Source: a bacterium (GTDB taxonomy: Bacteria; Bacteroidota; Ignavibacteria; UBA10030). From it: DNA of 64,000 nucleotides. The notes under the pieces are model-generated. The model was given only the letters and a program-made list of their open reading frames with translations, was not told where the DNA came from and searched no databases. Of the stretch, positions 1 to 64,000 are shown piece after piece. The position numbers and the translations under genes are program-made. Where the stretch lies: positions 32,001 to 96,000 of the forward strand of contig JAZDJN010000016.1 of the NCBI GenBank assembly GCA_043803945.1. Reading direction: 5' to 3'. Each line of letters opens with the position of its first letter. Position 1 is the first letter of the stretch.

Positions 1-1033
1 TATCGGCTGGTGTGGTTTGTACCGTCGCTGCATCGGCAGCGATATAATGAGTATTGGCGATCCCAAGCCGCTGACAGGCATTTTTTACAAGATTGAGTCG
101 TGTTTCATAACGATCTACGGCAATAATTTCTCCAACATTTTTCATTAACTCGCCGATCATTGTTGTCTTACCGCCAGGGGCAGCGCACATATCGATCACA
201 CGGTCACCGGATTGTGGAGAGAGGAGCTGAACTGCCATACCGGCACTCTCATCCTGGACGATGAAAAAGCCCTGTTGAAACATTTCCGATCTGCCGATAC
301 CTGCCATATGCTTGACGCGCACGAAAAAATCGAGATACCGTGATTTTGAAAATTCGATCTGATGCTGATCGAGCTGATTGAGAAAATAGGTAAAATCAAT
401 TTTTGTCCGATTTACCCTCAACGTCAAATCGGGGATCTGATTATTCGCCTTGAGAAATTTTTCTGCATTCTCATATCCGAACCGGTTCACCCAGCGCTTC
501 ACCATCCAATAGGGGTGCGATTCGATGACAGCGAGCGTCTGGATATTATCCTGAGCAGGATCGGGATATCGTATATTATCGATATTGCGGATGATATTTC
601 TGAGAATGGCGTTTACCAGATCTGCCGCTTTTTGACTGCGTACTCGTTTGGTAAATTCCACCGCTTCATTCACTGCAGCAGATTGTGGAACCTTATCGAG
701 AAAGAGTATCTGATACAATGCAACACGAAGCACGTTTCGGATATTGGTTTCAGCCTTGGTAAAATTTCCATGGAAAAAGCCCGTGAGCACCCAATCGAGT
801 TTCATCTGCCAGCGAATGACACCGGTAACGATTTGATTCATAAGACCTTTATCGAGCTCGTTCATTTCAGTCCCACGGAGCTCAGCATCCACCAGTCTAT
901 CGAGATAGGAATCAGACCGTTCAATACGATTGAGAATCTTTACTGCAGTTCCACGCGGCCCCTTATACAGACTTTGTCGTTCCGGGACTTGCTGAGGTTC
1001 AGCCGGTTCCTGTTTGCCTTCGCCATTTTCCAT
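1..1033 (-). CDS. rsmB: 16S rRNA m5C967 methyltransferase RsmB/Sun (runs off the window edge)
   Basis: Not in the ORF track; translated by hand from ATG at 1033. NusB-like N-terminus (LRVALYQILFLDKVP..AAVNEAVE), SHPYWMV, VQDESA and SAM motif DMCAAPGGKT. Confidence 0.92.
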   Translation of the reverse strand, partial: MENGEGKQEPAEPQQVPERQSLYKGPRGTAVKILNRIERSDSYLDRLVDAELRGTEMNELDKGLMNQIVTGVIRWQMKLDWVLTGFFHGNFTKAETNIRNVLRVALYQILFLDKVPQSAAVNEAVEFTKRVRSQKAADLVNAILRNIIRNIDNIRYPDPAQDNIQTLAVIESHPYWMVKRWVNRFGYENAEKFLKANNQIPDLTLRVNRTKIDFTYFLNQLDQHQIEFSKSRYLDFFVRVKHMAGIGRSEMFQQGFFIVQDESAGMAVQLLSPQSGDRVIDMCAAPGGKTTMIGELMKNVGEIIAVDRYETRLNLVKNACQRLGIANTHYIAADAATVQTTPAD

Positions 1034-1131
1034 TATAGTATCCTCACTATCACCCTAAAGGTATAAAAACAAAATGCGGAACGTTGGGGACATTCCGCAT
1101 AGAGTGGGACACATCAAATTCTCCAGCGATG

Positions 1132-1362
1132 TTAGCTGGCTTGTTCAACTGCTGTTTTTTGCAGATGTTTTGCGTACTTCTTCTGGAAGCGTTCGATCCG
1201 ACCTGCTGAGTCAAGCAATTTCTGCTTTCCGGTGAAGAACGGGTGGCAGCTTGAACAAATTTCAACATTCAGATTTCCTGTCGTAGAACGGGTTTCGAAT
1301 GTATTGCCACAGACACATTTTATTACAGTTTTCTTATAAGCTGGATGAATATCAGGTTTCAT
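1132..1362 (-). CDS. rpmE: 50S ribosomal protein L31 (Zn-binding type)
   Basis: MKPDIHPAY...CVCG...[22 protein letters not shown]. Confidence 0.97.
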
Positions 1363-1399
1363 TATACACTCCACTAATCACGTTTCATTTCACGACGTA

Positions 1400-1428
1400 A
1401 ATATAGTCAAAAATGCACAGATCCGCAA
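1400..1428 (-). promoter_or_regulatory. Putative sigma70 promoter for rpmE
   Basis: TTGCGG-N17-TATATT on the minus strand, ~40 bp upstream of the ATG. Confidence 0.55.
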
Positions 1429-1527
1429 TGGAATTTTACAAATTTTCTATAATCGGCTCCAACATCTGTACATCATTACAAAAGCGTTGATCAACGATCT
1501 ATCGAATTGTAGAACCAGGTTCCCGTC

Positions 1528-2247
1528 TTAGACAATCCCCTTTGATTTCCATCTCTCTAAAATCAACCGTGCCAATTCAAGGTCCTCGTGCGTTGTAATT
1601 TTTATATTATCATAGGACCCTTCCACAATCCTCGCTTTAATTCCGATGTGTTCGAGGAGTGCAGCATCATCAGTTGAGTAAAAGCAATCTTTCTTGGCTT
1701 GTTCATAAGCCTTCATCAATACTCCTGCCTTGAACGCCTGAGGTGTTTGAACGAGCCAGATCGCATTTCTGTCAAGCGTCTGATCAAAGAAATCCCCGCC
1801 GGCAGATCGTCGGATGGTATCTTTCGGTTGGACGGCAAGGACGGCAGCATCGTACTCCCTGCACGATTTAACAAGCTGGGCAATCCGTTTCGATTCGACA
1901 AAAGGGCGGACACCATCATGAACAAGGACGATATCGGAGGATTTCAGTGACAACTTCTTCAGGACATTATAAACAGAATCCTGCCTCCGTTCACCACCAA
2001 TGGTCACCTTGCTAACCTTATGGAGACGGTAATGCGAAGTCATCGATTCCATTTCCGCGATCGATTGTTCAGGTACAGCGACTGCGATCTCATCGATCTC
2101 AGTACAATGCTCAAATCGTTGCAGAGTATGAATGAGAATTGGTTTTTCCCGCAACAGAAGAAACTGCTTCTTGATTGTCCCTCCGATTCTTTTACCAGAT
2201 CCAGCTGCAGGGACAATGACAATCACTTTTGGACGAATGCGTGGCAT
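1528..2247 (-). CDS. ispD: 2-C-methyl-D-erythritol 4-phosphate cytidylyltransferase
   Basis: PAAGSGKRIG..KQF, GGERRQDSV, LVHDGVRP, VQTPQAF, TDDA, NIKITT. Confidence 0.96.
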   Translation of the reverse strand: MPRIRPKVIVIVPAAGSGKRIGGTIKKQFLLLREKPILIHTLQRFEHCTEIDEIAVAVPEQSIAEMESMTSHYRLHKVSKVTIGGERRQDSVYNVLKKLSLKSSDIVLVHDGVRPFVESKRIAQLVKSCREYDAAVLAVQPKDTIRRSAGGDFFDQTLDRNAIWLVQTPQAFKAGVLMKAYEQAKKDCFYSTDDAALLEHIGIKARIVEGSYDNIKITTHEDLELARLILERWKSKGIV

Positions 2248-2383
2248 GACTTGTTCACCAGATCTTTCTTCTCAAGCAGAGGAAGAGAACCGCCAACTCC
2301 AATCCAATCTGGACGGGAGTTGGATCAGCCTCCGGTACAATGACACTTGATCATTCAAGGCTTTACCAATCAGGGTCCAGCGA

Positions 2384-3421
2384 TTACAAAATAATCATTC
2401 CATCGCCGTAGCTATAAAAACGGTACTCCTCTTTAATCCCCTTTTTGTACGCCCGCATCATATAGTCATGACCAGCGAATGCACTCACAAGCATCATGAG
2501 GGTAGATTCCGGCAAATGGAAATTCGTAATCAATTTGTCCGTAATTTTAAAATCGTATGGTGGGAAAATGAATTTATCCGTCCACCCCTTCGATGGTTTG
2601 AGATGGCGGTCCGAGGTCACGCTTGATTCCAGTGCACGACAGGTGCTGGTACCGACAACAAACACCTGATGTTTGGAATCAATCGTCTTGTTGATGAGCT
2701 GGGCTGTATCGTCGGTAATTTCATAGTACTCGGAATCCATCTTATGCTTCGTGAGATCTTCTACTTCAACCGCACGGAACGATCCAAGCCCCACATGGAG
2801 AAGAACCGGGACGATCTTCACTCCTTTCGCCTGAATCTTTTTCAATAACTGTTTTGTGAAATGGAGCCCTGCTGTCGGTGCTGCGACAGCACCCAGTACG
2901 CGCGCATACACCGTCTGATACGATTCTTTATCTTTTTCAACGGCATCCCGTTTGATATAGTACGGCAGCGGGGTCATCCCGATGCGTTCGATAATCTTGA
3001 AAAAATCCCCCTTATGATTAAAGCGCACCGTGCGTCCCCTAGAGGTCGTATTGTCGATGACCTCGCACCAGAGTTTGCCATCATCGAAGAAGATTTTATT
3101 GCCGATTCGCACTTTCCGCGCTGGATCGACGATGACATCCCAAATATTTTCCTCTGCATTAAGCTCACGGAGAAGAAAGACTTCAATCTTCGCATTGGTC
3201 TTTTCCTTCTTCCCAAAGAGTCGTGCCTGAAAAACCTTCGTCTCATTCACAACAAGGCAATCGCCTTTATTCATGAAATCGACGATATCGAAAAACTTCA
3301 TATCCTCGATCGTTTCATCGCTCCGGTTCAGTACCATGAGCTGGGAATGATCTCTCGGTTTTGCAGGAAATTTTGCAATGAGATTTCTTGGCAGTGGATA
3401 TTTGAAATCTGAAAGCTTCAT
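2384..3421 (-). CDS. queA: tRNA preQ1(34) S-adenosylmethionine ribosyltransferase-isomerase
   Basis: YQTVYA..GAVAAPTAGLHFT, LHVGLGSF, TNFHLPESTL, YRFYSYGD. Confidence 0.97.
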   Translation of the reverse strand: MKLSDFKYPLPRNLIAKFPAKPRDHSQLMVLNRSDETIEDMKFFDIVDFMNKGDCLVVNETKVFQARLFGKKEKTNAKIEVFLLRELNAEENIWDVIVDPARKVRIGNKIFFDDGKLWCEVIDNTTSRGRTVRFNHKGDFFKIIERIGMTPLPYYIKRDAVEKDKESYQTVYARVLGAVAAPTAGLHFTKQLLKKIQAKGVKIVPVLLHVGLGSFRAVEVEDLTKHKMDSEYYEITDDTAQLINKTIDSKHQVFVVGTSTCRALESSVTSDRHLKPSKGWTDKFIFPPYDFKITDKLITNFHLPESTLMMLVSAFAGHDYMMRAYKKGIKEEYRFYSYGDGMIIL

Positions 3422-3569
3422 TGCTTGTTACCCCCACATAAGTATGTGATGTGCATCGATTGTCCTCGTGAAAATATCTCTGAGCAGGGTTCCATCAAAG
3501 CCTGGCTGAGCGGTGCTCCTGCACAGGCTCTAACGAAATCGATACCTCCGCGCTGACGACGAATTAATG

Positions 3570-6368
3570 TTAACGTTTACGGCCGCCTTTTTTCTTGGCA
3601 ACCTTCTTCGCTTTCTTTACAACGCGCTTGGCTCTTCCCGCCACTGCCGGTGAATCGTTGAGCAGTGCTGCGCGTGCTGCTGCAACCCGTGCAATCGGCA
3701 CACGGAATGGAGAACAACTTACATAGTTCAAACCGATGATATGACAGAACTCGATGCTCGATGGCTCACCGCCATGCTCTCCACAGATTCCGAGCTTAAT
3801 ATTAGGTTTGGTGCTCCGTCCTTTCTCGACGGCCATCTTCATTAATGCACCAACGCCAATCCTGTCGAGCACCTCGAATGGATCCTTGGCATAAATATCC
3901 TTTTCCACGTATGGGATAAGGAAGCGTCCCGCATCATCGCGGCTGACGCCAAGCGTTGTTTGGGTCAGGTCGTTGGTTCCAAAGCTGAAGAATTCGGCAA
4001 CGCTGGCAATCGCGTCTGCAGTAATTGCTCCACGGGGAATCTCAATCATCGTTCCGACGAGATAGGGGAACTTGACATTGTATTCCTTCATGACCGCTTC
4101 TGCATTCTGCCGGACAATTGCCGCCTGGTGTTCGAGCTCTTTCACATTGCCGACCAGGGGAATCATCACTTCAGGTTCAACAGGGATGCCCCGTTTTTTC
4201 ACTTCTGCAGCTGCTTCAAAAATTGCACGGGATTGCATTTCGGTAATTTCAGGAAAGATGATTCCAAGACGGCATCCGCGGAATCCGAGCATTGGGTTAA
4301 ACTCGTGCAACGATTCAACTCTCTGCTTCACCGTTTCATACGAAATCCCCATCTGCCGTGCAAGCTCGCGCTGCGCCGGTTCTTCGTGCGGAACGAATTC
4401 GTGCAATGGCGGATCGATCGTGCGGACAGTCACCGGTCGGCCGTTCATCACTTCAAAGATACCCTCAAAATCTTTACGCTGCAGCGGCAACAGTTTCGCA
4501 AGTGCTGCCTTACGCTGTTCGAGTGAATCGGCAAGAATCATTTCACGCATCGGACCAATTTTACCTTCACCGAAGAACATATGTTCCGTTCGGCAGAGTC
4601 CAATACCCTCGGCACCAAATGCAACGGCGTTCGCCGATTGATCGGGTTGATCGGCATTCGTGCGAATCTTCAGCCTTCGATACTTATCAGCCCACTTCAT
4701 AACTTTTGCAAAGGTTTGATAGACTGGGGCAGATTTCGGATCGAGCGATTTGTCGATCAAGACTTGCAATACCTCCGAAGGTTTGGTATTGATCTTTCCC
4801 TGAATCACCTGACCGGTTGTGCCGTCGATTGAAATCCAGTCACCCTCTTTCAGCGCTTTGTCAGCAACTTTCATCGTTCGGGTTGAATAATCGATCTCCA
4901 ATGTGCTGCAACCCGCAACGCAAACCCGGCCCATCTGCCGAGCAACGAGTGCCGCATGCGATGTCATTCCACCGCGGGCGGTTAGAATTCCCTCAGCGGC
5001 ATCCATTCCTTTAATATCCTCGGGAGATGTTTCGATTCGGGTCAGGATCACTTTCTCTCCCTTCTTCGTCCACACTTCGGCATCCTGAGCGTTGAAGACA
5101 ATCCGTCCTGTTGCCGCACCCGGTCCGGCATTCAATCCTTTTGCCAGCAAGCGACCGTTTATAATCGCCTCATCTTTCTCCTTCACATCAAAGATAGGCC
5201 GGAGGAGTTGATTGAGTTGATCGGGTTCGATACGTAGCAATCCTTCGCGATCGGAGATGAGTTTTTCATCGACCATATCGACTGCGATACGGATTGCTGC
5301 AAATGCCGTCCGCTTGCCGACACGGCACTGGAGCATGTAAAGCTTTCCCTGCTGAATCGTGAACTCGATGTCCATCATATCACGATAATGCTTCTCAAGG
5401 GTCTTTCGGATTTTCTCGAGCTGTCCGTACATCTTCGGATCCTGAGCAGCCAGTTGTGAGATTGGCAGCGGTGTACGGGTACCAGCAACCACATCTTCAC
5501 CCTGAGCATTCATTAAGAACTCGCCGTAGAAAACATTTTCACCTGAAGCGGCATCGCGGGTGAAGGCAACACCGGTTCCGGAATCTTCACCCATATTGCC
5601 AAAGACCATGGACTGAATATTCACCGCAGTACCCCATGATGCCGGGATGTCGTACATCTTGCGGTAAGCAATAGCCCGTTCATTCATCCAGGAATTGAAT
5701 ACTGCACCGACGGCACCCCAGAGCTGCTCCATGGGATCCTCGGGGAATTCCATCCCTCTCTTTTCCTTGATGGCCGCCTTGAACCTAACGACAAGATCCT
5801 TCAGGTCGTCGGCAGTGAGGTCGGTATCCTGATGGATGTTCCGTTCCTTCTTTTTCTCTCCGATGATCGCTTCGAATGGATCGATCTCATCCTTATGCAC
5901 CGGTTTTAAGCCAAGGACGACATCGCCATACATCTGCACAAACCGCCTGTACGAATCATAGACGAACCGTGCATTACCTGTTTTTTTGATCAATGCTTCA
6001 ACCGTCTTCTCATTCAAACCGAGGTTGAGAATGGTATCCATCATACCGGGCATTGAAGCGCGGGCTCCGGAACGGACCGACACGAGTAATGGATTTTTCA
6101 AATCACCCAGCTTGGCACCCATCGCTTTTTCAACTTTTACAAGTGCGACTTCAACCTCTTTCTTTAAGGTCTTTGGATAGGATGTGCCATGTTGGTAGTA
6201 ATAGCTACAGACCTCTGTAGACACTGTGAATCCCGGAGGGACCGGAAGGCCGATGTTGGTCATCTCTGCCAGGTTTGCACCTTTTCCACCGAGAAGATTT
6301 TTCATCTCCGCGGTTCCCTCGGCTTTTCCGCTGCCGAAGAAGTAAACGTATTTTGTTGTTTTTGCCAT
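3570..6368 (-). CDS. ppdK: Pyruvate, phosphate dikinase
   Basis: [28 protein letters not shown], phospho-His motif [29 protein letters not shown]; start taken at MAKTTK. Confidence 0.97.
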
Positions 6369-6405
6369 TCTTAATTTACCTTCTTTCTTAACTATTGTTA
6401 CGCGG

Positions 6406-7113
6406 TTACTGATGGTTTTTTTCAATACCAGAGTTTTCGATTTCCGAATAAAATCTCTTCATAAGATCTTTAGACGCAGGATTGTCAAAATCTTCCATCC
6501 GTTCCGGATGCCATTGCACAAGCAGAAGAAACGATTGATTGCTGCTGTTATGCCGCTCTGCAGCCTCACATACTCTGTCGGCAGACCAGCAAACCGCCAG
6601 CAGCCCTGGAGCAAGAGCTTTTACTGCTTGATGATGATACGAATTCACATCGAGTTCAATTCTGCCGACGATGGAATACAGCACAGAGTTGGTCAAAACC
6701 CGAACCGGATGCCTGTTTTCCCTCCCATCGATTTTTGAATGATTTCTATATCCATTCGATTGAAGATCTGCAATCAAGCTTCCACCCAGGGCGACATTTA
6801 TTATCTGCATTCCGCGACAGATTCCCAGGAGCGGTATCTTTTTATCCAAGGCCTTCCTTATCACCGCAAGCTCATGCTCATCTCTCGCCACATCGATTCG
6901 TTTTGCTTTGGCGATTTCCGATTCAGCCTGATAGAACTTTGGATGCACATCGCCACCGCCGGTTAATACAATTCCATCGAGGGTACTGAAATCCAGCGAT
7001 GCACCCTGAGTCCAATAAAGTCTCTGAATTTCAATACGGGGATCACACCGATGAATCCATTGTTCATAGAGTACACTATCTTTATTCCCGGGATCCGTAA
7101 TTCCGATTCTCAT
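6406..7113 (-). CDS. Gamma-glutamyl-GABA hydrolase-like glutamine amidotransferase (peptidase C26)
   Basis: [32 protein letters not shown] (Cys-His-Glu triad). Confidence 0.88.
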
Positions 7114-8162
7114 AGATCCTTCTTCACCACTTGTGGTAAGGAGCGATCCAATAGATCTTCTCCAGAAACAACCGCGAGAGCAATTTCGACCCAAAAGACC
7201 GGTTGTGATGCAAGGAAGTTTTTGCCAATTTCTCCAAGGGCACGAATTCTCATTAAATCCTTCTCCGTTGTAAAGATGTAGTCACTCGCAGTCGTTGCTG
7301 CGAGAGCAGTCACCCGTGCAAGATCGGAATCGGTATATGGATGATGATCAGAAAAAGCTTCATGATGTTTGATTTCGACCCCCATCGCACGAATTGTCTG
7401 CTCAAACGATTGAGGTGCTCCAATTCCTGATAAGAGAAAGCCTTTTTTCGTTTTCAGATTTTGCACATTAATACTGAATCCTGTCGATGCCCGATGAACG
7501 GCCACAATTCTGGTTTCAATCCCGATAATCGGTTTTTGAACCTTTTGCAAAAGACGCTCCTTCAACTGATTAAAATGATCAAGATCCCGGAATCGATTGA
7601 CTGCAATGAGTGAAGCCCGATTCAGAGATGACCAAGTGTCACGCCTGTTACCGGCCGGGAGCAGGGGTTCATGTTGCTCAAGTTCGGATGCAGTGAGAAT
7701 GACGATATCGAGATTGCGGCAAATATACCGGTGTTGAAATCCGTCATCCAGGACGATAACATTTGCTCCATATTGATCTATTGCTACATTTGCACCACGG
7801 ACACGCTGCTCATCAACGATCACAATCACATCGCTCAACTTTTCCGCCATTTGAAGGGGCTCGTCGCCCGCTTCTGATGCTGTGGCCAGGATATCCTTTC
7901 CGTTACTCACCGTAAGTGTTCCGTTCGTTTTGCGCCCATAGCCACGACTGACTACCGCAACTTTAAATCCCCGCAACTGAAGGTTGTTGACGATGAACTC
8001 CACTAAGGGTGTTTTCCCAACTCCGCCGGCGAGCAGGTTGCCGATAGAAACAACTGGCACGGAAAGTTTACTGCTTTGCAGCAATCCTATGTCAAAGAAC
8101 AAGTTCCGGAGCGCTACTCCAACTCCATACAACGAGGAAAGTGGAAGAAGAAGTTTGCGCAC
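7110..8162 (-). CDS. lpxK: Tetraacyldisaccharide 4'-kinase
   Basis: SIGNLLAGGVGKTP, SRGYG, GDEP, LDDGFQH, LLPAGNRR, FSDHH, TTEKD. Confidence 0.95.
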   Translation of the reverse strand: MRKLLLPLSSLYGVGVALRNLFFDIGLLQSSKLSVPVVSIGNLLAGGVGKTPLVEFIVNNLQLRGFKVAVVSRGYGRKTNGTLTVSNGKDILATASEAGDEPLQMAEKLSDVIVIVDEQRVRGANVAIDQYGANVIVLDDGFQHRYICRNLDIVILTASELEQHEPLLPAGNRRDTWSSLNRASLIAVNRFRDLDHFNQLKERLLQKVQKPIIGIETRIVAVHRASTGFSINVQNLKTKKGFLLSGIGAPQSFEQTIRAMGVEIKHHEAFSDHHPYTDSDLARVTALAATTASDYIFTTEKDLMRIRALGEIGKNFLASQPVFWVEIALAVVSGEDLLDRSLPQVVKKDL

Positions 8163-8171
8163 GTTGATGGC

Positions 8172-9293
8172 CTACGTTAGTGTACTGATATGCTCCGCAA
8201 CCCGACGCGAAGCACCCTGTTCTCCCAATTTGTTTCTCAATTGAGAGAGATTCTCTTTCATTGTCTTCAGCCCCTGTTCATCATTCATCAATCGAAGCGC
8301 CTCGCGGGCTAGACGGTTTGCAGTGGCTTTCTCCTGAATGAACTCAGGCACAATTTCTTTTCCGGCGACGATATTCACCAAACCAATATTCCGGACATTG
8401 ATCAGTATTCTCCCGATCAGATAGGTGAGCCAGGAGGTCTTGTAAACGACAACCATGGGCGTCCCAAAAAGTGCTGTCTCCAATGTAGCCGTTCCTGAAG
8501 TAACAAAAGCAAATTCAGAATATCGCATCACCTCATAGGTTGCGCCTTTGACGAGGTGAATTCCTTCCACATTATGGAATGTTGTAAAATACTTCTCATC
8601 AAGTGTTGGTGCAACCGCGACCACGACTTGCATGTCTCGCTGTGCAGAGATCGTCCGGGCAGCCTTGAGCATTTCTGGAAATATTCGTTCAATCTCTTGC
8701 GGCCTGCTGCCGGGCAGCAATCCCAGAATCGGTTTCCGGGGATCCAGTCCAAAGTGTTTAACAAATCCGCTGCGCTCCAGTTGCACTTGCATCACTTCCA
8801 GAAGCGGGTGACCAACAAATTCCGCCCTGATCCCCTCACGAAGATAAAGATCAACCTCAAAAGGAAAGATCACCAGCATTGAATCGATGATTCCGCGCAT
8901 CTTCTTTATACGAGACCGATGCCACGCCCACACTTGCGGACTTATGTAATAAATTACACGAGTCTGAACCTTTTTCGCAATCTTCGCGAAACGAAGATTG
9001 AATCCGGGATAGTCTATCAGCACCACAGCGTCCGGTTTTCTGAACTTGAGCAATGAGGTAAGCGTTCGTTGGACAGAACGAAGTACCGGCAGATGTTTCA
9101 GTACTTCTACAAAGCCCATCACGTTGAGTTCGTTGACATGATAGACAAGTTCCATTCCCTCCCTCTTCATCCGGTCTCCCCCGATACCAAAAATCTCGAT
9201 CCCTGGATTCAGTCGTTTCAACTCCCGGACGACTCCAGCACCATGGAGATCGCCAGAAGCTTCTCCCGCTATGATCATCACCCGATTGACCAC
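8172..9293 (-). CDS. lpxB: Lipid-A-disaccharide synthase
   Basis: AGEASGDLHG, IDYPGFN, YYISPQVWAW, FVGHPL, LLPGSR, SGTATLE. Confidence 0.97.
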   Translation of the reverse strand: MVNRVMIIAGEASGDLHGAGVVRELKRLNPGIEIFGIGGDRMKREGMELVYHVNELNVMGFVEVLKHLPVLRSVQRTLTSLLKFRKPDAVVLIDYPGFNLRFAKIAKKVQTRVIYYISPQVWAWHRSRIKKMRGIIDSMLVIFPFEVDLYLREGIRAEFVGHPLLEVMQVQLERSGFVKHFGLDPRKPILGLLPGSRPQEIERIFPEMLKAARTISAQRDMQVVVAVAPTLDEKYFTTFHNVEGIHLVKGATYEVMRYSEFAFVTSGTATLETALFGTPMVVVYKTSWLTYLIGRILINVRNIGLVNIVAGKEIVPEFIQEKATANRLAREALRLMNDEQGLKTMKENLSQLRNKLGEQGASRRVAEHISTLT

Positions 9294-9296
9294 GGT

Positions 9297-9881
9297 TTAC
9301 CCTTTTGCATACCAAAGAACAATAAGCATGACAATCACAATTCCGAGTGCCTGAAGAGTACGCCGCTCTGAATGAAACGCCTCTATCCAGTTTGCATGTT
9401 GCCGCTCCTGCGATGAGTGGCGATACGCAGTAAGACGAGGGAAAAATCGCGGCACCTGTTTCTTGTATTCGCTGTACCCTTCGCCAAATTCCTTTTCCAG
9501 AAACGCCTCTTCCAATTGTACAATCATAACATACTGAAACGAAAAATAAACAAACGATCCGATGACGAGCCACGGTACGATTGCGTTTGCCATTATTCCT
9601 ACACCAACGTACATGAAAATATTACCGCTATAGAGTGGATTGCGCATATGGGCATACGGACCGGAAACAATCACTTCCGGTGCCCCGACGCTCGCCGTTA
9701 CACGCGTCAGGCTTCCGGCGTACGAGACACCCCACGATCGAAGAAACTCACCAAAGAGAACCAGTATAAGTCCAGCAACCATCGTGACGATTGTAGGATG
9801 CGCAAACACCAACATGATAATTATGAATGGAATTGGTGTATAGCTCCGGAATTGAAACAGCAGTTCTCTCAACTTCTTCAT
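9297..9881 (-). CDS. Isoprenylcysteine carboxyl methyltransferase (ICMT/PEMT) family membrane protein
   Basis: Hydrophobic helices with GPYAHMRNPLYSG, EEAFLEKEFG..Y..Y...VPRFFP. Confidence 0.85.
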   Translation of the reverse strand: MKKLRELLFQFRSYTPIPFIIIMLVFAHPTIVTMVAGLILVLFGEFLRSWGVSYAGSLTRVTASVGAPEVIVSGPYAHMRNPLYSGNIFMYVGVGIMANAIVPWLVIGSFVYFSFQYVMIVQLEEAFLEKEFGEGYSEYKKQVPRFFPRLTAYRHSSQERQHANWIEAFHSERRTLQALGIVIVMLIVLWYAKG

Positions 9882-9884
9882 CAG

Positions 9885-10601
9885 TCATCCTTGCATAAAA
9901 ACCTGACGCCTGGCCATCTCTGCCTCGCGCCGCTTCTTGAGTCGTTTCCGCTGCAGAATGAGTTCCAGACGCCGATGCACATCCCCAAAGTGTGTAAAGT
10001 CATGGTACGTGATATTACACTCCTGACAATACTTGATGAGCTGTCGTTTGGCGAACACGACATCGGCATATTGTGCCGGACAGCGATCCGAGATTCCATC
10101 TCCGATATAGATAATGATATCCTCATCTCCCGATAATGTCAGGAGATGATTTCGCTTACAATTCCCACAATCCGGGCATTCTGCATCTTCATACGGAAAC
10201 TCTGGTACGATTTTCGTGACCCCTTCACGTGTGACAAACGTCAGGTGATTTGAAAAGAACTGAAGATGTCCAAGTCCAAAGTTGTTGAGGATTCGTTCGA
10301 TATAGAAATCGAGCCCATCGCTCACAATGGTCAACGGAATTTCTTTCAAAGAACAAAACTCAACAAACTGTTTAAAATATGGATCGATCTCGCATGGTGC
10401 TACAAATGCTTCCAGCATTTCCGGCGTCAAATGCGGAACAGCTTCGCATTCCTCCTTAAGGCACTGTCGGGCTGTTTTGGTGCCCGCCAGATAGCCTTCA
10501 ACAATCTCTACGGCATTCGGGCCAACGAAGTTCTGGAAGAGGCGATTCCCCACATCATCACGGGCAACCGTACCATCAAAATCACAATACACTCGTATCA
10601 T
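9885..10601 (-). CDS. MtnX-like HAD-IB phosphatase
   Basis: CDFDGT, IVSDG, CPDCGNCK, YIGDGISD. Confidence 0.85.
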   Translation of the reverse strand: MIRVYCDFDGTVARDDVGNRLFQNFVGPNAVEIVEGYLAGTKTARQCLKEECEAVPHLTPEMLEAFVAPCEIDPYFKQFVEFCSLKEIPLTIVSDGLDFYIERILNNFGLGHLQFFSNHLTFVTREGVTKIVPEFPYEDAECPDCGNCKRNHLLTLSGDEDIIIYIGDGISDRCPAQYADVVFAKRQLIKYCQECNITYHDFTHFGDVHRRLELILQRKRLKKRREAEMARRQVFMQG

Positions 10602-10620
10602 CGATTCACAATACCTTCAT

Positions 10621-13600
10621 CTACGATTTTACCACTGACTCGTTGAATCGTACCGAGACCAGTTTGGATATCCCCTCTTCTTCCATCGTCACTCCATAAA
10701 GTGCATTGGCAGATTCCATTGTCCGCTTGTTATGAGTAACAACAATGAATTGGGTATTGTCGGAGAACCTCTGTATGATTCTTGTGAACCGATCGATATT
10801 CGTATCGTCCAGGGGAGCATCAACTTCATCGAGAATACAGAACGGCGAGGGTTTCACCAGATAGATAGCAAAGAGGAGCGCAATCGCCGTTAATGTTTTT
10901 TCACCCCCCGAAAGGAGATCAATGGATGTCGGTCGTTTCCCGCGGGGCTTTGCGATAATCTCAATTCGCGCCTCAAGGGGGTCGACTCCTTCTTCAAGTT
11001 TCAGATCGCACTCATCCCCCTCATCGAAGAGTCCTTTAAAAGTCGTAATAAAGTTCTCACGAATGAGGCCGAAGGTTTCCAGAAATTGCCGTTGAGCAGT
11101 TGTATTAATCTCTTCGATCGTTGTGAGCAGTGTTTTTTCGGAATCGGTGAGATCCTGTCGCTGCGCATTGACAAAATCGAGCCGCTCTTTTTCACTTTTA
11201 TACTCATCAAATGCCGCAAAATTGACTGCACCGAGTGTGCGGATTTTTTCTTTCAGCCCTCGTACTTCTTCCCGGGCGGCATGGAAATCGAACGACTCAT
11301 TATCCTCAAAGGTCTGCAAAGCGAGTTCGAGATCAAATTCTTCCTTTGCCCTCCCTTTCAAATTTTCCGACTTCATGGTGAGTTCCTGAATCTTGAACTC
11401 GAGGTCGTGGGCAGCTTTCAGAGATCCTTCATGTTTGAGGCGTTCATCTTTGAGCTTGAGTTCGATCTCGTGCACCTGTGAGCGTTTTTGACCATGTTCC
11501 TGCTCAACCTCCACCTTCTTCTCGGTCAGGAGTGCAAACTCCGAGCGAACCGCAGTCAAAATCTCCTCTGTTTCTTTAACGACGGTTACCAACTGTTCGA
11601 TTTCTTCCCGTGCGGCAACAATGTCGGCGTTTCTCTGCTCGAATGTCGCAAGCAGTGATCGCGTCGTTGAAGTTGCATGGTCGATTTCCTGAAGCACACT
11701 CCGTTCTTCCCCCCTCGTGGAAACCACTTGCATATTCGCTTCATTAGCGACGCGCGAATATTCAATCCATAACGCTTCCATCGTTTCGAGTTCACTTGCC
11801 GATGAGCCAGAGAGCCTCTCAGTTTCAGATTTTTCAATTTCCATCTGCGAAAGGCGCGGCCCGAGGAGGTCAAGTTCCCGCTGAAGTTCTGCCGCTTCCT
11901 GTTTCATTCGATCGCCTTCAGCACGATTTCGGAGGATACTTTCGTGCGCTCGTTTCTTTTCGAATTCCAATTGAGCGATACGGATTTCAACCATCGTCAT
12001 CTGCTGTTCGAGAGTCTTCGCCTCCTCCCTCATCCCCTTGATATCAATTCCGGCGAGATCCTGATGTTTCTCCTGAATCTGTGCAGCAGTCTTCTCCCGT
12101 TTACGGATAAGGTTATTGATTTCCCCGGTGACCTCCTCGTATTGCTTGCGCCGTCCGATGAGCCCTCCCTCATCCTGACGGAGACTTCCTCCTCGGACAA
12201 GGCCGCGGTCGGTGATGATTTCCCCTTCCAGAGTCACGCAGCGGATACCCCGCTCTTTTAAGAGAATCCGTTTTGCGGTGTATACATTTTCCACAATAAG
12301 GGTATCGTCGAGCAGTACCTCATAGAGATGACGAAACCGTTCTTCAGTTTCAATCACAGCACTTGCCCATCCTATAACATCCCCATCCGCATAGAATGGG
12401 CGATGCGACATCAACTTGGGCAGGCGGTCCAGACAGATAAAGGTCGCTTTGCCTTTCTGGCCGCGCTTTAAATAGTCGATAGCGCTGTAAGCATCATCTG
12501 TGGAATCAACGATGACATAACTGACCGAATCACCGAGAGCAGTTTCGAGAGCAACCCGGTAGCGCGGATCGATTGTTACTGCTTCACCGACGGTTGAGCG
12601 AACTTTCGGCTTCCACTCCTCCTGAGTGATCAGATACCGGGCACCATCCGAATAGCCATCGAAGTTTTCTATCAATCCCTTGAGAAAATCTAGTTTCGCT
12701 TCCTTACGCTCCAATCCGCTGCGGAGATCGAAATCATCATTTTTCAACTCCTCGATCTCGTGCTGTACTTCAACCTTTCTTGCTTCGAGGGCACGTACGT
12801 GTGTCTCTGCTTCGGCATGCTGCGCACGGAGTGTCCGATCCTCCTTGGTCAGCGTCGTGATGAGTTCAACATTTCGTTCGATATCAACTGATGCAGCCCG
12901 CTCTTCCTCAGCGATATATTCCATCCTGCCGTTGATGTTTTCAATTCTCGCTTTCGCCTGATGCTGTCTGTCGCGGGATTCAGATATTTCATGGAGTACC
13001 ACGATGATCCGATCCTGATAGGCTTTAACTTCTATCTTCTTTGCATTCAACTGCAGTTCGAACTCTTCAAGCACGCTTTTCTTCTGTGCATACAATGCTT
13101 CGGCCTGGATCAATCGCTCCCGTACTTGTCGAAGGCCAGCCTCATAGTTTGCCAAACGCCGTGCGACATCTTCCTGGCGTTCACGGATTTGAACCTTTTC
13201 ACGCTCATACCGTTCAATATTGTTCACCTGCGAACGCCGGCGTTCATTCGACGTTGCGATCGTTCGTTCTAGCTGGTGCATTCGGGACTGCTGTTCTGTA
13301 GCATCGGTTTGCAGCTCAGACAACCGGTCTTCCAGTTCCCTCATTTCTGTCCGCAGGACATCGAGCAGCGTTTCTTCCTGGGAGAGTTCGACATCGATCT
13401 TGTTTTTCTCGGTGACAACAACGTTTAGTTGTTCCTGCAGAGGAGCAATCTTCGTCACAATGCTGGCATACTCGCGGCGAGCGAGCATCATTTCGAGCTC
13501 TTTCAATTGTTGGGCGAACTCGTTAAAACGTTCTGCCTTTTGTGCCTGGCGCTCGAGAGAATTCACCGCCTTCTGAACTTCTCGAACAATATCGTTGACA

Positions 13601-14169
13601 CGGGTCAGGTCGTGCTGGACACTTTCCAACCGGCGATAGGCCTCTCTCCGACGATGCTTATATTTTGTCACGCCTGCCGCCTCTTCAAACAACCGACGAC
13701 GTTCATCGGCGCGATCGCTTAGGATAGTCTCGACCATTTTCAGCTCAATCACTGAATAGGCATCCGAACCCATTCCCGTATCCATAAAGAGATCGCGGAT
13801 ATCTTTCAGCCTGCAGAGAGTTTTATTGATGTAGTATTCACTCTCCCCGGAGCGGTACACGCGCCGGGTAATGACAACCTCTGTGAACTCTGTCGGGAGA
13901 ATACCTTTGGTGTTCTGAATGGTGAGAGAAACTTCAGCGACACTTAATGGTTTCCGGTTTTTTGTACCATTGAAAATCACATCTTCCATCTTATCGCTTC
14001 GCAGTGTGGTGGGGCGCTGTTCACCCAGCGCCCATCGGATAGCATCGACAACGTTGGTCTTACCGCAGCCGTTCGGGCCAACGATACTCGTGATCCCGGC
14101 ATCGAATGTCAAATTAACTTTCTGGGCAAAGGACTTAAAGCCGAAAATATCAAGCTTTGAGAGATACAT
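10621..14169 (-). CDS. smc: Chromosome segregation protein SMC
   Basis: GFKSFA, Walker A GPNGCGKT, long coiled coils, hinge GEIITDRGLVRGG, LSGGE signature, LDEVDAPLD. Confidence 0.97.
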   Translation of the reverse strand: MYLSKLDIFGFKSFAQKVNLTFDAGITSIVGPNGCGKTNVVDAIRWALGEQRPTTLRSDKMEDVIFNGTKNRKPLSVAEVSLTIQNTKGILPTEFTEVVITRRVYRSGESEYYINKTLCRLKDIRDLFMDTGMGSDAYSVIELKMVETILSDRADERRRLFEEAAGVTKYKHRRREAYRRLESVQHDLTRVNDIVREVQKAVNSLERQAQKAERFNEFAQQLKELEMMLARREYASIVTKIAPLQEQLNVVVTEKNKIDVELSQEETLLDVLRTEMRELEDRLSELQTDATEQQSRMHQLERTIATSNERRRSQVNNIERYEREKVQIRERQEDVARRLANYEAGLRQVRERLIQAEALYAQKKSVLEEFELQLNAKKIEVKAYQDRIIVVLHEISESRDRQHQAKARIENINGRMEYIAEEERAASVDIERNVELITTLTKEDRTLRAQHAEAETHVRALEARKVEVQHEIEELKNDDFDLRSGLERKEAKLDFLKGLIENFDGYSDGARYLITQEEWKPKVRSTVGEAVTIDPRYRVALETALGDSVSYVIVDSTDDAYSAIDYLKRGQKGKATFICLDRLPKLMSHRPFYADGDVIGWASAVIETEERFRHLYEVLLDDTLIVENVYTAKRILLKERGIRCVTLEGEIITDRGLVRGGSLRQDEGGLIGRRKQYEEVTGEINNLIRKREKTAAQIQEKHQDLAGIDIKGMREEAKTLEQQMTMVEIRIAQLEFEKKRAHESILRNRAEGDRMKQEAAELQRELDLLGPRLSQMEIEKSETERLSGSSASELETMEALWIEYSRVANEANMQVVSTRGEERSVLQEIDHATSTTRSLLATFEQRNADIVAAREEIEQLVTVVKETEEILTAVRSEFALLTEKKVEVEQEHGQKRSQVHEIELKLKDERLKHEGSLKAAHDLEFKIQELTMKSENLKGRAKEEFDLELALQTFEDNESFDFHAAREEVRGLKEKIRTLGAVNFAAFDEYKSEKERLDFVNAQRQDLTDSEKTLLTTIEEINTTAQRQFLETFGLIRENFITTFKGLFDEGDECDLKLEEGVDPLEARIEIIAKPRGKRPTSIDLLSGGEKTLTAIALLFAIYLVKPSPFCILDEVDAPLDDTNIDRFTRIIQRFSDNTQFIVVTHNKRTMESANALYGVTMEEEGISKLVSVRFNESVVKS

Positions 14170-16838
14170 TACCCTAAGTTCCTTGTAAGGTTCGAGAGAA
14201 ACTCAATTTGCGAGACAATTGCCAAGGTATTTTCGTAGTAGAAGAACAGCCCGCCAAACACAATGATGATAGCGAAAAATCCACCAACATAAGCCTGCGT
14301 TGAATTCACATCAAAGAGGACAGCAACACCCTTCAAAATTCTGATAATCGACCAGGCGATAAAAATTCCTATCACTGCAAAGGCTGGAAGAACGTAGAAA
14401 TTGGTCTGTAAAAGTTTGAAGAGAGCCATTCCCAGCGGACTGAGTAAAATAATGGGCAGGGAACCCCACACTGCCACTGTGAACGAATGATATGTTGAAA
14501 CTCTCCGCTTGACGAGGATGGATAGTATAAGAATTACAAACGTAAGGATGAGCGCCAACACGAGGAACAGCATGGTGAAGAACAGGATCCCAATGAACGG
14601 ATTCCACGCTGCGATGATTATGATCTCTTTGATCCAATCCCATGGGATGAACAGTGTTAACACAAGGTCAACCAATTTGTTAGTTCTGTAATTATATAGA
14701 ATACCTGACGTTATCAAACCCATCGTAATTGAGAGAATGATGATCATGAAAATGGATTGAGGAATGGAGACGCTATGAACATCTCTCAACTCGGCATAGA
14801 AATTATACGGACGGATCAACGAACGGATTAACGTCTCTTTAAACCGCCTGTTATAGTTATAAAGATAGGCAGTGAGAGCAATGATGGCAAAACCAAGGAG
14901 AATATGAGAAAATGGTAAGAGAGAACGGTACTCACCGAGTTTCAAGGCCTTTCGCTTTTCCCCATAGTACAGCAGCCGGAGAGTCTCATATGAAGCTCTC
15001 TTCTCGCGTGCAAGGCTCATAATCCCAACAGGATGAAGATAGGGATCTTCCGATTGTACCGAGAGCAGCGGTCTGTCTCCTCTCCAATCTGTAAACGCGA
15101 GTGCGAAGGAACCAGCGATATTCACCTCGTGAATAGCCTGGAACATCTGTTCGTAAAACTTTGCCTGCGCTAATTGGGACAGTGGATCGCTATAGCCATT
15201 GGAATTGTTATGAGCCACGACCCGGCTATAGCCGAGGAGAATGACAGGCTGATTTGTGTGATCCTTCTTCCATTCCGTCAATTGCTTTTTAAATGTTTTC
15301 ACGAACTCAGGAGGCGAACTAACCAATCTTCCCTGGACGCTGTTTCCGATAGGGATTTGGACTGCAGCAATATCAACGGCATCGGTGCAGACATCATTTG
15401 TAAGCATCGAGGATCCGAAGTAAATGGGCCGGGCGTCGAGTGACTTCATCTGCGACACGATCTGGTCAACAAATCCTCTCGCCCGCGGATCCGATGAATC
15501 GAACTGATCACCGATGCCCCATGCAATCACCGACGGTTGATGCTGATCCCGTTCTATCATTTCGCCGATCATTGTTTCCGCGAGGCTGACGAATACACCT
15601 TGGCCGAGAATTTCACCTGCCACATTCCACACCGGCGCCTCGATCAACGCGAGTAATCCGTACTTGCTGCAAAGGTCGAGCATGGAAGGGTGCGGCGGAT
15701 GGAAGGCGAAGCGGATTGTATTCGCTCCCGTCATTTTGATCAATGCAATATCTTTTTCCATCTGCTCATAGGTGAGCGTTGCACCATGCTTCGGCGAATC
15801 CTCCATCCAAACAATTCCATTCAGGATCACTGAATTTCCATTGAGGATAAATCGATCTTTCTTTATTTCAAATCGCCGGAAACCTATCGGCAAGGACATG
15901 ACATCAACAAGGTGCCTCCTCTTACCTTCGGCAATTGTGATTTTGCCCCGAAGGCTGTACAGATCCGGCGTCTCTATATTCCAAAGCTTCGGTGCGTTCA
16001 CCACGAGCAAAGTACTGACTTCATAATTTCTATTCGGCGGAACCGAGACAGCTTGCGGTACGGATTCTCCGAGCGAAGCTCCAGTTGAACGATCGACCAC
16101 CTCGATGGAGAAGAATGACTGCGAAGATCGGATACGATTGCTTAATGAGTCTGACGTCGTGTCGAATATTTTACTATTCAGGATGGCTTTTACATTTACC
16201 ATACCCTGTTTGAAATCGTCACTCACACCCATCCGCACAACCATCCGGTCAACCCAAAGCTTTGGCGTTGCCACCAATATGATATCGCGGAGAATACCTC
16301 CATAATTTTTCCATCCCCAGACTTGTTTTCGAACCGGGAGTGTGGCACGTGCACTGACCTCATTGGTGACCACCACCTTGAGGATATTCTCACTACCGAG
16401 CTGGAGCGTGTTCTCCGGGATATCTAATTCGATTTGGGTGTACCCGCCTGAATGCCGCCCGATAAAGACATCGTTTATGTAAAAATCAGATTCATAATTA
16501 ACGCCAAGAGCAACCAATTGAAAAGCATAAGAGGAAAGGAGTTCTTCGCTCACAGAAAATTTTCTCAGAAGTGTTACCTTTCCTTCATAATCGAAGGAGG
16601 AAGGAATCTTTACATCAATCCAACGTTCTTCATTCAGTGAATACTTCCACATCCCTGCAAGATCAATCTTCTGCCGAGTTGGAGATTCCGAGAGTATCCC
16701 ACCATCAACACTTTTAAAAAATGGCTGCCCATTTTCATAAACCTTCAATTGCCCCATAGCTATCCCTGGGAAAAGGAGTAAAAGGAAAAGAAGGATGGTG
16801 GGAAAATCCTTGAAAAGAGTTTGATTAATCTTTGTCAA
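14169..16838 (-). CDS. GH2-like (beta-galactosidase/glucuronidase fold) protein with signal peptide and C-terminal multi-pass membrane domain
   Basis: GH2 hallmarks WKNYGGILRDI, PKLW..ETPDLY, IGFR, GANTIRFAFHPPHP, ERDQHQPSVIAW; ~250 hydrophobic C-terminal residues. Confidence 0.8.
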   Translation of the reverse strand: MTKINQTLFKDFPTILLFLLLLFPGIAMGQLKVYENGQPFFKSVDGGILSESPTRQKIDLAGMWKYSLNEERWIDVKIPSSFDYEGKVTLLRKFSVSEELLSSYAFQLVALGVNYESDFYINDVFIGRHSGGYTQIELDIPENTLQLGSENILKVVVTNEVSARATLPVRKQVWGWKNYGGILRDIILVATPKLWVDRMVVRMGVSDDFKQGMVNVKAILNSKIFDTTSDSLSNRIRSSQSFFSIEVVDRSTGASLGESVPQAVSVPPNRNYEVSTLLVVNAPKLWNIETPDLYSLRGKITIAEGKRRHLVDVMSLPIGFRRFEIKKDRFILNGNSVILNGIVWMEDSPKHGATLTYEQMEKDIALIKMTGANTIRFAFHPPHPSMLDLCSKYGLLALIEAPVWNVAGEILGQGVFVSLAETMIGEMIERDQHQPSVIAWGIGDQFDSSDPRARGFVDQIVSQMKSLDARPIYFGSSMLTNDVCTDAVDIAAVQIPIGNSVQGRLVSSPPEFVKTFKKQLTEWKKDHTNQPVILLGYSRVVAHNNSNGYSDPLSQLAQAKFYEQMFQAIHEVNIAGSFALAFTDWRGDRPLLSVQSEDPYLHPVGIMSLAREKRASYETLRLLYYGEKRKALKLGEYRSLLPFSHILLGFAIIALTAYLYNYNRRFKETLIRSLIRPYNFYAELRDVHSVSIPQSIFMIIILSITMGLITSGILYNYRTNKLVDLVLTLFIPWDWIKEIIIIAAWNPFIGILFFTMLFLVLALILTFVILILSILVKRRVSTYHSFTVAVWGSLPIILLSPLGMALFKLLQTNFYVLPAFAVIGIFIAWSIIRILKGVAVLFDVNSTQAYVGGFFAIIIVFGGLFFYYENTLAIVSQIEFLSNLTRNLG

Positions 16839-16901
16839 TTCGATGATTAGGCTGTAAAAGAAGTGCCGATTTTCTTAAAAAATCAGCGGATTTTGCCCTG
16901 C

Positions 16902-16930
16902 AATATAATGCAAAAAGTGGCTGAAATCAA
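16902..16930 (-). promoter_or_regulatory. Putative sigma70 promoter for the GH2-like/smc/lpx operon
   Basis: TTGATT-N17-TATATT on the minus strand. Confidence 0.55.
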
Positions 16931-17025
16931 CGGAAAATACGGATTTTGCAAAAAATAAAAGGGATTTTTTTGGCAAAAAACCCCTCTTTGGAATATTTCT
17001 TAAGGCTTGATTCAGATATGAATTA

Positions 17026-17787
17026 TTATGGAATGGCTGACTTGATGATGGCGGAAAAAGAGTCAGCTTTAAGGCAAGCACCACCCACCAAAGCTCCATC
17101 GATATTTGGTTGTGACAGCAGGACCGCAGAATTATCCGGCTTAACGCTTCCCCCATATTGTATAACAACTTGTTCAGCAATGGCTGCTGTATATATTTCA
17201 CCGATCAGGTTTCTGATCAAAGCATGAACCTCTTCTGCCTGCTGCGGTGTGGCATTTTTCCCGGTGCCAATTGCCCAGACCGGTTCATAAGCAATGATGG
17301 AGGCTGCGACATCCTGAGCCTGGATGCCGTTCAAGACACCCCGCACTTGAGCAGAGACTACCTGTTCAGTGACACCTCCCTCCCGCTGTTCGAGTGTTTC
17401 ACCGACACAGATGATGGGTATCAAACCAGAGGCAAGTGCTTTTTTCGCTTTTCGATTAATAAATTCATCCGTCTCGTTGAAATATTGCCGCCGTTCAGAG
17501 TGTCCAAGGATGACGTACTTGCAGCCGACAGATTTCAACATAGAAACCGACACCTCACCAGTGAAGGCACCTTCCTCTTCAAAATACATATTCTGTGCCC
17601 CAAGTTGAATCGCACTCCCTTCGAGAAGTGTTTTAGCACTCTCAAGGGAAACAAACGGTGGACAGATGATTGCTATAATATTGGAGGGAACACCTGCCAA
17701 GGCGGACTTTAATCCATTGACAAGTTCATGCGTCTGAGGAAGATTCTTATTCATCTTCCAATTGCCGGCGATTATTTTTGGTCTCAT
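17026..17787 (-). CDS. tpiA: Triosephosphate isomerase
   Basis: AGNWKMN, GAFTGEVS, LGHSERR, AYEPVWAIGTG, YGGSV, LVGGA. Confidence 0.98.
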   Translation of the reverse strand: MRPKIIAGNWKMNKNLPQTHELVNGLKSALAGVPSNIIAIICPPFVSLESAKTLLEGSAIQLGAQNMYFEEEGAFTGEVSVSMLKSVGCKYVILGHSERRQYFNETDEFINRKAKKALASGLIPIICVGETLEQREGGVTEQVVSAQVRGVLNGIQAQDVAASIIAYEPVWAIGTGKNATPQQAEEVHALIRNLIGEIYTAAIAEQVVIQYGGSVKPDNSAVLLSQPNIDGALVGGACLKADSFSAIIKSAIP

Positions 17788-17847
17788 GGCGGTTATCGTA
17801 ATAGTTATGATTTGAAATTATTTATTCAATCTTCTATGGCCTCGTTG

Positions 17848-19311
17848 TTACTTCAGTGCATCTAATTTCTTCTTTAGCAGCTCATTCACAATTTTTGGAT
17901 TCGCTTTGCCTTTGGTTGCTTTCATCGTTTCGCCAACAAAGAATCCAAATACCTGACTCTTGCCATGCAGGTATGCCTGAACCTGAGCTTCATTCCGCTC
18001 CAGAACATCGGTGATGATCCGTTCAATCTCTCCATGGTTGCTGACCTGTACGAGGCCTTTTCGTTCAACGATTTGTGATGGTGCCTCCCCCGACTTCAGC
18101 ATTTCATCAAAGACCTCTTTCGCAATCTTGCTGCTAATCGTACCACCGGCAATCAAATTGATCATGGCTGACATATGCTGAGGCGGAACGGGAAAATCCG
18201 CAATACTTTTATACTTTTCATTGACCACCCGCAGAACATCACCCATCATCCAGTTGCTGGTCAGTTTGTAGCTTTCACTCACTTTTTCCTTTAACGATCC
18301 GATAACCGACTCATAAAAATCAGCAAACCTGCGATCCTGAGTCAGGATTGACGCGTCATAGGATGGGAGATTAAACTCCCTGATAAAGCGATTCCTGCGG
18401 ATTGTGGGATCTTCGGGAAGGGCTGAGCGGATCCGATCTCTCCAATTCTCGTCGACCCGAATGGGAATGAGATCCGGATCGGGGAAGTAGCGATAATCGT
18501 GCGCTTCCTCTTTTGAACGCATCGCCGTGGCGATACCCTGGTCGGCGTTCCAAAGTAATGTTTCCTGTACGACTTGTTCTTGATGTTCAAGCAGGCCAAT
18601 TTGCCGATTGATTTCAAACTCCAGCGCCTTTTCAACGAAGCGGAATGAATTCAGATTTTTTAACTCCGTCTTTGTGCCAAAGCTGCTCTCGCCTTTCCGC
18701 CTCACTGAGATGTTTGCATCACAACGCAAACTCCCCTCCTCCATGTTGCCATCGCAGATATCGAGATAGGTGACCAGTTGTTTGATCTTGGTAAGATAAA
18801 GATAGGCTTCTCTTGGAGAACGGAGATCCGGCTCGCTGACAATTTCGATAAGTGGAACTCCGCAACGGTTCACGTCAACCAGGGTATCGGCATCAAGATC
18901 GTGAATGGATTTACCTGCATCCTCCTCGATATGAATACGTGTAATACCAATGCGCTTACTCGAACTGTCTTCAAGCTCAATTTCGATGAAGCCATTGGAA
19001 CAGATTGGTTCTTCATACTGTGAGATCTGGTAACCTTTGGGGAGATCAGGATAGAAATAATTCTTACGGGCAAATATTGATTCTGGAACAATGGTGCAAT
19101 TTGTCGCGAGACCCATCTTCATGGCAAATTCCACCACTGAGAGATTAAGTACCGGTAACACTCCCGGCATACCGAGACAAACGGGGCAGACATTGGAATT
19201 CGGTTCATTGCCGAATGTCGTCGAACAACCGCAAAACGCTTTTGACTGTGTTAAGAGCTGTGCATGGACTTCCAATCCAATGACCGGTTCATATCGCTCG
19301 TCCCTACCCAT
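17848..19311 (-). CDS. gatB: Asp/Glu-tRNA amidotransferase subunit B
   Basis: IGLEVHAQL, RKNYFYPDLPKGYQISQ, EEGSLRCDANIS, MRSKEEAHDYRYFPDPDL. Confidence 0.98.
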   Translation of the reverse strand: MGRDERYEPVIGLEVHAQLLTQSKAFCGCSTTFGNEPNSNVCPVCLGMPGVLPVLNLSVVEFAMKMGLATNCTIVPESIFARKNYFYPDLPKGYQISQYEEPICSNGFIEIELEDSSSKRIGITRIHIEEDAGKSIHDLDADTLVDVNRCGVPLIEIVSEPDLRSPREAYLYLTKIKQLVTYLDICDGNMEEGSLRCDANISVRRKGESSFGTKTELKNLNSFRFVEKALEFEINRQIGLLEHQEQVVQETLLWNADQGIATAMRSKEEAHDYRYFPDPDLIPIRVDENWRDRIRSALPEDPTIRRNRFIREFNLPSYDASILTQDRRFADFYESVIGSLKEKVSESYKLTSNWMMGDVLRVVNEKYKSIADFPVPPQHMSAMINLIAGGTISSKIAKEVFDEMLKSGEAPSQIVERKGLVQVSNHGEIERIITDVLERNEAQVQAYLHGKSQVFGFFVGETMKATKGKANPKIVNELLKKKLDALK

Positions 19312-19349
19312 CGTTCAATTCACCCTTGATCAGTAATGCGATTGCCGGA

Positions 19350-20512
19350 TTATGCGGCAATGGCCTTGGTTACTTTCTCAGCGGCCTCTTTCAAACTTGT
19401 CGCAACCAGAAATCTGAGTCCAGAGTTTTTCAGTATCTCACCGGCGAGTTCTGCGTTCGTGCCGGCAAGCCTGACGACAATCGGCACCTGGACCTGGACA
19501 TTCTTCGCAGCCTCAACGACACCGGTAGCCACCCGATCGCACCGAACGATCCCGCCAAAAATATTGATGAGCCCGCTTTCACATTTGGATCTTTGAGAAT
19601 GATCCGGAAGCCGGCTTCGACGGTCTGCGCATTTGCACCGCCGCCGACATCGAGAAAGTTTGCCGGCATACCGCCCGCAAGTTTAATGATGTCCATCGTG
19701 GCCATGGCCAGGCCGGCGCCATTCACCATGCAGCCGACATTGCCATCGAGTTTGATGTAATTGAGATTAGATTTGGACGCTTCGATTTCCAGAGGATCTT
19801 CCTCATCGAGATCGCGCATCTCAAGAACTTCCGGATGCCGATAGAGAGCATTATCATCGAAATTCATCTTGGCATCCAACGCGAGCACCTGCCCTTCCTG
19901 TGTTATCACAAGAGGATTGATCTCCGCCAGCGATGCATCCGATGCATCGTATGCTTTATAGAGAGCAAGCAGAAATTTCACTCCATTCTTGAATGCATCA
20001 CCGGTTAGGCCCAGTCCGAAGCATAATTTTCTTGCCTGGTATTGCTGCAAACCGATTCCCGGTTGGACATATTCTTTCAGGATTTTTTCCGGAGTTTCTG
20101 CTGCCACTTTTTCGACCTCAACACCGCCTTCAGTGGAAACCATGACGACGTTTTGCGAGCGGCTCCGGTCGAGTGTGATGCCAACGTACATCTCCCTGGC
20201 GATATTCATTCCCTGTTCGATGAGCAGGCGTTTCACGATCCGGCCTTCCGGACCTGTTTGATGTGTGATCAACCGCATACCGAGAATCTCGGAAGAGCGA
20301 TCGCGCACCTCATCGAGACTGCGGGCAAGTTTTATTCCTCCTCCTTTGCCGCGGCCGCCGGCATGAATCTGGGCTTTGACAACCCAAACCGGTCCGCCGA
20401 TTGCCTCCGCAGCCCGCACGGCATCATCGACATTAAAAGCTACTTTGCCTATTGGAACCGGAACATGATACTTCTTGAGAATTTCCTTGCCTTGATATTC
20501 ATGAATTTTCAT
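19350..20512 (-). pseudogene. sucC: Succinate-CoA ligase beta subunit with an apparent 1-bp deletion near 19573
   Basis: [49 protein letters not shown]. The frame breaks at GTG AAA GCG G^G CTC ATC and continues as [12 protein letters not shown]...VVRLAGTN in another frame. Confidence 0.9.
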
Positions 20513-20532
20513 GTGATCTCCTGCCTAAATAA

Positions 20533-21045
20533 TCAATCGTTCTCTTGTTCATTGCCTTCTTCTTCAAGATTGGATTCGCTCCAGGATTCGAGCAATTCCA
20601 ATGCTGTAAAATAATCCGGGATCGGTACAAAAACTTTCGCCGGCTTGCTCAGATTGCTCCGCGAAATAATCGAATCTCCTCCCCCATCCCACACAAATCC
20701 GATCGAGTTAAAATTCTGAACCTGCACCTTGAATCCGTTGGAAATCAATAATTCTCTGGCTAAACCGGCATCGACAATATCCGTTGCCTCAAAGACCATC
20801 GCCCAATCTTCCACAACGGCAATATCATCGTGTGGTTTGCAGAATGTTCGTCCCATCGTCATTGATGAGCAAGATTTGCACACCGGTTGATGGCAGAGGA
20901 TACATACTCCAACTGCTTGCTGATCGGTATGAATTTCGCACATTGCAGATTGAGCAGAATTGAAGAGAAGTCCACAATGCGGACAAAAATCGCTGTCTTC
21001 TGTCACCTCTCCACTGCAATTGTGGCATGTGAATAGTTCGCTCAT
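20533..21045 (-). CDS. Zinc-ribbon / B-box-like protein with a DUF2007-like C-terminal domain
   Basis: CHNC..FCPHCG; C..H.....GVCILCHQPVCKSC...FCKPH; C-terminal W..VF....DAGLARELL...G...KVFVP. Confidence 0.65.
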   Translation of the reverse strand: MSELFTCHNCSGEVTEDSDFCPHCGLLFNSAQSAMCEIHTDQQAVGVCILCHQPVCKSCSSMTMGRTFCKPHDDIAVVEDWAMVFEATDIVDAGLARELLISNGFKVQVQNFNSIGFVWDGGGDSIISRSNLSKPAKVFVPIPDYFTALELLESWSESNLEEEGNEQEND

Positions 21046-21192
21046 GCTTCATTCCTCACGAGAGAATTTTCCTCAATGGTATTGGGGATTATCAAAATCC
21101 GTGATAAGGTATGAACGATTTCGGTCGTATGCAATGTTAACGAATTTTGTGTGCATGTCAGTTACAGAGGAAGGGGTAGCGGGCATTCCCTA

Positions 21193-21402
21193 TCATCCAC
21201 CACTAATGAGGTGAATCACTTCTACCCTGTCTCCATCTTGAAAAAAAGCAGAGGCATACTGATTACGCTTGATTAGAATACCATTGATGCGCACAACAAG
21301 ATGTGGAAACGAATACCGTTTGAGAACAAGCAGTTCACTAACCGTCAATGAAGCCCGGGTGGTATCCAATAACTCTTCCCGATTATTCAGGTGAATCCTC
21401 AT
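21193..21402 (-). CDS. thiS: ThiS/MoaD-family sulfur carrier
   Basis: Ubiquitin-like length, GDRVEVIHLISGG C-terminal diglycine. Confidence 0.88.
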   Translation of the reverse strand: MRIHLNNREELLDTTRASLTVSELLVLKRYSFPHLVVRINGILIKRNQYASAFFQDGDRVEVIHLISGG

Positions 21403-21991
21403 CCTCAAGCTCTTTCCCAAGTAATAGTTCCATTGCTACATTGGCCATCATATTGGAGACGACGCCAACACGCGGCGCCAATGGCGGATGCATCTCGCTT
21501 GCCTCTGAAACACCATCACCCACAATATGAAGCCTTCCATGCTGCTCATTCCTGATACGATCATTTCTTCCCCAGCCCGCCATGCCGACTCCCGAGATGA
21601 GCGGGATCTCCGGAAGCTCGGTGAGGACGGTCTCAATAATCATTTCTTTCATCTCAGCAAGATCAAAGGCTTCCAGAATGACATCACATTCCTTAAACAA
21701 TTGTACGATGTCGTTTGGTTTCAATTTCACCGAGTGCGCTTCGACATGAATGGCAGGATTTATCCTTTGAATATTTTCTTTTAATGCTGATACTTTCTGC
21801 ATCCCGAGTTGATCGGAAAAATAAAATTGCCTGTTCAGGTTGCTCTCTTCAATGAGATCAAAATCAACGACGATCAGCTTGCCTACTCCCACCCGTGCAA
21901 GTGCCACAGCCGCATTGGAACCAAGTCCACCACAGCCCGCGATACCGACAGTCTTCACTTTTAATCGATCTTTAATCTCTGAAAATTGCAT
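21383..21991 (-). CDS. thiF: ThiF/MoeB-family sulfur-carrier adenylyltransferase
   Basis: GIAGCGGLGS, LARVGVG, DFDLIEESNLNRQ, APRVGVV. Confidence 0.9.
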   Translation of the reverse strand: MQFSEIKDRLKVKTVGIAGCGGLGSNAAVALARVGVGKLIVVDFDLIEESNLNRQFYFSDQLGMQKVSALKENIQRINPAIHVEAHSVKLKPNDIVQLFKECDVILEAFDLAEMKEMIIETVLTELPEIPLISGVGMAGWGRNDRIRNEQHGRLHIVGDGVSEASEMHPPLAPRVGVVSNMMANVAMELLLGKELEDEDSPE

Positions 21992-22073
21992 GCTGTTTAA
22001 TTGAATCTCCGCTCCAAAGCAAATAAAAATCACCCGGGTAACGGACCCAGGGATTCGACTCAATTCATGAATC

Positions 22074-24254
22074 TTATCTAAGCGTCAGTTCGCCTTTATC
22101 GTATTGTGTACGAAGGTTGACGATCTCCGGCAAATCCATACCGAGATGGTTCAATCTCTCCATGGTCGGAACACCGTTCTTATCCCAACCTCGGCGTGTA
22201 TAGACTGCATCGAGCAGTTGATCATACCGATTTTCACGGTACGTTCTCTGCGCTGCCATTTTCTCTTTCAACGTCATCACGGAGGGATCGAGGCCCACGA
22301 TCTCCCGAAGCTGCTTGTCATAGCGTTCTTCCCGAGAGAGATATTCCTCTTCCGTCACCGGACCTGCTGCGCGATAGGGCTGCGCATCCCATTTACGCGT
22401 ACCGAAACCGCGCCGCAAATTAAACAACCGTTGATATTGATAGACACGCTCTGAATCTTCGATCAACCGGACTTTATCGAACTCGCGACCCGTTACTGAT
22501 TTGTAGATTGTTACGTAGTTGTCGACATGCTCAGGTACCTTGGCCGGTTCCGGATTTTCAGCATTGTTCGCCGGTTCAACATCATTCCACGGCAGCTTGC
22601 AGAAGCCGCACAACCCGAACCATGTACGGAACATCGGAAAGTAGTATAACGCCTCTGCTTTATTTTCAAATGAGGGGATTTGATTATTCACCATGTCCAT
22701 GAATATTAACCATGCTTCGTCGTGCTGCGGACCTTTGTTCGTCATCGCATAGCCGCCCTGTTGAGCAAGGGATTCCTTGGACATGTATTGCGAGTATTCC
22801 AGTCCTTTGTTCTCCATGGCAATATCCTGAAGGAACTGCGGATCGCCCCATCCCTTCTCAATGAACAACTGTTTTAATTTTCGCACTCCAAGTCCGGCAG
22901 ATGTTCCGAAGCCTTCGCCCCGCGCAAGCTGGTGGAGTAGCTCCATTGCAGAATCAGCATTGCCAAAGTTCAACTTCAATCCTCCGGTACGTTCGAGATT
23001 GAGAACGCCGGATTCGAAGCACTCCATAAGGAAGGCCACTGTTGTTCCCCAGGTGATCGTACAGATACCATAGGTATCGCAGTAGAAATTTACTTCGATG
23101 GTGTAATCGGGATTGAAGATGCCGGCATTGGAGGCAATTCCCGCAGCAGTCTCATATTCCGGCCCATCAACAAAGACACATTGACCCTTGTACGGGCCTG
23201 AGCGAAGAAGGTAGTTGCTTACGCCTTTGGCGCAGCTCATATTACATCCAAGCCAGCATCCATCGAATGAGCCCTGGACGAATCGAGCTTTCCATGTTTC
23301 CGAGTCGATATTGCCCATCACATCTTTATTATTGCCGAATTTAAAATTATGGATCGGAAGGAGATCGTAATCATTCATAATCTCGACCAGGTGCGCCGTT
23401 CCTTTGGTGCGCATCTCACACTGCTCATCGTCGAGTTCCCGGATCTCTTTGTTGAATCGTTGGCCTCGTTCGATGATTGGTTTCATATCAACAACGTTGT
23501 TGATATCATTATCCACCTTCCCGACCAGAACCACAAGGGCTTTGATTTTTTTATCACGGAAAACCGTGCCGATACCGCCGCGGCCTGCCTGTTTCAGGCG
23601 AACCTGTTTCTTTCTTTTATCATAGAACGTGAAGTTCAGCATTCCCATCAATGAACGTTCAGCAGCGATGCCGCTGGAGACAATAGCGATTTTCATTTTG
23701 TCCTGTTCATTCGGGCAGTACATCTCTGTGAGCACCTCAGCCAGCTCGTGACTATTCAACGGTTCGGCAGGTGCTTCTTCAATTCGGATCGATCCGCCAT
23801 TCCGGTTATCAAGTATCACGATGACATCATTCTTTGCTTTTCCCTGCAGTTCAATGGCATCAAATCCGCATTGTTTTAAGAAGGGGCCAAACCAGCCGCC
23901 GACATTGCTGTCCATCGCTGAGTCGGTTTGGGGCGACAGTGTGACGACGAGCGATTTTCCGGTGCCTGAATATTGGGTGATGCCGCAGACCGGGCCGCCG
24001 GAGATGATGATTTCATTTTCCGGATCGTTCCATTTAGTTTCGGGTGTCGTTGCATCCCAGAGGTACTTCAATCCATACCCTTTTCCGCCTATGAATTTTT
24101 CTTTCATCTCCAACGGAACATCTTTGATGGTTATCGAGTTGTCGCTCAAGTTGATATGCACTGTTTTATCAGAGTATCCCCGAACCATAGGGGCTACCTC
24201 GTACTTAAATTCCTTAACTAATGTATGAGCTTTTAGATAATCTTGGACATTCAT
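22074..24254 (-). CDS. aor: Tungsten-dependent aldehyde:ferredoxin oxidoreductase (AOR family, long type)
   Basis: FIGGKGYG, DSNVGGWFG, AGRGGIG, CWLGCNMSC, DGPEYET, CGFCK, YTRRGWDKNGVP. Confidence 0.93.
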   Translation of the reverse strand: MNVQDYLKAHTLVKEFKYEVAPMVRGYSDKTVHINLSDNSITIKDVPLEMKEKFIGGKGYGLKYLWDATTPETKWNDPENEIIISGGPVCGITQYSGTGKSLVVTLSPQTDSAMDSNVGGWFGPFLKQCGFDAIELQGKAKNDVIVILDNRNGGSIRIEEAPAEPLNSHELAEVLTEMYCPNEQDKMKIAIVSSGIAAERSLMGMLNFTFYDKRKKQVRLKQAGRGGIGTVFRDKKIKALVVLVGKVDNDINNVVDMKPIIERGQRFNKEIRELDDEQCEMRTKGTAHLVEIMNDYDLLPIHNFKFGNNKDVMGNIDSETWKARFVQGSFDGCWLGCNMSCAKGVSNYLLRSGPYKGQCVFVDGPEYETAAGIASNAGIFNPDYTIEVNFYCDTYGICTITWGTTVAFLMECFESGVLNLERTGGLKLNFGNADSAMELLHQLARGEGFGTSAGLGVRKLKQLFIEKGWGDPQFLQDIAMENKGLEYSQYMSKESLAQQGGYAMTNKGPQHDEAWLIFMDMVNNQIPSFENKAEALYYFPMFRTWFGLCGFCKLPWNDVEPANNAENPEPAKVPEHVDNYVTIYKSVTGREFDKVRLIEDSERVYQYQRLFNLRRGFGTRKWDAQPYRAAGPVTEEEYLSREERYDKQLREIVGLDPSVMTLKEKMAAQRTYRENRYDQLLDAVYTRRGWDKNGVPTMERLNHLGMDLPEIVNLRTQYDKGELTLR

Positions 24255-24359
24255 TCGAATTCTCCTGATCAATTGATAATATCCGGTAATCACTGCATCT
24301 GTACCTGTGTAGAATATATAAATGATTCGCTCAAAACGGTAGAATTCCTCCGGGCAAAG

Positions 24360-24402
24360 TTGATAAAAAAAACTTTAATTGTTACACTGAGTGTAACAAT
24401 TA
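24360..24402 (+). promoter_or_regulatory. Sigma70 promoter overlapped by a perfect 27-bp palindromic operator
   Basis: TTGATA(24360)-N17-TACACT(24383); palindrome TAATTGTTACACT-G-AGTGTAACAATTA at 24376-24402. Confidence 0.8.
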
Positions 24403-24427
24403 CATCGATCACACTTGACACAATTGA

Positions 24428-24856
24428 ATGTCTGCCTCGAATAAACTTTCTACTGCAGTGAAAGCACTCTGTTATCTCGCTAAGGTATATCCTGAATCGA
24501 AGTCAAGTGCCGAAATTGCTGAAGCCATCGGTGTGAATGCCTCTAAGCTCCGACAGATCTTATCGCAGCTTATGCAGAGCGAAATTGTTTACAGTACCAA
24601 AGGGCCAACTGGAGGATTCTTGATCGCCGAAGATTTTACCTCTCTAAGTTTGTTTGAGATCTATGCGGCTCTGGATGATCGAAAAATTGTCGAATTCGAC
24701 GTTGCCGATGCCAGCGGTGCAAAGGATAACTCGGTAAAAGCGTACAATGATTATTTCAACAACTTGTTTGGCGACATTCAACATCAGATCGAAGAACGAA
24801 TGCGCTCCATAAAAATTGAACAGATTGCAAACTCCCATGAATCACATAAGAAATAG
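24428..24856 (+). CDS. Rrf2-family transcriptional regulator lacking the 3-Cys Fe-S motif
   Basis: AVKALCYLA, SAEIAEAIGVN..KLRQILSQL, STKGPTGGF, SLFEIY. Confidence 0.9.
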   Translation: MSASNKLSTAVKALCYLAKVYPESKSSAEIAEAIGVNASKLRQILSQLMQSEIVYSTKGPTGGFLIAEDFTSLSLFEIYAALDDRKIVEFDVADASGAKDNSVKAYNDYFNNLFGDIQHQIEERMRSIKIEQIANSHESHKK

Positions 24857-25793
24857 CTCGCTGTTCTCCTCCGTCTCGCTGGCCGTTTGTCTGTTGTCCA
24901 GCACACTTCTGAGCCAGGAGTTAATCGTCTTCCATGCCGGAAGTCTCACACTGCCTTTCGAAAAAATATTGAACGGATTCGTACTAGAGAATCCCGGGGT
25001 AAAGATTCAAAAAGAGATTGCCGGCAGCAGGGAATGTGCCAGAAAAATCTCTGAACTCAATAAGCCATGCGATATTTTTGCATCAGCAGATTACCTGGTC
25101 ATCGATCAGCTCCTCATTCCAAGGCACGCGGCCTGGAATTTGAAGTTCGCTACGAACGAAATGACAATCGTGTACTCAGAACGATCACGGCGTGCCAAAG
25201 AAATCAATCAGAACAATTGGTTTGATATTCTGAATGACCCACACATCGCAGTAGGTAGAGCCGATCCGAATTCGGATCCATGCGGGTACCGTACAGTCCT
25301 CACCTTGAGACTTGCCGAACAATTGTACGCACGGCCGGGTTTGGCCTTGACATTACTGATGAAGAATCAAAAAAATATCAGGCCCAAAGAGGTCGATCTG
25401 CTCGCTTTGCTCGAAGCAGGCGAGATCGATTATATCTTCCTCTATCGCTCAGTTGCGGAGCAGCACAAGCTCAGGTATCTGCTCTTGCCCGATAGCATCA
25501 ACCTGAAAAAGGCTGATCTTGAAGAGCACTACAAACAAGTCTCAGTCCAACTGAATGGAAAATCACCAGGTGAAACAATCATGCAGGCAGGAGGATCGAT
25601 GGTGTATGGAGTGACCATACCCAATAATTCACCCAATCCGGTTCTGGCAAAGAAATTTATTCAGTACTTGATGGACAGCAAGAGAGGTTTGAACGTGCTG
25701 GAAGCGATGGGTCAGCCCACTATTGTTCCATCGATTTGTGAGACCTATGACAATCTTCCAGACGAGTTAAAACAGTATGCGAGAAAGAAGTAA
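24837..25793 (+). CDS. wtpA: Tungstate/molybdate ABC substrate-binding protein (WtpA type)
   Basis: VFHAGSL, EIAGSR, FASADY, DPCGYR, RPKEVDL, YRSVA; signal peptide. Confidence 0.9.
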   Translation: MNHIRNSSLFSSVSLAVCLLSSTLLSQELIVFHAGSLTLPFEKILNGFVLENPGVKIQKEIAGSRECARKISELNKPCDIFASADYLVIDQLLIPRHAAWNLKFATNEMTIVYSERSRRAKEINQNNWFDILNDPHIAVGRADPNSDPCGYRTVLTLRLAEQLYARPGLALTLLMKNQKNIRPKEVDLLALLEAGEIDYIFLYRSVAEQHKLRYLLLPDSINLKKADLEEHYKQVSVQLNGKSPGETIMQAGGSMVYGVTIPNNSPNPVLAKKFIQYLMDSKRGLNVLEAMGQPTIVPSICETYDNLPDELKQYARKK

Positions 25794-25805
25794 TCCAGGA
25801 ACAGC

Positions 25806-26591
25806 ATGATCTCGGCGCTCAAACAATATTCTCCACTGAATCTGATCTTCACCTTTCTGGGAGGTGTCTTGCTCTTATTCATCATCGCCCCCATCGCTGG
25901 TATGTATTTTCACATTTCGATTGGCTCTGTCGCTGAGGCACTCGGGAACGACGAAGTTCGAGAGAGCATTTGGCTCAGCCTCTGGATCTCCATGGCTGGC
26001 ACCCTTCTGTTTTCGCTCCTTGCCATTCCGCTTGCGTATACTCTCGCACGAAAAACATTTCCCTTCAAAGGTGTCGTCAACGCGATTATTGATATTCCGA
26101 TCATCATTCCTCATTCGGCGGCAGGCATTGCAATCCTGGGTATCATCACCAGAGAAAGTATGCTGGGCAGCCTCGGTGAGAGTGTCGGGTTGACATTCGT
26201 CGGGAGCCCTGCGGGAATCATGCTTGCAATGGCATTTGTGAGCATTCCATTTCTTATTAATGCTGCACGGGATGGGTTTGCCGCTGTTCCGGAACGTCTC
26301 GAAAAAATCGCTTTGACACTTGGAGCATCTCCAATGAAAGTCTTTGTGACAGTCTCCCTCCCTCTCGCATGGCGATCGATTCTTTCCGGTTTGATACTTA
26401 TGTGGGCACGCGGGATGAGCGAGTTTGGAGCTGTGGTGATCGTCGCCTACAATCCAAAAACTGCACCGGTGATGATCTTCGAACGGTTCACATCGTACGG
26501 CCTGAAGTATTCGGTTCCCGCTGCAGCGCTGTTTGTAACCGTCTGTCTAGTACTCTTCGTACTCCTTCGACTGGTCAAGAGAAAGTCCTGA
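25806..26591 (+). CDS. wtpB: Tungstate ABC permease
   Basis: PIIIPHSAAGIA, EAA-like loop LEKIALTLGAS, WARGMSEFGA. Confidence 0.88.
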   Translation: MISALKQYSPLNLIFTFLGGVLLLFIIAPIAGMYFHISIGSVAEALGNDEVRESIWLSLWISMAGTLLFSLLAIPLAYTLARKTFPFKGVVNAIIDIPIIIPHSAAGIAILGIITRESMLGSLGESVGLTFVGSPAGIMLAMAFVSIPFLINAARDGFAAVPERLEKIALTLGASPMKVFVTVSLPLAWRSILSGLILMWARGMSEFGAVVIVAYNPKTAPVMIFERFTSYGLKYSVPAAALFVTVCLVLFVLLRLVKRKS

Positions 26592-26592
26592 T

Positions 26593-27639
26593 ATGATTGC
26601 CGTTGAACACCTCTCCATACGTGTCGGGAATTTTGAGCTGAAGGACATGTCCTTCAGCGTCCAGAAGGGCGAGTACTTTGTCATTCTCGGACTTTCGGGA
26701 GTCGGCAAGACACTCTTGCTCGAAACCATCGCCGGTTTGGTGAAACCGCTCAGCGGGACGATAAACCTTCGCGGGAGCGATGTTACTTCCGGGCGAATTC
26801 AATCCAGGAACATCAGCATCGTATATCAGGACGCCGATCTCTTTCCGCATCTTTCAGTCTATGACAATATCGCCTATCCGTTACGATGCCGGAAGAGAAC
26901 ACCGGTCGAACCAAGAGTACTCGATGCTGCCAGGCGAACAGGGATTGCCGATAAGATGGAGCGATTCCCGGAATCATTGTCCGGCGGAGAATATCAACGA
27001 GCTGCACTTGCCAGGAGCCTCGCCGCAGATTCCGACATTTTCCTGCTGGATGAACCGCTCTCTTCACTCGATGCACCGTCAAAAATTGAGCTGCGGTCAT
27101 TGCTGAGAAAGCTCAACCGGCAGGGAATCACAATCATCCACGTCACTCATGATTATGAGGAGGCAGTTTCGCTGGCAACGAAAATCGGGATCATGGAAAA
27201 TGGCAGACTGACACACGTTGCATCGCCCGAGGAGATCTTTAAACACCCGAAGTCGGAATTCATCGCACGTTTTGTTGGCATAAAAAATTATCTCCGGGGA
27301 TTTGTGAAATCAATTCAAGGAAGCGATCTGAAGCAATTCTCATCCAATGGCATCTCCCTCTTCTGCCTGACAGAGATCTCTGACGGCGAGGCCTTCCTCA
27401 CAATCCGTCCCGATGAGATATCCATTGCCAACCGGAAAGAGAGAAGCAGCAGCCGTAATCATTTCAAAGGGACGATCACCGATATCGCTCAGGCGGCACT
27501 TGGTCTCGAATTGACCATCGATATCGGTATAGAGTTAGTCATCATGATCTCTTCAGATGCCAGAAGAGCATTACATCTCGAAATTGGCAAGGCAGTATGG
27601 ATCAGTTTCAAAGCTTCATCGTGCAAGGTTTATAACTAA
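26593..27639 (+). CDS. wtpC: Tungstate ABC ATPase with C-terminal TOBE domain
   Basis: GLSGVGKT, LSGGE, LLDEP, HVTHD, SSSRNHFKG...FKAS. Confidence 0.88.
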   Translation: MIAVEHLSIRVGNFELKDMSFSVQKGEYFVILGLSGVGKTLLLETIAGLVKPLSGTINLRGSDVTSGRIQSRNISIVYQDADLFPHLSVYDNIAYPLRCRKRTPVEPRVLDAARRTGIADKMERFPESLSGGEYQRAALARSLAADSDIFLLDEPLSSLDAPSKIELRSLLRKLNRQGITIIHVTHDYEEAVSLATKIGIMENGRLTHVASPEEIFKHPKSEFIARFVGIKNYLRGFVKSIQGSDLKQFSSNGISLFCLTEISDGEAFLTIRPDEISIANRKERSSSRNHFKGTITDIAQAALGLELTIDIGIELVIMISSDARRALHLEIGKAVWISFKASSCKVYN

Positions 27640-27645
27640 GGAGCA

Positions 27646-28824
27646 GTGGTGATAACGTTTGAACAGGCTAGTGAGATCGTCCAATCGAATTGCTATTTGC
27701 TCGGTACTGAACACATTGATTTCAAGGAAAGTCTAAATCGCGTTCTGAGACAGGATGTCGTTTCCGATCTTGATATGCCCCCCTTTCATAAATCTGCAAT
27801 GGATGGATATGCCTGCAGGCAGGAAGATATTCGGAATACACTTGAAGTGATTGAAGTTCTTCCGGCGGGCACTCAACCACAGAAATCGATTGGAATAAAT
27901 CAGTGCGCCAAAATCATGACGGGCGCCATGATCCCTGAGGGAGCGGACTGCGTTCTTATCGTTGAAGAGGTGGAGCAAGTATCGGAGACAACAATTCGAT
28001 TCAAAGCCGAACGGACTTCTGCGAATATCTGCTTCAAAGGCGAGGATGTGATCGCCGGACAAACTCTTGTTTCCACTGGTGTACGGATTACACCCAAAGA
28101 AATCGCTTCGCTTGCGCTGGCCGGCTGTTCTTCGCCGCTCGTCAGCAAGAAACCGATTCTGGGTATTATCGCCACTGGCGATGAAATTGTCGAGCCCTAT
28201 ACGATTCCTCAGGGCTCTCAGATACGAAATACTAATTCGTACCAAATTCTTACACAAGGTAATCAGTTTGGATGCACAACCAAGTACTATGGCATCGTAC
28301 CAGATACTGAAGAAGCCATTGGGCGTGTACTTACTGAGGCAAGGTCCGAATGCCATGTGGTGCTTCTGACCGGCGGCGTCTCCATGGGAGATTTCGATCT
28401 CGTCCCCTCCCTCTTGAAGAACCATGGCTTTGAACTTTTCTTTGAGAAGGTGGCCATTCAACCAGGCAAGCCGACAGTGTTCGGACGCAGCGGCAACACG
28501 TTCGTATTTGGATTGCCTGGCAATCCAGTTTCCTCCTTCATGGTGTTTGAATTTTTTGTGAAGGAGCTGCTCGCCGGTATGATGGGCCTGAAACGTTTCT
28601 CAACGATACTGAAGTACCGATTGACAAATGACTACAAACGCAAACGAAGCACGCGGCGTGCATGGGTACCGGTTCAGATTACTGCTGATGGAGAAGCGAA
28701 AGCCCTCGAATACCATGGCTCGGCGCACATCAGTTCATTGGCTGGAGCTGATGGAGTCATTACAATTCCAATTGGTGAACGTGAAATTCTGAAAGGCACA
28801 CTCGTCGATGTACGACAGATTTAA
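27646..28824 (+). CDS. moeA: Molybdopterin metal-insertase MoeA
   Basis: SAMDGYA, IMTGAMIPEGAD, TGDEI, TGGVSMGDFD, QPGKP, GLPGNPVS. Confidence 0.95.
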   Translation: MVITFEQASEIVQSNCYLLGTEHIDFKESLNRVLRQDVVSDLDMPPFHKSAMDGYACRQEDIRNTLEVIEVLPAGTQPQKSIGINQCAKIMTGAMIPEGADCVLIVEEVEQVSETTIRFKAERTSANICFKGEDVIAGQTLVSTGVRITPKEIASLALAGCSSPLVSKKPILGIIATGDEIVEPYTIPQGSQIRNTNSYQILTQGNQFGCTTKYYGIVPDTEEAIGRVLTEARSECHVVLLTGGVSMGDFDLVPSLLKNHGFELFFEKVAIQPGKPTVFGRSGNTFVFGLPGNPVSSFMVFEFFVKELLAGMMGLKRFSTILKYRLTNDYKRKRSTRRAWVPVQITADGEAKALEYHGSAHISSLAGADGVITIPIGEREILKGTLVDVRQI

Positions 28825-29608
28825 CAGACAAATTACGTATCTGCGGATCAGCGTCACTGATCGCTGCAATCTTCGCTGCCTCTATTGCATGCCCGAGAAC
28901 GGTATTCAATTAATCCGTCATCAAGATGTCCTCTCGTTTGAGGAGATTGCGGAATTCACAAAATGTGCGGTGGAGATGGGAATCACAAAAGTGAGGCTCA
29001 CTGGTGGTGAACCCTTAGCACGTAAAGGGGTTATAGATCTCGTTCACATGCTTAGTGGCATCTCCGGAATCCAGGACTTCTCCATGACAACCAATGCCAT
29101 TCTCATGCCCAGATATGCTCACGATTTGAAACGTGCCGGTCTTCACCGAGTAAATATCAGTCTCGATACTATCGATCCCGAAAAATACATAGCGATTACA
29201 CGCGGCGGCAATATTGAAGAGGCGCTCCGGGGAATTGCAACAGCAAAAGATGCCGGGTTGCTGCCAATCAAGATTAATTGTGTTATTAAAGAGCACATCG
29301 ATGAACCGGATGCATGTGAAGTCAGGAAGTATTGTGATGACCATGGACTTCTCGTTCGATTCATCTATGAGATGGATATTGAGAAAGGACAATTCGGTGT
29401 TGTCCATGGCGGCAGCGGCGGCGATTGTGAACGTTGTAACCGGCTTCGTCTCACGAGCGATGGATTTCTCAAGCCATGTCTCTTCAACGACATCGCTTTC
29501 AACATTCGAACGATGGACTATCGCGAGGCAATCCGGAATGCTGTTGCGATAAAACCTGAGTGCGGCATACGAAGTACGACACATCAATTTTATAATATTG
29601 GAGGATGA
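28808..29608 (+). CDS. moaA: GTP 3',8-cyclase MoaA (short form)
   Basis: RISVTDRCNLRCLYCMP, LTGGEP, CERCNRLRLT..G.LKPCL, C-terminal GG. Confidence 0.93.
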   Translation: MYDRFNRQITYLRISVTDRCNLRCLYCMPENGIQLIRHQDVLSFEEIAEFTKCAVEMGITKVRLTGGEPLARKGVIDLVHMLSGISGIQDFSMTTNAILMPRYAHDLKRAGLHRVNISLDTIDPEKYIAITRGGNIEEALRGIATAKDAGLLPIKINCVIKEHIDEPDACEVRKYCDDHGLLVRFIYEMDIEKGQFGVVHGGSGGDCERCNRLRLTSDGFLKPCLFNDIAFNIRTMDYREAIRNAVAIKPECGIRSTTHQFYNIGG

Positions 29609-29609
29609 A

Positions 29610-30068
29610 ATGGAAAACCTCTCTCACGTAGATTCCGAAGGGCGTGTAACCATGGTCGATGTCGGCGGGAAATCGATACAATATCGATCCGCGAAAGCAG
29701 AAGGTTTCATTCGGCTTCAACCGGAGACCATTCGCTTGATACGAGAGAATGGATTGAAGAAAGGCGATGTGCTGACTGTCGCACAAATCGCCGGTATCCA
29801 GGCTGGGAAGAAAACCGCGGATCTTATCCCCCTCTGCCACCCTTTGCAAATTACAAAACTGGATGTGCAAACCGAGGTCACCGAAGAAGGCGTGCGAGTG
29901 ACGAGTTATGCCAAATGCACCGGACAGACTGGCATTGAGATGGAGGCATTAGCTGCAGCTTCGGTTGCCCTCCTGACAATCTACGATATGTGCAAAGCAG
30001 TGGATAATAAAATGGTACTGGGAGAGATAAGGTTAATCGAGAAACTGAAGAGCGATGAAGAACTGTAA
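29610..30068 (+). CDS. moaC: Cyclic pyranopterin monophosphate synthase
   Basis: MVDVGGK, KKGDVL, LIPLCHP, TGIEMEAL, IYDMCKAVD; GGAGG SD. Confidence 0.96.
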   Translation: MENLSHVDSEGRVTMVDVGGKSIQYRSAKAEGFIRLQPETIRLIRENGLKKGDVLTVAQIAGIQAGKKTADLIPLCHPLQITKLDVQTEVTEEGVRVTSYAKCTGQTGIEMEALAAASVALLTIYDMCKAVDNKMVLGEIRLIEKLKSDEEL

Positions 30069-30090
30069 GCAATTCTTGTTGAATAATGAT

Positions 30091-30181
30091 CACCACGAAG
30101 GGCACGAAGACGCCAAGAAAGATGAAATAGAGAATGATAATTGATAAGAGTTCTTCGTTTTCTTCGTATCTCTTAGTAGTT
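30091..30181. repeat. Degenerate intergenic palindrome built from 9-mer units
   Basis: caccacgaagggcacgaagacgccaag ... ttcttcgttttcttcgtatctcttagtagtt. Confidence 0.55.
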
Positions 30182-30265
30182 TGTTTTTTTTCAGTGAGAA
30201 CTAAGCAGAAGGAAGTTACTGGATGTGAAATACAGCTATGGTGAATAGTAATTGAGATTACTCAT

Positions 30266-31219
30266 ATGAGCACAAAAAATCAGAATACTACAGGGCGTGT
30301 AGTTTCAATCAATAGTTCAATAGAAAAAGGAGCTACAAAATCTCCCAGGGAACAGGTCGAAGTCAACAACCTCGGAATCATCGGTGATGCACATGCGGGC
30401 CTGTGGCACCGACAAGTCAGTCTCCTGGGGCTGGAAGATATCCAAGCGTTCTCTGCAGCAGAAGCGCAAGGCAGAACTTATAAGCCGGGAGACTTCGCTG
30501 AAAATATCACAACGCAGGGAATCGACTATCGAACCGTGTGTGTCCTCGATCGGTTTACCATCGGAGAAGTGGAATTGGAAATAACGCAAATCGGTAAGAA
30601 ATGCCATGGCAGCGGCTGCGCAATCTTTGTAGAAGTTGGTGCCTGCGTCATGCCAAAGTCAGGAATTTTTGCAAGGGTTGTCCAAGGCGGCAAAATAACG
30701 AAGGGCGACTCCATCGTGTATCATCCACGCCTTCTTAAAATAGCGATCATCACACTCAGCGATCGTGCGAGCAGCGGTGTGTATGAGGATCGTAGCGGGC
30801 CAAAGATCAAAGAGATTCTTGCACCGAGCTTATCTGAAAGGCGCTGGCATCTCGAGTTTTCCTCGCTGCTGATTCCAGACGATAAAGATGCACTACTGTC
30901 CGCATTGGAGAAAAGTGTTCAGGAGAATGTCGATATCATTTTCACCACCGGCGGCACCGGCATTGGTCCAAGAGATATCACTCCGGATGTTGTTGAGGAA
31001 TTCGCCGACAAGCTCATACCGGGAGTTATGGAATATATTCGCGTTAAGTATGGCGAGACAATTCCCTCTGCCCTCCTGAGCAGATCACTTGCGGCTGTAA
31101 AAAATCAGACTTTGATTTATTGCCTTCCGGGAAGCGTCAAAGCAGTGAGCGATTATACAACTGAAATACTGAGAACATTGGAACATGCGATTCTCATGAT
31201 CCATAATATTGGCCATTAA
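30266..31219 (+). CDS. MOSC domain + MogA/MoaB molybdopterin adenylyltransferase fusion
   Basis: GIIGDAHAG..HRQVSLL, PGDFAENITT, TQIGKKCH..C; then LSDRAS, TTGGTGIGPRDITP, LPGS. Confidence 0.9.
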   Translation: MSTKNQNTTGRVVSINSSIEKGATKSPREQVEVNNLGIIGDAHAGLWHRQVSLLGLEDIQAFSAAEAQGRTYKPGDFAENITTQGIDYRTVCVLDRFTIGEVELEITQIGKKCHGSGCAIFVEVGACVMPKSGIFARVVQGGKITKGDSIVYHPRLLKIAIITLSDRASSGVYEDRSGPKIKEILAPSLSERRWHLEFSSLLIPDDKDALLSALEKSVQENVDIIFTTGGTGIGPRDITPDVVEEFADKLIPGVMEYIRVKYGETIPSALLSRSLAAVKNQTLIYCLPGSVKAVSDYTTEILRTLEHAILMIHNIGH

Positions 31220-31448
31220 CACATTGAAGCATCAGTCGAATCTTGGTACTCGTTATACTCCCTACTTTTGCTTTTGCTGGATGATGAACAGAACCGATTG
31301 CGATGACTTTTTGTTAGTAGAGAGTAGTGATTCGGAAGAAGATGGGCGATATGCCTTGTTCGCGACTCCCGATTTCTTTGTCGATAGAGGTGTACGGGCA
31401 ATTGAAAAAATCACCATTGTTCGGATTGAATGACGCTGCTTTAAAATT

Positions 31449-31533
31449 GAACACAGATAACACAGAAGAAGCACGAGATTTTCACAGAAACAACATCTGT
31501 GTAAGTCTCGTGACATCAGTGGACTCAGTGTTC
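31449..31533. repeat. Intergenic palindromic element (second copy at 50654-50738)
   Basis: gaacacagataacacag...tctgtg..agtctcgt..catcagtg...tcagtgttc. Confidence 0.7.
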
Positions 31534-31568
31534 TAAGTTTTTCTTGCTGAGGAATAACTGGAGCAACT

Positions 31569-33197
31569 ATGAATAATGCGATCTTTAATTTTCCTGTTCC
31601 ATCGAATGAACCAGTGCTCGGTTACATGCCGGATTCGCCTGAACGGAAAGCACTGGTCGATGAGCTGAACCGACAGGCATCGATGGTGGTTGAAATCCCG
31701 ACGATTATCAATGGTAAAGAGGTTTGCACGGGGGTATTGAAAAAAGTTGTCATGCCATGCGACCATAGCCATATTCTCGCACACTATCATGAAGCCGGGC
31801 CCGAGGAAGCAGTCAAAGCCATTGAAGCTGGGGTCAGAGCGAAGAAGGAGTGGATGCAGCTCTCCTGGGTTGAGCGAGCGGCGATCACTTCAAAAGCTGC
31901 CGAGCTTATTGTTTCAAAATACCGGTATGTCCTGAACGCTGCAACGATGCTCGGCCAGGCGAAAAATATCTATCAATCGGAAATCGATGCGGTGACGGAG
32001 ACAGTAGATTTTCTGCGGTACAACGCTCACTTCGTTTCAAAGATTTACAGCGAGCAGCCGCTTTCAACATCGCAGCAGATGAACCGGATTGAATACCGGC
32101 CATTGGAAGGATTTATCTTCACCGTCTCTCCTTTTAACTTCACAGCAATCGGTTCAAACTTGAATATGGCACCCGTTCTCATGGGGAATACAACGATCTG
32201 GAAACCTGCCACCACTGCTGTTCTCTCAAATTACTACCTGATGAAGATTTTTCAGGAAGCCGGTTTGCCGGATGGTGTGATCAACTTTCTTCCGGGTCCA
32301 GGTGCTCCGGTCAGTAATGTTATTTTAAAATCGCGTGATATGGCTGGAATCCACTTCACCGGATCAAACGGCACGTTCAACTGGCTCTGGCGAAAGGTGT
32401 GCGAGAATTTAGAGAACTACAAATCGTACCCAAAGCTTATTGGCGAGACCGGCGGCAAGGACTTCATCTTCGTCCATCCATCGGCCGACGCACAGCAGGC
32501 AGCCACAGCGATTGTCCGCGGTTCATTCGAATATCAGGGCCAGAAATGTTCGGCATGTTCGAGAATCTACGTTCCCCGTTCTCTCTGGCTGGAGATCAAG
32601 GAGATCATGCTTTCGATGATCGCCCGTATTAAAATGGGCGATGTTCGTGACTTCAATAATTTCCTGAACGCCGTCATCGACGAGCGGGCATTCGAATCGA
32701 TTATGAATTACATCAAACGTGCAAAGACGAGTTCTACTGCCACGATTGTTGCCGGAGGCAAAGGATACAAATCGATCGGTTACTTTGTTGAACCGACCAT
32801 CATCGAGACAATCGATCCGCATTTCGTGACGATGGAGGAGGAAATCTTCGGGCCGGTTGTTACAGCGTATGTCTATGACGATGACAAGTTTGAAGAGACA
32901 CTGAAGCTCTGTGATGAAACATCTCCCTATGCATTGACCGGATCTATTTTTGCACGTGATCGGTATGCTCTGGTCAAAGCATGTCAAGAGCTACGGTATG
33001 CGGCGGGCAATTTCTACTACAACGACAAATGTACGGGAGCTATGGTTGGTATGCAGCCCTTTGGCGGTGCGCGAGCTTCCGGAACGAATGATAAAGCAGG
33101 CGGTGTGCTGAATTTGTTACGCTGGACATCGGCACGAACGGTGAAGGAAAATTATCTGCCTCCGACAGATTTTCCGTATCCGTATATGAGTGAATGA
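31569..33197 (+). CDS. pruA: L-glutamate gamma-semialdehyde (P5C) dehydrogenase
   Basis: NEPVLGY, YRPLEGF, SPFNFTAI, HFTGS, GETGGKDF, FEYQGQKCSA, QPFGGARASGTNDKAG. Confidence 0.95.
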   Translation: MNNAIFNFPVPSNEPVLGYMPDSPERKALVDELNRQASMVVEIPTIINGKEVCTGVLKKVVMPCDHSHILAHYHEAGPEEAVKAIEAGVRAKKEWMQLSWVERAAITSKAAELIVSKYRYVLNAATMLGQAKNIYQSEIDAVTETVDFLRYNAHFVSKIYSEQPLSTSQQMNRIEYRPLEGFIFTVSPFNFTAIGSNLNMAPVLMGNTTIWKPATTAVLSNYYLMKIFQEAGLPDGVINFLPGPGAPVSNVILKSRDMAGIHFTGSNGTFNWLWRKVCENLENYKSYPKLIGETGGKDFIFVHPSADAQQAATAIVRGSFEYQGQKCSACSRIYVPRSLWLEIKEIMLSMIARIKMGDVRDFNNFLNAVIDERAFESIMNYIKRAKTSSTATIVAGGKGYKSIGYFVEPTIIETIDPHFVTMEEEIFGPVVTAYVYDDDKFEETLKLCDETSPYALTGSIFARDRYALVKACQELRYAAGNFYYNDKCTGAMVGMQPFGGARASGTNDKAGGVLNLLRWTSARTVKENYLPPTDFPYPYMSE

Positions 33198-33214
33198 CCT
33201 TTATAAAGAGTTCT

Positions 33215-33274
33215 GTCTTCTCTGAGATCAGAAGTCTGTCTTCCATCAGGGATTACTCTTTGTAAGAAGACAGA
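33215..33274. repeat. Left copy of a ~60-bp imperfect direct repeat (right copy 43496-43556)
   Basis: gtcttctc(tg/ca)agatcagaagtctgtcttc(c/t)atcag(g/a)gattactcttt(-/a)gtaagaa(g/t)acaga. Confidence 0.85.
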
Positions 33275-33368
33275 CTTCTCTTCCAGGAGCTGTGAGGGAG
33301 CTCTGCTTCCGAACTTGTTTTTCAATTCTCTTCTGATTCTAATGATACAAAGCAGAACAGTGTATTCG

Positions 33369-36300
33369 TTACCCCAGCGCCTCACTACACACTATTCTTG
33401 GGATATCTTTAGAACGATTTTCCAATTCATCCGCAGAATCTATTCGTTCTTGAATATTGTGTTGATGGTACAAACGAGACAAAGATTTGAGAAGTGATTT
33501 TCCGGTTACTCCGTTTCGACGAAGAAGATTCAACTCCCGGTTTACAGCAGAAGTCTGTGATGAGCGGAATGCTTTTTCCAAAATATTTATTTGTGCCTTT
33601 TCATCTTCATCCTCTGCAATCTTGAAAAGCATTCGGAGTTCACGAATAATGTATCGCTGTGATTGAGTTAATGAGACCGATTGGTCACGTTCAACAGCCC
33701 TTTGCTTTACCTCCTCATCAAATGCTTTTTTCACACTTATAACAATTGTATTGTGACCTATCGGTAATTTTCCACCCGGTTCCCGTTCGCCCACCTTTAC
33801 AGATCCAAGTATTCTGGGTAAATCTCTCGAAATTATTTTTCCATCTGAATCAGTAAGGAACAGTTGCTTATATGTCCCCGACTTTCAGAAGACAAATGTT
33901 CCTTTCGTACTCATAGTCTTTTTTGCCGTCCTAATACCATCACGGAGATTACTGATCCGCTCATATTCAGAGGGATTTTCCTTTCTCAATTGACGCATAA
34001 TTTCTTCTGCTTCATTGAGGTCGAGCATTTCACCTTCTTCATCCTCGAATAAACTTAATTGATCACCCCTCTTCTCATAGATAGCATACATTGCCTCTTC
34101 ATTTAACTGCTCTGTTTTATCAAGTATCTGTGCATCTTCACCGATTGTATCATGGATTTCCTGGATGCGATTGTGTAAGGTCTGTTTCAGTCCCAGGTTC
34201 TTATCGATACCTGTCTCCGGCAAGAAATTGTAGCCCCACACTACAAGATTCTCCGAACCTATACGATCAATTCGACCAAATCGTTGAATGAGGCGCACTG
34301 GATTCCAATGGAGATCATAATTAATCATCTTGTCACAATCCTGAAGATTGAGTCCCTCTGAGAGAATATCCGTGGCAATGAGCAAATTGATTTCAGTTTC
34401 TCCACGAGAGAATATGTAATCTGGATTTGACTTGGGGGAGAACCTGCCAACAACTTTTGTTTTACTTTTATCTCCACTGTAGATCACCTCAATCTCTGAT
34501 TGCTTTTGCCCTGGATTCAGATTATCAAAGAGATATTGTGCTGTATCGGAGTACTGAGTGAAGATAAGTAGTTTCCCATTTTTCAACGCATCCTGCTTTA
34601 ACCATGCAAATAATGTTTGCAGCTTTGCATCTTTTTCCGGAGTTATCTTTTCAACGATTGCCAACATTTCTTCGAGCAATCCCAGATCGTGCTTCACATC
34701 CTGTTTCAACTCTTCTGCTTCAAAATCATCAATCCGATATTTCTCACTTGCTTCAGTTAATGCGGTATAGAGGTCCGCCTCTCCATATTTGTCGGACTCA
34801 TAAAGGATGGCCTGCGCATCATCTCCTGCAGGGACAATTCCATTCTGCAGTGATTTCAAGAACGCTTTATGAATTCTGATCATTCTTTTCAATGTCTCAC
34901 AGAATGCGTAGACACTCGATTCGAACCGTTTGAACAGGAGTGTACGGATCAATCCATGCAAATTAGCACCGGCACGATGAAGATCTAAATATGGATATTT
35001 CTTCTGTTTTTCTTTCACAACATAATGCCATAGGCCATAGCGAGCGTAGAGTAATTCTTTTTGATTACTGCTTTTGCCTTCACGCTTCGGCTTTCCAAGA
35101 TAGCTGCGGAGTTTTTGATATAAACCGCTGTACGTATCTTCAATGCTATATTCTATGGTTTCTAATTCTCGTTTAGGGAAGAATTGATGCCTCCCGCTGA
35201 CAATGACATAGGCTCGTCTCTTACCAGATTTATATTCATCGAAGCGGTTCGGATCAATTGGCTGTTGCGTTTCACTGTTGAATCCGTACCATTTAAGAAT
35301 ATGATTGCGCGTACGGCGAATGAGGATATGAACCAGTAAATCCTGCAGGCGCCTCTCACCTTTTTCAATAAGATCGAAATACTTTTTTAAATCCTGTGGA
35401 TCGATAGGAAGATCGGTTTTATCCTCGGTATGAAATAGCTTGATCTGGTTATAGACATCGGTGACCGCTTTATTGCGTGGTGTTGCCGTGAGAAAGACAC
35501 TTCTTTTTCTTCCTGCACTCAGATATGCTTGCAGCATTTCGTAGCGCTGGGTTGTGTGATGCCGGAAATTGTGGCTTTCATCCACAAGAACAAAATCTCT
35601 GTCGCGATATTTCACATCATCGAGAAGAATATTCTTACCTGCTTCCTCTTGTTCTCTCAAATATCCCATTGAGAGGACGCGCGCATTCAGTTGATAGAGC
35701 TCGTTATATCGCTCCCACATATCGACAAGAGTCGCAGGACAAATAACAAGAGGGCGCGCATGATCTGTCCGTTCAAAGTGTTTGGCAATCGCGGCACCGA
35801 TATAACTCTTTCCCATACCGACAACATCGGCAACGAAAACGCCAGAATATTCTCGAATGATTTGCACCGCTTGCTTTACTGCAACACGCTGAAAATCCGC
35901 CAGCCTGGATGTAATTTCATCATCCCAAAGAATATCTGTTCCTTCACTTTCCTCAAGACGATCGCGGACAAGCTCGTAGAGAGTTTTCATATAAATATCA
36001 TATGGGCGCACCGGAGCCATAGCCCACGATTGCTTCAATTCAGTCATTAACGATTCATCAAAATCTTTTGCTTCATTCCAGAGATCATCGAACCATCGGG
36101 TAAGCTCGGCATGGTTATCCTCACCGTGTACTACGACATTCAGTTCTGTATTATGAGAAATACCGGAGAGTGTAAAGTTAGATGAACCGACAATAGCGAT
36201 ACCCTTTTCATACCTGCCGTCCTGCTTGTAATCAAAAATGTATGCCTTTGCATGAAGACGGCCTTTCGTATAGACTTTTACCTTTAGTTTCTTCTGCTCA

Positions 36301-36686
36301 ATAAGCGAGGCGACAGTAATGATCAGTTCCTCGCTTGCATCTGTTTGATCCATAAGCGAGACAGCTTCTTTGACATTTTCAGTGGTGGTTTTGACATTTC
36401 GTGTTTCATCCGAGCGTTTGATGAATTTGACTTGATTCGTTGCTTCTTCAACCAGCTCAAGACGCTTATAGCCCTCGGAGATTTGTTCAAGCGTCTGATA
36501 TTTTGTGGTATTCCCAATAAGCAAACGGATTTCTCCAACCTCATTAAGCTGTTTCCTCAATGGTTCAAAACCAGAGAGGAAGAAGTAACCAACAGCAAAC
36601 TTGGCACGTTCACTGGATGGCAAAATGCGGAGTATATGATCTATAAGTTTTTCGTTTCGGTTATCGATGATGTCATGTTGTGGCAT
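33369..36686 (-). CDS. PLD (HKD) nuclease-SNF2 helicase fusion, interrupted by an in-frame TGA at 33885-33887
   Basis: LHAKAYIFD...GSSNFT (PLD); ADVVGMGKS, VDESHNFR, LTATP, LSEGLNLQ, QRFGRIDRIG. ORF 33369-33794 is in the same frame with no other stop in between. Confidence 0.88.
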
Positions 36687-36870
36687 TTCGCGGCTACTCT
36701 TTATGTTTAATTATTTGCTTTTTTAACGGAAACTGCTTACTTTAGTGCCGGAGTTTTTACTCCAGCCCCCATACAATGAGAAATTTGTATGATAAGCCCT
36801 CAATTGAAGAGGGCTTGTTCATTACATGACAGATAAAATGTTCGAATTATTAATAATCGCTAAGAGCCGG

Positions 36871-36899
36871 TTGATTCTCATCTCGATATCCGCTAATTT
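36871..36899 (+). promoter_or_regulatory. Putative promoter of the Panacea TA pair
   Basis: TTGATT-N17-TAATTT just upstream of ATG 36911. Confidence 0.5.
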
Positions 36900-36910
36900 C
36901 AAATAGGCAG

Positions 36911-37516
36911 ATGACAAACATAACAATGCAATTGAATAACATTCATAGAGAAAAACTCCTCAACGCAATTCTCCTCTTTTCCAGAAAGACCAAATGTCCT
37001 TCCTTAGTGAAGATGTTCAAGCTGCTCTTCTTCCTTGATTTTTATCACTTCAAGCTCACGGGAAGAACTGTCACCGATCTCGATTATTATGCTTTGCCGT
37101 TTGGTCCGGTTCCAACCGATTTCTACAATGAGATCAAGGATGGCACTGTTCCCCCCGATATGGATCATTCATTTGCACTTGTACCATTGCAGACCGAACG
37201 CGGCACTCCAGCTTTTGAATTCAAATCAAAGAAACCTGCTGATCTCTCTGTGTTCTCACCTCGTGAGCAAAAGCTGCTCGATGATCTTGCTTTTGCTTTC
37301 AAGGATATTACTCCTTCCCAGATGACTGAGATTTCCCATCTGAAAAACCAGCCATGGGATAAAACTATAAAGGGCAAAGGCGCGAATACACTGATCGATT
37401 ACATGCTTGCCATTGACAACGAGGCAACGATTTCGATGGATGATGCTCGTGCCATGCTAATTGAGCATCGAGAGATGGCAAAGAATTTTTCGGTGAAACA
37501 CCATCTCTCAAAATAG
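36911..37516 (+). CDS. Panacea-domain (DUF4065/SocA-like) antitoxin
   Basis: KLLNAILLF, KMFKLLFFLDF.HF..TGRTVT...YYALPFGPVP, EISH....PW. Confidence 0.85.
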   Translation: MTNITMQLNNIHREKLLNAILLFSRKTKCPSLVKMFKLLFFLDFYHFKLTGRTVTDLDYYALPFGPVPTDFYNEIKDGTVPPDMDHSFALVPLQTERGTPAFEFKSKKPADLSVFSPREQKLLDDLAFAFKDITPSQMTEISHLKNQPWDKTIKGKGANTLIDYMLAIDNEATISMDDARAMLIEHREMAKNFSVKHHLSK

Positions 37517-37518
37517 AA

Positions 37519-37932
37519 ATGATCGCCGGTGATATTCTCTTTCATACTGACTTCACCTTCAACGACAAAACCAAAGGTGTAAAACTTCTTATTATTTTAA
37601 ACAATCCCGACTTATCCAAGAATGAGCCATTTCTTGTCATTCGAACCACCTCCCTCCTTAAGGGAAAGCAGATGCAACCTGGTTGTATCGCCGCGTGGAG
37701 ACTCTTTTTCATTCCACCAAGCGAAGGCGAGTTCTTCAAAGAGCCAACGCTCTTGCAGCTTGACGCCATCTACGAAATGGATGCGATAACTGCTGTGAGG
37801 AATGGAATTCATCATACTCTCAAGCAGATCGGACAACTTTCAGCGCTTACGCTCGCACAACTCAAAAACTGCCTGAAACAAATCAAAGATGACATCTCCG
37901 AGAAACACTACAAGCTCATTTTTAAAAAGTAG
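37519..37932 (+). CDS. Putative PemK/MazF-fold toxin
   Basis: GDILF...F.F.D....KLLIILN...LVIRTTS...IGQL pattern; 2 bp downstream of the Panacea gene. Confidence 0.55.
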   Translation: MIAGDILFHTDFTFNDKTKGVKLLIILNNPDLSKNEPFLVIRTTSLLKGKQMQPGCIAAWRLFFIPPSEGEFFKEPTLLQLDAIYEMDAITAVRNGIHHTLKQIGQLSALTLAQLKNCLKQIKDDISEKHYKLIFKK

Positions 37933-37988
37933 TGGCATCCGTTCATCATTATTATTCTAGTAATCAATTCCCTCAATCATTGTCCAGA

Positions 37989-38033
37989 TATTTTTTCATC
38001 GCGATTATTGAAAACGTCATCTTAAGGCGTCAT
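37989..38033 (-). pseudogene. Degenerate copy of the helicase 5' end
   Basis: ATG overlaps the MTase stop (ATGA); reads MTP*DDVFNNRDEKI versus helicase MPQHDIIDNRNEKL. Confidence 0.65.
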
Positions 38034-41000
38034 AATTGTCCCTCAACGATTTCAATCTCTTCTTCGGTCAACCCATATAGCTTGTACACTTGTTGATCGA
38101 TCTGTGCCTCAAAGTCTTTTGTATCATATGTTGGCATTCCCCTCTTTTTCGCCAAAATTTTCTCAACGATTGTAACAAATCGAGACTGGGACTTTTTATC
38201 AAGCAAGTAACAAGGAATAGCATTAAGTCCTTTAACACCTATATGTGGTGTAGCTTTGTTGCCTTTGCGGAGAATCTCTTTTTCAATTGCATAGAATGAA
38301 ATTAACTTTGAGTTTATCAATGCGCATATGTATAGCAGATCATATTTATCATTTTTTTGTGTACCCACCATGATTCCGTATGCACCATATATTCTTTCCT
38401 CTGAATAAGCACACATCAAATATTGACCAGATTCAGGAATAAATAGGCGTGGAACCAGATATCTCTTAGGATCACCAAGGACAAGGGTTTTACCGAAATC
38501 TCTAAGTTCTTTCTCTTTCCCCTGGTCGAAGCAGAAGTAGCCATCGCGATGATCCCATGCGTATGAATACCGGTTGATGGCATGTGTTCCTCCAAGATAT
38601 CTATAATAATTACTGTTCTTCTTTTCTGAGCAGAGAAAACTATCGAAACATCCTCCAATATTCACACCTCTATTGATAGTAATCAGATTGCCCAATACGC
38701 CATCAGCTCTTTCAATTTTTGCGGTTATCTGTCCATATAAAGAGAAATGAAACTCCAGATTTCTATTCGACCGAATTTCTTTAACATTTACTGTTACCGG
38801 TTCTTCTATTTGTCCCTTGTACCATTTAATCGGATACTCCTCTAGAAGTGGCTCGTTTTGAATGGAAAAGATTATGCAATCAACAATTGCTTCAAAAGGA
38901 TGAAGGTCTGTAATTAAGTACTCAATCCTCCCGTTTTCTAAAAGGAATCTACGGACGTATACATAAGAAGGTAACACCGATAACGTCTTATTAACGATGA
39001 AAACAGTTCTTCCTCTCCCAGTAGATATTATCATTGCCCGTTCAGCAAATAAATTCATGCTGTTGGTACGATCACTTTCGTTGAGTAATGAGTTGTAGTA
39101 TCGAATAAAGTAACGTTTCTCCTCGAGGGTTAAATCGTGACCAGTGTTACTATAGAATGAGATATAAGGTGGATTTCCAATTACGATATCAAATCCATCC
39201 TTTTCCCTAAAAACTTCCGCAAAATCCAACTTCCATACAAATGTGTCTATGAGCCTCCGAGTGTGCTCTGTTTCTTTTAGCTTTCCTTGTTGGACAGCAA
39301 TAAGTTTTTCTTTCGTATTTTTTGCCGGAAGCAAAAGCCGGTCGAGTTCTTTAATCTCCACCTTCATGGCATCGCGTTCTTCCTCCTCTGCTTTTTTAAG
39401 CCTACGTTCCCCAAATAATCCGCTTCCATATTTTGATTCGTACGCCTCAACTACTTGATCCTGCCGCAGTTTCAGGTAGAATGAAGCAAGATCGCATTGC
39501 TTGGAAAGTATTTTTAGTTCTGCCTCATGCTTCTTTTTCATATCCGATTCATAGAAGTAGGCGTGTTTGTCATTCTGAATACTGTCGATAAGCTGTTTGA
39601 GCTTCTCTCCTTTTTCTGTTACCTGCGGCAAGTTTAAATTTACATTGTATCCAAATAACTGGTCGATAAGACTGTTTCCCTGTCGTATCCGATAGCTTAA
39701 ATTAGGCAGCGGGGGAATATCTTTCCCTTCATAATCCACCACTAATGAGAGCCAGAGCCGCAGTTCACAAATTCGCACCGCTTGTTCCTGAATATCCACT
39801 CCGTACAGGCAATTTTCAATTAGCTTACGTTTGAGTTGGTAATCATAGTTTTCATGTCTTATTTCCTTTGTCCCTTTCAACACGATATCAAAGAGCTTAA
39901 TCACGGCAATCATCTCGTGGAGCATTCCAACAACGAATGCACCGGAGCCAACTGCAGGATCACACACACGGCATTGTAAGACCAATTGTTTCATCCTCTC
40001 AGCTTCCTGCGTAGTAAAGGAAGATCGAAGCCAGGTAAGTTCTTCCTCCGAAATCTGCGTAGCAGGATTGAGTGTGAACAGCTTTTCTATCTTCTCACGA
40101 TTCAAGCTTAGGCTTGTCTTCTCAGTTGCTCCTTCAATCAAATACTCCTTAAGCGATTGCTGGCACATGAAATGAACAATCACTCGCGGGGTATAATAGC
40201 TTCCGGTAGCTTTACGTAAATCGGTTTTGGGATTTTTTTCCAACGTCAAAATTAAGTTTTCAAAGACTTTTCCAAGCATTTCCGGATCGATTGCTACCTC
40301 CATATCCAGTGCTGTATCTTCACGAACGGTGAAGTTATAATGCTCGAAGAGTTCTTTGAACATTTTGCCAAAGGCTTTATTGCGAATCTTCAGTGGAAAT
40401 TCCCAATTTTCTATTTCGAACAGTCCACCGTTGAGGAAGGGAATTTCTCCGAGATGTTTGAATATCACTTCTGAGCTTGCGAGACGTTGGAAGACAGGAA
40501 GGGCTATTTCTGTGTAGTAGGAAATCTTCTCCGGTTGATTTTGGTATCCCTTCTTGAAGTGAGCATAAAGAAAATTCTTGTTCCCGTTCAGCCAGCCCTT
40601 CTTTTGAATGAAGTAGAGGAACATCAATCTGTTCAGGAGAATTTGCGATATCTCTGCCGATCGTTCAGCATATCTTGGATTAATTTCATCAATTTGATCT
40701 TTCAAGTAATCAAATATAATCCCGAATGATTTAAAGAAATCCTTTGTTACTGCTTCAACATCAAATGCTACATCATGCCGTTGCTGGAGTTCGAGGGGCG
40801 ATAGTTTTTTAGCATCCGGCACTTCGAGCATGGAAATGCGCTGAGCCGCTGTGTGCAACCGTTCATCCGGTCCGATGACAATTCGGCGGAAAATCTTGCG
40901 GCGACTCTCCTCTTCATCATACTTCACATTGATGAAGTGCCACTGCTGTTTGAGAGAATCAAAGAAGAGAAAGAGAGAATAGGGATGATCACGGAGAAGG

Positions 41001-41248
41001 TTATTGATAACGGGACGTTCGACACCAAGCAGGAGCTGGTCAACTTCACAATAAAGGACTTTAAAATCATCATGACCAGCAAGGATTTGAAGCTGTTTCA
41101 CCCTGCCATCAAGAGACGATGGGAACCTCTTTAAAGAAAGAGTCTTTGCAGCGTAATCATAATTGAGTAATGTAGAGAAGAGTTTTGCAGCATCATCGTG
41201 ACTTTTCAGGGATGATAAGCGAGCATAAACAGATTCATGCAATTCCAT
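38030..41248 (-). CDS. Eco57I-like N6-adenine DNA methyltransferase with TaqI-like target recognition domain
   Basis: IPFLNGGLFE, IDPEMLGKVFE, GSYYTPR, CDPAVGSGAF, YGVDI, FDIVIGNPPY, IDQQVYKLYGLTEEEI; start taken at MELHES. Confidence 0.9.
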   Translation of the reverse strand: MELHESVYARLSSLKSHDDAAKLFSTLLNYDYAAKTLSLKRFPSSLDGRVKQLQILAGHDDFKVLYCEVDQLLLGVERPVINNLLRDHPYSLFLFFDSLKQQWHFINVKYDEEESRRKIFRRIVIGPDERLHTAAQRISMLEVPDAKKLSPLELQQRHDVAFDVEAVTKDFFKSFGIIFDYLKDQIDEINPRYAERSAEISQILLNRLMFLYFIQKKGWLNGNKNFLYAHFKKGYQNQPEKISYYTEIALPVFQRLASSEVIFKHLGEIPFLNGGLFEIENWEFPLKIRNKAFGKMFKELFEHYNFTVREDTALDMEVAIDPEMLGKVFENLILTLEKNPKTDLRKATGSYYTPRVIVHFMCQQSLKEYLIEGATEKTSLSLNREKIEKLFTLNPATQISEEELTWLRSSFTTQEAERMKQLVLQCRVCDPAVGSGAFVVGMLHEMIAVIKLFDIVLKGTKEIRHENYDYQLKRKLIENCLYGVDIQEQAVRICELRLWLSLVVDYEGKDIPPLPNLSYRIRQGNSLIDQLFGYNVNLNLPQVTEKGEKLKQLIDSIQNDKHAYFYESDMKKKHEAELKILSKQCDLASFYLKLRQDQVVEAYESKYGSGLFGERRLKKAEEEERDAMKVEIKELDRLLLPAKNTKEKLIAVQQGKLKETEHTRRLIDTFVWKLDFAEVFREKDGFDIVIGNPPYISFYSNTGHDLTLEEKRYFIRYYNSLLNESDRTNSMNLFAERAMIISTGRGRTVFIVNKTLSVLPSYVYVRRFLLENGRIEYLITDLHPFEAIVDCIIFSIQNEPLLEEYPIKWYKGQIEEPVTVNVKEIRSNRNLEFHFSLYGQITAKIERADGVLGNLITINRGVNIGGCFDSFLCSEKKNSNYYRYLGGTHAINRYSYAWDHRDGYFCFDQGKEKELRDFGKTLVLGDPKRYLVPRLFIPESGQYLMCAYSEERIYGAYGIMVGTQKNDKYDLLYICALINSKLISFYAIEKEILRKGNKATPHIGVKGLNAIPCYLLDKKSQSRFVTIVEKILAKKRGMPTYDTKDFEAQIDQQVYKLYGLTEEEIEIVEGQL

Positions 41249-41308
41249 AAAGCTCCATTTGGTATTCTGCTGGTGTAGAGAATGGAGCTTCGGTTGGTGT
41301 CGTTCATC

Positions 41309-41383
41309 TGTCATTCCCGCGTAAGCGGGAATCCAGCGCCTTACGGAGTGAGGCACTGGGTGCCCGCGTTCGCGAGCACGACA
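41309..41383. repeat. dRS3/RPE-like palindromic doublet
   Basis: tgtcattcccgcgtaagcgggaatccag ... ctgggtgcccgcgttcgcgagcacgaca. Confidence 0.75.
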
Positions 41384-41484
41384 GAAAATCTTTTTCGGCT
41401 TCTTTGGTTCAGGGAGTATTTGGAGTTGACCGGCACTTACAATTCTTATGCCTTACAAAGTGACGGTCAACTATCGAGTCCAAT

Positions 41485-41512
41485 AAAAAAGGGTGCATCT
41501 TGCGATCACCCT
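41485..41512 (-). terminator. Intrinsic terminator
   Basis: AGGGUG-AUC-GCAA-GAU-G-CACCCU-UUUUU. Confidence 0.7.
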
Positions 41513-41637
41513 CTCTGCGGGACACGACTCCCGGACCAAAAGATGAACGAAGTGCACCCCTTTCGGGGCGCATCCTCGATCTGTGTCTTTGGTCTTGAAT
41601 TATCGTGTTTTCAGAGAGACAGCAGCCGAAGCTGAGC
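41485..41637 (-). ncRNA. Candidate ~150-nt structured RNA / attenuator leader
   Basis: Minus-strand cUUCGg hairpin, long interrupted stem capped by GAAA, then a GCAA-capped hairpin followed by U6. Confidence 0.6.
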
Positions 41638-41657
41638 CAAATATGTTTTATCGTTTG

Positions 41658-41703
41658 GCGAAGTCCCGCACCCTGAGTTTATCGAAGGGTGGCGGGACTA
41701 CGC
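41658..41703. repeat. REP-like palindrome with a nested hairpin
   Basis: gcgaagtcccgc-accctgagtttatcgaagggt-ggcgggactacgc. Confidence 0.55.
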
Positions 41704-41866
41704 ATTAGTTCATAAGTTTTAAGTCTATGAGTAAAAGATTCCTCTAATTGTAAATTATCATTGAATTTTGTTGCTCACCTCTTCTATAGGTTGCCTCTCT
41801 TGTCTGGCTACCTGAAGATCTAATATTAACGCATCAGGATGATCGACTGACTCTAGAATACTGATG

Positions 41867-42076
41867 TCACGCAAACATCAATCTCCCCTTTGGTATCGGG
41901 ATTTCTTTGCCTTCCTCTTTCGCAATTTCAATCCATTCCTGAATAACAATTTCAACATTTTTCATAGCATCGATGTAGGTTTCTCCATCTGCCATACAGC
42001 CCGGAAGCTCGGGGACCTCAGCGATAAACGCCTTATCTTCTTCACTCCAATAAATGATGACTTCATATTTACTCAT
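41867..42076 (-). CDS. HicB-family antitoxin (short, orphan)
   Basis: YEVIIYWSEED..FIAEVPELPGCMADGET...IPIP. Confidence 0.9.
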   Translation of the reverse strand: MSKYEVIIYWSEEDKAFIAEVPELPGCMADGETYIDAMKNVEIVIQEWIEIAKEEGKEIPIPKGRLMFA

Positions 42077-42356
42077 TGGCATCCGATTGTGCGAGCAAAA
42101 TAATCTCGAGCATTTTTTCGTATCTATCCATAACAATCCCTGTTGCAATATACAAAAACTAGAAGAAAATCCATCTTCTGTTTTCTATGAATATCAACTT
42201 CTGCAGTGAGAAAATGGGATGCAGTCCGGTGCAATTATTAATATGCTATATTGGTAAGAAAGAGATGTAGAGAAAAAAAAGTCTGACTTTATTTAAAGGA
42301 TCTCCCTACATAAAAGTCGGACTTTTTGCCCGTAGTCATTATCCCTTCCAACTTGC

Positions 42357-42393
42357 CATAATCTCGCCGAAACACTCCAGGCCGCTTGGGATA
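42357..42393. repeat. 37-bp exact direct repeat of the oxidoreductase 3' end (43728-43764)
   Basis: cataatctcgccgaaacactccaggccgcttgggata occurs at both positions. Confidence 0.95.
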
Positions 42394-42422
42394 GCACATT
42401 AATAAACTTGCTTGGCAGTAAC

Positions 42423-42635
42423 CTATTGTATCACCACATACTCAGCAATGGATGTCGATTCAGGAACCGGCAGATTGTCTTGCTTCATTCCCTGTATATG
42501 CAACTCGATTGCTTGATGCATATTTCGTTCCGTCTCTTCTTTCGTCGCTCCTGTCGCTACGCAACCCGGTAGATCGGGTGAATAGGCGGAGAAGTTGTTG
42601 TTCACTTTTTCTACGACAATAAGAAATCGATACAT
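42423..42635 (-). CDS. HicB-family antitoxin (short, orphan)
   Basis: FSAYSPDLPGCVATGAT.EE....M..AI..H. Confidence 0.9.
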   Translation of the reverse strand: MYRFLIVVEKVNNNFSAYSPDLPGCVATGATKEETERNMHQAIELHIQGMKQDNLPVPESTSIAEYVVIQ

Positions 42636-42713
42636 CTAATTTTCCCTCGATTAAAAAGTTACCTTTAATATACAATCGTTTTTCACCTCGCACCCGATGT
42701 TTGTAAAATACTA

Positions 42714-43085
42714 TCAAAAACCACTTTGCTGATCATCGTGTTTCAAGTTATGTAGCACTTCTTCAAGCTGTTGAATCAATACCGGCAAGTCCACATGCAC
42801 AATCTGCCAAAGAATATCATAGTCTACATTTTCATAAGCATGGATAATGCGATTTCGTGTTCCTACAATATTCTTCCAAGGAATTATGGGAAACTGCACT
42901 TTTATTTCTTCCGTGACCTTTGAGGCAGCTTCACCGATAATTTCTATAAGTCGTACAAGTGCCAACGCCAATTGTTCGTCTGTATCAAGGTCAATGCGAC
43001 TCTTTGTTTGAGTAAATAGGACTGCTTTTCTTGCAGCATCAGCCATATGGCGAATACGAATCGTGTCTGATTTACGATTTGCCAT
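42714..43085 (-). CDS. HepT-like (DUF86) HEPN ribonuclease toxin
   Basis: LIEIIGEAA, PWKNIVGTRNRIIHAY (Rx4HxY). Confidence 0.92.
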   Translation of the reverse strand: MANRKSDTIRIRHMADAARKAVLFTQTKSRIDLDTDEQLALALVRLIEIIGEAASKVTEEIKVQFPIIPWKNIVGTRNRIIHAYENVDYDILWQIVHVDLPVLIQQLEEVLHNLKHDDQQSGF

Positions 43086-43383
43086 AAACACTTGTCGCTT
43101 CTTTTACGATAGCATCTCGAAAATATTTGCTTAAACTGTTTTCAGTGTGCAGGTCAACAGTGCGGCCGAAGAGTGTCGTAAGTTCTTCCTGAATCTGAGC
43201 AAATGAGAAACCAGGAACGTGCCCCGATTCGAACTTGACGAGCAGATCGAGATCGCTGTCCGAACTACTATCTCCATGAAGTACAGATCCAAAGAGTGAT
43301 AATGTCTGGATATGGTATTCCCGGCATATATCTTCAAGTGTATTTGCACGGATGGCAGGGAAATATGTCAATAGTTGTTCCAT
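43072..43383 (-). CDS. MntA-like minimal nucleotidyltransferase antitoxin
   Basis: LFGSVLHGD....SDLDLLV, GRTVDL; overlaps the HEPN gene. Confidence 0.92.
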   Translation of the reverse strand: MEQLLTYFPAIRANTLEDICREYHIQTLSLFGSVLHGDSSSDSDLDLLVKFESGHVPGFSFAQIQEELTTLFGRTVDLHTENSLSKYFRDAIVKEATSVYGKS

Positions 43384-43495
43384 TCACTTCTCTCTCAAGA
43401 CGTATATTGCTCACCTAAAACTACAGAAAAGGCCAAAGAGAAACAAACGCTATACTCAGAAGTAAAAACTCCGCCTTTTCTGAACTCAGAAGTCC

Positions 43496-43556
43496 GTCTT
43501 CTCCAAGATCAGAAGTCTGTCTTCTATCAGAGATTACTCTTTAGTAAGAATACAGA
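43496..43556. repeat. Right copy of the ~60-bp imperfect direct repeat
   Basis: Aligns with 33215-33274 (5 substitutions, 1 indel). Confidence 0.85.
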
Positions 43557-43586
43557 GTTATAGGAACCTCATCGAGGAGAAAAGAT

Positions 43587-43683
43587 GCCACTGAGTCACT
43601 GAGAACACTGAGAGGAATTCTTATAAAATATTGACATTAGAATCAGCATTTATCAATCTCAGTGACCTCTGCGTCTCTGTGGC
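43587..43683. repeat. Intergenic palindrome built from 9-mer units
   Basis: gccactgagtcactgagaacactgagag ... ctcagtgacctctgcgtctctgtggc. Confidence 0.7.
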
Positions 43684-43712
43684 AGAAGTTTAACCGATCC
43701 CATAGATTTTTT

Positions 43713-45338
43713 TTATTTCCATTGATTCATAATCTCGCCGAAACACTCCAGGCCGCTTGGGATAACAGCTCCATAACCGTGTCCAGGCCGCGACCAGGCA
43801 CCCGCAAGGAAAAGATTCTTGATCGGTGTCGAGTGGCCAACTCTTGAATTGCCTGAGTTACCCAGCGTTTGATCCCATCCATAAATCGCACCACGGTAGT
43901 TGCCGGTATAACGGAGATTCGTCAGAGGTGTCCCAATCTCTTTCACTTCAATGGCTGAGGAGAGTCCGGGCAGCAATCTCTTCTCAACACTCTCAATGAG
44001 TTTCCCTGCCATCTCCTCTTTTGCTTTTCGGTAGGCAGTCTTATTTCCATTGAAGTAGTCCCCTTCATACTTCTCCCAATAATCGTATCCCTGTAACACC
44101 ATGATGTTCAGGGTATTCTTTCCCTTCGGGGAGTATCCCTCATAAATATTATCATAGATCGTGACACCGCAGCCTCCATCCGTCACATCAGCTCTTAATG
44201 ATTGTTCATACCCCTTCTCGTGGTCATAGCCCGATGCAATGAAGATCTCCGAATCCTTAACGCCGGCCTCCTTCACGAGCTCTTTGTTCAATCCAAGAAA
44301 GATTTGAAAACTGGAGAGGCTCACCTTGTATTTCTCTAATTGCTTGAGATAGGCAGCTCGTCCATCGCATTCATCAATCATCGATTGAAATGTCATGAGG
44401 GAAGATGCGTTGGAGACAACCACTTTTGATTTATATTCGGTTCTATCCTTCGTAACTACTCCTACCGCAGCACCTTTTTCGACAAGAACTTTTTCGACCT
44501 TCGTCCCTAACAACATTTTACCGCCATGTGCTTCGATGAAACGAACGAAGGCATTGCTCAGATCCTGCGATCTCCCTCGTGGATACGCTCCTCCGTTGAC
44601 AAGATAATCATAGGTCGGCAGCGCATAATAGAAGCTTGAGAGTTTCGACGGCGGCAGGCCATAGTATCCCCATTGAGCAGAGACAATTGCTTTGAGTGTG
44701 TTATTCTTCAGATGCGCATCAACCATCTGTCCCCAGGTCTTCATATAATTTGCGAACAGGGTTGGAAACTCCTGAGGAAATTTACTCATATCGACTTTAC
44801 CGCGTGCGGCTGAGAGCTTCTGTATATCTGCTCCGAGCCCCTGCATCGTTGCGAAGAGAGCTTCAATCCCAATTTTCTCTTCAGGGAAGCTGTGGACGAG
44901 TTGAGCGATATATGCAGGAAGATTTTTCTGAGCAACAATGATGTCGTGTTCGGGAAAGATTGCCCGATAGAGTGATGGATGTTGAATGAATTCAGGTCCA
45001 TCGAGTTCGGGAAAACCGGGAATAAGTTTATGGGCTGGATCTCCGCTACCAATCGTTGTGGAATGGAGAGAGACATCGAAGAGAAATCCGCCAGGTCGGG
45101 AGAAGGCTGTGGCATATCCTCCCGGGATGGAATGTTGTTCGATAACCAGCGCTTTGAATCCCTGACGCGCAAATGCCGTTGCGCAACTTAAGCCGCCAAG
45201 ACCCGAGCCAATAACGATAACATCATAGGAATCGGAAGATGAGTGTGCATGATGAGCGATTGGGAATGAGTCCCAATCGAGGGAAAGCACAGGGATACTT
45301 GCAAGGAAAGATTTTAGAAAATCTCTACGGTCGATCAT
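43713..45338 (-). CDS. Phytoene desaturase/RetSat-family FAD oxidoreductase with twin-arginine signal
   Basis: MIDRRDFLK; VIGSGLGGL..A, EQHSIPGGYA, YPRGRSQ, TPLT..RYT....GAIYG, TPIKNLFLAG. Confidence 0.85.
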   Translation of the reverse strand: MIDRRDFLKSFLASIPVLSLDWDSFPIAHHAHSSSDSYDVIVIGSGLGGLSCATAFARQGFKALVIEQHSIPGGYATAFSRPGGFLFDVSLHSTTIGSGDPAHKLIPGFPELDGPEFIQHPSLYRAIFPEHDIIVAQKNLPAYIAQLVHSFPEEKIGIEALFATMQGLGADIQKLSAARGKVDMSKFPQEFPTLFANYMKTWGQMVDAHLKNNTLKAIVSAQWGYYGLPPSKLSSFYYALPTYDYLVNGGAYPRGRSQDLSNAFVRFIEAHGGKMLLGTKVEKVLVEKGAAVGVVTKDRTEYKSKVVVSNASSLMTFQSMIDECDGRAAYLKQLEKYKVSLSSFQIFLGLNKELVKEAGVKDSEIFIASGYDHEKGYEQSLRADVTDGGCGVTIYDNIYEGYSPKGKNTLNIMVLQGYDYWEKYEGDYFNGNKTAYRKAKEEMAGKLIESVEKRLLPGLSSAIEVKEIGTPLTNLRYTGNYRGAIYGWDQTLGNSGNSRVGHSTPIKNLFLAGAWSRPGHGYGAVIPSGLECFGEIMNQWK

Positions 45339-45607
45339 GGTATGCATGATGAGCCTCCGAAGAAAGATGAGACATTGTGAGATGCACTCAGCCGCGAATT
45401 GAGGACAGGAAGAATGCGGTCGATGATTCTTTTATTTCATTATAGAGAAACAATAAGCAAGAGCATGTTTTAAGTTTGCCTCACTCCGAGGTCACTGCTG
45501 AGTAGGACCCTCTTTTGAACAGTTCACGAATCTGATTTCGTGTACGGTCTGCAAGATGAAAAGATTCAGCATAAGCTGGTTCATGATTGCTGTTTGTATG
45601 AAGAGAA

Positions 45608-45906
45608 TTTCCCCCGTTCGTAAAGGGGTAAGGAGGATTTGGTTTTATTCGAGTAGGAGATTATTATTAAAATCCCCCTCCAGCCTCGCTCCCGCTTCGT
45701 CGGAGCGGGCCGGGGGGCTGACTAAAAAGAGAACTCACGGACTGTCATTCCGGCAATCTTCTAGCCGGAATCCAGAAAAATGTTAAATCAATGCACTGGA
45801 CGCCGGATTGAAGTCCCGCTGTACGGTTCCGCTTCTCAGGAATCCCGCATCTGCGGAATCCCAAAGAACGGGAGGTGCCGAAAATCGGCACATTCCGGTG
45901 TGACAC
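45608..45906. repeat. Mosaic of nested palindromic repeats
   Basis: ccccgttcgtaaaggggtaaggaggatt / aaatccccctc; cccgcttcgtcggagcggg; tgtcattccggcaatcttctagccggaatccag...ctggacgccgg...ccggtgtgaca. Confidence 0.6.
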
Positions 45907-46013
45907 ATCGTTTCTTCTTGGACGGTCCCGAGAAGGTAAAGAAACAATAAATTTGTTACTCAGCATGTTAAGTAATTACAAGAAAACACATGATGAAAAA
46001 TAGTACATTTTGC

Positions 46014-48905
46014 TTACCGGATCAGCGCCCCCGCGATCACATCGTGCACTTCGGGCCGAACCCGTGAAATTTTGGAATTCTCTCTTGTGGGATAAACCCG
46101 ATTCGTGAGAAAAACAATAATCAAATTCTTTTCAGGATCTACTGCCACAGAAGTACCGGTAAATCCTGTATGAAGAAATGTCGAATCGGAGAGAAGATTT
46201 CCAGCCCAGGAGCGTTCGTGATTTTTCGTATCCCAGCCTATTCCGCGTGTACTTTGGAGAGACTGGCGCTTTGTGAACGAATCGATGATTGTCCTCTCGA
46301 GGTACCGCTCGCCTCCATAGATTCCGCCATTGAGTATCATTTGAAGAAATGTCGTCAGATCAGAGGCTGTTGAGAACAGCCCAGCATGACCGGACACACC
46401 ACCCAGGACGGAACAATTTTCATCATGAACGGTCCCCTGCACTGCCTTTCCCGTTTTTCGCCAGAATGTATCGACTTCGGTCGGCGCGATTCTATTCCAG
46501 AGACGTTGGGGCGGATTATACATCGTGTTCATCATTCCAAGCGGTTTGAAGAACACCGAATCAACATACCGATCAAGCGGTACATTTGTAACACGCTCAA
46601 TAATCTTTCCCATCGTAATCAATCCGAGGTCGCTGTAAATGGATGAATCTCCGGTCCGATAAATCAGCGGTGTGGCATAGATGGAGTCGAGCACGCACGC
46701 CGGCGTATCACAGAAATCGTAGAATCGCCTCCAAGCCGGCAAGCCACTGTTGTGCACCATCAGATTGTAGAGTGTGATGTGCTGCTTGCCTTGCTGGCCA
46801 AATTGAGGAATATACTTGACCACAGGATCACCAAGCCGGATCTTCCCTTCACCAACGAGTTTCATCACCGCACTTGTGGTCGTAATAACTTTTGTGACCG
46901 AAGCGAGATCGTAGATCGTTGATTGCTGAATCTTCTTCGCACCGGTTTCATAAGTCTGTTTACCGTACGCTTTATGATAGACAAGCATGCCGTTTCGTGC
47001 AACAGCAAGAACCGCGCCGGGAAATGCAGAATCCCGAATCGCACGCTGAATCACCTGATCAACATTTCTGAGCGCCTGACTGCTGAAGCCGGCTTCTTCC
47101 GGAAATCCGGTGCGCAACACCGAGCGCTGCAGTTCGACTCCATCACCGTATTTGAACATCCCAGGGATCGTTATTGGAAGCTTCCCATGAGACTCCGATT
47201 CTCCGAATACAATTTCTGCCGTTGCCTGCTCGATGGCATCATCATCGGAGTAGGCGCAAACATAAGCGTTCATCGTCGGAAGATCCATGGCGATGTAAGG
47301 ATTTCCAAACGAAATCCCGATCATGGATTTCTTCAGTTGAGCAATCTTTGCGACAAGTTCGCGCTGGTCCTTTCTCACAAAACCGGTCATCTCTCCCGAT
47401 CGGATGTGAAGATGAAATTGGAGAATGATAAGTTCCGCTCTCGCTGCACTGGCAAGTGCGTTTTCGAAATGAAGTTTATTACTTGACGAGTTTATCTGCA
47501 TGAACTCGGTGTTCTTTGTGCGATCGTTCAAAAGTGTATGAAAGCTTTTTCCATCAGTCAGGTCTTCAGATTCTGTAATAACGAGATCGAGAATTTTCTT
47601 TGAACTGGATTTTTGCAGCGGGAGAATACTGGTTTGATTGCCAAGGACCGTCACAGCATCGCGAGCGATCTTCAGAGCAAGCCGCCTGTGTTCTTCAATA
47701 TTGACATGCGCAGCGATCGATGCAGGGTCAATATATCTTTGCTGATGGAGCTTGAAACGTTCTTTGATTCTCAGGAGCTTCCGTACGGAATAATTCAGCC
47801 GCTCCTCCGAGAGTTCTCCTTTCCTCACCGCATCGACGATGGCATCGATCGCAACATCAGCATCGACAGGCATAAGTATCAGATCGACCCCTGCCTTGAG
47901 AGCCAGAACCGCAGACTCGCCTGCACCATACTTCATGGCAACGCCTTTCATCTCCATTGCATCGGTTACTATCAAACCAGAGAAGCATAATTCCTTTTGC
48001 AAGAGATCTGTAGTAATTCTCGGAGACAATGTGGCAGGGATTCCAGGGGCCGAGTCGAGCTTCGGCACAGCGATATGGCCGACCATTACAGACGCAAGCC
48101 CCGCTTCGAACGCCGCACGATAGGGTGCCAGTTCCACACTCATCAATCTGGCTTTATCACTATTCAAGGTTACGAGATTAAGATGAGTATCGACATCGGT
48201 ATCTCCATGACCCGGAAAGTGTTTCGCCGTGGCTAGCATGCCGCCCTCCTGTGTTCCTCTGACATACGCTGCTGCCATGGTTGACACAAGCTGAACATCA
48301 TCACCATACGAGCGGGTATTGATCACAGGATTTCGCGGATTAAGATTGATGTCAACCGTGGGCGCATAGTTTTGGTGGATGCCAAGGGCTCGGCCTTCGC
48401 GCGCGGTTGCTTTCGCCATGGCATAGGCATAGTCCGTATTTCGAGTTGCCCCGATCGCCATGGCGGACGGAAAGCTGGTTGCTCTGCGAACGCGCATTCC
48501 TGCTCCGTACTCATAGTCGGCACCGATAAGGAGCGGGACATCGGTAACAGCCTGAAGTTTATTAATCTGGATTGCTGTCTCATAGACATCGCCGACAGAA
48601 AAAATAAATCCGCCAATCTTTCTTTGTGATGCGAGGCGAATCATCTCCTGCCAGTGTTGGTCGTCATCGGCGTAGTACGGTGCTGTCGTCCAGACATGGA
48701 CAAGTTGTGCAGCCTTCTCCTCGAGTGTGAGATGTTGAAGCGTTGTTTCAACCCAGTCGAAAGCCGGCGTGATGATTTTCTCTGCTTCTTTCGGTGGAGG
48801 GGGTACGGGAAGTTGTTGTTCCCGTATTTGCGGCGGGCTGCAACTATTAATAAAAATGAGGCATATGCCCCCAAGCGCAACTTGAATATTCTTCAATCGC
48901 TTCAT
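46014..48905 (-). CDS. GH3 beta-N-acetylglucosaminidase (NagZ-like) fused to a beta-lactamase-fold serine hydrolase (AmiE-like); probable lipoprotein
   Basis: Lipobox-like INSC; ADYEYG, KHFPGHGDTDVDTH, TDAMEM; DLASVTK (SxxK), YSD, GHAGLFS, HTGFTG. Confidence 0.9.
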   Translation of the reverse strand: MKRLKNIQVALGGICLIFINSCSPPQIREQQLPVPPPPKEAEKIITPAFDWVETTLQHLTLEEKAAQLVHVWTTAPYYADDDQHWQEMIRLASQRKIGGFIFSVGDVYETAIQINKLQAVTDVPLLIGADYEYGAGMRVRRATSFPSAMAIGATRNTDYAYAMAKATAREGRALGIHQNYAPTVDINLNPRNPVINTRSYGDDVQLVSTMAAAYVRGTQEGGMLATAKHFPGHGDTDVDTHLNLVTLNSDKARLMSVELAPYRAAFEAGLASVMVGHIAVPKLDSAPGIPATLSPRITTDLLQKELCFSGLIVTDAMEMKGVAMKYGAGESAVLALKAGVDLILMPVDADVAIDAIVDAVRKGELSEERLNYSVRKLLRIKERFKLHQQRYIDPASIAAHVNIEEHRRLALKIARDAVTVLGNQTSILPLQKSSSKKILDLVITESEDLTDGKSFHTLLNDRTKNTEFMQINSSSNKLHFENALASAARAELIILQFHLHIRSGEMTGFVRKDQRELVAKIAQLKKSMIGISFGNPYIAMDLPTMNAYVCAYSDDDAIEQATAEIVFGESESHGKLPITIPGMFKYGDGVELQRSVLRTGFPEEAGFSSQALRNVDQVIQRAIRDSAFPGAVLAVARNGMLVYHKAYGKQTYETGAKKIQQSTIYDLASVTKVITTTSAVMKLVGEGKIRLGDPVVKYIPQFGQQGKQHITLYNLMVHNSGLPAWRRFYDFCDTPACVLDSIYATPLIYRTGDSSIYSDLGLITMGKIIERVTNVPLDRYVDSVFFKPLGMMNTMYNPPQRLWNRIAPTEVDTFWRKTGKAVQGTVHDENCSVLGGVSGHAGLFSTASDLTTFLQMILNGGIYGGERYLERTIIDSFTKRQSLQSTRGIGWDTKNHERSWAGNLLSDSTFLHTGFTGTSVAVDPEKNLIIVFLTNRVYPTRENSKISRVRPEVHDVIAGALIR

Positions 48906-48978
48906 CCGGAAATCCCACAGAGACATGTTCAGTGAATGACCCCACCAAAGACGGTGGCTTCTGAAAAATAAAGAGAAT

Positions 48979-49095
48979 GTCATCCCGTGCTTGACACAGG
49001 ATCCAGATCACAGTCAAAGAACTGGATTCTGGTTCTTCCCCGCCTGCGAATAAGATTCTCTCGAGGTGGGCAGGGCTTCGCTCGACCGGAATGAC
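48979..49095. repeat. RPE/dRS3-like palindromic doublet with an internal insertion
   Basis: tgtcatcccgtgcttgacacaggatccag ... ctggattctgg ... ccggaatgac. Confidence 0.6.
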
Positions 49096-49327
49096 TGGTA
49101 TCGCCTTAGGTACATTAACACCGTCAAAGACGGTAGATTTCTACGTCTGACTACTTCATGTTACACAAAAACAAAAAATGAGACTCTTTGAAAGATAATC
49201 CGGTTGCGAAGTGCGCCTCAGCCCGCCATGCGGCCCGCCTGTGCGCCGCTTGCGGCGGGCAGGGCGGTAAATCTTTCTCATTTTCTGGTCTTACTCAGTT
49301 CCATGCGTAACATAAGTGACTAATATT

Positions 49328-50620
49328 TTACTGTTTTGGTTCTTCACCTTTTTTTGCAAATGATGGATCGATCTTCACCAGGGCAGCAACAATGAAACCT
49401 GGTATTGTGGACAACATCACCCAGAAGAAGAAATATTTATATCCCACCATTTCCTGCAGCCAACCGCTGAACATGCCGGGGAGCATCATCCCTAGCGCCA
49501 TGAATCCGGTACAAATAGCATAGTGAGCGGTCTTATGTTCACCTTCAGCAACCATAATCATGTACATCATATAGGCGGTGAATCCAAAACCATAGCCAAA
49601 CTGCTCGATGCCGACTGCTGCACAGATGGTTAGGAAATGAACCGGTTGAACTTGGGAGAGAAAAACAAACATCAAGTCCGGAGTATGCATAATGATAACC
49701 ATCGGCCAGAGCCACCATCGCAAACCTTTTCTGGAGATTGCAATGCCGCCCAGAATGCCGCCGGCTAATAAGCAAATGACACCGACAGTACCATACGCAA
49801 TACCTACTTCACTCGTGGAAAGTCCCAGGCCTCCCTTATCTCGTGCATCGAGGAGGAATGGCGCAACAAGTTTCACAAGCTGCGCTTCAGCAAACCGATA
49901 GAAGAGAAGGAAAAGTAGAATTATCCCAATATCCTTCTTCTTAAAATACAGGACGAACGTTTTGAAGAATTCGCTCATTACACCTTGGGATCCTTTCTGA
50001 TAGGTTCCCTTATCGCTCACCGGATGGGGCAGCATGAACCGGTGGTAGATAAAGAGTGCGATGAAAATCCCTGCAGAGATGTAGAAGGTGATCGACCATG
50101 CCGTTTTGATATCATACTGCTGTTCAAACTGGCCGGCAATGACCACCAGAACCCCCTGGCAAAAAATAGTTGCCACCCGATAGAATGTGCTTCGTACGCC
50201 GACATAAGCAGCTTGTTGATCAGGTTTGAGTGCAAGCATGTAGAAACCATCAGCGGCGATATCGTGGGTTGCGGAGCTGAAGGCCATCAGCCAGAAGATT
50301 GCGATGGTATATTGAAAAAAGCTTGATGCAGGAATCGTCAAAGCAACACAAGCCAATGCGGCACCAATCAGGAATTGCATAATGATGACCCAGAACCGCT
50401 TCGTCTTGAACATATCAATGAAGGGGCTCCAGAGAGGCTTCAACACCCAGGGTAAATAGAGCCAGCTCGTATACAGCGCGATATCCGCATTGGAGATACC
50501 GAGACGTTTATACATCACTACCGAGACAGTCATCGCCATCACATACGGAATACCTTGAGCAAAATAAAGTGATGGGATCCATGCCCAGGGATTTCGGGAA
50601 GCAGGTTGTGTTGATTCCAT
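49328..50620 (-). CDS. ampG: AmpG-family muropeptide MFS transporter
   Basis: SLYFAQGIPY, LYLPWVLKPLWSP, SATHDIAADG, EQFGYGFG; ~12 TM segments. Confidence 0.9.
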   Translation of the reverse strand: MESTQPASRNPWAWIPSLYFAQGIPYVMAMTVSVVMYKRLGISNADIALYTSWLYLPWVLKPLWSPFIDMFKTKRFWVIIMQFLIGAALACVALTIPASSFFQYTIAIFWLMAFSSATHDIAADGFYMLALKPDQQAAYVGVRSTFYRVATIFCQGVLVVIAGQFEQQYDIKTAWSITFYISAGIFIALFIYHRFMLPHPVSDKGTYQKGSQGVMSEFFKTFVLYFKKKDIGIILLFLLFYRFAEAQLVKLVAPFLLDARDKGGLGLSTSEVGIAYGTVGVICLLAGGILGGIAISRKGLRWWLWPMVIIMHTPDLMFVFLSQVQPVHFLTICAAVGIEQFGYGFGFTAYMMYMIMVAEGEHKTAHYAICTGFMALGMMLPGMFSGWLQEMVGYKYFFFWVMLSTIPGFIVAALVKIDPSFAKKGEEPKQ

Positions 50621-50653
50621 AGAGAGATACCAGAGTTAACTTTTTACAGCATC

Positions 50654-50738
50654 GAACACAGATTACACTGATCAAGCACAAGATTCACACAACAAGATAA
50701 TCTGTGAGAGTCTCGTTCCATCAGTGTCGTCAGTGTTC
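50654..50738. repeat. Intergenic palindromic element (copy of 31449-31533)
   Basis: gaacacagattacactg...tctgtgagagtctcgttccatcagtgtcgtcagtgttc. Confidence 0.7.
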
Positions 50739-50770
50739 CGTTTATTGAGATACTCCTCCCCCCTGCGATG

Positions 50771-52294
50771 CTAGTACGATTGTCTTTGGTAAATCACGAC
50801 CTTCGCAGGCACATCAGCAGTTCGGTATTGATGCCAGGAGGGATCCTCCCGGTTTTCAAACGGAATATCGGGATAGGCTAGTTCTACCGGCTCATATTCC
50901 TGTTCGTTTAAAAAAGTAAGGAAATATTCTCTCACATCCTTCACCCTCGATGTAATATCATGCTTTCTGAGGATGATCCATCGCGCTGCTCTGCTTTCAG
51001 GCAGACTCTCACCGGTCAGTCCCCCTACGACTCTCATTCCTGTATAAAATTTTATTGGCATATCCTCATAGGTCACCGCAACAGTATCCTTGCTCGATCC
51101 ATGCGAATTCAGGTAAGTCACTATTCCCTCGATCGGACCGTCGTAGTCATGCGTAATCTCATACAGGTACTCCTGGATTGGATAGATTGAAAATGAAATA
51201 AGAGCAGCTATGACTCCGAGGACTATGTTCACTCTGATTGCATAATCAATACCAAGTGCGACGAAAAGAAGTATTACTGGAATCAACGGCCCAAGGTACC
51301 TGAAGAAAACAGCAACATTAAAGAATGAGAGAAGCAGTATTCCAAGGAGAATATAGAGAAGGAGGAGAATCACGCCATTTCTATAGACGCTTTGTGCTTC
51401 TGGTACCCGCTTTTTCCTTATGACCTGCACCATAAAAAGAATCAGCAGGAACAGGAGAAATGCATATGGTACGATATGCTTCAAGAGCAGGAGAACATAC
51501 TGAGGTAAGGAATCAGTCATCCCGATAAGTGTCATCATTTCGGGATAGACTGCGCGATAACTGATATCGCTCGTGTACAAAAGCCAGGGAACAACGAACA
51601 GGGTTGAGAGAATCAGGACGAGGAATGACCGGCGGAATGTTTTCCGATCGATGAAGAGTGAGTACAATGCCATTGTCGATGCAAGAATCAGATAGTTAAC
51701 ACTCTGAATATGAAAGTCGACTCCAAGGCAGAGCACCAACGCACTCATGGTTTCCCACTTCCCTCGTTTTACCACTGAGAGAAAGAGAGTCAATGTGAGG
51801 ACGGCAAAAAAGATCGATGGACTGTAATACCTGCATTGCTTTGAGAGCAGAATGAACGGCACACAGAGCATTAGTAAGAATGCGGTGAGAAAAGCAGTTC
51901 GAGTATTCACAATCTGCTTAGCGAGCAGATAGGTCATCAGGATCGTTCCGATACCGAACAATGCAAAGGGCAATCTCGCAGTCAAAGTACTGACACCGAA
52001 GAGTTTAAAGAATCCGGCTAAAATATAGAACGTGAGCCAGGGATGCCATTTGTAAATACGGTCACTGCCAAACTCTGCCCCCTCTTCCTGCGACAAAGAA
52101 TTACGCCCATCATGGCCGAGGGGAATTCCATGATCAAGCACAGTCTGAGCAATTAACGCAGTCTGAGCCTCATCTTGCCAGAGATAGTGGTTGCCGAGAT
52201 TGAGAAGGAAGAGAAAGGAGGAGATGATGAGTAGAAGTGCGATCGCTGCGATTTCAAGCCACTTCGTATTTACCCACTTCTGTGCGATCATCAT
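50771..52294 (-). CDS. GT-C fold glycosyltransferase (GT39/ArnT-like)
   Basis: LWQDEA, HPWL, ARLPFALFG, CRYY; many TM helices. Confidence 0.82.
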   Translation of the reverse strand: MMIAQKWVNTKWLEIAAIALLLIISSFLFLLNLGNHYLWQDEAQTALIAQTVLDHGIPLGHDGRNSLSQEEGAEFGSDRIYKWHPWLTFYILAGFFKLFGVSTLTARLPFALFGIGTILMTYLLAKQIVNTRTAFLTAFLLMLCVPFILLSKQCRYYSPSIFFAVLTLTLFLSVVKRGKWETMSALVLCLGVDFHIQSVNYLILASTMALYSLFIDRKTFRRSFLVLILSTLFVVPWLLYTSDISYRAVYPEMMTLIGMTDSLPQYVLLLLKHIVPYAFLLFLLILFMVQVIRKKRVPEAQSVYRNGVILLLLYILLGILLLSFFNVAVFFRYLGPLIPVILLFVALGIDYAIRVNIVLGVIAALISFSIYPIQEYLYEITHDYDGPIEGIVTYLNSHGSSKDTVAVTYEDMPIKFYTGMRVVGGLTGESLPESRAARWIILRKHDITSRVKDVREYFLTFLNEQEYEPVELAYPDIPFENREDPSWHQYRTADVPAKVVIYQRQSY

Positions 52295-52336
52295 AGAAAG
52301 AGTATGTGTTCATTTTCCGGATTCTGTGGAATCGGA

Positions 52337-53674
52337 TCAATCATACAACTTCATCAATTCTGCATTATGGAAATAGTGCTTAACGATTTTCTCGGCTTCG
52401 TACCCGCGTGCTGCCATCACCGCAGCACCAATCTGGCAAAGACCGACTCCATGGCCCCATCCGGCACCGTGAAGAATAAATTTCAGAGGAGTACCGGTTG
52501 AATTCTTTTCCATGGTCACCACAAACGCCGAGCTATAGAGGTGGCTTTGTGAGAGCCACCGGCGGATTTCCAGTTCCTTTCCGACCACCAGCGTTCGGTT
52601 GGTACCCTCGATGCGTAGAGCATAAATTCTTCCGGAAGGCCCGCGTCGGACAGGAACAAGATTCAGGATGGTACCAAAATCGATTCCCGATTTCTTCCGA
52701 AGCATTTCTCGCAGCTCTTCCTGGGAATATTCGACCCTCCAGCGAAAGAAGTCTGATGTCTCCTGGTCAAATGAGGGAAGAACCTGCCGGAGGATCTCGC
52801 CGTCCGTCGTATTACAGAATGCCTCCGGAGAAGTACGAATCCAACGATCAGCTTCCTCTTCGGAGGCTATTGGTTTGTGAGGATTGACTGAATCCGAAAT
52901 AGAATGAAGATACGAAACAGGAGTATCTTCCCAGACATGTTCAAACTGTTCTGTCATCCCGCCGCACGCTTTATAGAATCGTGCATCGCATACCTTCCCC
53001 TCGTGCACAAGAAACAGTCCCCGCGTCGCCTCAACTGCATTTTCTGCCGCGCTCGAAATGATCTTCGTCACTCCCTGATACCGCTGACAATGGTCGTCGG
53101 CACAGACATCGAAGAGTGAGTGATCTTCGCGGTCATACCATCGGACAAGCTCAGAGTCCGTTTGAAATGAACGCTGCGGGAGTGCTCCGCCATGCTTCGC
53201 CAACCGTTCCTTCTCCAGCATCGCAACGAGCCAGCTTCGTGATGTGATGGCGTGAGCCTTGAGCAGTTCCAGGGGTGCTTCCGCGCTCATTTCGGAAGAA
53301 ATCACACTTTTGAGATATTGTTCAAGTCTAACGGTATTGATTGCTGTGAGTAAGTCATCATCACGGAGGAGGAGCTCGAGATCACCTTCGAAAATCTGAT
53401 CTTCTTTACGTTCCCAATGAAAATGGACACCGATCGTGACACTCTGCAGCAGAAATTTTGATCCCCTCGCAGCGATGCAGAGAATGGACTGACCTCGCAT
53501 CACTTCAACCTCTTCATCATCAAGAAGTATCAAGTTTCCCTGTTCCACGATTGCCCGAAAGGAGCCCTGAAGTGTCACAGAATTCGGCAATGTGTATCTG
53601 CCATCGAATCGGCCAGTGACATACGGTTCATGTTCAAAGATTCCGATACGAATGATTGGTTCCTGGTTCAGCAT
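52337..53674 (-). CDS. SpoIID/LytB-domain lytic transglycosylase-like protein
   Basis: LEQYLKSVISSEMS, LLKAHAITSRS, VCADDHCQRYQG, GAGWGHGVGLCQIGA. Confidence 0.92.
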   Translation of the reverse strand: MLNQEPIIRIGIFEHEPYVTGRFDGRYTLPNSVTLQGSFRAIVEQGNLILLDDEEVEVMRGQSILCIAARGSKFLLQSVTIGVHFHWERKEDQIFEGDLELLLRDDDLLTAINTVRLEQYLKSVISSEMSAEAPLELLKAHAITSRSWLVAMLEKERLAKHGGALPQRSFQTDSELVRWYDREDHSLFDVCADDHCQRYQGVTKIISSAAENAVEATRGLFLVHEGKVCDARFYKACGGMTEQFEHVWEDTPVSYLHSISDSVNPHKPIASEEEADRWIRTSPEAFCNTTDGEILRQVLPSFDQETSDFFRWRVEYSQEELREMLRKKSGIDFGTILNLVPVRRGPSGRIYALRIEGTNRTLVVGKELEIRRWLSQSHLYSSAFVVTMEKNSTGTPLKFILHGAGWGHGVGLCQIGAAVMAARGYEAEKIVKHYFHNAELMKLYD

Positions 53675-53681
53675 TGGTCTC

Positions 53682-54704
53682 TCATCTACGAATTCGTTGG
53701 ACAACCTGATCAAGTGTTTCCCGCCTGATGCTTACCTCCTCAAAGATGGAAAGAAGCATTGCTTTATCGACACTCTCAAAATCTTTTTCGCGGGGTGTGA
53801 CCACCAGCCCGCCGATATCAACTGCTGCAGGACTGATGAGAATATTTTCCTGCTCTCCTTTAAAATAAATATCGGGACGATGCTTTGTCCGGGGAATGAT
53901 GATGACACGCCAGCGTTGATCTGCGTAGGAGCAGATAAGATTCATCAAGGGTTCTTCCGTCACACCTGTCACGAAGCGAAGCGCGTCAACAATTCTTTTT
54001 AGCATGGCTTCGAGAAGGACAGGGTCTGACGATTCGACGGCAAGAATTTGTCGGTGATATTTTTTCAATGTCACAACCGTGATGGTGTCGGAAGCAAATA
54101 AGAGTTCACGTCCCTCGGCTGCGAGGATATCCCGTTCGAGCGGGATTGATCCCGACGGATTTGCCTGGAAGTGCATGTGATCTGGCGCGGAAGCTCCGCA
54201 CTTAGGTCCATTATAGAATAGGGAACAGAGCGGGCTCAATTCTTTTGCAAGCTGCAGGAATGAAGTGAAATGCGATTTAATAGTCTGCGGAGTATGGTTG
54301 ATATGCGAAATGGTGTAATGCCTCTGAAAAATTGGCGCCGGATTACATAACAGGAGGAAGGTCCCGTTGTAAAGAATCCCCTTCTGTTCAGGAGGCAGAT
54401 GGGGAACACAGAGAAAGCATCGTCGCTGGCTGATGGTTTTGGCATCGACCTTCGCACTCGTGCTGACAATTCTTCCAGGATTGAACTGGAGGAAGACCGA
54501 ATAGTATCCGCATGGAAACTCTCTGAGTTTTATTGAAGAGAGCGATGCATAACCCGAGATGAGCTGCGGCCACGTCTGTTGCTGCTGGGCGAGCAAGAGC
54601 AACGCCAGCTCTGTCAGCGATGGTCCAGGTGAATACGAAGTATATTGTGCAAATACCTTCTCTGCGCTTACGGGCAAGATGCCGGGCTGATTCTCTTGTG
54701 TCAT
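53682..54704 (-). CDS. DUF4922 protein (HIT-like nucleotide-sugar phosphorylase fold)
   Basis: QFNPGRIVSTSAKVD, RRCFLC, YNGPKCGASAPDHMHFQ, ISPAAVDIGG. Confidence 0.85.
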   Translation of the reverse strand: MTQENQPGILPVSAEKVFAQYTSYSPGPSLTELALLLLAQQQQTWPQLISGYASLSSIKLREFPCGYYSVFLQFNPGRIVSTSAKVDAKTISQRRCFLCVPHLPPEQKGILYNGTFLLLCNPAPIFQRHYTISHINHTPQTIKSHFTSFLQLAKELSPLCSLFYNGPKCGASAPDHMHFQANPSGSIPLERDILAAEGRELLFASDTITVVTLKKYHRQILAVESSDPVLLEAMLKRIVDALRFVTGVTEEPLMNLICSYADQRWRVIIIPRTKHRPDIYFKGEQENILISPAAVDIGGLVVTPREKDFESVDKAMLLSIFEEVSIRRETLDQVVQRIRR

Positions 54705-54709
54705 CCGTA

Positions 54710-55228
54710 TTACTTCGATTCGAGCAGCTTCTCCACCGGCACATATCCGATATGATGCCCGACGGTGGAATTGCCCATGGTGAACGGTTCAATCCGGGTG
54801 GAGACATAGCCCATCTTTTTGTACCAATCGAGCGCCTGGGTATTCTGCACCATAACACCTACCCAAATTTTATTGAGATTGAATTTCTTTGCCTCTCCGG
54901 CAGCCACTTTCATAAATTCAATTCCCAATCCCATCGATTGGTAATCCGGCAGGACATAGAGAGAGGAAACGTAGTAGCGATTCTCTTCGGAGTCATGGAT
55001 AGTCCGCATAAATCCGACTACCTTCCCCTCCACCTCTGCCACAAAACCATCCACGGTAGGATTGTTGAATAACTTCTTCACCGAATCCAGATCGTAGTGC
55101 TCGGAAAAATATGACTTGAGATCCGTTTCGGGGATAAACGACGAATAGGATTTTACCCAGGTCATCCAGAGTACATCCTGAATGGTTGTAAGATCGTTTA
55201 GCGTCCATCGACGAACACGTTGTGCCAT
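54710..55228 (-). CDS. GNAT-family N-acetyltransferase
   Basis: FVAEVEGKVVGF, LYVLPDYQSMGLG, N..ALDWYKKMGY. Confidence 0.9.
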   Translation of the reverse strand: MAQRVRRWTLNDLTTIQDVLWMTWVKSYSSFIPETDLKSYFSEHYDLDSVKKLFNNPTVDGFVAEVEGKVVGFMRTIHDSEENRYYVSSLYVLPDYQSMGLGIEFMKVAAGEAKKFNLNKIWVGVMVQNTQALDWYKKMGYVSTRIEPFTMGNSTVGHHIGYVPVEKLLESK

Positions 55229-55229
55229 G

Positions 55230-56702
55230 CTAGACTCCTTGTCGATTCAATTGTTGACGTGCGTACATCTCGATTGTTCGAATTTTATCCTTATAAAAAT
55301 CATTTCGATTAATTTTCTCTATTGGAAGTGCAGCGTCGGTATTCCCCTCCCAACGGCGGCAGAGATAGACCGGTTCGTAGATTCGGCCGATTTGATATTC
55401 ACGGGAGAGCCGGAGAGCAACGGCATAATCTTCTCCATAGCTGACATTTGGCAGGAGAATGGTCCTGAGCAGAGCGGTATTGAATGCCCGTGGTGCACCC
55501 AGGCCGTTGATACGGAGTGCATTGTTCCGGCCATTGTCCGGCGTCCATTCTTTATGATCGATGATACCCGGCGGAATCTCTTCGAGCTTGATATTCACAA
55601 GCCTGTAAGAACCAATCACCATCGCATATTCTCCACTCCGGAAAGCGTTGAGAATTTTCTGGAGTGTATCGGGGCCGCTGTAAATATCATCGGAGTCCAA
55701 CTGGACCGCAAATTTTCCACAATGGCCGGAGAGTACAGCCTCATTCCAGCATCCGCCGATACCAAGATCCTGTCGAGAAGGAATGAGATGCTTGACGATT
55801 GGATTCTTCGCCGCAAGCTCCCGGAGAATTCCGGGTGTACCATCTGTCGAATGGTTGTCGACAACCAGAATATTAAAGGACGCATCCAATTGTTGGGTGA
55901 GAATGCTCTGAACGGCATCCGCTACAGTCTTCTCCCGATTCCGAACCGGGATGATGACGCTGACCTCAATAGGAAACGATGTTGTGCTGACAGGTACGTT
56001 TTTAAACTCCGGTTTCAGGTAGACACTGCAATTCTTCAGGTGTTGTGTGGCAACAACTTCCATCTCTTTCTGCAGGGCCTGATTGCGAGGATCGACATAA
56101 TCAAATAATTTCTCACCCGAGATTCGCAGGTCGGATTCAACCTTGGTGTAAAGATATTCCTGGATGTGGAAGAGAGAATGATCAAGCGTAACTTTGAGGC
56201 GAAGATCATAGAGACCGGCAAACTGAACCTTAGTGATGGCACCGTACCGTTCAAGCGAACGCCGGATGGCAGGCATTGAATAACAGAGCATCGATCCAAA
56301 ATCGAAGTTATCCCGGATACTGCCAAACTGGTAGTCATTCACCGGGTGTTCTGAGCGGACTCCATTCTTGATCTCATAGTAATCTGCATAGCACATACCT
56401 GCCCCGGTCTGCGCAAGGACATCGCTGATGCGTTCCAGAGCCGCCTGTCCGAGTTGAATTTCATGAGGCTGTGTCACAAGCAACAGATACTCTGTCTTGC
56501 ATCGTGCAATAATTTCATTGACAACTGCTTCGGAGCTTATCGATGTCGAATGCACGCCTTCGCATTTTGGATGTTGACCTGTCTCTTGACCCGAGTGTAG
56601 GATTAAAACCTTTTCCACGAGCTCCGATTGTGTAAACTGTTTGACGGTCTCTGCAAAGTGAGGATGTGTTGAAAATGGCAGTGAGACGGTAATGTTGTTC
56701 AT
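55230..56702 (-). CDS. GT2 glycosyltransferase (two-domain)
   Basis: [14 protein letters not shown]; [43 protein letters not shown]. Confidence 0.9.
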
Positions 56703-57643
56703 GATCTCTTTCCAAGATTTTGCATTGCAAGCAACACTGCCCCGTACACCGGTGGAGTCTGTGGTTTGATTATTGAAACCTGAGGAAAACTGGTTGTGAT
56801 ACAATTGAAGAGAATAGTCGAAAGCAAATTATCGGTACTGGCAACACTGCCGATGAAAGCGAGCGAAACGGGAGAAGCACTCCCTGCTTTTCCCTGAACC
56901 GTGGTCAGTAATGCACGCACATGTTCTGTAAGGTCAGAGACAGCGTTATTCAGGATACGTGCTGCGATGACATCGTGTTGTTCAGCCGCTTTAATAACGA
57001 GAGGGGCGATGGAGGCGATATCGAAGAAATCACGATAGACCGCATGAATAATCGATACCTGATCCGAGAGTTTGAATTTTCTGGACACCATACCGGTTAA
57101 TATTGTTGATGCGCCGCGCCCATCGAGATGTTTTGTCACTGCATTCAAAGCTTCGCGGCCAAGGGTGTATCCACTTCCCTCGTCACCAAGGATTCTCCCC
57201 CACCCTCCTGTACGATGGATGGTTCCTTTTCCATCTTTCCCAAAAGCAATTGAGCCGGTTCCGGCAATTAATATGATCCCCGGATTACCCTTGAAGGCTC
57301 CTTCGAGAGCGATACGAGCGTCACTTTCGATAGCAACGTTTTTCAGTGAGATCCCGGATTTTCGAAGTTCCTTAAGAAATCCTTTTCTCATCCGTTCCTC
57401 ATCCACATCGCGGCCGGCACCGGTCAATCCGGCCACCACACTGCGAATGTCTTTGATTTCACAGCGCTCTTGCTTCGCACAGCGCAGTATAAGGTTGACA
57501 AGAACCTGGGCTGCTTTTTCGACTCCAATGATCTGGAAGTTTGATGGACCCAGAGTCTCTGCCGCCAAAACAGTCCCATGCTCGTCGGACAGTGCGGCAA
57601 TCGTTTTAGTACCGCCGCCATCCATCCCTATGACGTACTTCAT
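56699..57643 (-). CDS. BadF/BadG/BcrA/BcrD-type N-acetylglucosamine/MurNAc kinase
   Basis: [40 protein letters not shown]. Confidence 0.88.
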
Positions 57644-57818
57644 GTTTTCTCCAAATTTAACCCCGATGAAAGTAGGCAGATTTGGAGGGAAAAGCAAGAA
57701 TATCACCAGGAACATTGGGAGAGAATTTGGCAATAAATCATTTTGTGCTTAGGGATTTTTTATTTACTTTGCGTCGCAAAAAAATATCAAGTCATCCCAA
57801 TTATTCACCGGAGTTAGA

Positions 57819-58304
57819 ATGAATCCCTATCGTTTGCTTGCTGCATTTGTCCTAGCGTTTCTCATCATCACAACCGTTTTTTCCCAATCAAATCCAAAAG
57901 CAAAAGACTTCGCCTTAAAAGATCAGGATGGAAAAGTCATTAAGCTATCAGATTACAAAAGCAAAGTAGTTATCGTAAATTTTTGGGCAACATGGTGCGG
58001 GCCCTGCATCAAGGAAATCCCCGACTTCGTCAATGCCTATCAAAAATATAAAGCAAAAGGAGTAGAAATAATCGGTGTCGCCACGGACAAAGAGGGTTGG
58101 ACGGTGGTAAAATCCTTCGTCAAGAAAAATAAAATCATCTACCCTATCGTACTCACAACTGCTCAATATGCTGCTGAATACGATAATATCACAGGTATAC
58201 CCACAACCTATTTTATCGATAAACAGGGGAATGTTGCCAATAAAAAAGTAGGCTCACTGTCGATGGAAGAGCTGGAGAAATTGATTTATCCTTTGCTGAA
58301 GTAA
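57819..58304 (+). CDS. TlpA-family disulfide reductase
   Basis: Signal peptide, VNFWATWCGPC, GIPTTYFID. Confidence 0.92.
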   Translation: MNPYRLLAAFVLAFLIITTVFSQSNPKAKDFALKDQDGKVIKLSDYKSKVVIVNFWATWCGPCIKEIPDFVNAYQKYKAKGVEIIGVATDKEGWTVVKSFVKKNKIIYPIVLTTAQYAAEYDNITGIPTTYFIDKQGNVANKKVGSLSMEELEKLIYPLLK

Positions 58305-58320
58305 TCATCCAGTCTAATTC

Positions 58321-60132
58321 TTGATCAAGACATTCAAAAATCGTATAAAGCTCTTACCACTGGCAGTGCTTTTATCTTTGCCCTTGGTACCAGGTATGCT
58401 TCTGGCTCAAGGAACCACTGAGTCAGTACTTGCTGTCGATTCCAAGCTTTCGGTTGAGAATATACCGGTGGGAGCGGAATTCAATGTGGTTATCATACTC
58501 AAGGTTGCCAAGGAATTCCACATCAACTCGCATACTCCCACCTATGATTACCTGATTCCGACCGGACTGGAGCTTGAGCAGAAAAAAAATATCATTCTCG
58601 TCGATCTTACCTATCCGAAGGGTAACACCGTCCAATTCGAATTTGCCGAAAAACCTCTCGATGTGTATGAAGAAACAGTGACGATATTTCTCACCTTGAA
58701 ATTATCGGCTAATGCGAAACCTGGAATGGATACCCTCAGGGCAACCGTATTAGCTCAGGCTTGCAACGATCAGACTTGCCTTCCTCCCGGCACCATAAAC
58801 GCAGCAATTCCTCTTACGATCGTCGATAAAAAAGAAAAGCCTGCACTCATTAATAAGGAGCTGTTTCGGAATTATGAATCGATGGGAAGCGCCTCCGGTG
58901 GAGCATCACCAAGAGGCCCCTCCAATGAGATAGCGAAACTTTTCGATGAGCAGGGCAGCTTCGCCGCTTTTATCGCGATCTTCCTTATCGGCCTTGCATT
59001 GAATTTGACACCATGTGTTTATCCCATGCTCTCCGTTACTGTCTCGTTGTTTGGCAGTCAAACCGAAACGAACTACGCCAGGGTTTTTCTCAAAGCAGTG
59101 GCGTACGTTCTCGGTATTATTTCGATGTACACCACATTGGGAGTCACAGCGGCGCTGAGCGGTTCACTGTTTGGAAGCTGGCTGCAAAGTCCATGGGTAC
59201 TCGGTGGAATTGGAATACTTCTCATCGGATTATCATTGAGCAGCCTTGGTGTATATCGAATCCAATTGCCGTACTGGCTCACGAGCAGATTGGGTGGAAC
59301 CACTGGAACCGGATCGCTCAGCCTGTTCATCTCAGGCCTTGTCGTTGGAGTCTTTGCCGCACCTTGCATCGGGCCTCCAGTCATCGCCCTTCTTACATTT
59401 GTCGGATCGAGAGCGGATATCGTCCTGGGCTTCTGGATTTTTCTCACACTCTCTCTGGGACTTAGCCTACCCTATCTCATCCTTGGTACATTCTCCAACC
59501 TGATAAAAAAAATCCCCCGCTCCGGTGGATGGCTGATCTGGGTTGAGCGGTTATTTGGTGTAATTCTCAGTGCTGCCGGCATTTTTTATTTTGCACTCGC
59601 ATTCGCTCCTTCAATCTCTTCCACTATTATTCCGTTGGTCTTCATCATCGGTGGAATTTACCTGGGATTTTTTGAGAAATCGGGCCAGGAGAAGAAACGG
59701 TTGACGTTCTTCAAGTGGGCTTTTGGAATTATTGCGATCCTCTTTGGCTTATACCTCGGTGCAGGACTTTTGCGTCCGGGAATGCAGTGGGAAGCCTTCA
59801 GTGATGAGAAGATTGCAGAAGCTCGATCGAGCAAACAACCTGTGATGATGGACTTCTATGCGGATTGGTGCCTGCCCTGCAAGGAATTGGAGCTTAACAC
59901 ATTCAAGGATTCATCCGTCATTGCAATGACACAGGGCATCAAACGATTGAAGGTTAATCTCACGCTCTTCGACTCGCCCGAGGCAGAGGCACTTCGGAAG
60001 AAATATTCGATCGCCGGTGTACCGACAATCCTTTTCCTGGGGCCTGAGGGATTGGAAGTACCAGGATCGAGGGTCGTTGGATTCCTGCCACCGAATAAAT
60101 TTAACGAGAAAATTAAGCTCGTAACAAAGTAA
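58321..60132 (+). CDS. dsbD: Protein-disulfide reductase DsbD
   Basis: QACNDQTCLPP; LTPCVYPM, AAPCIGP; DFYADWCLPCK. Confidence 0.93.
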   Translation: MIKTFKNRIKLLPLAVLLSLPLVPGMLLAQGTTESVLAVDSKLSVENIPVGAEFNVVIILKVAKEFHINSHTPTYDYLIPTGLELEQKKNIILVDLTYPKGNTVQFEFAEKPLDVYEETVTIFLTLKLSANAKPGMDTLRATVLAQACNDQTCLPPGTINAAIPLTIVDKKEKPALINKELFRNYESMGSASGGASPRGPSNEIAKLFDEQGSFAAFIAIFLIGLALNLTPCVYPMLSVTVSLFGSQTETNYARVFLKAVAYVLGIISMYTTLGVTAALSGSLFGSWLQSPWVLGGIGILLIGLSLSSLGVYRIQLPYWLTSRLGGTTGTGSLSLFISGLVVGVFAAPCIGPPVIALLTFVGSRADIVLGFWIFLTLSLGLSLPYLILGTFSNLIKKIPRSGGWLIWVERLFGVILSAAGIFYFALAFAPSISSTIIPLVFIIGGIYLGFFEKSGQEKKRLTFFKWAFGIIAILFGLYLGAGLLRPGMQWEAFSDEKIAEARSSKQPVMMDFYADWCLPCKELELNTFKDSSVIAMTQGIKRLKVNLTLFDSPEAEALRKKYSIAGVPTILFLGPEGLEVPGSRVVGFLPPNKFNEKIKLVTK

Positions 60133-60162
60133 CAAAAGTCATTTCCGAGATTTTTTCTTTCA

Positions 60163-60384
60163 TTCAAATCGTTTTTTGATGAAGTACATCAACGTTATAT
60201 CCCATCGAAATCGATCATCCTTATCAATGGGTCCGAAGCGACAGAGTATTGGAAGAGAGTCCATCCATTTTTTGTCAACCTGCAGCCTATCGATGGTAAG
60301 CCTACGGCCTTTGTCTGTGAAAATTACACCTGTCACTTGCCTGCGAATGATCACAAGGTTTTCTCTCGATTGCTCGATTCCTGA
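60163..60384 (+). pseudogene. C-terminal remnant of a YyaL/SSP411-like thioredoxin-domain protein
   Basis: Manual translation FDEVHQRYIPSKSIILI...IDGKPTAFVCENYTCHLP...LLDS*; no start codon. Confidence 0.65.
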
Positions 60385-60443
60385 AATTCCATTCTATTCA
60401 TTTGATATTCGGGAGCGGAGCTCCCTTAAAACATTTATTTAGT

Positions 60444-60468
60444 TGCGAGTGAGTTCTACTCACGAGCA
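60444..60468. repeat. REP-like palindrome (second copy at 63722-63746)
   Basis: tgcgagtgagttctactcacgagca. Confidence 0.8.
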
Positions 60469-60613
60469 TTCGAGGGTGTTATAGCAATTCAAACTGATGG
60501 CTCTCCAGGCATTACCGATCTGATGGTTTTAGAAGACCGGTCCGCTTAGTTGTTAAGTGGAATTCCCACATCGTGAATCCCGTCCATTTATTTTTCACTT
60601 TATCACACAACAC

Positions 60614-60642
60614 TTGAATTACCATTGAGAGAGTCGTACTTT
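60614..60642 (+). promoter_or_regulatory. Putative sigma70 promoter for the serpin gene
   Basis: TTGAAT-N17-TACTTT. Confidence 0.5.
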
Positions 60643-60686
60643 GGATACAGGAAATTCATGTCCTACCTTGAACGAAAGGTACTCCT

Positions 60687-61910
60687 ATGAAAATATTTTA
60701 TGCTCTTCTCTGCATAGTGCTTTTTTCCCTCGGTGGTTGTTTGGTGCTCACCTCACCGGATAACGGGGAACCTTCTCCCTTACGCCCTCTCACTGCATCA
60801 GAGCGAGCCATCGTGTATGCGGACAATTCGTTCTGCTTTAAATTCATGGTAAAATTGAATGCGACAGAGAAGAATAAAAATGTCTTTATCTCGCCTCTCA
60901 GTATTTCCATGGCACTCGGAATGACGCTGAACGGTGCAGCCGGTTCAACAAGAGATTCAATGCAACGGGCACTCGAATTTACCGGGCTCACGCAGCAGGA
61001 GATCAATGAATCCTATAAAAGTCTCATAGCACTGCTCACCACCATGGATGCAACGGTACAACTCCAAATTGCCAATTCCATCTGGCACCGCCCGGAGCTC
61101 TCCGTACTCGAGGATTTTAAAAGCGTGAATAGAATGTATTTCAACGCCGAGGTGAACGCTTTGAATTTCAGCGATCCTTCTGCCTCCAAGACAATCAATG
61201 GATGGGTGGCAAAAAATACGAAAGACCGGATCACCTCCATCGTACCCGATCAACTCCCGAGAGACGCCGTGATGTATCTCATCAATGCGATCTATTTCAA
61301 AGGCACCTGGACATATCAATTCGACCCCGCAAAAACAACCGACGCTCTTTTCACTCGATCGGATGGATCAAAAAAAGACTGCAAACTGATGGTTCAGCAT
61401 GAATCATTCCCCCTTTTATCGAGTGAAACGGTCGATGTCATCGATCTCCCCTACGGAAAATCGGGTTTCAGTATGATGATTGTCCTTCCCAAGCAAGGAA
61501 TACAGATTGATGAGTTCATATCTCAGATGACTCAACAGGATTGGATTGGTTGGTCTAACTCACTGAACAAAACGGAGGTCGATGTCTATTTACCAAAATT
61601 CAAACTCGAGTACGAAAAGGTGCTGAACGACCAACTGAGTCAGATGGGTATGGGAATTGCATTTACACCCTGGGCTAACTTTACGAATATCGACAAGCAG
61701 GGGAATCTGGCAATCAGCGAAGTCAAACATAAATCCTTTATTGAAGTCAACGAGGAAGGAACTGAAGCCGCAGCAGCAACATCTGTTGGAATAATACGAA
61801 CGAGTCTGCGGCCGGTGTTCCGTGTCGACAGGCCATTTATCTTCGCGATTCGGGAGAATAATTCGGGAACAATTCTCTTCTTTGGCAAAATCGTTGACCC
61901 AACGCTATAA
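60687..61910 (+). CDS. Serpin (serine protease inhibitor), probable lipoprotein
   Basis: LGGC lipobox; NVFISPLSI, INAIYFKGTW, LPKFKLE, hinge EEGTEAAAAT, FRVDRPFIF. Confidence 0.95.
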   Translation: MKIFYALLCIVLFSLGGCLVLTSPDNGEPSPLRPLTASERAIVYADNSFCFKFMVKLNATEKNKNVFISPLSISMALGMTLNGAAGSTRDSMQRALEFTGLTQQEINESYKSLIALLTTMDATVQLQIANSIWHRPELSVLEDFKSVNRMYFNAEVNALNFSDPSASKTINGWVAKNTKDRITSIVPDQLPRDAVMYLINAIYFKGTWTYQFDPAKTTDALFTRSDGSKKDCKLMVQHESFPLLSSETVDVIDLPYGKSGFSMMIVLPKQGIQIDEFISQMTQQDWIGWSNSLNKTEVDVYLPKFKLEYEKVLNDQLSQMGMGIAFTPWANFTNIDKQGNLAISEVKHKSFIEVNEEGTEAAAATSVGIIRTSLRPVFRVDRPFIFAIRENNSGTILFFGKIVDPTL

Positions 61911-62096
61911 GCGCTATCAATGATACCAAGAAGGAAGCTATTTCTAAAACGTTGTCGATAATCCGCGGGCACAGTAAAATCATCGGTGCATGTGAGTGTA
62001 TGAGAATTCTTCTTTTATGTTATCCCTTCGCTTGGTATATTCAGTGTGGAGTTTTTGTACCTCGTGTTCACTCATTGGTAGCTTAGGAGCCAGATC

Positions 62097-62324
62097 ATGC
62101 CAGATAATATTTTAATTGCCGTCTTTGGCGTTATTTCGCTCATCGGATTCGCTATCGGAGGTATCTGTTTTTACTTTGCCATTCAAAATGCAAAGAAGAA
62201 CGGGAATGAAATTACAATGGCCCTCTGGTCATTCGGCGGTCTTGCCGGCATCGTCGTCGCAGGTATGTGTTGGGCCTATTTCCTCATCCCTATCTTGTAC
62301 AATCATATTACTTCAGTAAAATAA
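62097..62324 (+). CDS. Small two-helix membrane protein
   Basis: AGGAG SD, ATG start, two hydrophobic segments. Confidence 0.65.
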   Translation: MPDNILIAVFGVISLIGFAIGGICFYFAIQNAKKNGNEITMALWSFGGLAGIVVAGMCWAYFLIPILYNHITSVK

Positions 62325-62341
62325 CTCTCGGAGTACATTCG

Positions 62342-63694
62342 ATGAAAGCAATCGCAGCCTTCATGTTCATGCTTCTTCCCCTAAGCCTGTACAGCCAATC
62401 ATCACCGATGACCGCTCAAGAAAAAGACCGGCTCGCAGAGGAGGTGAAACAAGAATTTCTACTTTGCTGGAATTCTTACAAGCAGTATGCATGGAGCCAT
62501 GACGGATTGAAGCCTGTCAGTAAATCGCCTTATGATTGGTACAGCGTTCCTCTCTACATGACTCCGGTAGATGCCCTCGACACAATGTTTCTGATGGGAT
62601 TGACTGAGGAGGCAAATGCAACTCGAGAATTCATCGCGACAAAACTATCATTCGACCAGGATATTTATGTAAAGAATTTTGAAATTACCATTCGCCTTCT
62701 TGGCGGATTACTGTCGAATTATCAGATGAGCGGTGACAAGCGGCTGTTGGCGCTCGCCGATGATTTGGGAACACGGCTACTTAAAGTTTTTGATACTCCG
62801 ACAGGGATGCCCTATGTGGACGTGAATCTAAGAACAGGTGCGGTTCGAAGAACTAATAGCAATCCGGCAGAGATCGGTACACTCTTGATTGAATTCGGAA
62901 CCCTCAGCAAACTCACCGGCAAGCCCGTGTATTATGAGAAAGCAAAGAATGCTCTGGTTCAGCTCTTCAATCGTCGTTCGGAGATTGGACTCGTAGGAGA
63001 ATGGATTGACGTTACCACTGGAAAATGGACGAACCCAAACAGCCATATCAGCGCATGCATCGATTCTTATTATGAGTATTTACTCAAGGCAGCTATCCTC
63101 TTCGATGATGCCGACTGCCGGAAGATGTGGGAGGCAAGCATTCAAGCATTGAACAAACACGTTGCCGATCAAACAACGACAGGATTATGGTACGGCCATG
63201 TCGATATGAAGACTGGAAAGCGGGTGAAGACACAGTACGGTGCACTGGACGCTTTTTTTCCCGCAGTGCTTGCACTCTCAGGCGATCTGGATCGCGCAAA
63301 ACAATTGCAGGAGTCATGCTATAAGATGTGGAAGAAAGAAGGAATTGAACCGGAAACTTTTAACTACTCTACAATGGAAGTTGCCTCTCCCCGATTCTTC
63401 CTTAATCCCGAGATTATCGAATCGGCATATTATCTCTATCACTACACAAACGATCCCCGATATCTTGAGATGGGAAAAGTCTTTTTTGAGGGTTTGAAGC
63501 AGTATTGCCGCACTGATGCGGGATACACTGAATTGAAAAGTGTGATTACCAAAGAAAAGGGAGATCGGATGGAGAGTTATTTTCTGGCAGAGACGTTGAA
63601 ATATCTTTATCTCCTGTTCGCACCTCCTGAAACACTTGATTTCAAGAATACGGTTTTTAACACAGAGGCTCATCCAATTCGAAGAAGCTGGTAA
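62342..63694 (+). CDS. GH47 alpha-1,2-mannosidase
   Basis: Signal peptide; YAWSHDGLKP, VDALDT, FEITIRLLGGLLS, DSYYEYLLK, PEIIES, MESYFLAETLKYLYLLF, FNTEAHP. Confidence 0.95.
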   Translation: MKAIAAFMFMLLPLSLYSQSSPMTAQEKDRLAEEVKQEFLLCWNSYKQYAWSHDGLKPVSKSPYDWYSVPLYMTPVDALDTMFLMGLTEEANATREFIATKLSFDQDIYVKNFEITIRLLGGLLSNYQMSGDKRLLALADDLGTRLLKVFDTPTGMPYVDVNLRTGAVRRTNSNPAEIGTLLIEFGTLSKLTGKPVYYEKAKNALVQLFNRRSEIGLVGEWIDVTTGKWTNPNSHISACIDSYYEYLLKAAILFDDADCRKMWEASIQALNKHVADQTTTGLWYGHVDMKTGKRVKTQYGALDAFFPAVLALSGDLDRAKQLQESCYKMWKKEGIEPETFNYSTMEVASPRFFLNPEIIESAYYLYHYTNDPRYLEMGKVFFEGLKQYCRTDAGYTELKSVITKEKGDRMESYFLAETLKYLYLLFAPPETLDFKNTVFNTEAHPIRRSW

Positions 63695-63721
63695 GGTTGG
63701 AGATCCATCTTTCTTTTATGC

Positions 63722-63746
63722 TGCGAGTGAGTTCCACTCACGAGCA
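63722..63746. repeat. REP-like palindrome upstream of the RAYT remnant
   Basis: tgcgagtgagttccactcacgagca. Confidence 0.8.
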
Positions 63747-63774
63747 TCTGCGGTAAAAGTCACTATATTTTTTT

Positions 63775-64000
63775 GAGATTCGGTTTTCTCCTCGCTATAG
63801 TATTTCAACATCATCATAGAAAGTCTGCGGTATTGCCTCTCTCATAAGGGGCTTTCCATTCATGGGTATGTGATAATGTTGAATCACGCTCATTACATCT
63901 TCTCGATGAAAGGAGATCTCTTCCTTTCATACGTGATGAGAGATTTTAATACACATACTTCAAGAGAAATCACGCATTTATTACAACTGGATCATAAGGA
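63775..64000 (+). mobile_element. REP-associated tyrosine transposase (RAYT/Y1 HUH), 5'-degenerate, runs off the window
   Basis: Manual translation from 63801: YFNIIIESLRYC...GYVIMLNHAH...MRDFNTHTSREI. In-frame TAG at 63798 and no start codon. Confidence 0.78.

Follow-up and report, generated by a model that had tools for sequence, protein, structure and literature searches.

The minus-strand stretch at positions 41637-41485 of the window (the whole 64,000-nucleotide stretch of DNA that was analysed) is a member of a real conserved RNA family rather than a chance fold, and the family is apparently previously undescribed. In the preferred reading, to which we give a probability of roughly 0.55, the flagged 153 nt would make up the conserved core of a 5' leader that acts in cis; a bistable, terminator-bearing core would meter read-through into the downstream gene and, at restriction-modification (R-M) loci, a long-range pairing between the 5' and 3' parts of the leader would unlock the ribosome site. 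The features of the element, its surroundings and the downstream gene are listed in Table 1.

Table 1. Features of the element, its leader and the downstream gene in the window
Feature	Position	Strand	Remark
Promoter-like A/T-rich block (AGGAATCTTTTACTCA..AGACTTAAAACT..AACT) before GCGTAG	41704..41745	-	same block in many relatives
GCGUAG (41703-41698), then extra hairpin (41701-41661)	41661..41703	-	hairpin locus-type-specific
P1 hairpin CAGC-UUCG-GCUG	41634-41623	-	within 41617..41637; seen in sequence
Motif M1 AGCUUCGGCUGCUGUCU	41633-41617	-	invariant among BLAST-found relatives
Three-tier long stem, overall	41511..41618	-	
Basal tier CUCUCUG / CAGAGAG	41618-41612 / 41517-41511	-	in MFE; covaries
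Middle tier ACACGA / UCGUGU	41608-41603 / 41527-41522	-	in MFE; covaries
Upper tier GACCAAAG / UUUUGGUC	41594-41587 / 41541-41534	-	in MFE; covaries
Apical stem, G+C-rich, GAAA loop	41578-41548	-	in MFE
Alternative helix, apical 3' strand GGGUGCA / terminator 3' arm UGCACCC	41559-41553 / 41497-41491 (41491..41559)	-	
Palt hairpin GGGA / UCCC	41532-41529 / 41522-41519 (41519..41532)	-	encloses middle-stem 3' strand
Intrinsic-terminator-like hairpin AGGGUGAUC-GCAA-GAU(G)CACCCU	41512-41491	-	local fold -12.7 kcal/mol
U6 run after terminator-like hairpin	41490-41485	-	whole part 41485..41512
Filler inverted repeat	41470-41424	-	locus-specific; part 41308..41470
M5 CUCCCUGAACCAAAGAAGCCGAAAAAG	41390..41416	-	mid-leader, R-M subfamily
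Filler hairpin GUGCUCGCG-AA-CGCGGGCAC	41379-41360	-	
Filler REP-like GGAUUCCCGC..GCGGGAAUGACAG	41334-41308	-	
M6 GACACCAACCGAAGCUCC	41301-41284	-	part 41246..41301
Start-codon hairpin AAGCUCCAUU / AAUGGAGCUU	41290-41281 / 41259-41250	-	buries GGAG; AUG 41248-41246
Type IIG-like restriction enzyme-methyltransferase gene, 1072 aa from AUG 41248	38030..41248	-	Pfam Eco57I, TaqI_C, N6_Mtase

Fold and covariation of the core RNA

Folding of the minus strand (41637-41485) with RNAfold gave an MFE of -70.5 kcal/mol, and this structure was the full architecture. The UUCG hairpin, the interrupted long stem, the GAAA apex and the GCAA hairpin were all found where the first-pass annotation had placed them on this strand, while the run it had read as U5 was in fact U6. 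The shuffled sequences gave -47.2 +/- 4.1 kcal/mol (z = -5.7), and 0 of 200 were as good. The plus strand of the same stretch folded worse (-59.3 kcal/mol, z = -4.15), as it should if the G-U pairs are those of the minus-strand RNA, and this agrees with the strand preference originally claimed. As in an attenuator leader, a G+C-rich hairpin stands directly before the U run, upstream of the gene and co-oriented with it.

A BLAST search revealed a second copy in the source genome with 84% identity, confined to the element, and further copies elsewhere in the family and the order, with compensating changes in all three tiers. A regex scan of the source genome added a third, more diverged copy, giving 3 copies in total. 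Exact-pattern scans returned 16 loci in species genomes, nearly all titled Ignavibacteriota or Ignavibacteria MAGs, and 28 loci in metagenome contigs; the pattern of M1 plus apex had 0 matches in viral contigs, and no match to the element was obtained in E. coli genomes. The invariance of M1 in these exact-pattern scans is by construction, because M1 was fixed in the search pattern.

A covariance model (CM) was built from 18 subtype-B sequences with a hand-checked structure and used to align all copies. The homologue collection proposed as a check on the element comprised 61 distinct sequences, in which 96.0% of the cells were standard pairs, compared with 72.1% after shuffling and about 40% when slid, and 39 of the 49 pairs had two-sided, compensating changes; the CM-fitted alignment is biased toward the model structure, and the aligned sequences are related, so that these counts overstate independence. 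The covariation score was 0.633 against 0.199, and 0 of 500 shuffles reached the observed values (61 sequences; an earlier run was on 46). Two-sided compensating changes occurred at each of the pairs in the basal, middle and upper helices, and all modelled pairs of the terminator-like hairpin (7 of 7) covaried. A MAFFT-only alignment of subtype B, made without the CM, already held 11 pairs with two-sided changes. RNAalifold predicted 55 pairs on subtype B alone and only 23 on the MAFFT alignment of all subtypes, because the subtypes misalign.

The search of Rfam 15, which had also been proposed with c4 among the families of interest, gave 0 matches in the window at gathering thresholds and 0 in the region 41100-42000 at E<=10 (c4, known riboswitches, T-box, 6S and FopS included). 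At ten loci with diverged members, only tRNA and sub-threshold chance matches elsewhere in the loci were returned. No description of the RNA family was found in the literature searched, and the suggestion of an undescribed RNA was therefore upheld on both counts.

Two alternative helices, each mutually exclusive with part of the fold described above, appear from the sequence comparisons to be under selection, and such conserved mutually exclusive structure is what attenuator leaders have. The exclusive pairing of the apical stem with the terminator 3' arm, as proposed in the first-pass annotation, was confirmed as a complementarity; the duplex AAGGGGUGCA/UGCACCCUUU was calculated at -15.5 kcal/mol in the window. 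An uninterrupted Watson-Crick run of at least 6 was present in 56 of 60 sequences, with a mean run of 6.7, which exceeds that of the apical stem (5.6) and of the stem within the terminator (5.0). The helix occurred in at least 8 compensating versions, including GGGCGUG/CACGCCC, GGGUGCG/CGCACCC, GGGUGCA/UGCACCC, GGCGCG/CGCGCC, GGACGUA/UACGUCC, GGACGCA/UGCGUCC and AGGGCGCA/UGCGCCCU. Across 18 representative versions the run length was 6.3 for cognate and 4.0 for non-cognate strands, and a duplex-energy test with the loop bases left out separated the two weakly (-10.3 versus -7.8). In subtype B, 3 of the 7 pairs of this helix use terminator-loop bases, so the terminator itself does not explain the conservation of these bases. 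The helix is not a textbook antiterminator, because its two strands compete only after the terminator has been made and because the 3' arm is used, not the 5' arm; on this point the terminator/antiterminator switch first suggested needs amending.

The second alternative is the Palt hairpin, in which 93.3% of the cells were paired (77.6% shuffled, 30-55% slid). One of its pairs was CG in 31 sequences, GC in 14 and UA in 10, and in an all-against-all column scan a Palt pair ranked seventh overall and first outside the model (MI 1.45). The geometry, with 0 linker nucleotides, suggests that Palt and the middle stem cannot coexist, which would make the core a conformational switch.

Distribution, downstream genes and transcript hints

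Within the order, the model matched 38 of the 151 genomes sampled, representing 26 of 81 genera, with 58 matches and 1-3 per genome. In a phylum-wide sample, 14 of 151 genomes had matches, 4 of them in other orders of the class and 4 in other classes. Members of the family occur in the class Ignavibacteria and in some other Bacteroidota.

In the 900 nt downstream, the longest ORF was on the strand of the RNA in 51 of 53 loci. The two exceptions were L025, a start-filter artefact, and L055. In the diverged members the gene started 12-60 nt after the U run, leaving little room for another promoter. An R-M gene was the first or second gene downstream in 28 of the 49 scanned loci (the 61 distinct copies minus 8 at contig ends and 4 not scanned), and the link of the element with R-M genes on the methyltransferase (MTase) strand, seen at first in this window, was accordingly found in many genomes. 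The R-M types were Type III mod (with or without res), Type IIG enzyme-methyltransferases, N6_Mtase, HsdR-like ResIII and one PD-(D/E)XK REase; each of the 3 copies in the source genome was followed by an MTase gene. The remaining 21 scanned copies preceded genes without matches or genes for NYN, HTH+M78, HTH+HipA, UDG, PAS and BNR/T9SS proteins. Seven further distant members preceded three SusC-like receptors, a BNR protein, a zinc-ribbon protein and unknowns, and the downstream genes of the wider family had no obvious common signal. A role specific to restriction systems, as the annotation implied, was not supported by the diverged members, which precede NYN, HipA/HTH, UDG, BNR/T9SS and SusC-like genes.

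The gene downstream of the element in the window was classified by PADLOC as REase_MTase_IIG (1.6e-70). Its start is likely at 41248, judging from the conserved GGAGCUUUAUG context, and not at 41356 as given by the ORF finder. Beyond it lie a SocA/Panacea pair on the opposite strand and then an HKD+Snf2 helicase; a HicB-like gene is also among the neighbours of this R-M gene. No C-protein gene (small HTH controller) was seen next to the R-M gene: in the window no ORF separates the RNA from the MTase start, and a 121-124-aa ORF found in some relatives had no match in Pfam, NCBIfam or PADLOC.

The window transcript may start near 41703, because the A/T-rich block and the GCGUAG motif stand there (41745-41698). 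The promoter motif TAnnTTTG was not enriched upstream of the RNA. The extra hairpin of about 40 nt, common only to the window, L023a, L036 and L046, has apparently been inserted into the P1 5' strand, and short matches to it (93-96%) were seen elsewhere in three other genomes. A possible separate -35 element after the terminator (TTGACC, 41470-41465) had been noted as leaving open a standalone small RNA. A -10-like partner, AAGAAT, was found at 17-nt spacing (9 of 12), but one sigma-70-like site was found in the region against 0.9 expected by chance, and TTGACC sits in the inverted repeat 41470-41424, which is absent from the relatives inspected. The site was therefore rejected as a promoter, being at chance level and not conserved.

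Contigs at least 80% alike to parts of the stretch were obtained from four metatranscriptome runs of four studies. One 168-nt contig from an RNA library spans exactly 41481-41633, while other RNA-library contigs extend beyond 41481 or as far as 41703 and then go on into unlike sequence; some pass the terminator and the presumed start, and others stop near the ends of the element. These contigs come from relatives, may be DNA and cannot show transcript ends, and they give at most a hint of transcription of the element. The share of the stretch's words in sequencing runs was small, at 0.25 in the best DNA run and 0.05-0.09 in RNA runs; the depth of the runs and the uncovered parts are uninformative on expression.

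The proposed leader up to the methyltransferase start codon

In the R-M subfamily the leader is about 390 nt long and reaches the MTase start codon (probably 41248 in the window). The RNA of about 150 nt described in the first-pass annotation was thus correct in its fold and too short in its extent, as it covers only the first 150 nt or so of this leader. The start codon lies behind a hairpin with the M6 consensus AGACAC(A/U)CCGAAGCUCC - loop - GGAGCUU(U)AUG, in which the buried GGAG stands 4-6 nt before the AUG. In the window this hairpin was calculated at -14.0 kcal/mol, with a paired probability of 1.00 for the SD. M6 was present in 30 of 32 loci with at least 450 nt downstream; its stem covaried (GCUCC/GGAGC to GCUCU/AGAGC in L041), and its loop tolerated inserted hairpins.

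The 5' part of M6 (AGACA..CCGAAGCU) is the reverse complement of M1 (AGCUUCGG..UGUCU, 41633-41617), and the M1:M6 duplex in the window was calculated at -20.4 kcal/mol. Among further CM-found loci, M6 was present in 8 of 10 with a canonical M1 and absent in 13 of 14 with a changed M1. The variant CCGGGGCU of L083 kept the pairing through G.U. Matched changes were read by eye in L085 (GUAGCAU..GUCUU with AAGAC..AUGCUAC), and L077 had a different M1 (UAGUC..CUAUC), a downstream complement GAUAGACUA and its own GCCUC/GAGGC-AUAUG SD hairpin, also read by eye; true M1/M6 covariation is carried by these 2-3 loci.

A further element, M5, is the complement of the 3' strand of the upper stem together with GGGAG (-17.8 kcal/mol), and its AGCCGAA (AGCCGA(A/U) in the family) was complementary to UUCGGCU of M1 (-12.4 kcal/mol). 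In a cross-type duplex test, cognate M5 pairings gave -18.0 and non-cognate pairings -14.1. The unconstrained MFE of the 408-nt leader of the window was -167.3, and in this structure M5 invades the long stem and holds M1 while the start-codon hairpin is closed. When M1:M6 was forced, the energy was -166.8, a cost of only 0.5 kcal/mol, with the long stem intact and the hairpin open. The predicted ensemble of the window was fully closed (M1:M6 bpp 0.00), which counts against the reading as a cis leader. Among 28 whole-leader folds, M1:M6 (at least 5 of 8 bp) formed in the MFE of 12, the mean bpp was above 0.3 in 16, and in most cases where M1:M6 formed the paired probability of the SD was lower.

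M4 follows closely on the U run and is complementary to the 3' region of the middle stem; five covarying versions of this pairing were recognised by eye in subtypes B, B' and C plus two outliers, while M4 in subtype A, to which the window belongs, was weakly complementary and not convincing. A helix proposed by RNAalifold, in which the M1 tail closes against the post-terminator element, was considered less likely than this middle-stem 3' pairing with its five covarying versions. Candidate leader peptides were rejected, since the AUG of the 54-aa ORF at 41573-41409 is GUG or CUG in relatives and the core AUG of subtype B reads AUA in three relatives. Neither the position nor the sequence of the filler hairpins was conserved among relatives. 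The REP-like piece had a high summed depth, which came from many unrelated contigs.

Regulatory reading, alternatives and known systems

In the preferred reading, the core would adopt at least two mutually exclusive folds. In one, the long stem would stand with the terminator; in the other, Palt would enclose the 3' strand of the middle stem, or the apical 3' strand would pair with the terminator 3' arm, or both. The choice of fold would set how many polymerases read into the downstream gene, and we infer termination, read-through and some trigger from this arrangement. The R-M subfamily would have a second layer, in which the MTase start codon stands behind the hairpin that buries the GGAG; pairing of M1 with the 5' strand of this hairpin would free the ribosome site, and M5 could instead capture both M1 and the 3' strand of the long stem. 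Through the competing M1:M6 and M5 pairings, whose predicted energies are nearly equal, the leader would switch between two states, one closed (untranslated) and one open (translatable).

A wider proposal is offered tentatively, with confidence well below even. The RNA would be a portable multi-state 'licence' for self-toxic defence genes, with one leader architecture for Type III, IIG and Type I-like systems; its bistable core would sense a cellular or infection signal and couple read-through to unlocking of the MTase start, its terminated form would cross-talk in trans among all the restriction systems in a cell, and distant Bacteroidota members would apply the sensor to other accessory genes. 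A sense-strand structured leader common to unrelated R-M types would add an RNA-based mode of control, and if the trigger were a ligand or a phage cue, it would represent a new sensor class. The M1/M6 pair, the two alternative helices and the terminator would offer a mutable handle on how R-M systems are kept safe. The rich covariation, together with the wide and patchy distribution in a poorly studied phylum, makes the family well suited to entry into Rfam and to structure probing.

Three other explanations were weighed. The terminated RNA of about 155 nt could act as a trans sRNA whose exposed 5' motif opens the SD hairpins at AGACA..CCGAAGCU of all R-M mRNAs in the cell (three in the source genome) and thereby coordinates them. 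This is unlikely as the main function and could coexist with cis control, as riboswitch-derived sRNAs do. It would fit the discrete promoter-to-terminator unit with its strong hairpin and U6, the identity or near identity of M1 and M6 at the 3 loci of the source genome, the stability of the M1:M6 duplex (-20.4 kcal/mol) and the 168-nt RNA-library contig that spans exactly 41481-41633. However, no orphan M6-type target was seen in the source genome: M1 occurred three times, each M6-type site lay 340-370 nt behind one, every site was behind its own RNA copy, and other regex matches were without the architecture. The strict co-linearity (51 of 53) and the diverged members with a gene 12-60 nt after the terminator also argue for a cis-acting leader, as do M4 and M5, whose start only a few bases from the U run makes it simplest for the mRNA to begin at the same promoter.

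A riboswitch aptamer, in which a small molecule (SAM or a related compound, for the MTase) or an ion binds the internal loops and selects the fold, appears distinctly improbable. Amid freely varying helices, the nucleotides of the internal loops show high conservation (GAAAAC, AAUUUUCAA, GGGNA, GUNCC), two mutually exclusive conformations both seem to be under selection, and the terminator is available as an expression platform; yet the alternative pairings explain much of the loop conservation, Rfam returned no match to a known riboswitch class, and the downstream genes (several R-M types, NYN, HipA/HTH, M78/HTH, UDG, BNR/T9SS, PAS and SusC-like) have no evident common metabolite or pathway. 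It is very improbable that the element is a non-regulatory structural part of mobile gene cassettes, either a recombination or insertion landmark or a promoter-plus-insulator module. Such a part could account for the patchy, multi-copy distribution (38 of 151 genomes, 1-3 copies each), for upstream neighbours that vary between loci, and for tandem or remnant copies, with two leaders 590 nt apart in L023, L055 and L056 on one contig 3.1 kb apart, and a decayed copy with a duplicated folD 3' end in L062. It would leave the precise complementarity to the start-codon hairpin unexplained, no integrase or transposase was seen beside the copies examined, the G-U pairs and the strand asymmetry point to RNA, and the covariation keeps pairing rather than sequence.

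The cis-acting leader, as read here, resembles trp- and pyr-type attenuators and riboswitch platforms in being a promoter-proximal structured leader with a terminator-like hairpin, a U run and covarying exclusive helices, often before a gene without room for its own promoter. Unlike leader attenuators, it has no conserved leader peptide, no known ligand or protein partner and no Rfam family, and its competing helix uses the 3' arm of the terminator, not the 5' arm. The rpoS leader has an inhibitory 5' UTR hairpin that is opened by DsrA, RprA and ArcZ (anti-antisense unlocking). Here too the SD and start are buried in a hairpin, and a complementary segment would pair with the upstream strand and free the ribosome site; in contrast to rpoS, the unlocking segment is part of the leader itself, 340 nt upstream, with the internal decoy M5 as its competitor, and action in trans is, for the present RNA, just a possibility. 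The kind of device (attenuator, anti-antisense unlocking) is known, while the family, the multi-state design and the attachment to unrelated restriction systems appear new.

The P1 c4 and P4 CI RNAs, named in the first-pass annotation as models, are likewise small structured RNAs, located in leaders of mobile elements and with an effect on downstream expression. Their architecture differs, and c4, which is in Rfam, was not matched at E<=10, so they serve as an analogy and not as relatives. According to the accessible part of PMC11697453, the Bacteroides FopS RNAs are trans repressors of about 65-70 nt with a single-stranded 5' seed and a terminator, and are in Rfam. The present RNA, at about 155 nt, with a long stem, co-linear with a gene and without an Rfam match, differs from FopS/GibS as described there, and identity with them was ruled out by size and architecture.

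For R-M systems, the portions consulted of PMC12707154, PMC3141266 and PMC3113576 describe RNA-level control by antisense RNAs of EcoRI and Eco29kI and by hairpins that limit REase translation. The control modes named in the same portion of the review PMC12707154 are promoter methylation, controller proteins, MTase repressors and antisense transcripts, and in that portion of its text the terms riboswitch, attenuat-, leader and small RNA occur 0 times. As these sources present them, EcoRI and Eco29kI share with the present RNA an RNA structure or pairing at the R-M translation start that restrains, or in the present RNA would restrain, a potentially self-toxic system. Their RNAs, so far as the same texts go, are antisense and arise from inside the genes of single systems, whereas the present RNA is a portable sense-strand leader, common to unrelated R-M types, that stands before the methyltransferase.

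Defence island around the leader RNA

The leader RNA of the window lies within a defence/toxin-antitoxin island (33885-43383), whose members are listed in the table together with the other features located. The SocA/Panacea pair was encoded on the strand opposite to the rest, and the helicase, which was also DrmD-like, matched PADLOC C3a139 "HKD+Snf2" at 3.4e-85. Elsewhere in the window, Pfam (1.4e-86 and 1.7e-61) recognised glycoside hydrolase family 3 domains in a 989-aa ORF, fused to a domain of the beta-lactamase family.

Features of the window and of other leader RNA loci (L-numbers, G000:C51)
Feature	Window	Other loci
MNT + HepT (island)	43383-42714	
HicB-like genes, two (island)	42635-42423, 42148-41867	
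Type IIG-like MTase (island)	41248-38030	
SocA/Panacea + 137-aa partner (island)	36911-37932	
HKD+Snf2 helicase (island)	36686-33885	
Glycoside hydrolase/beta-lactamase-family fusion ORF	46014-48983	
REP/MITE-like palindromes	41334-41308	Leaders of L021, L027, L029, L032, L033, G000:C51
40-nt hairpin	41701-41661	
121-145 aa ORF (examples)		L020:2275-2643, L034:1431-1805, L032:2393-2758, L059:529-894, L023:729-1094, others
Decayed leader copy and duplicated folD 3' end		L062:563-730 (with 480-537 and 1080-1190)

Tandem, remnant and distant leaders

Leaders were also found as tandem and remnant copies, which suggests cassette replacement or insertion at those sites. L023 gave two covariance model matches spaced 590 nt apart, the first a leader with the start-codon-proximal motif M6 and no gene, followed by a second, complete leader with its genes. 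L055 and L056 were on the same contig with 3.1 kb between them. The decayed copy at L062 adjoined a duplicated folD 3' end. Distant family members (L097, L098 and L099; 37-39 bits) occurred in other classes of the phylum, about 380-465 nt 5' of genes for SusC-like TonB-dependent receptors (CarboxypepD_reg and Plug).

Small ORF between leader and restriction-modification gene

At many subtype loci, a conserved ORF of 121-145 aa (start MSQPRYDQHGRLLSDAEFIQR...) separated the leader from the gene for the MTase or HsdR-like protein. It produced no match in Pfam, NCBIfam or PADLOC and could be an unrecognised restriction-modification accessory or controller.

Repeats and possible repeats within the leaders

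REP/MITE-like palindromes of the TGTCATTCC..GGAATGACA type were present within leaders, at varying insertion places. Summed depth over the window palindrome was very high, drawn from many unrelated metatranscriptome contigs. The 40-nt hairpin (GUAGUCCCGCC..GGGUGCGGGACU), common to four loci only, appears to be an insertion in the 5' strand of P1, the 5' UUCG hairpin of the leader core. Three other genomes gave 93-96% matches to 26-nt pieces of this hairpin, away from any copy of the leader RNA, which would fit a small mobile repeat.
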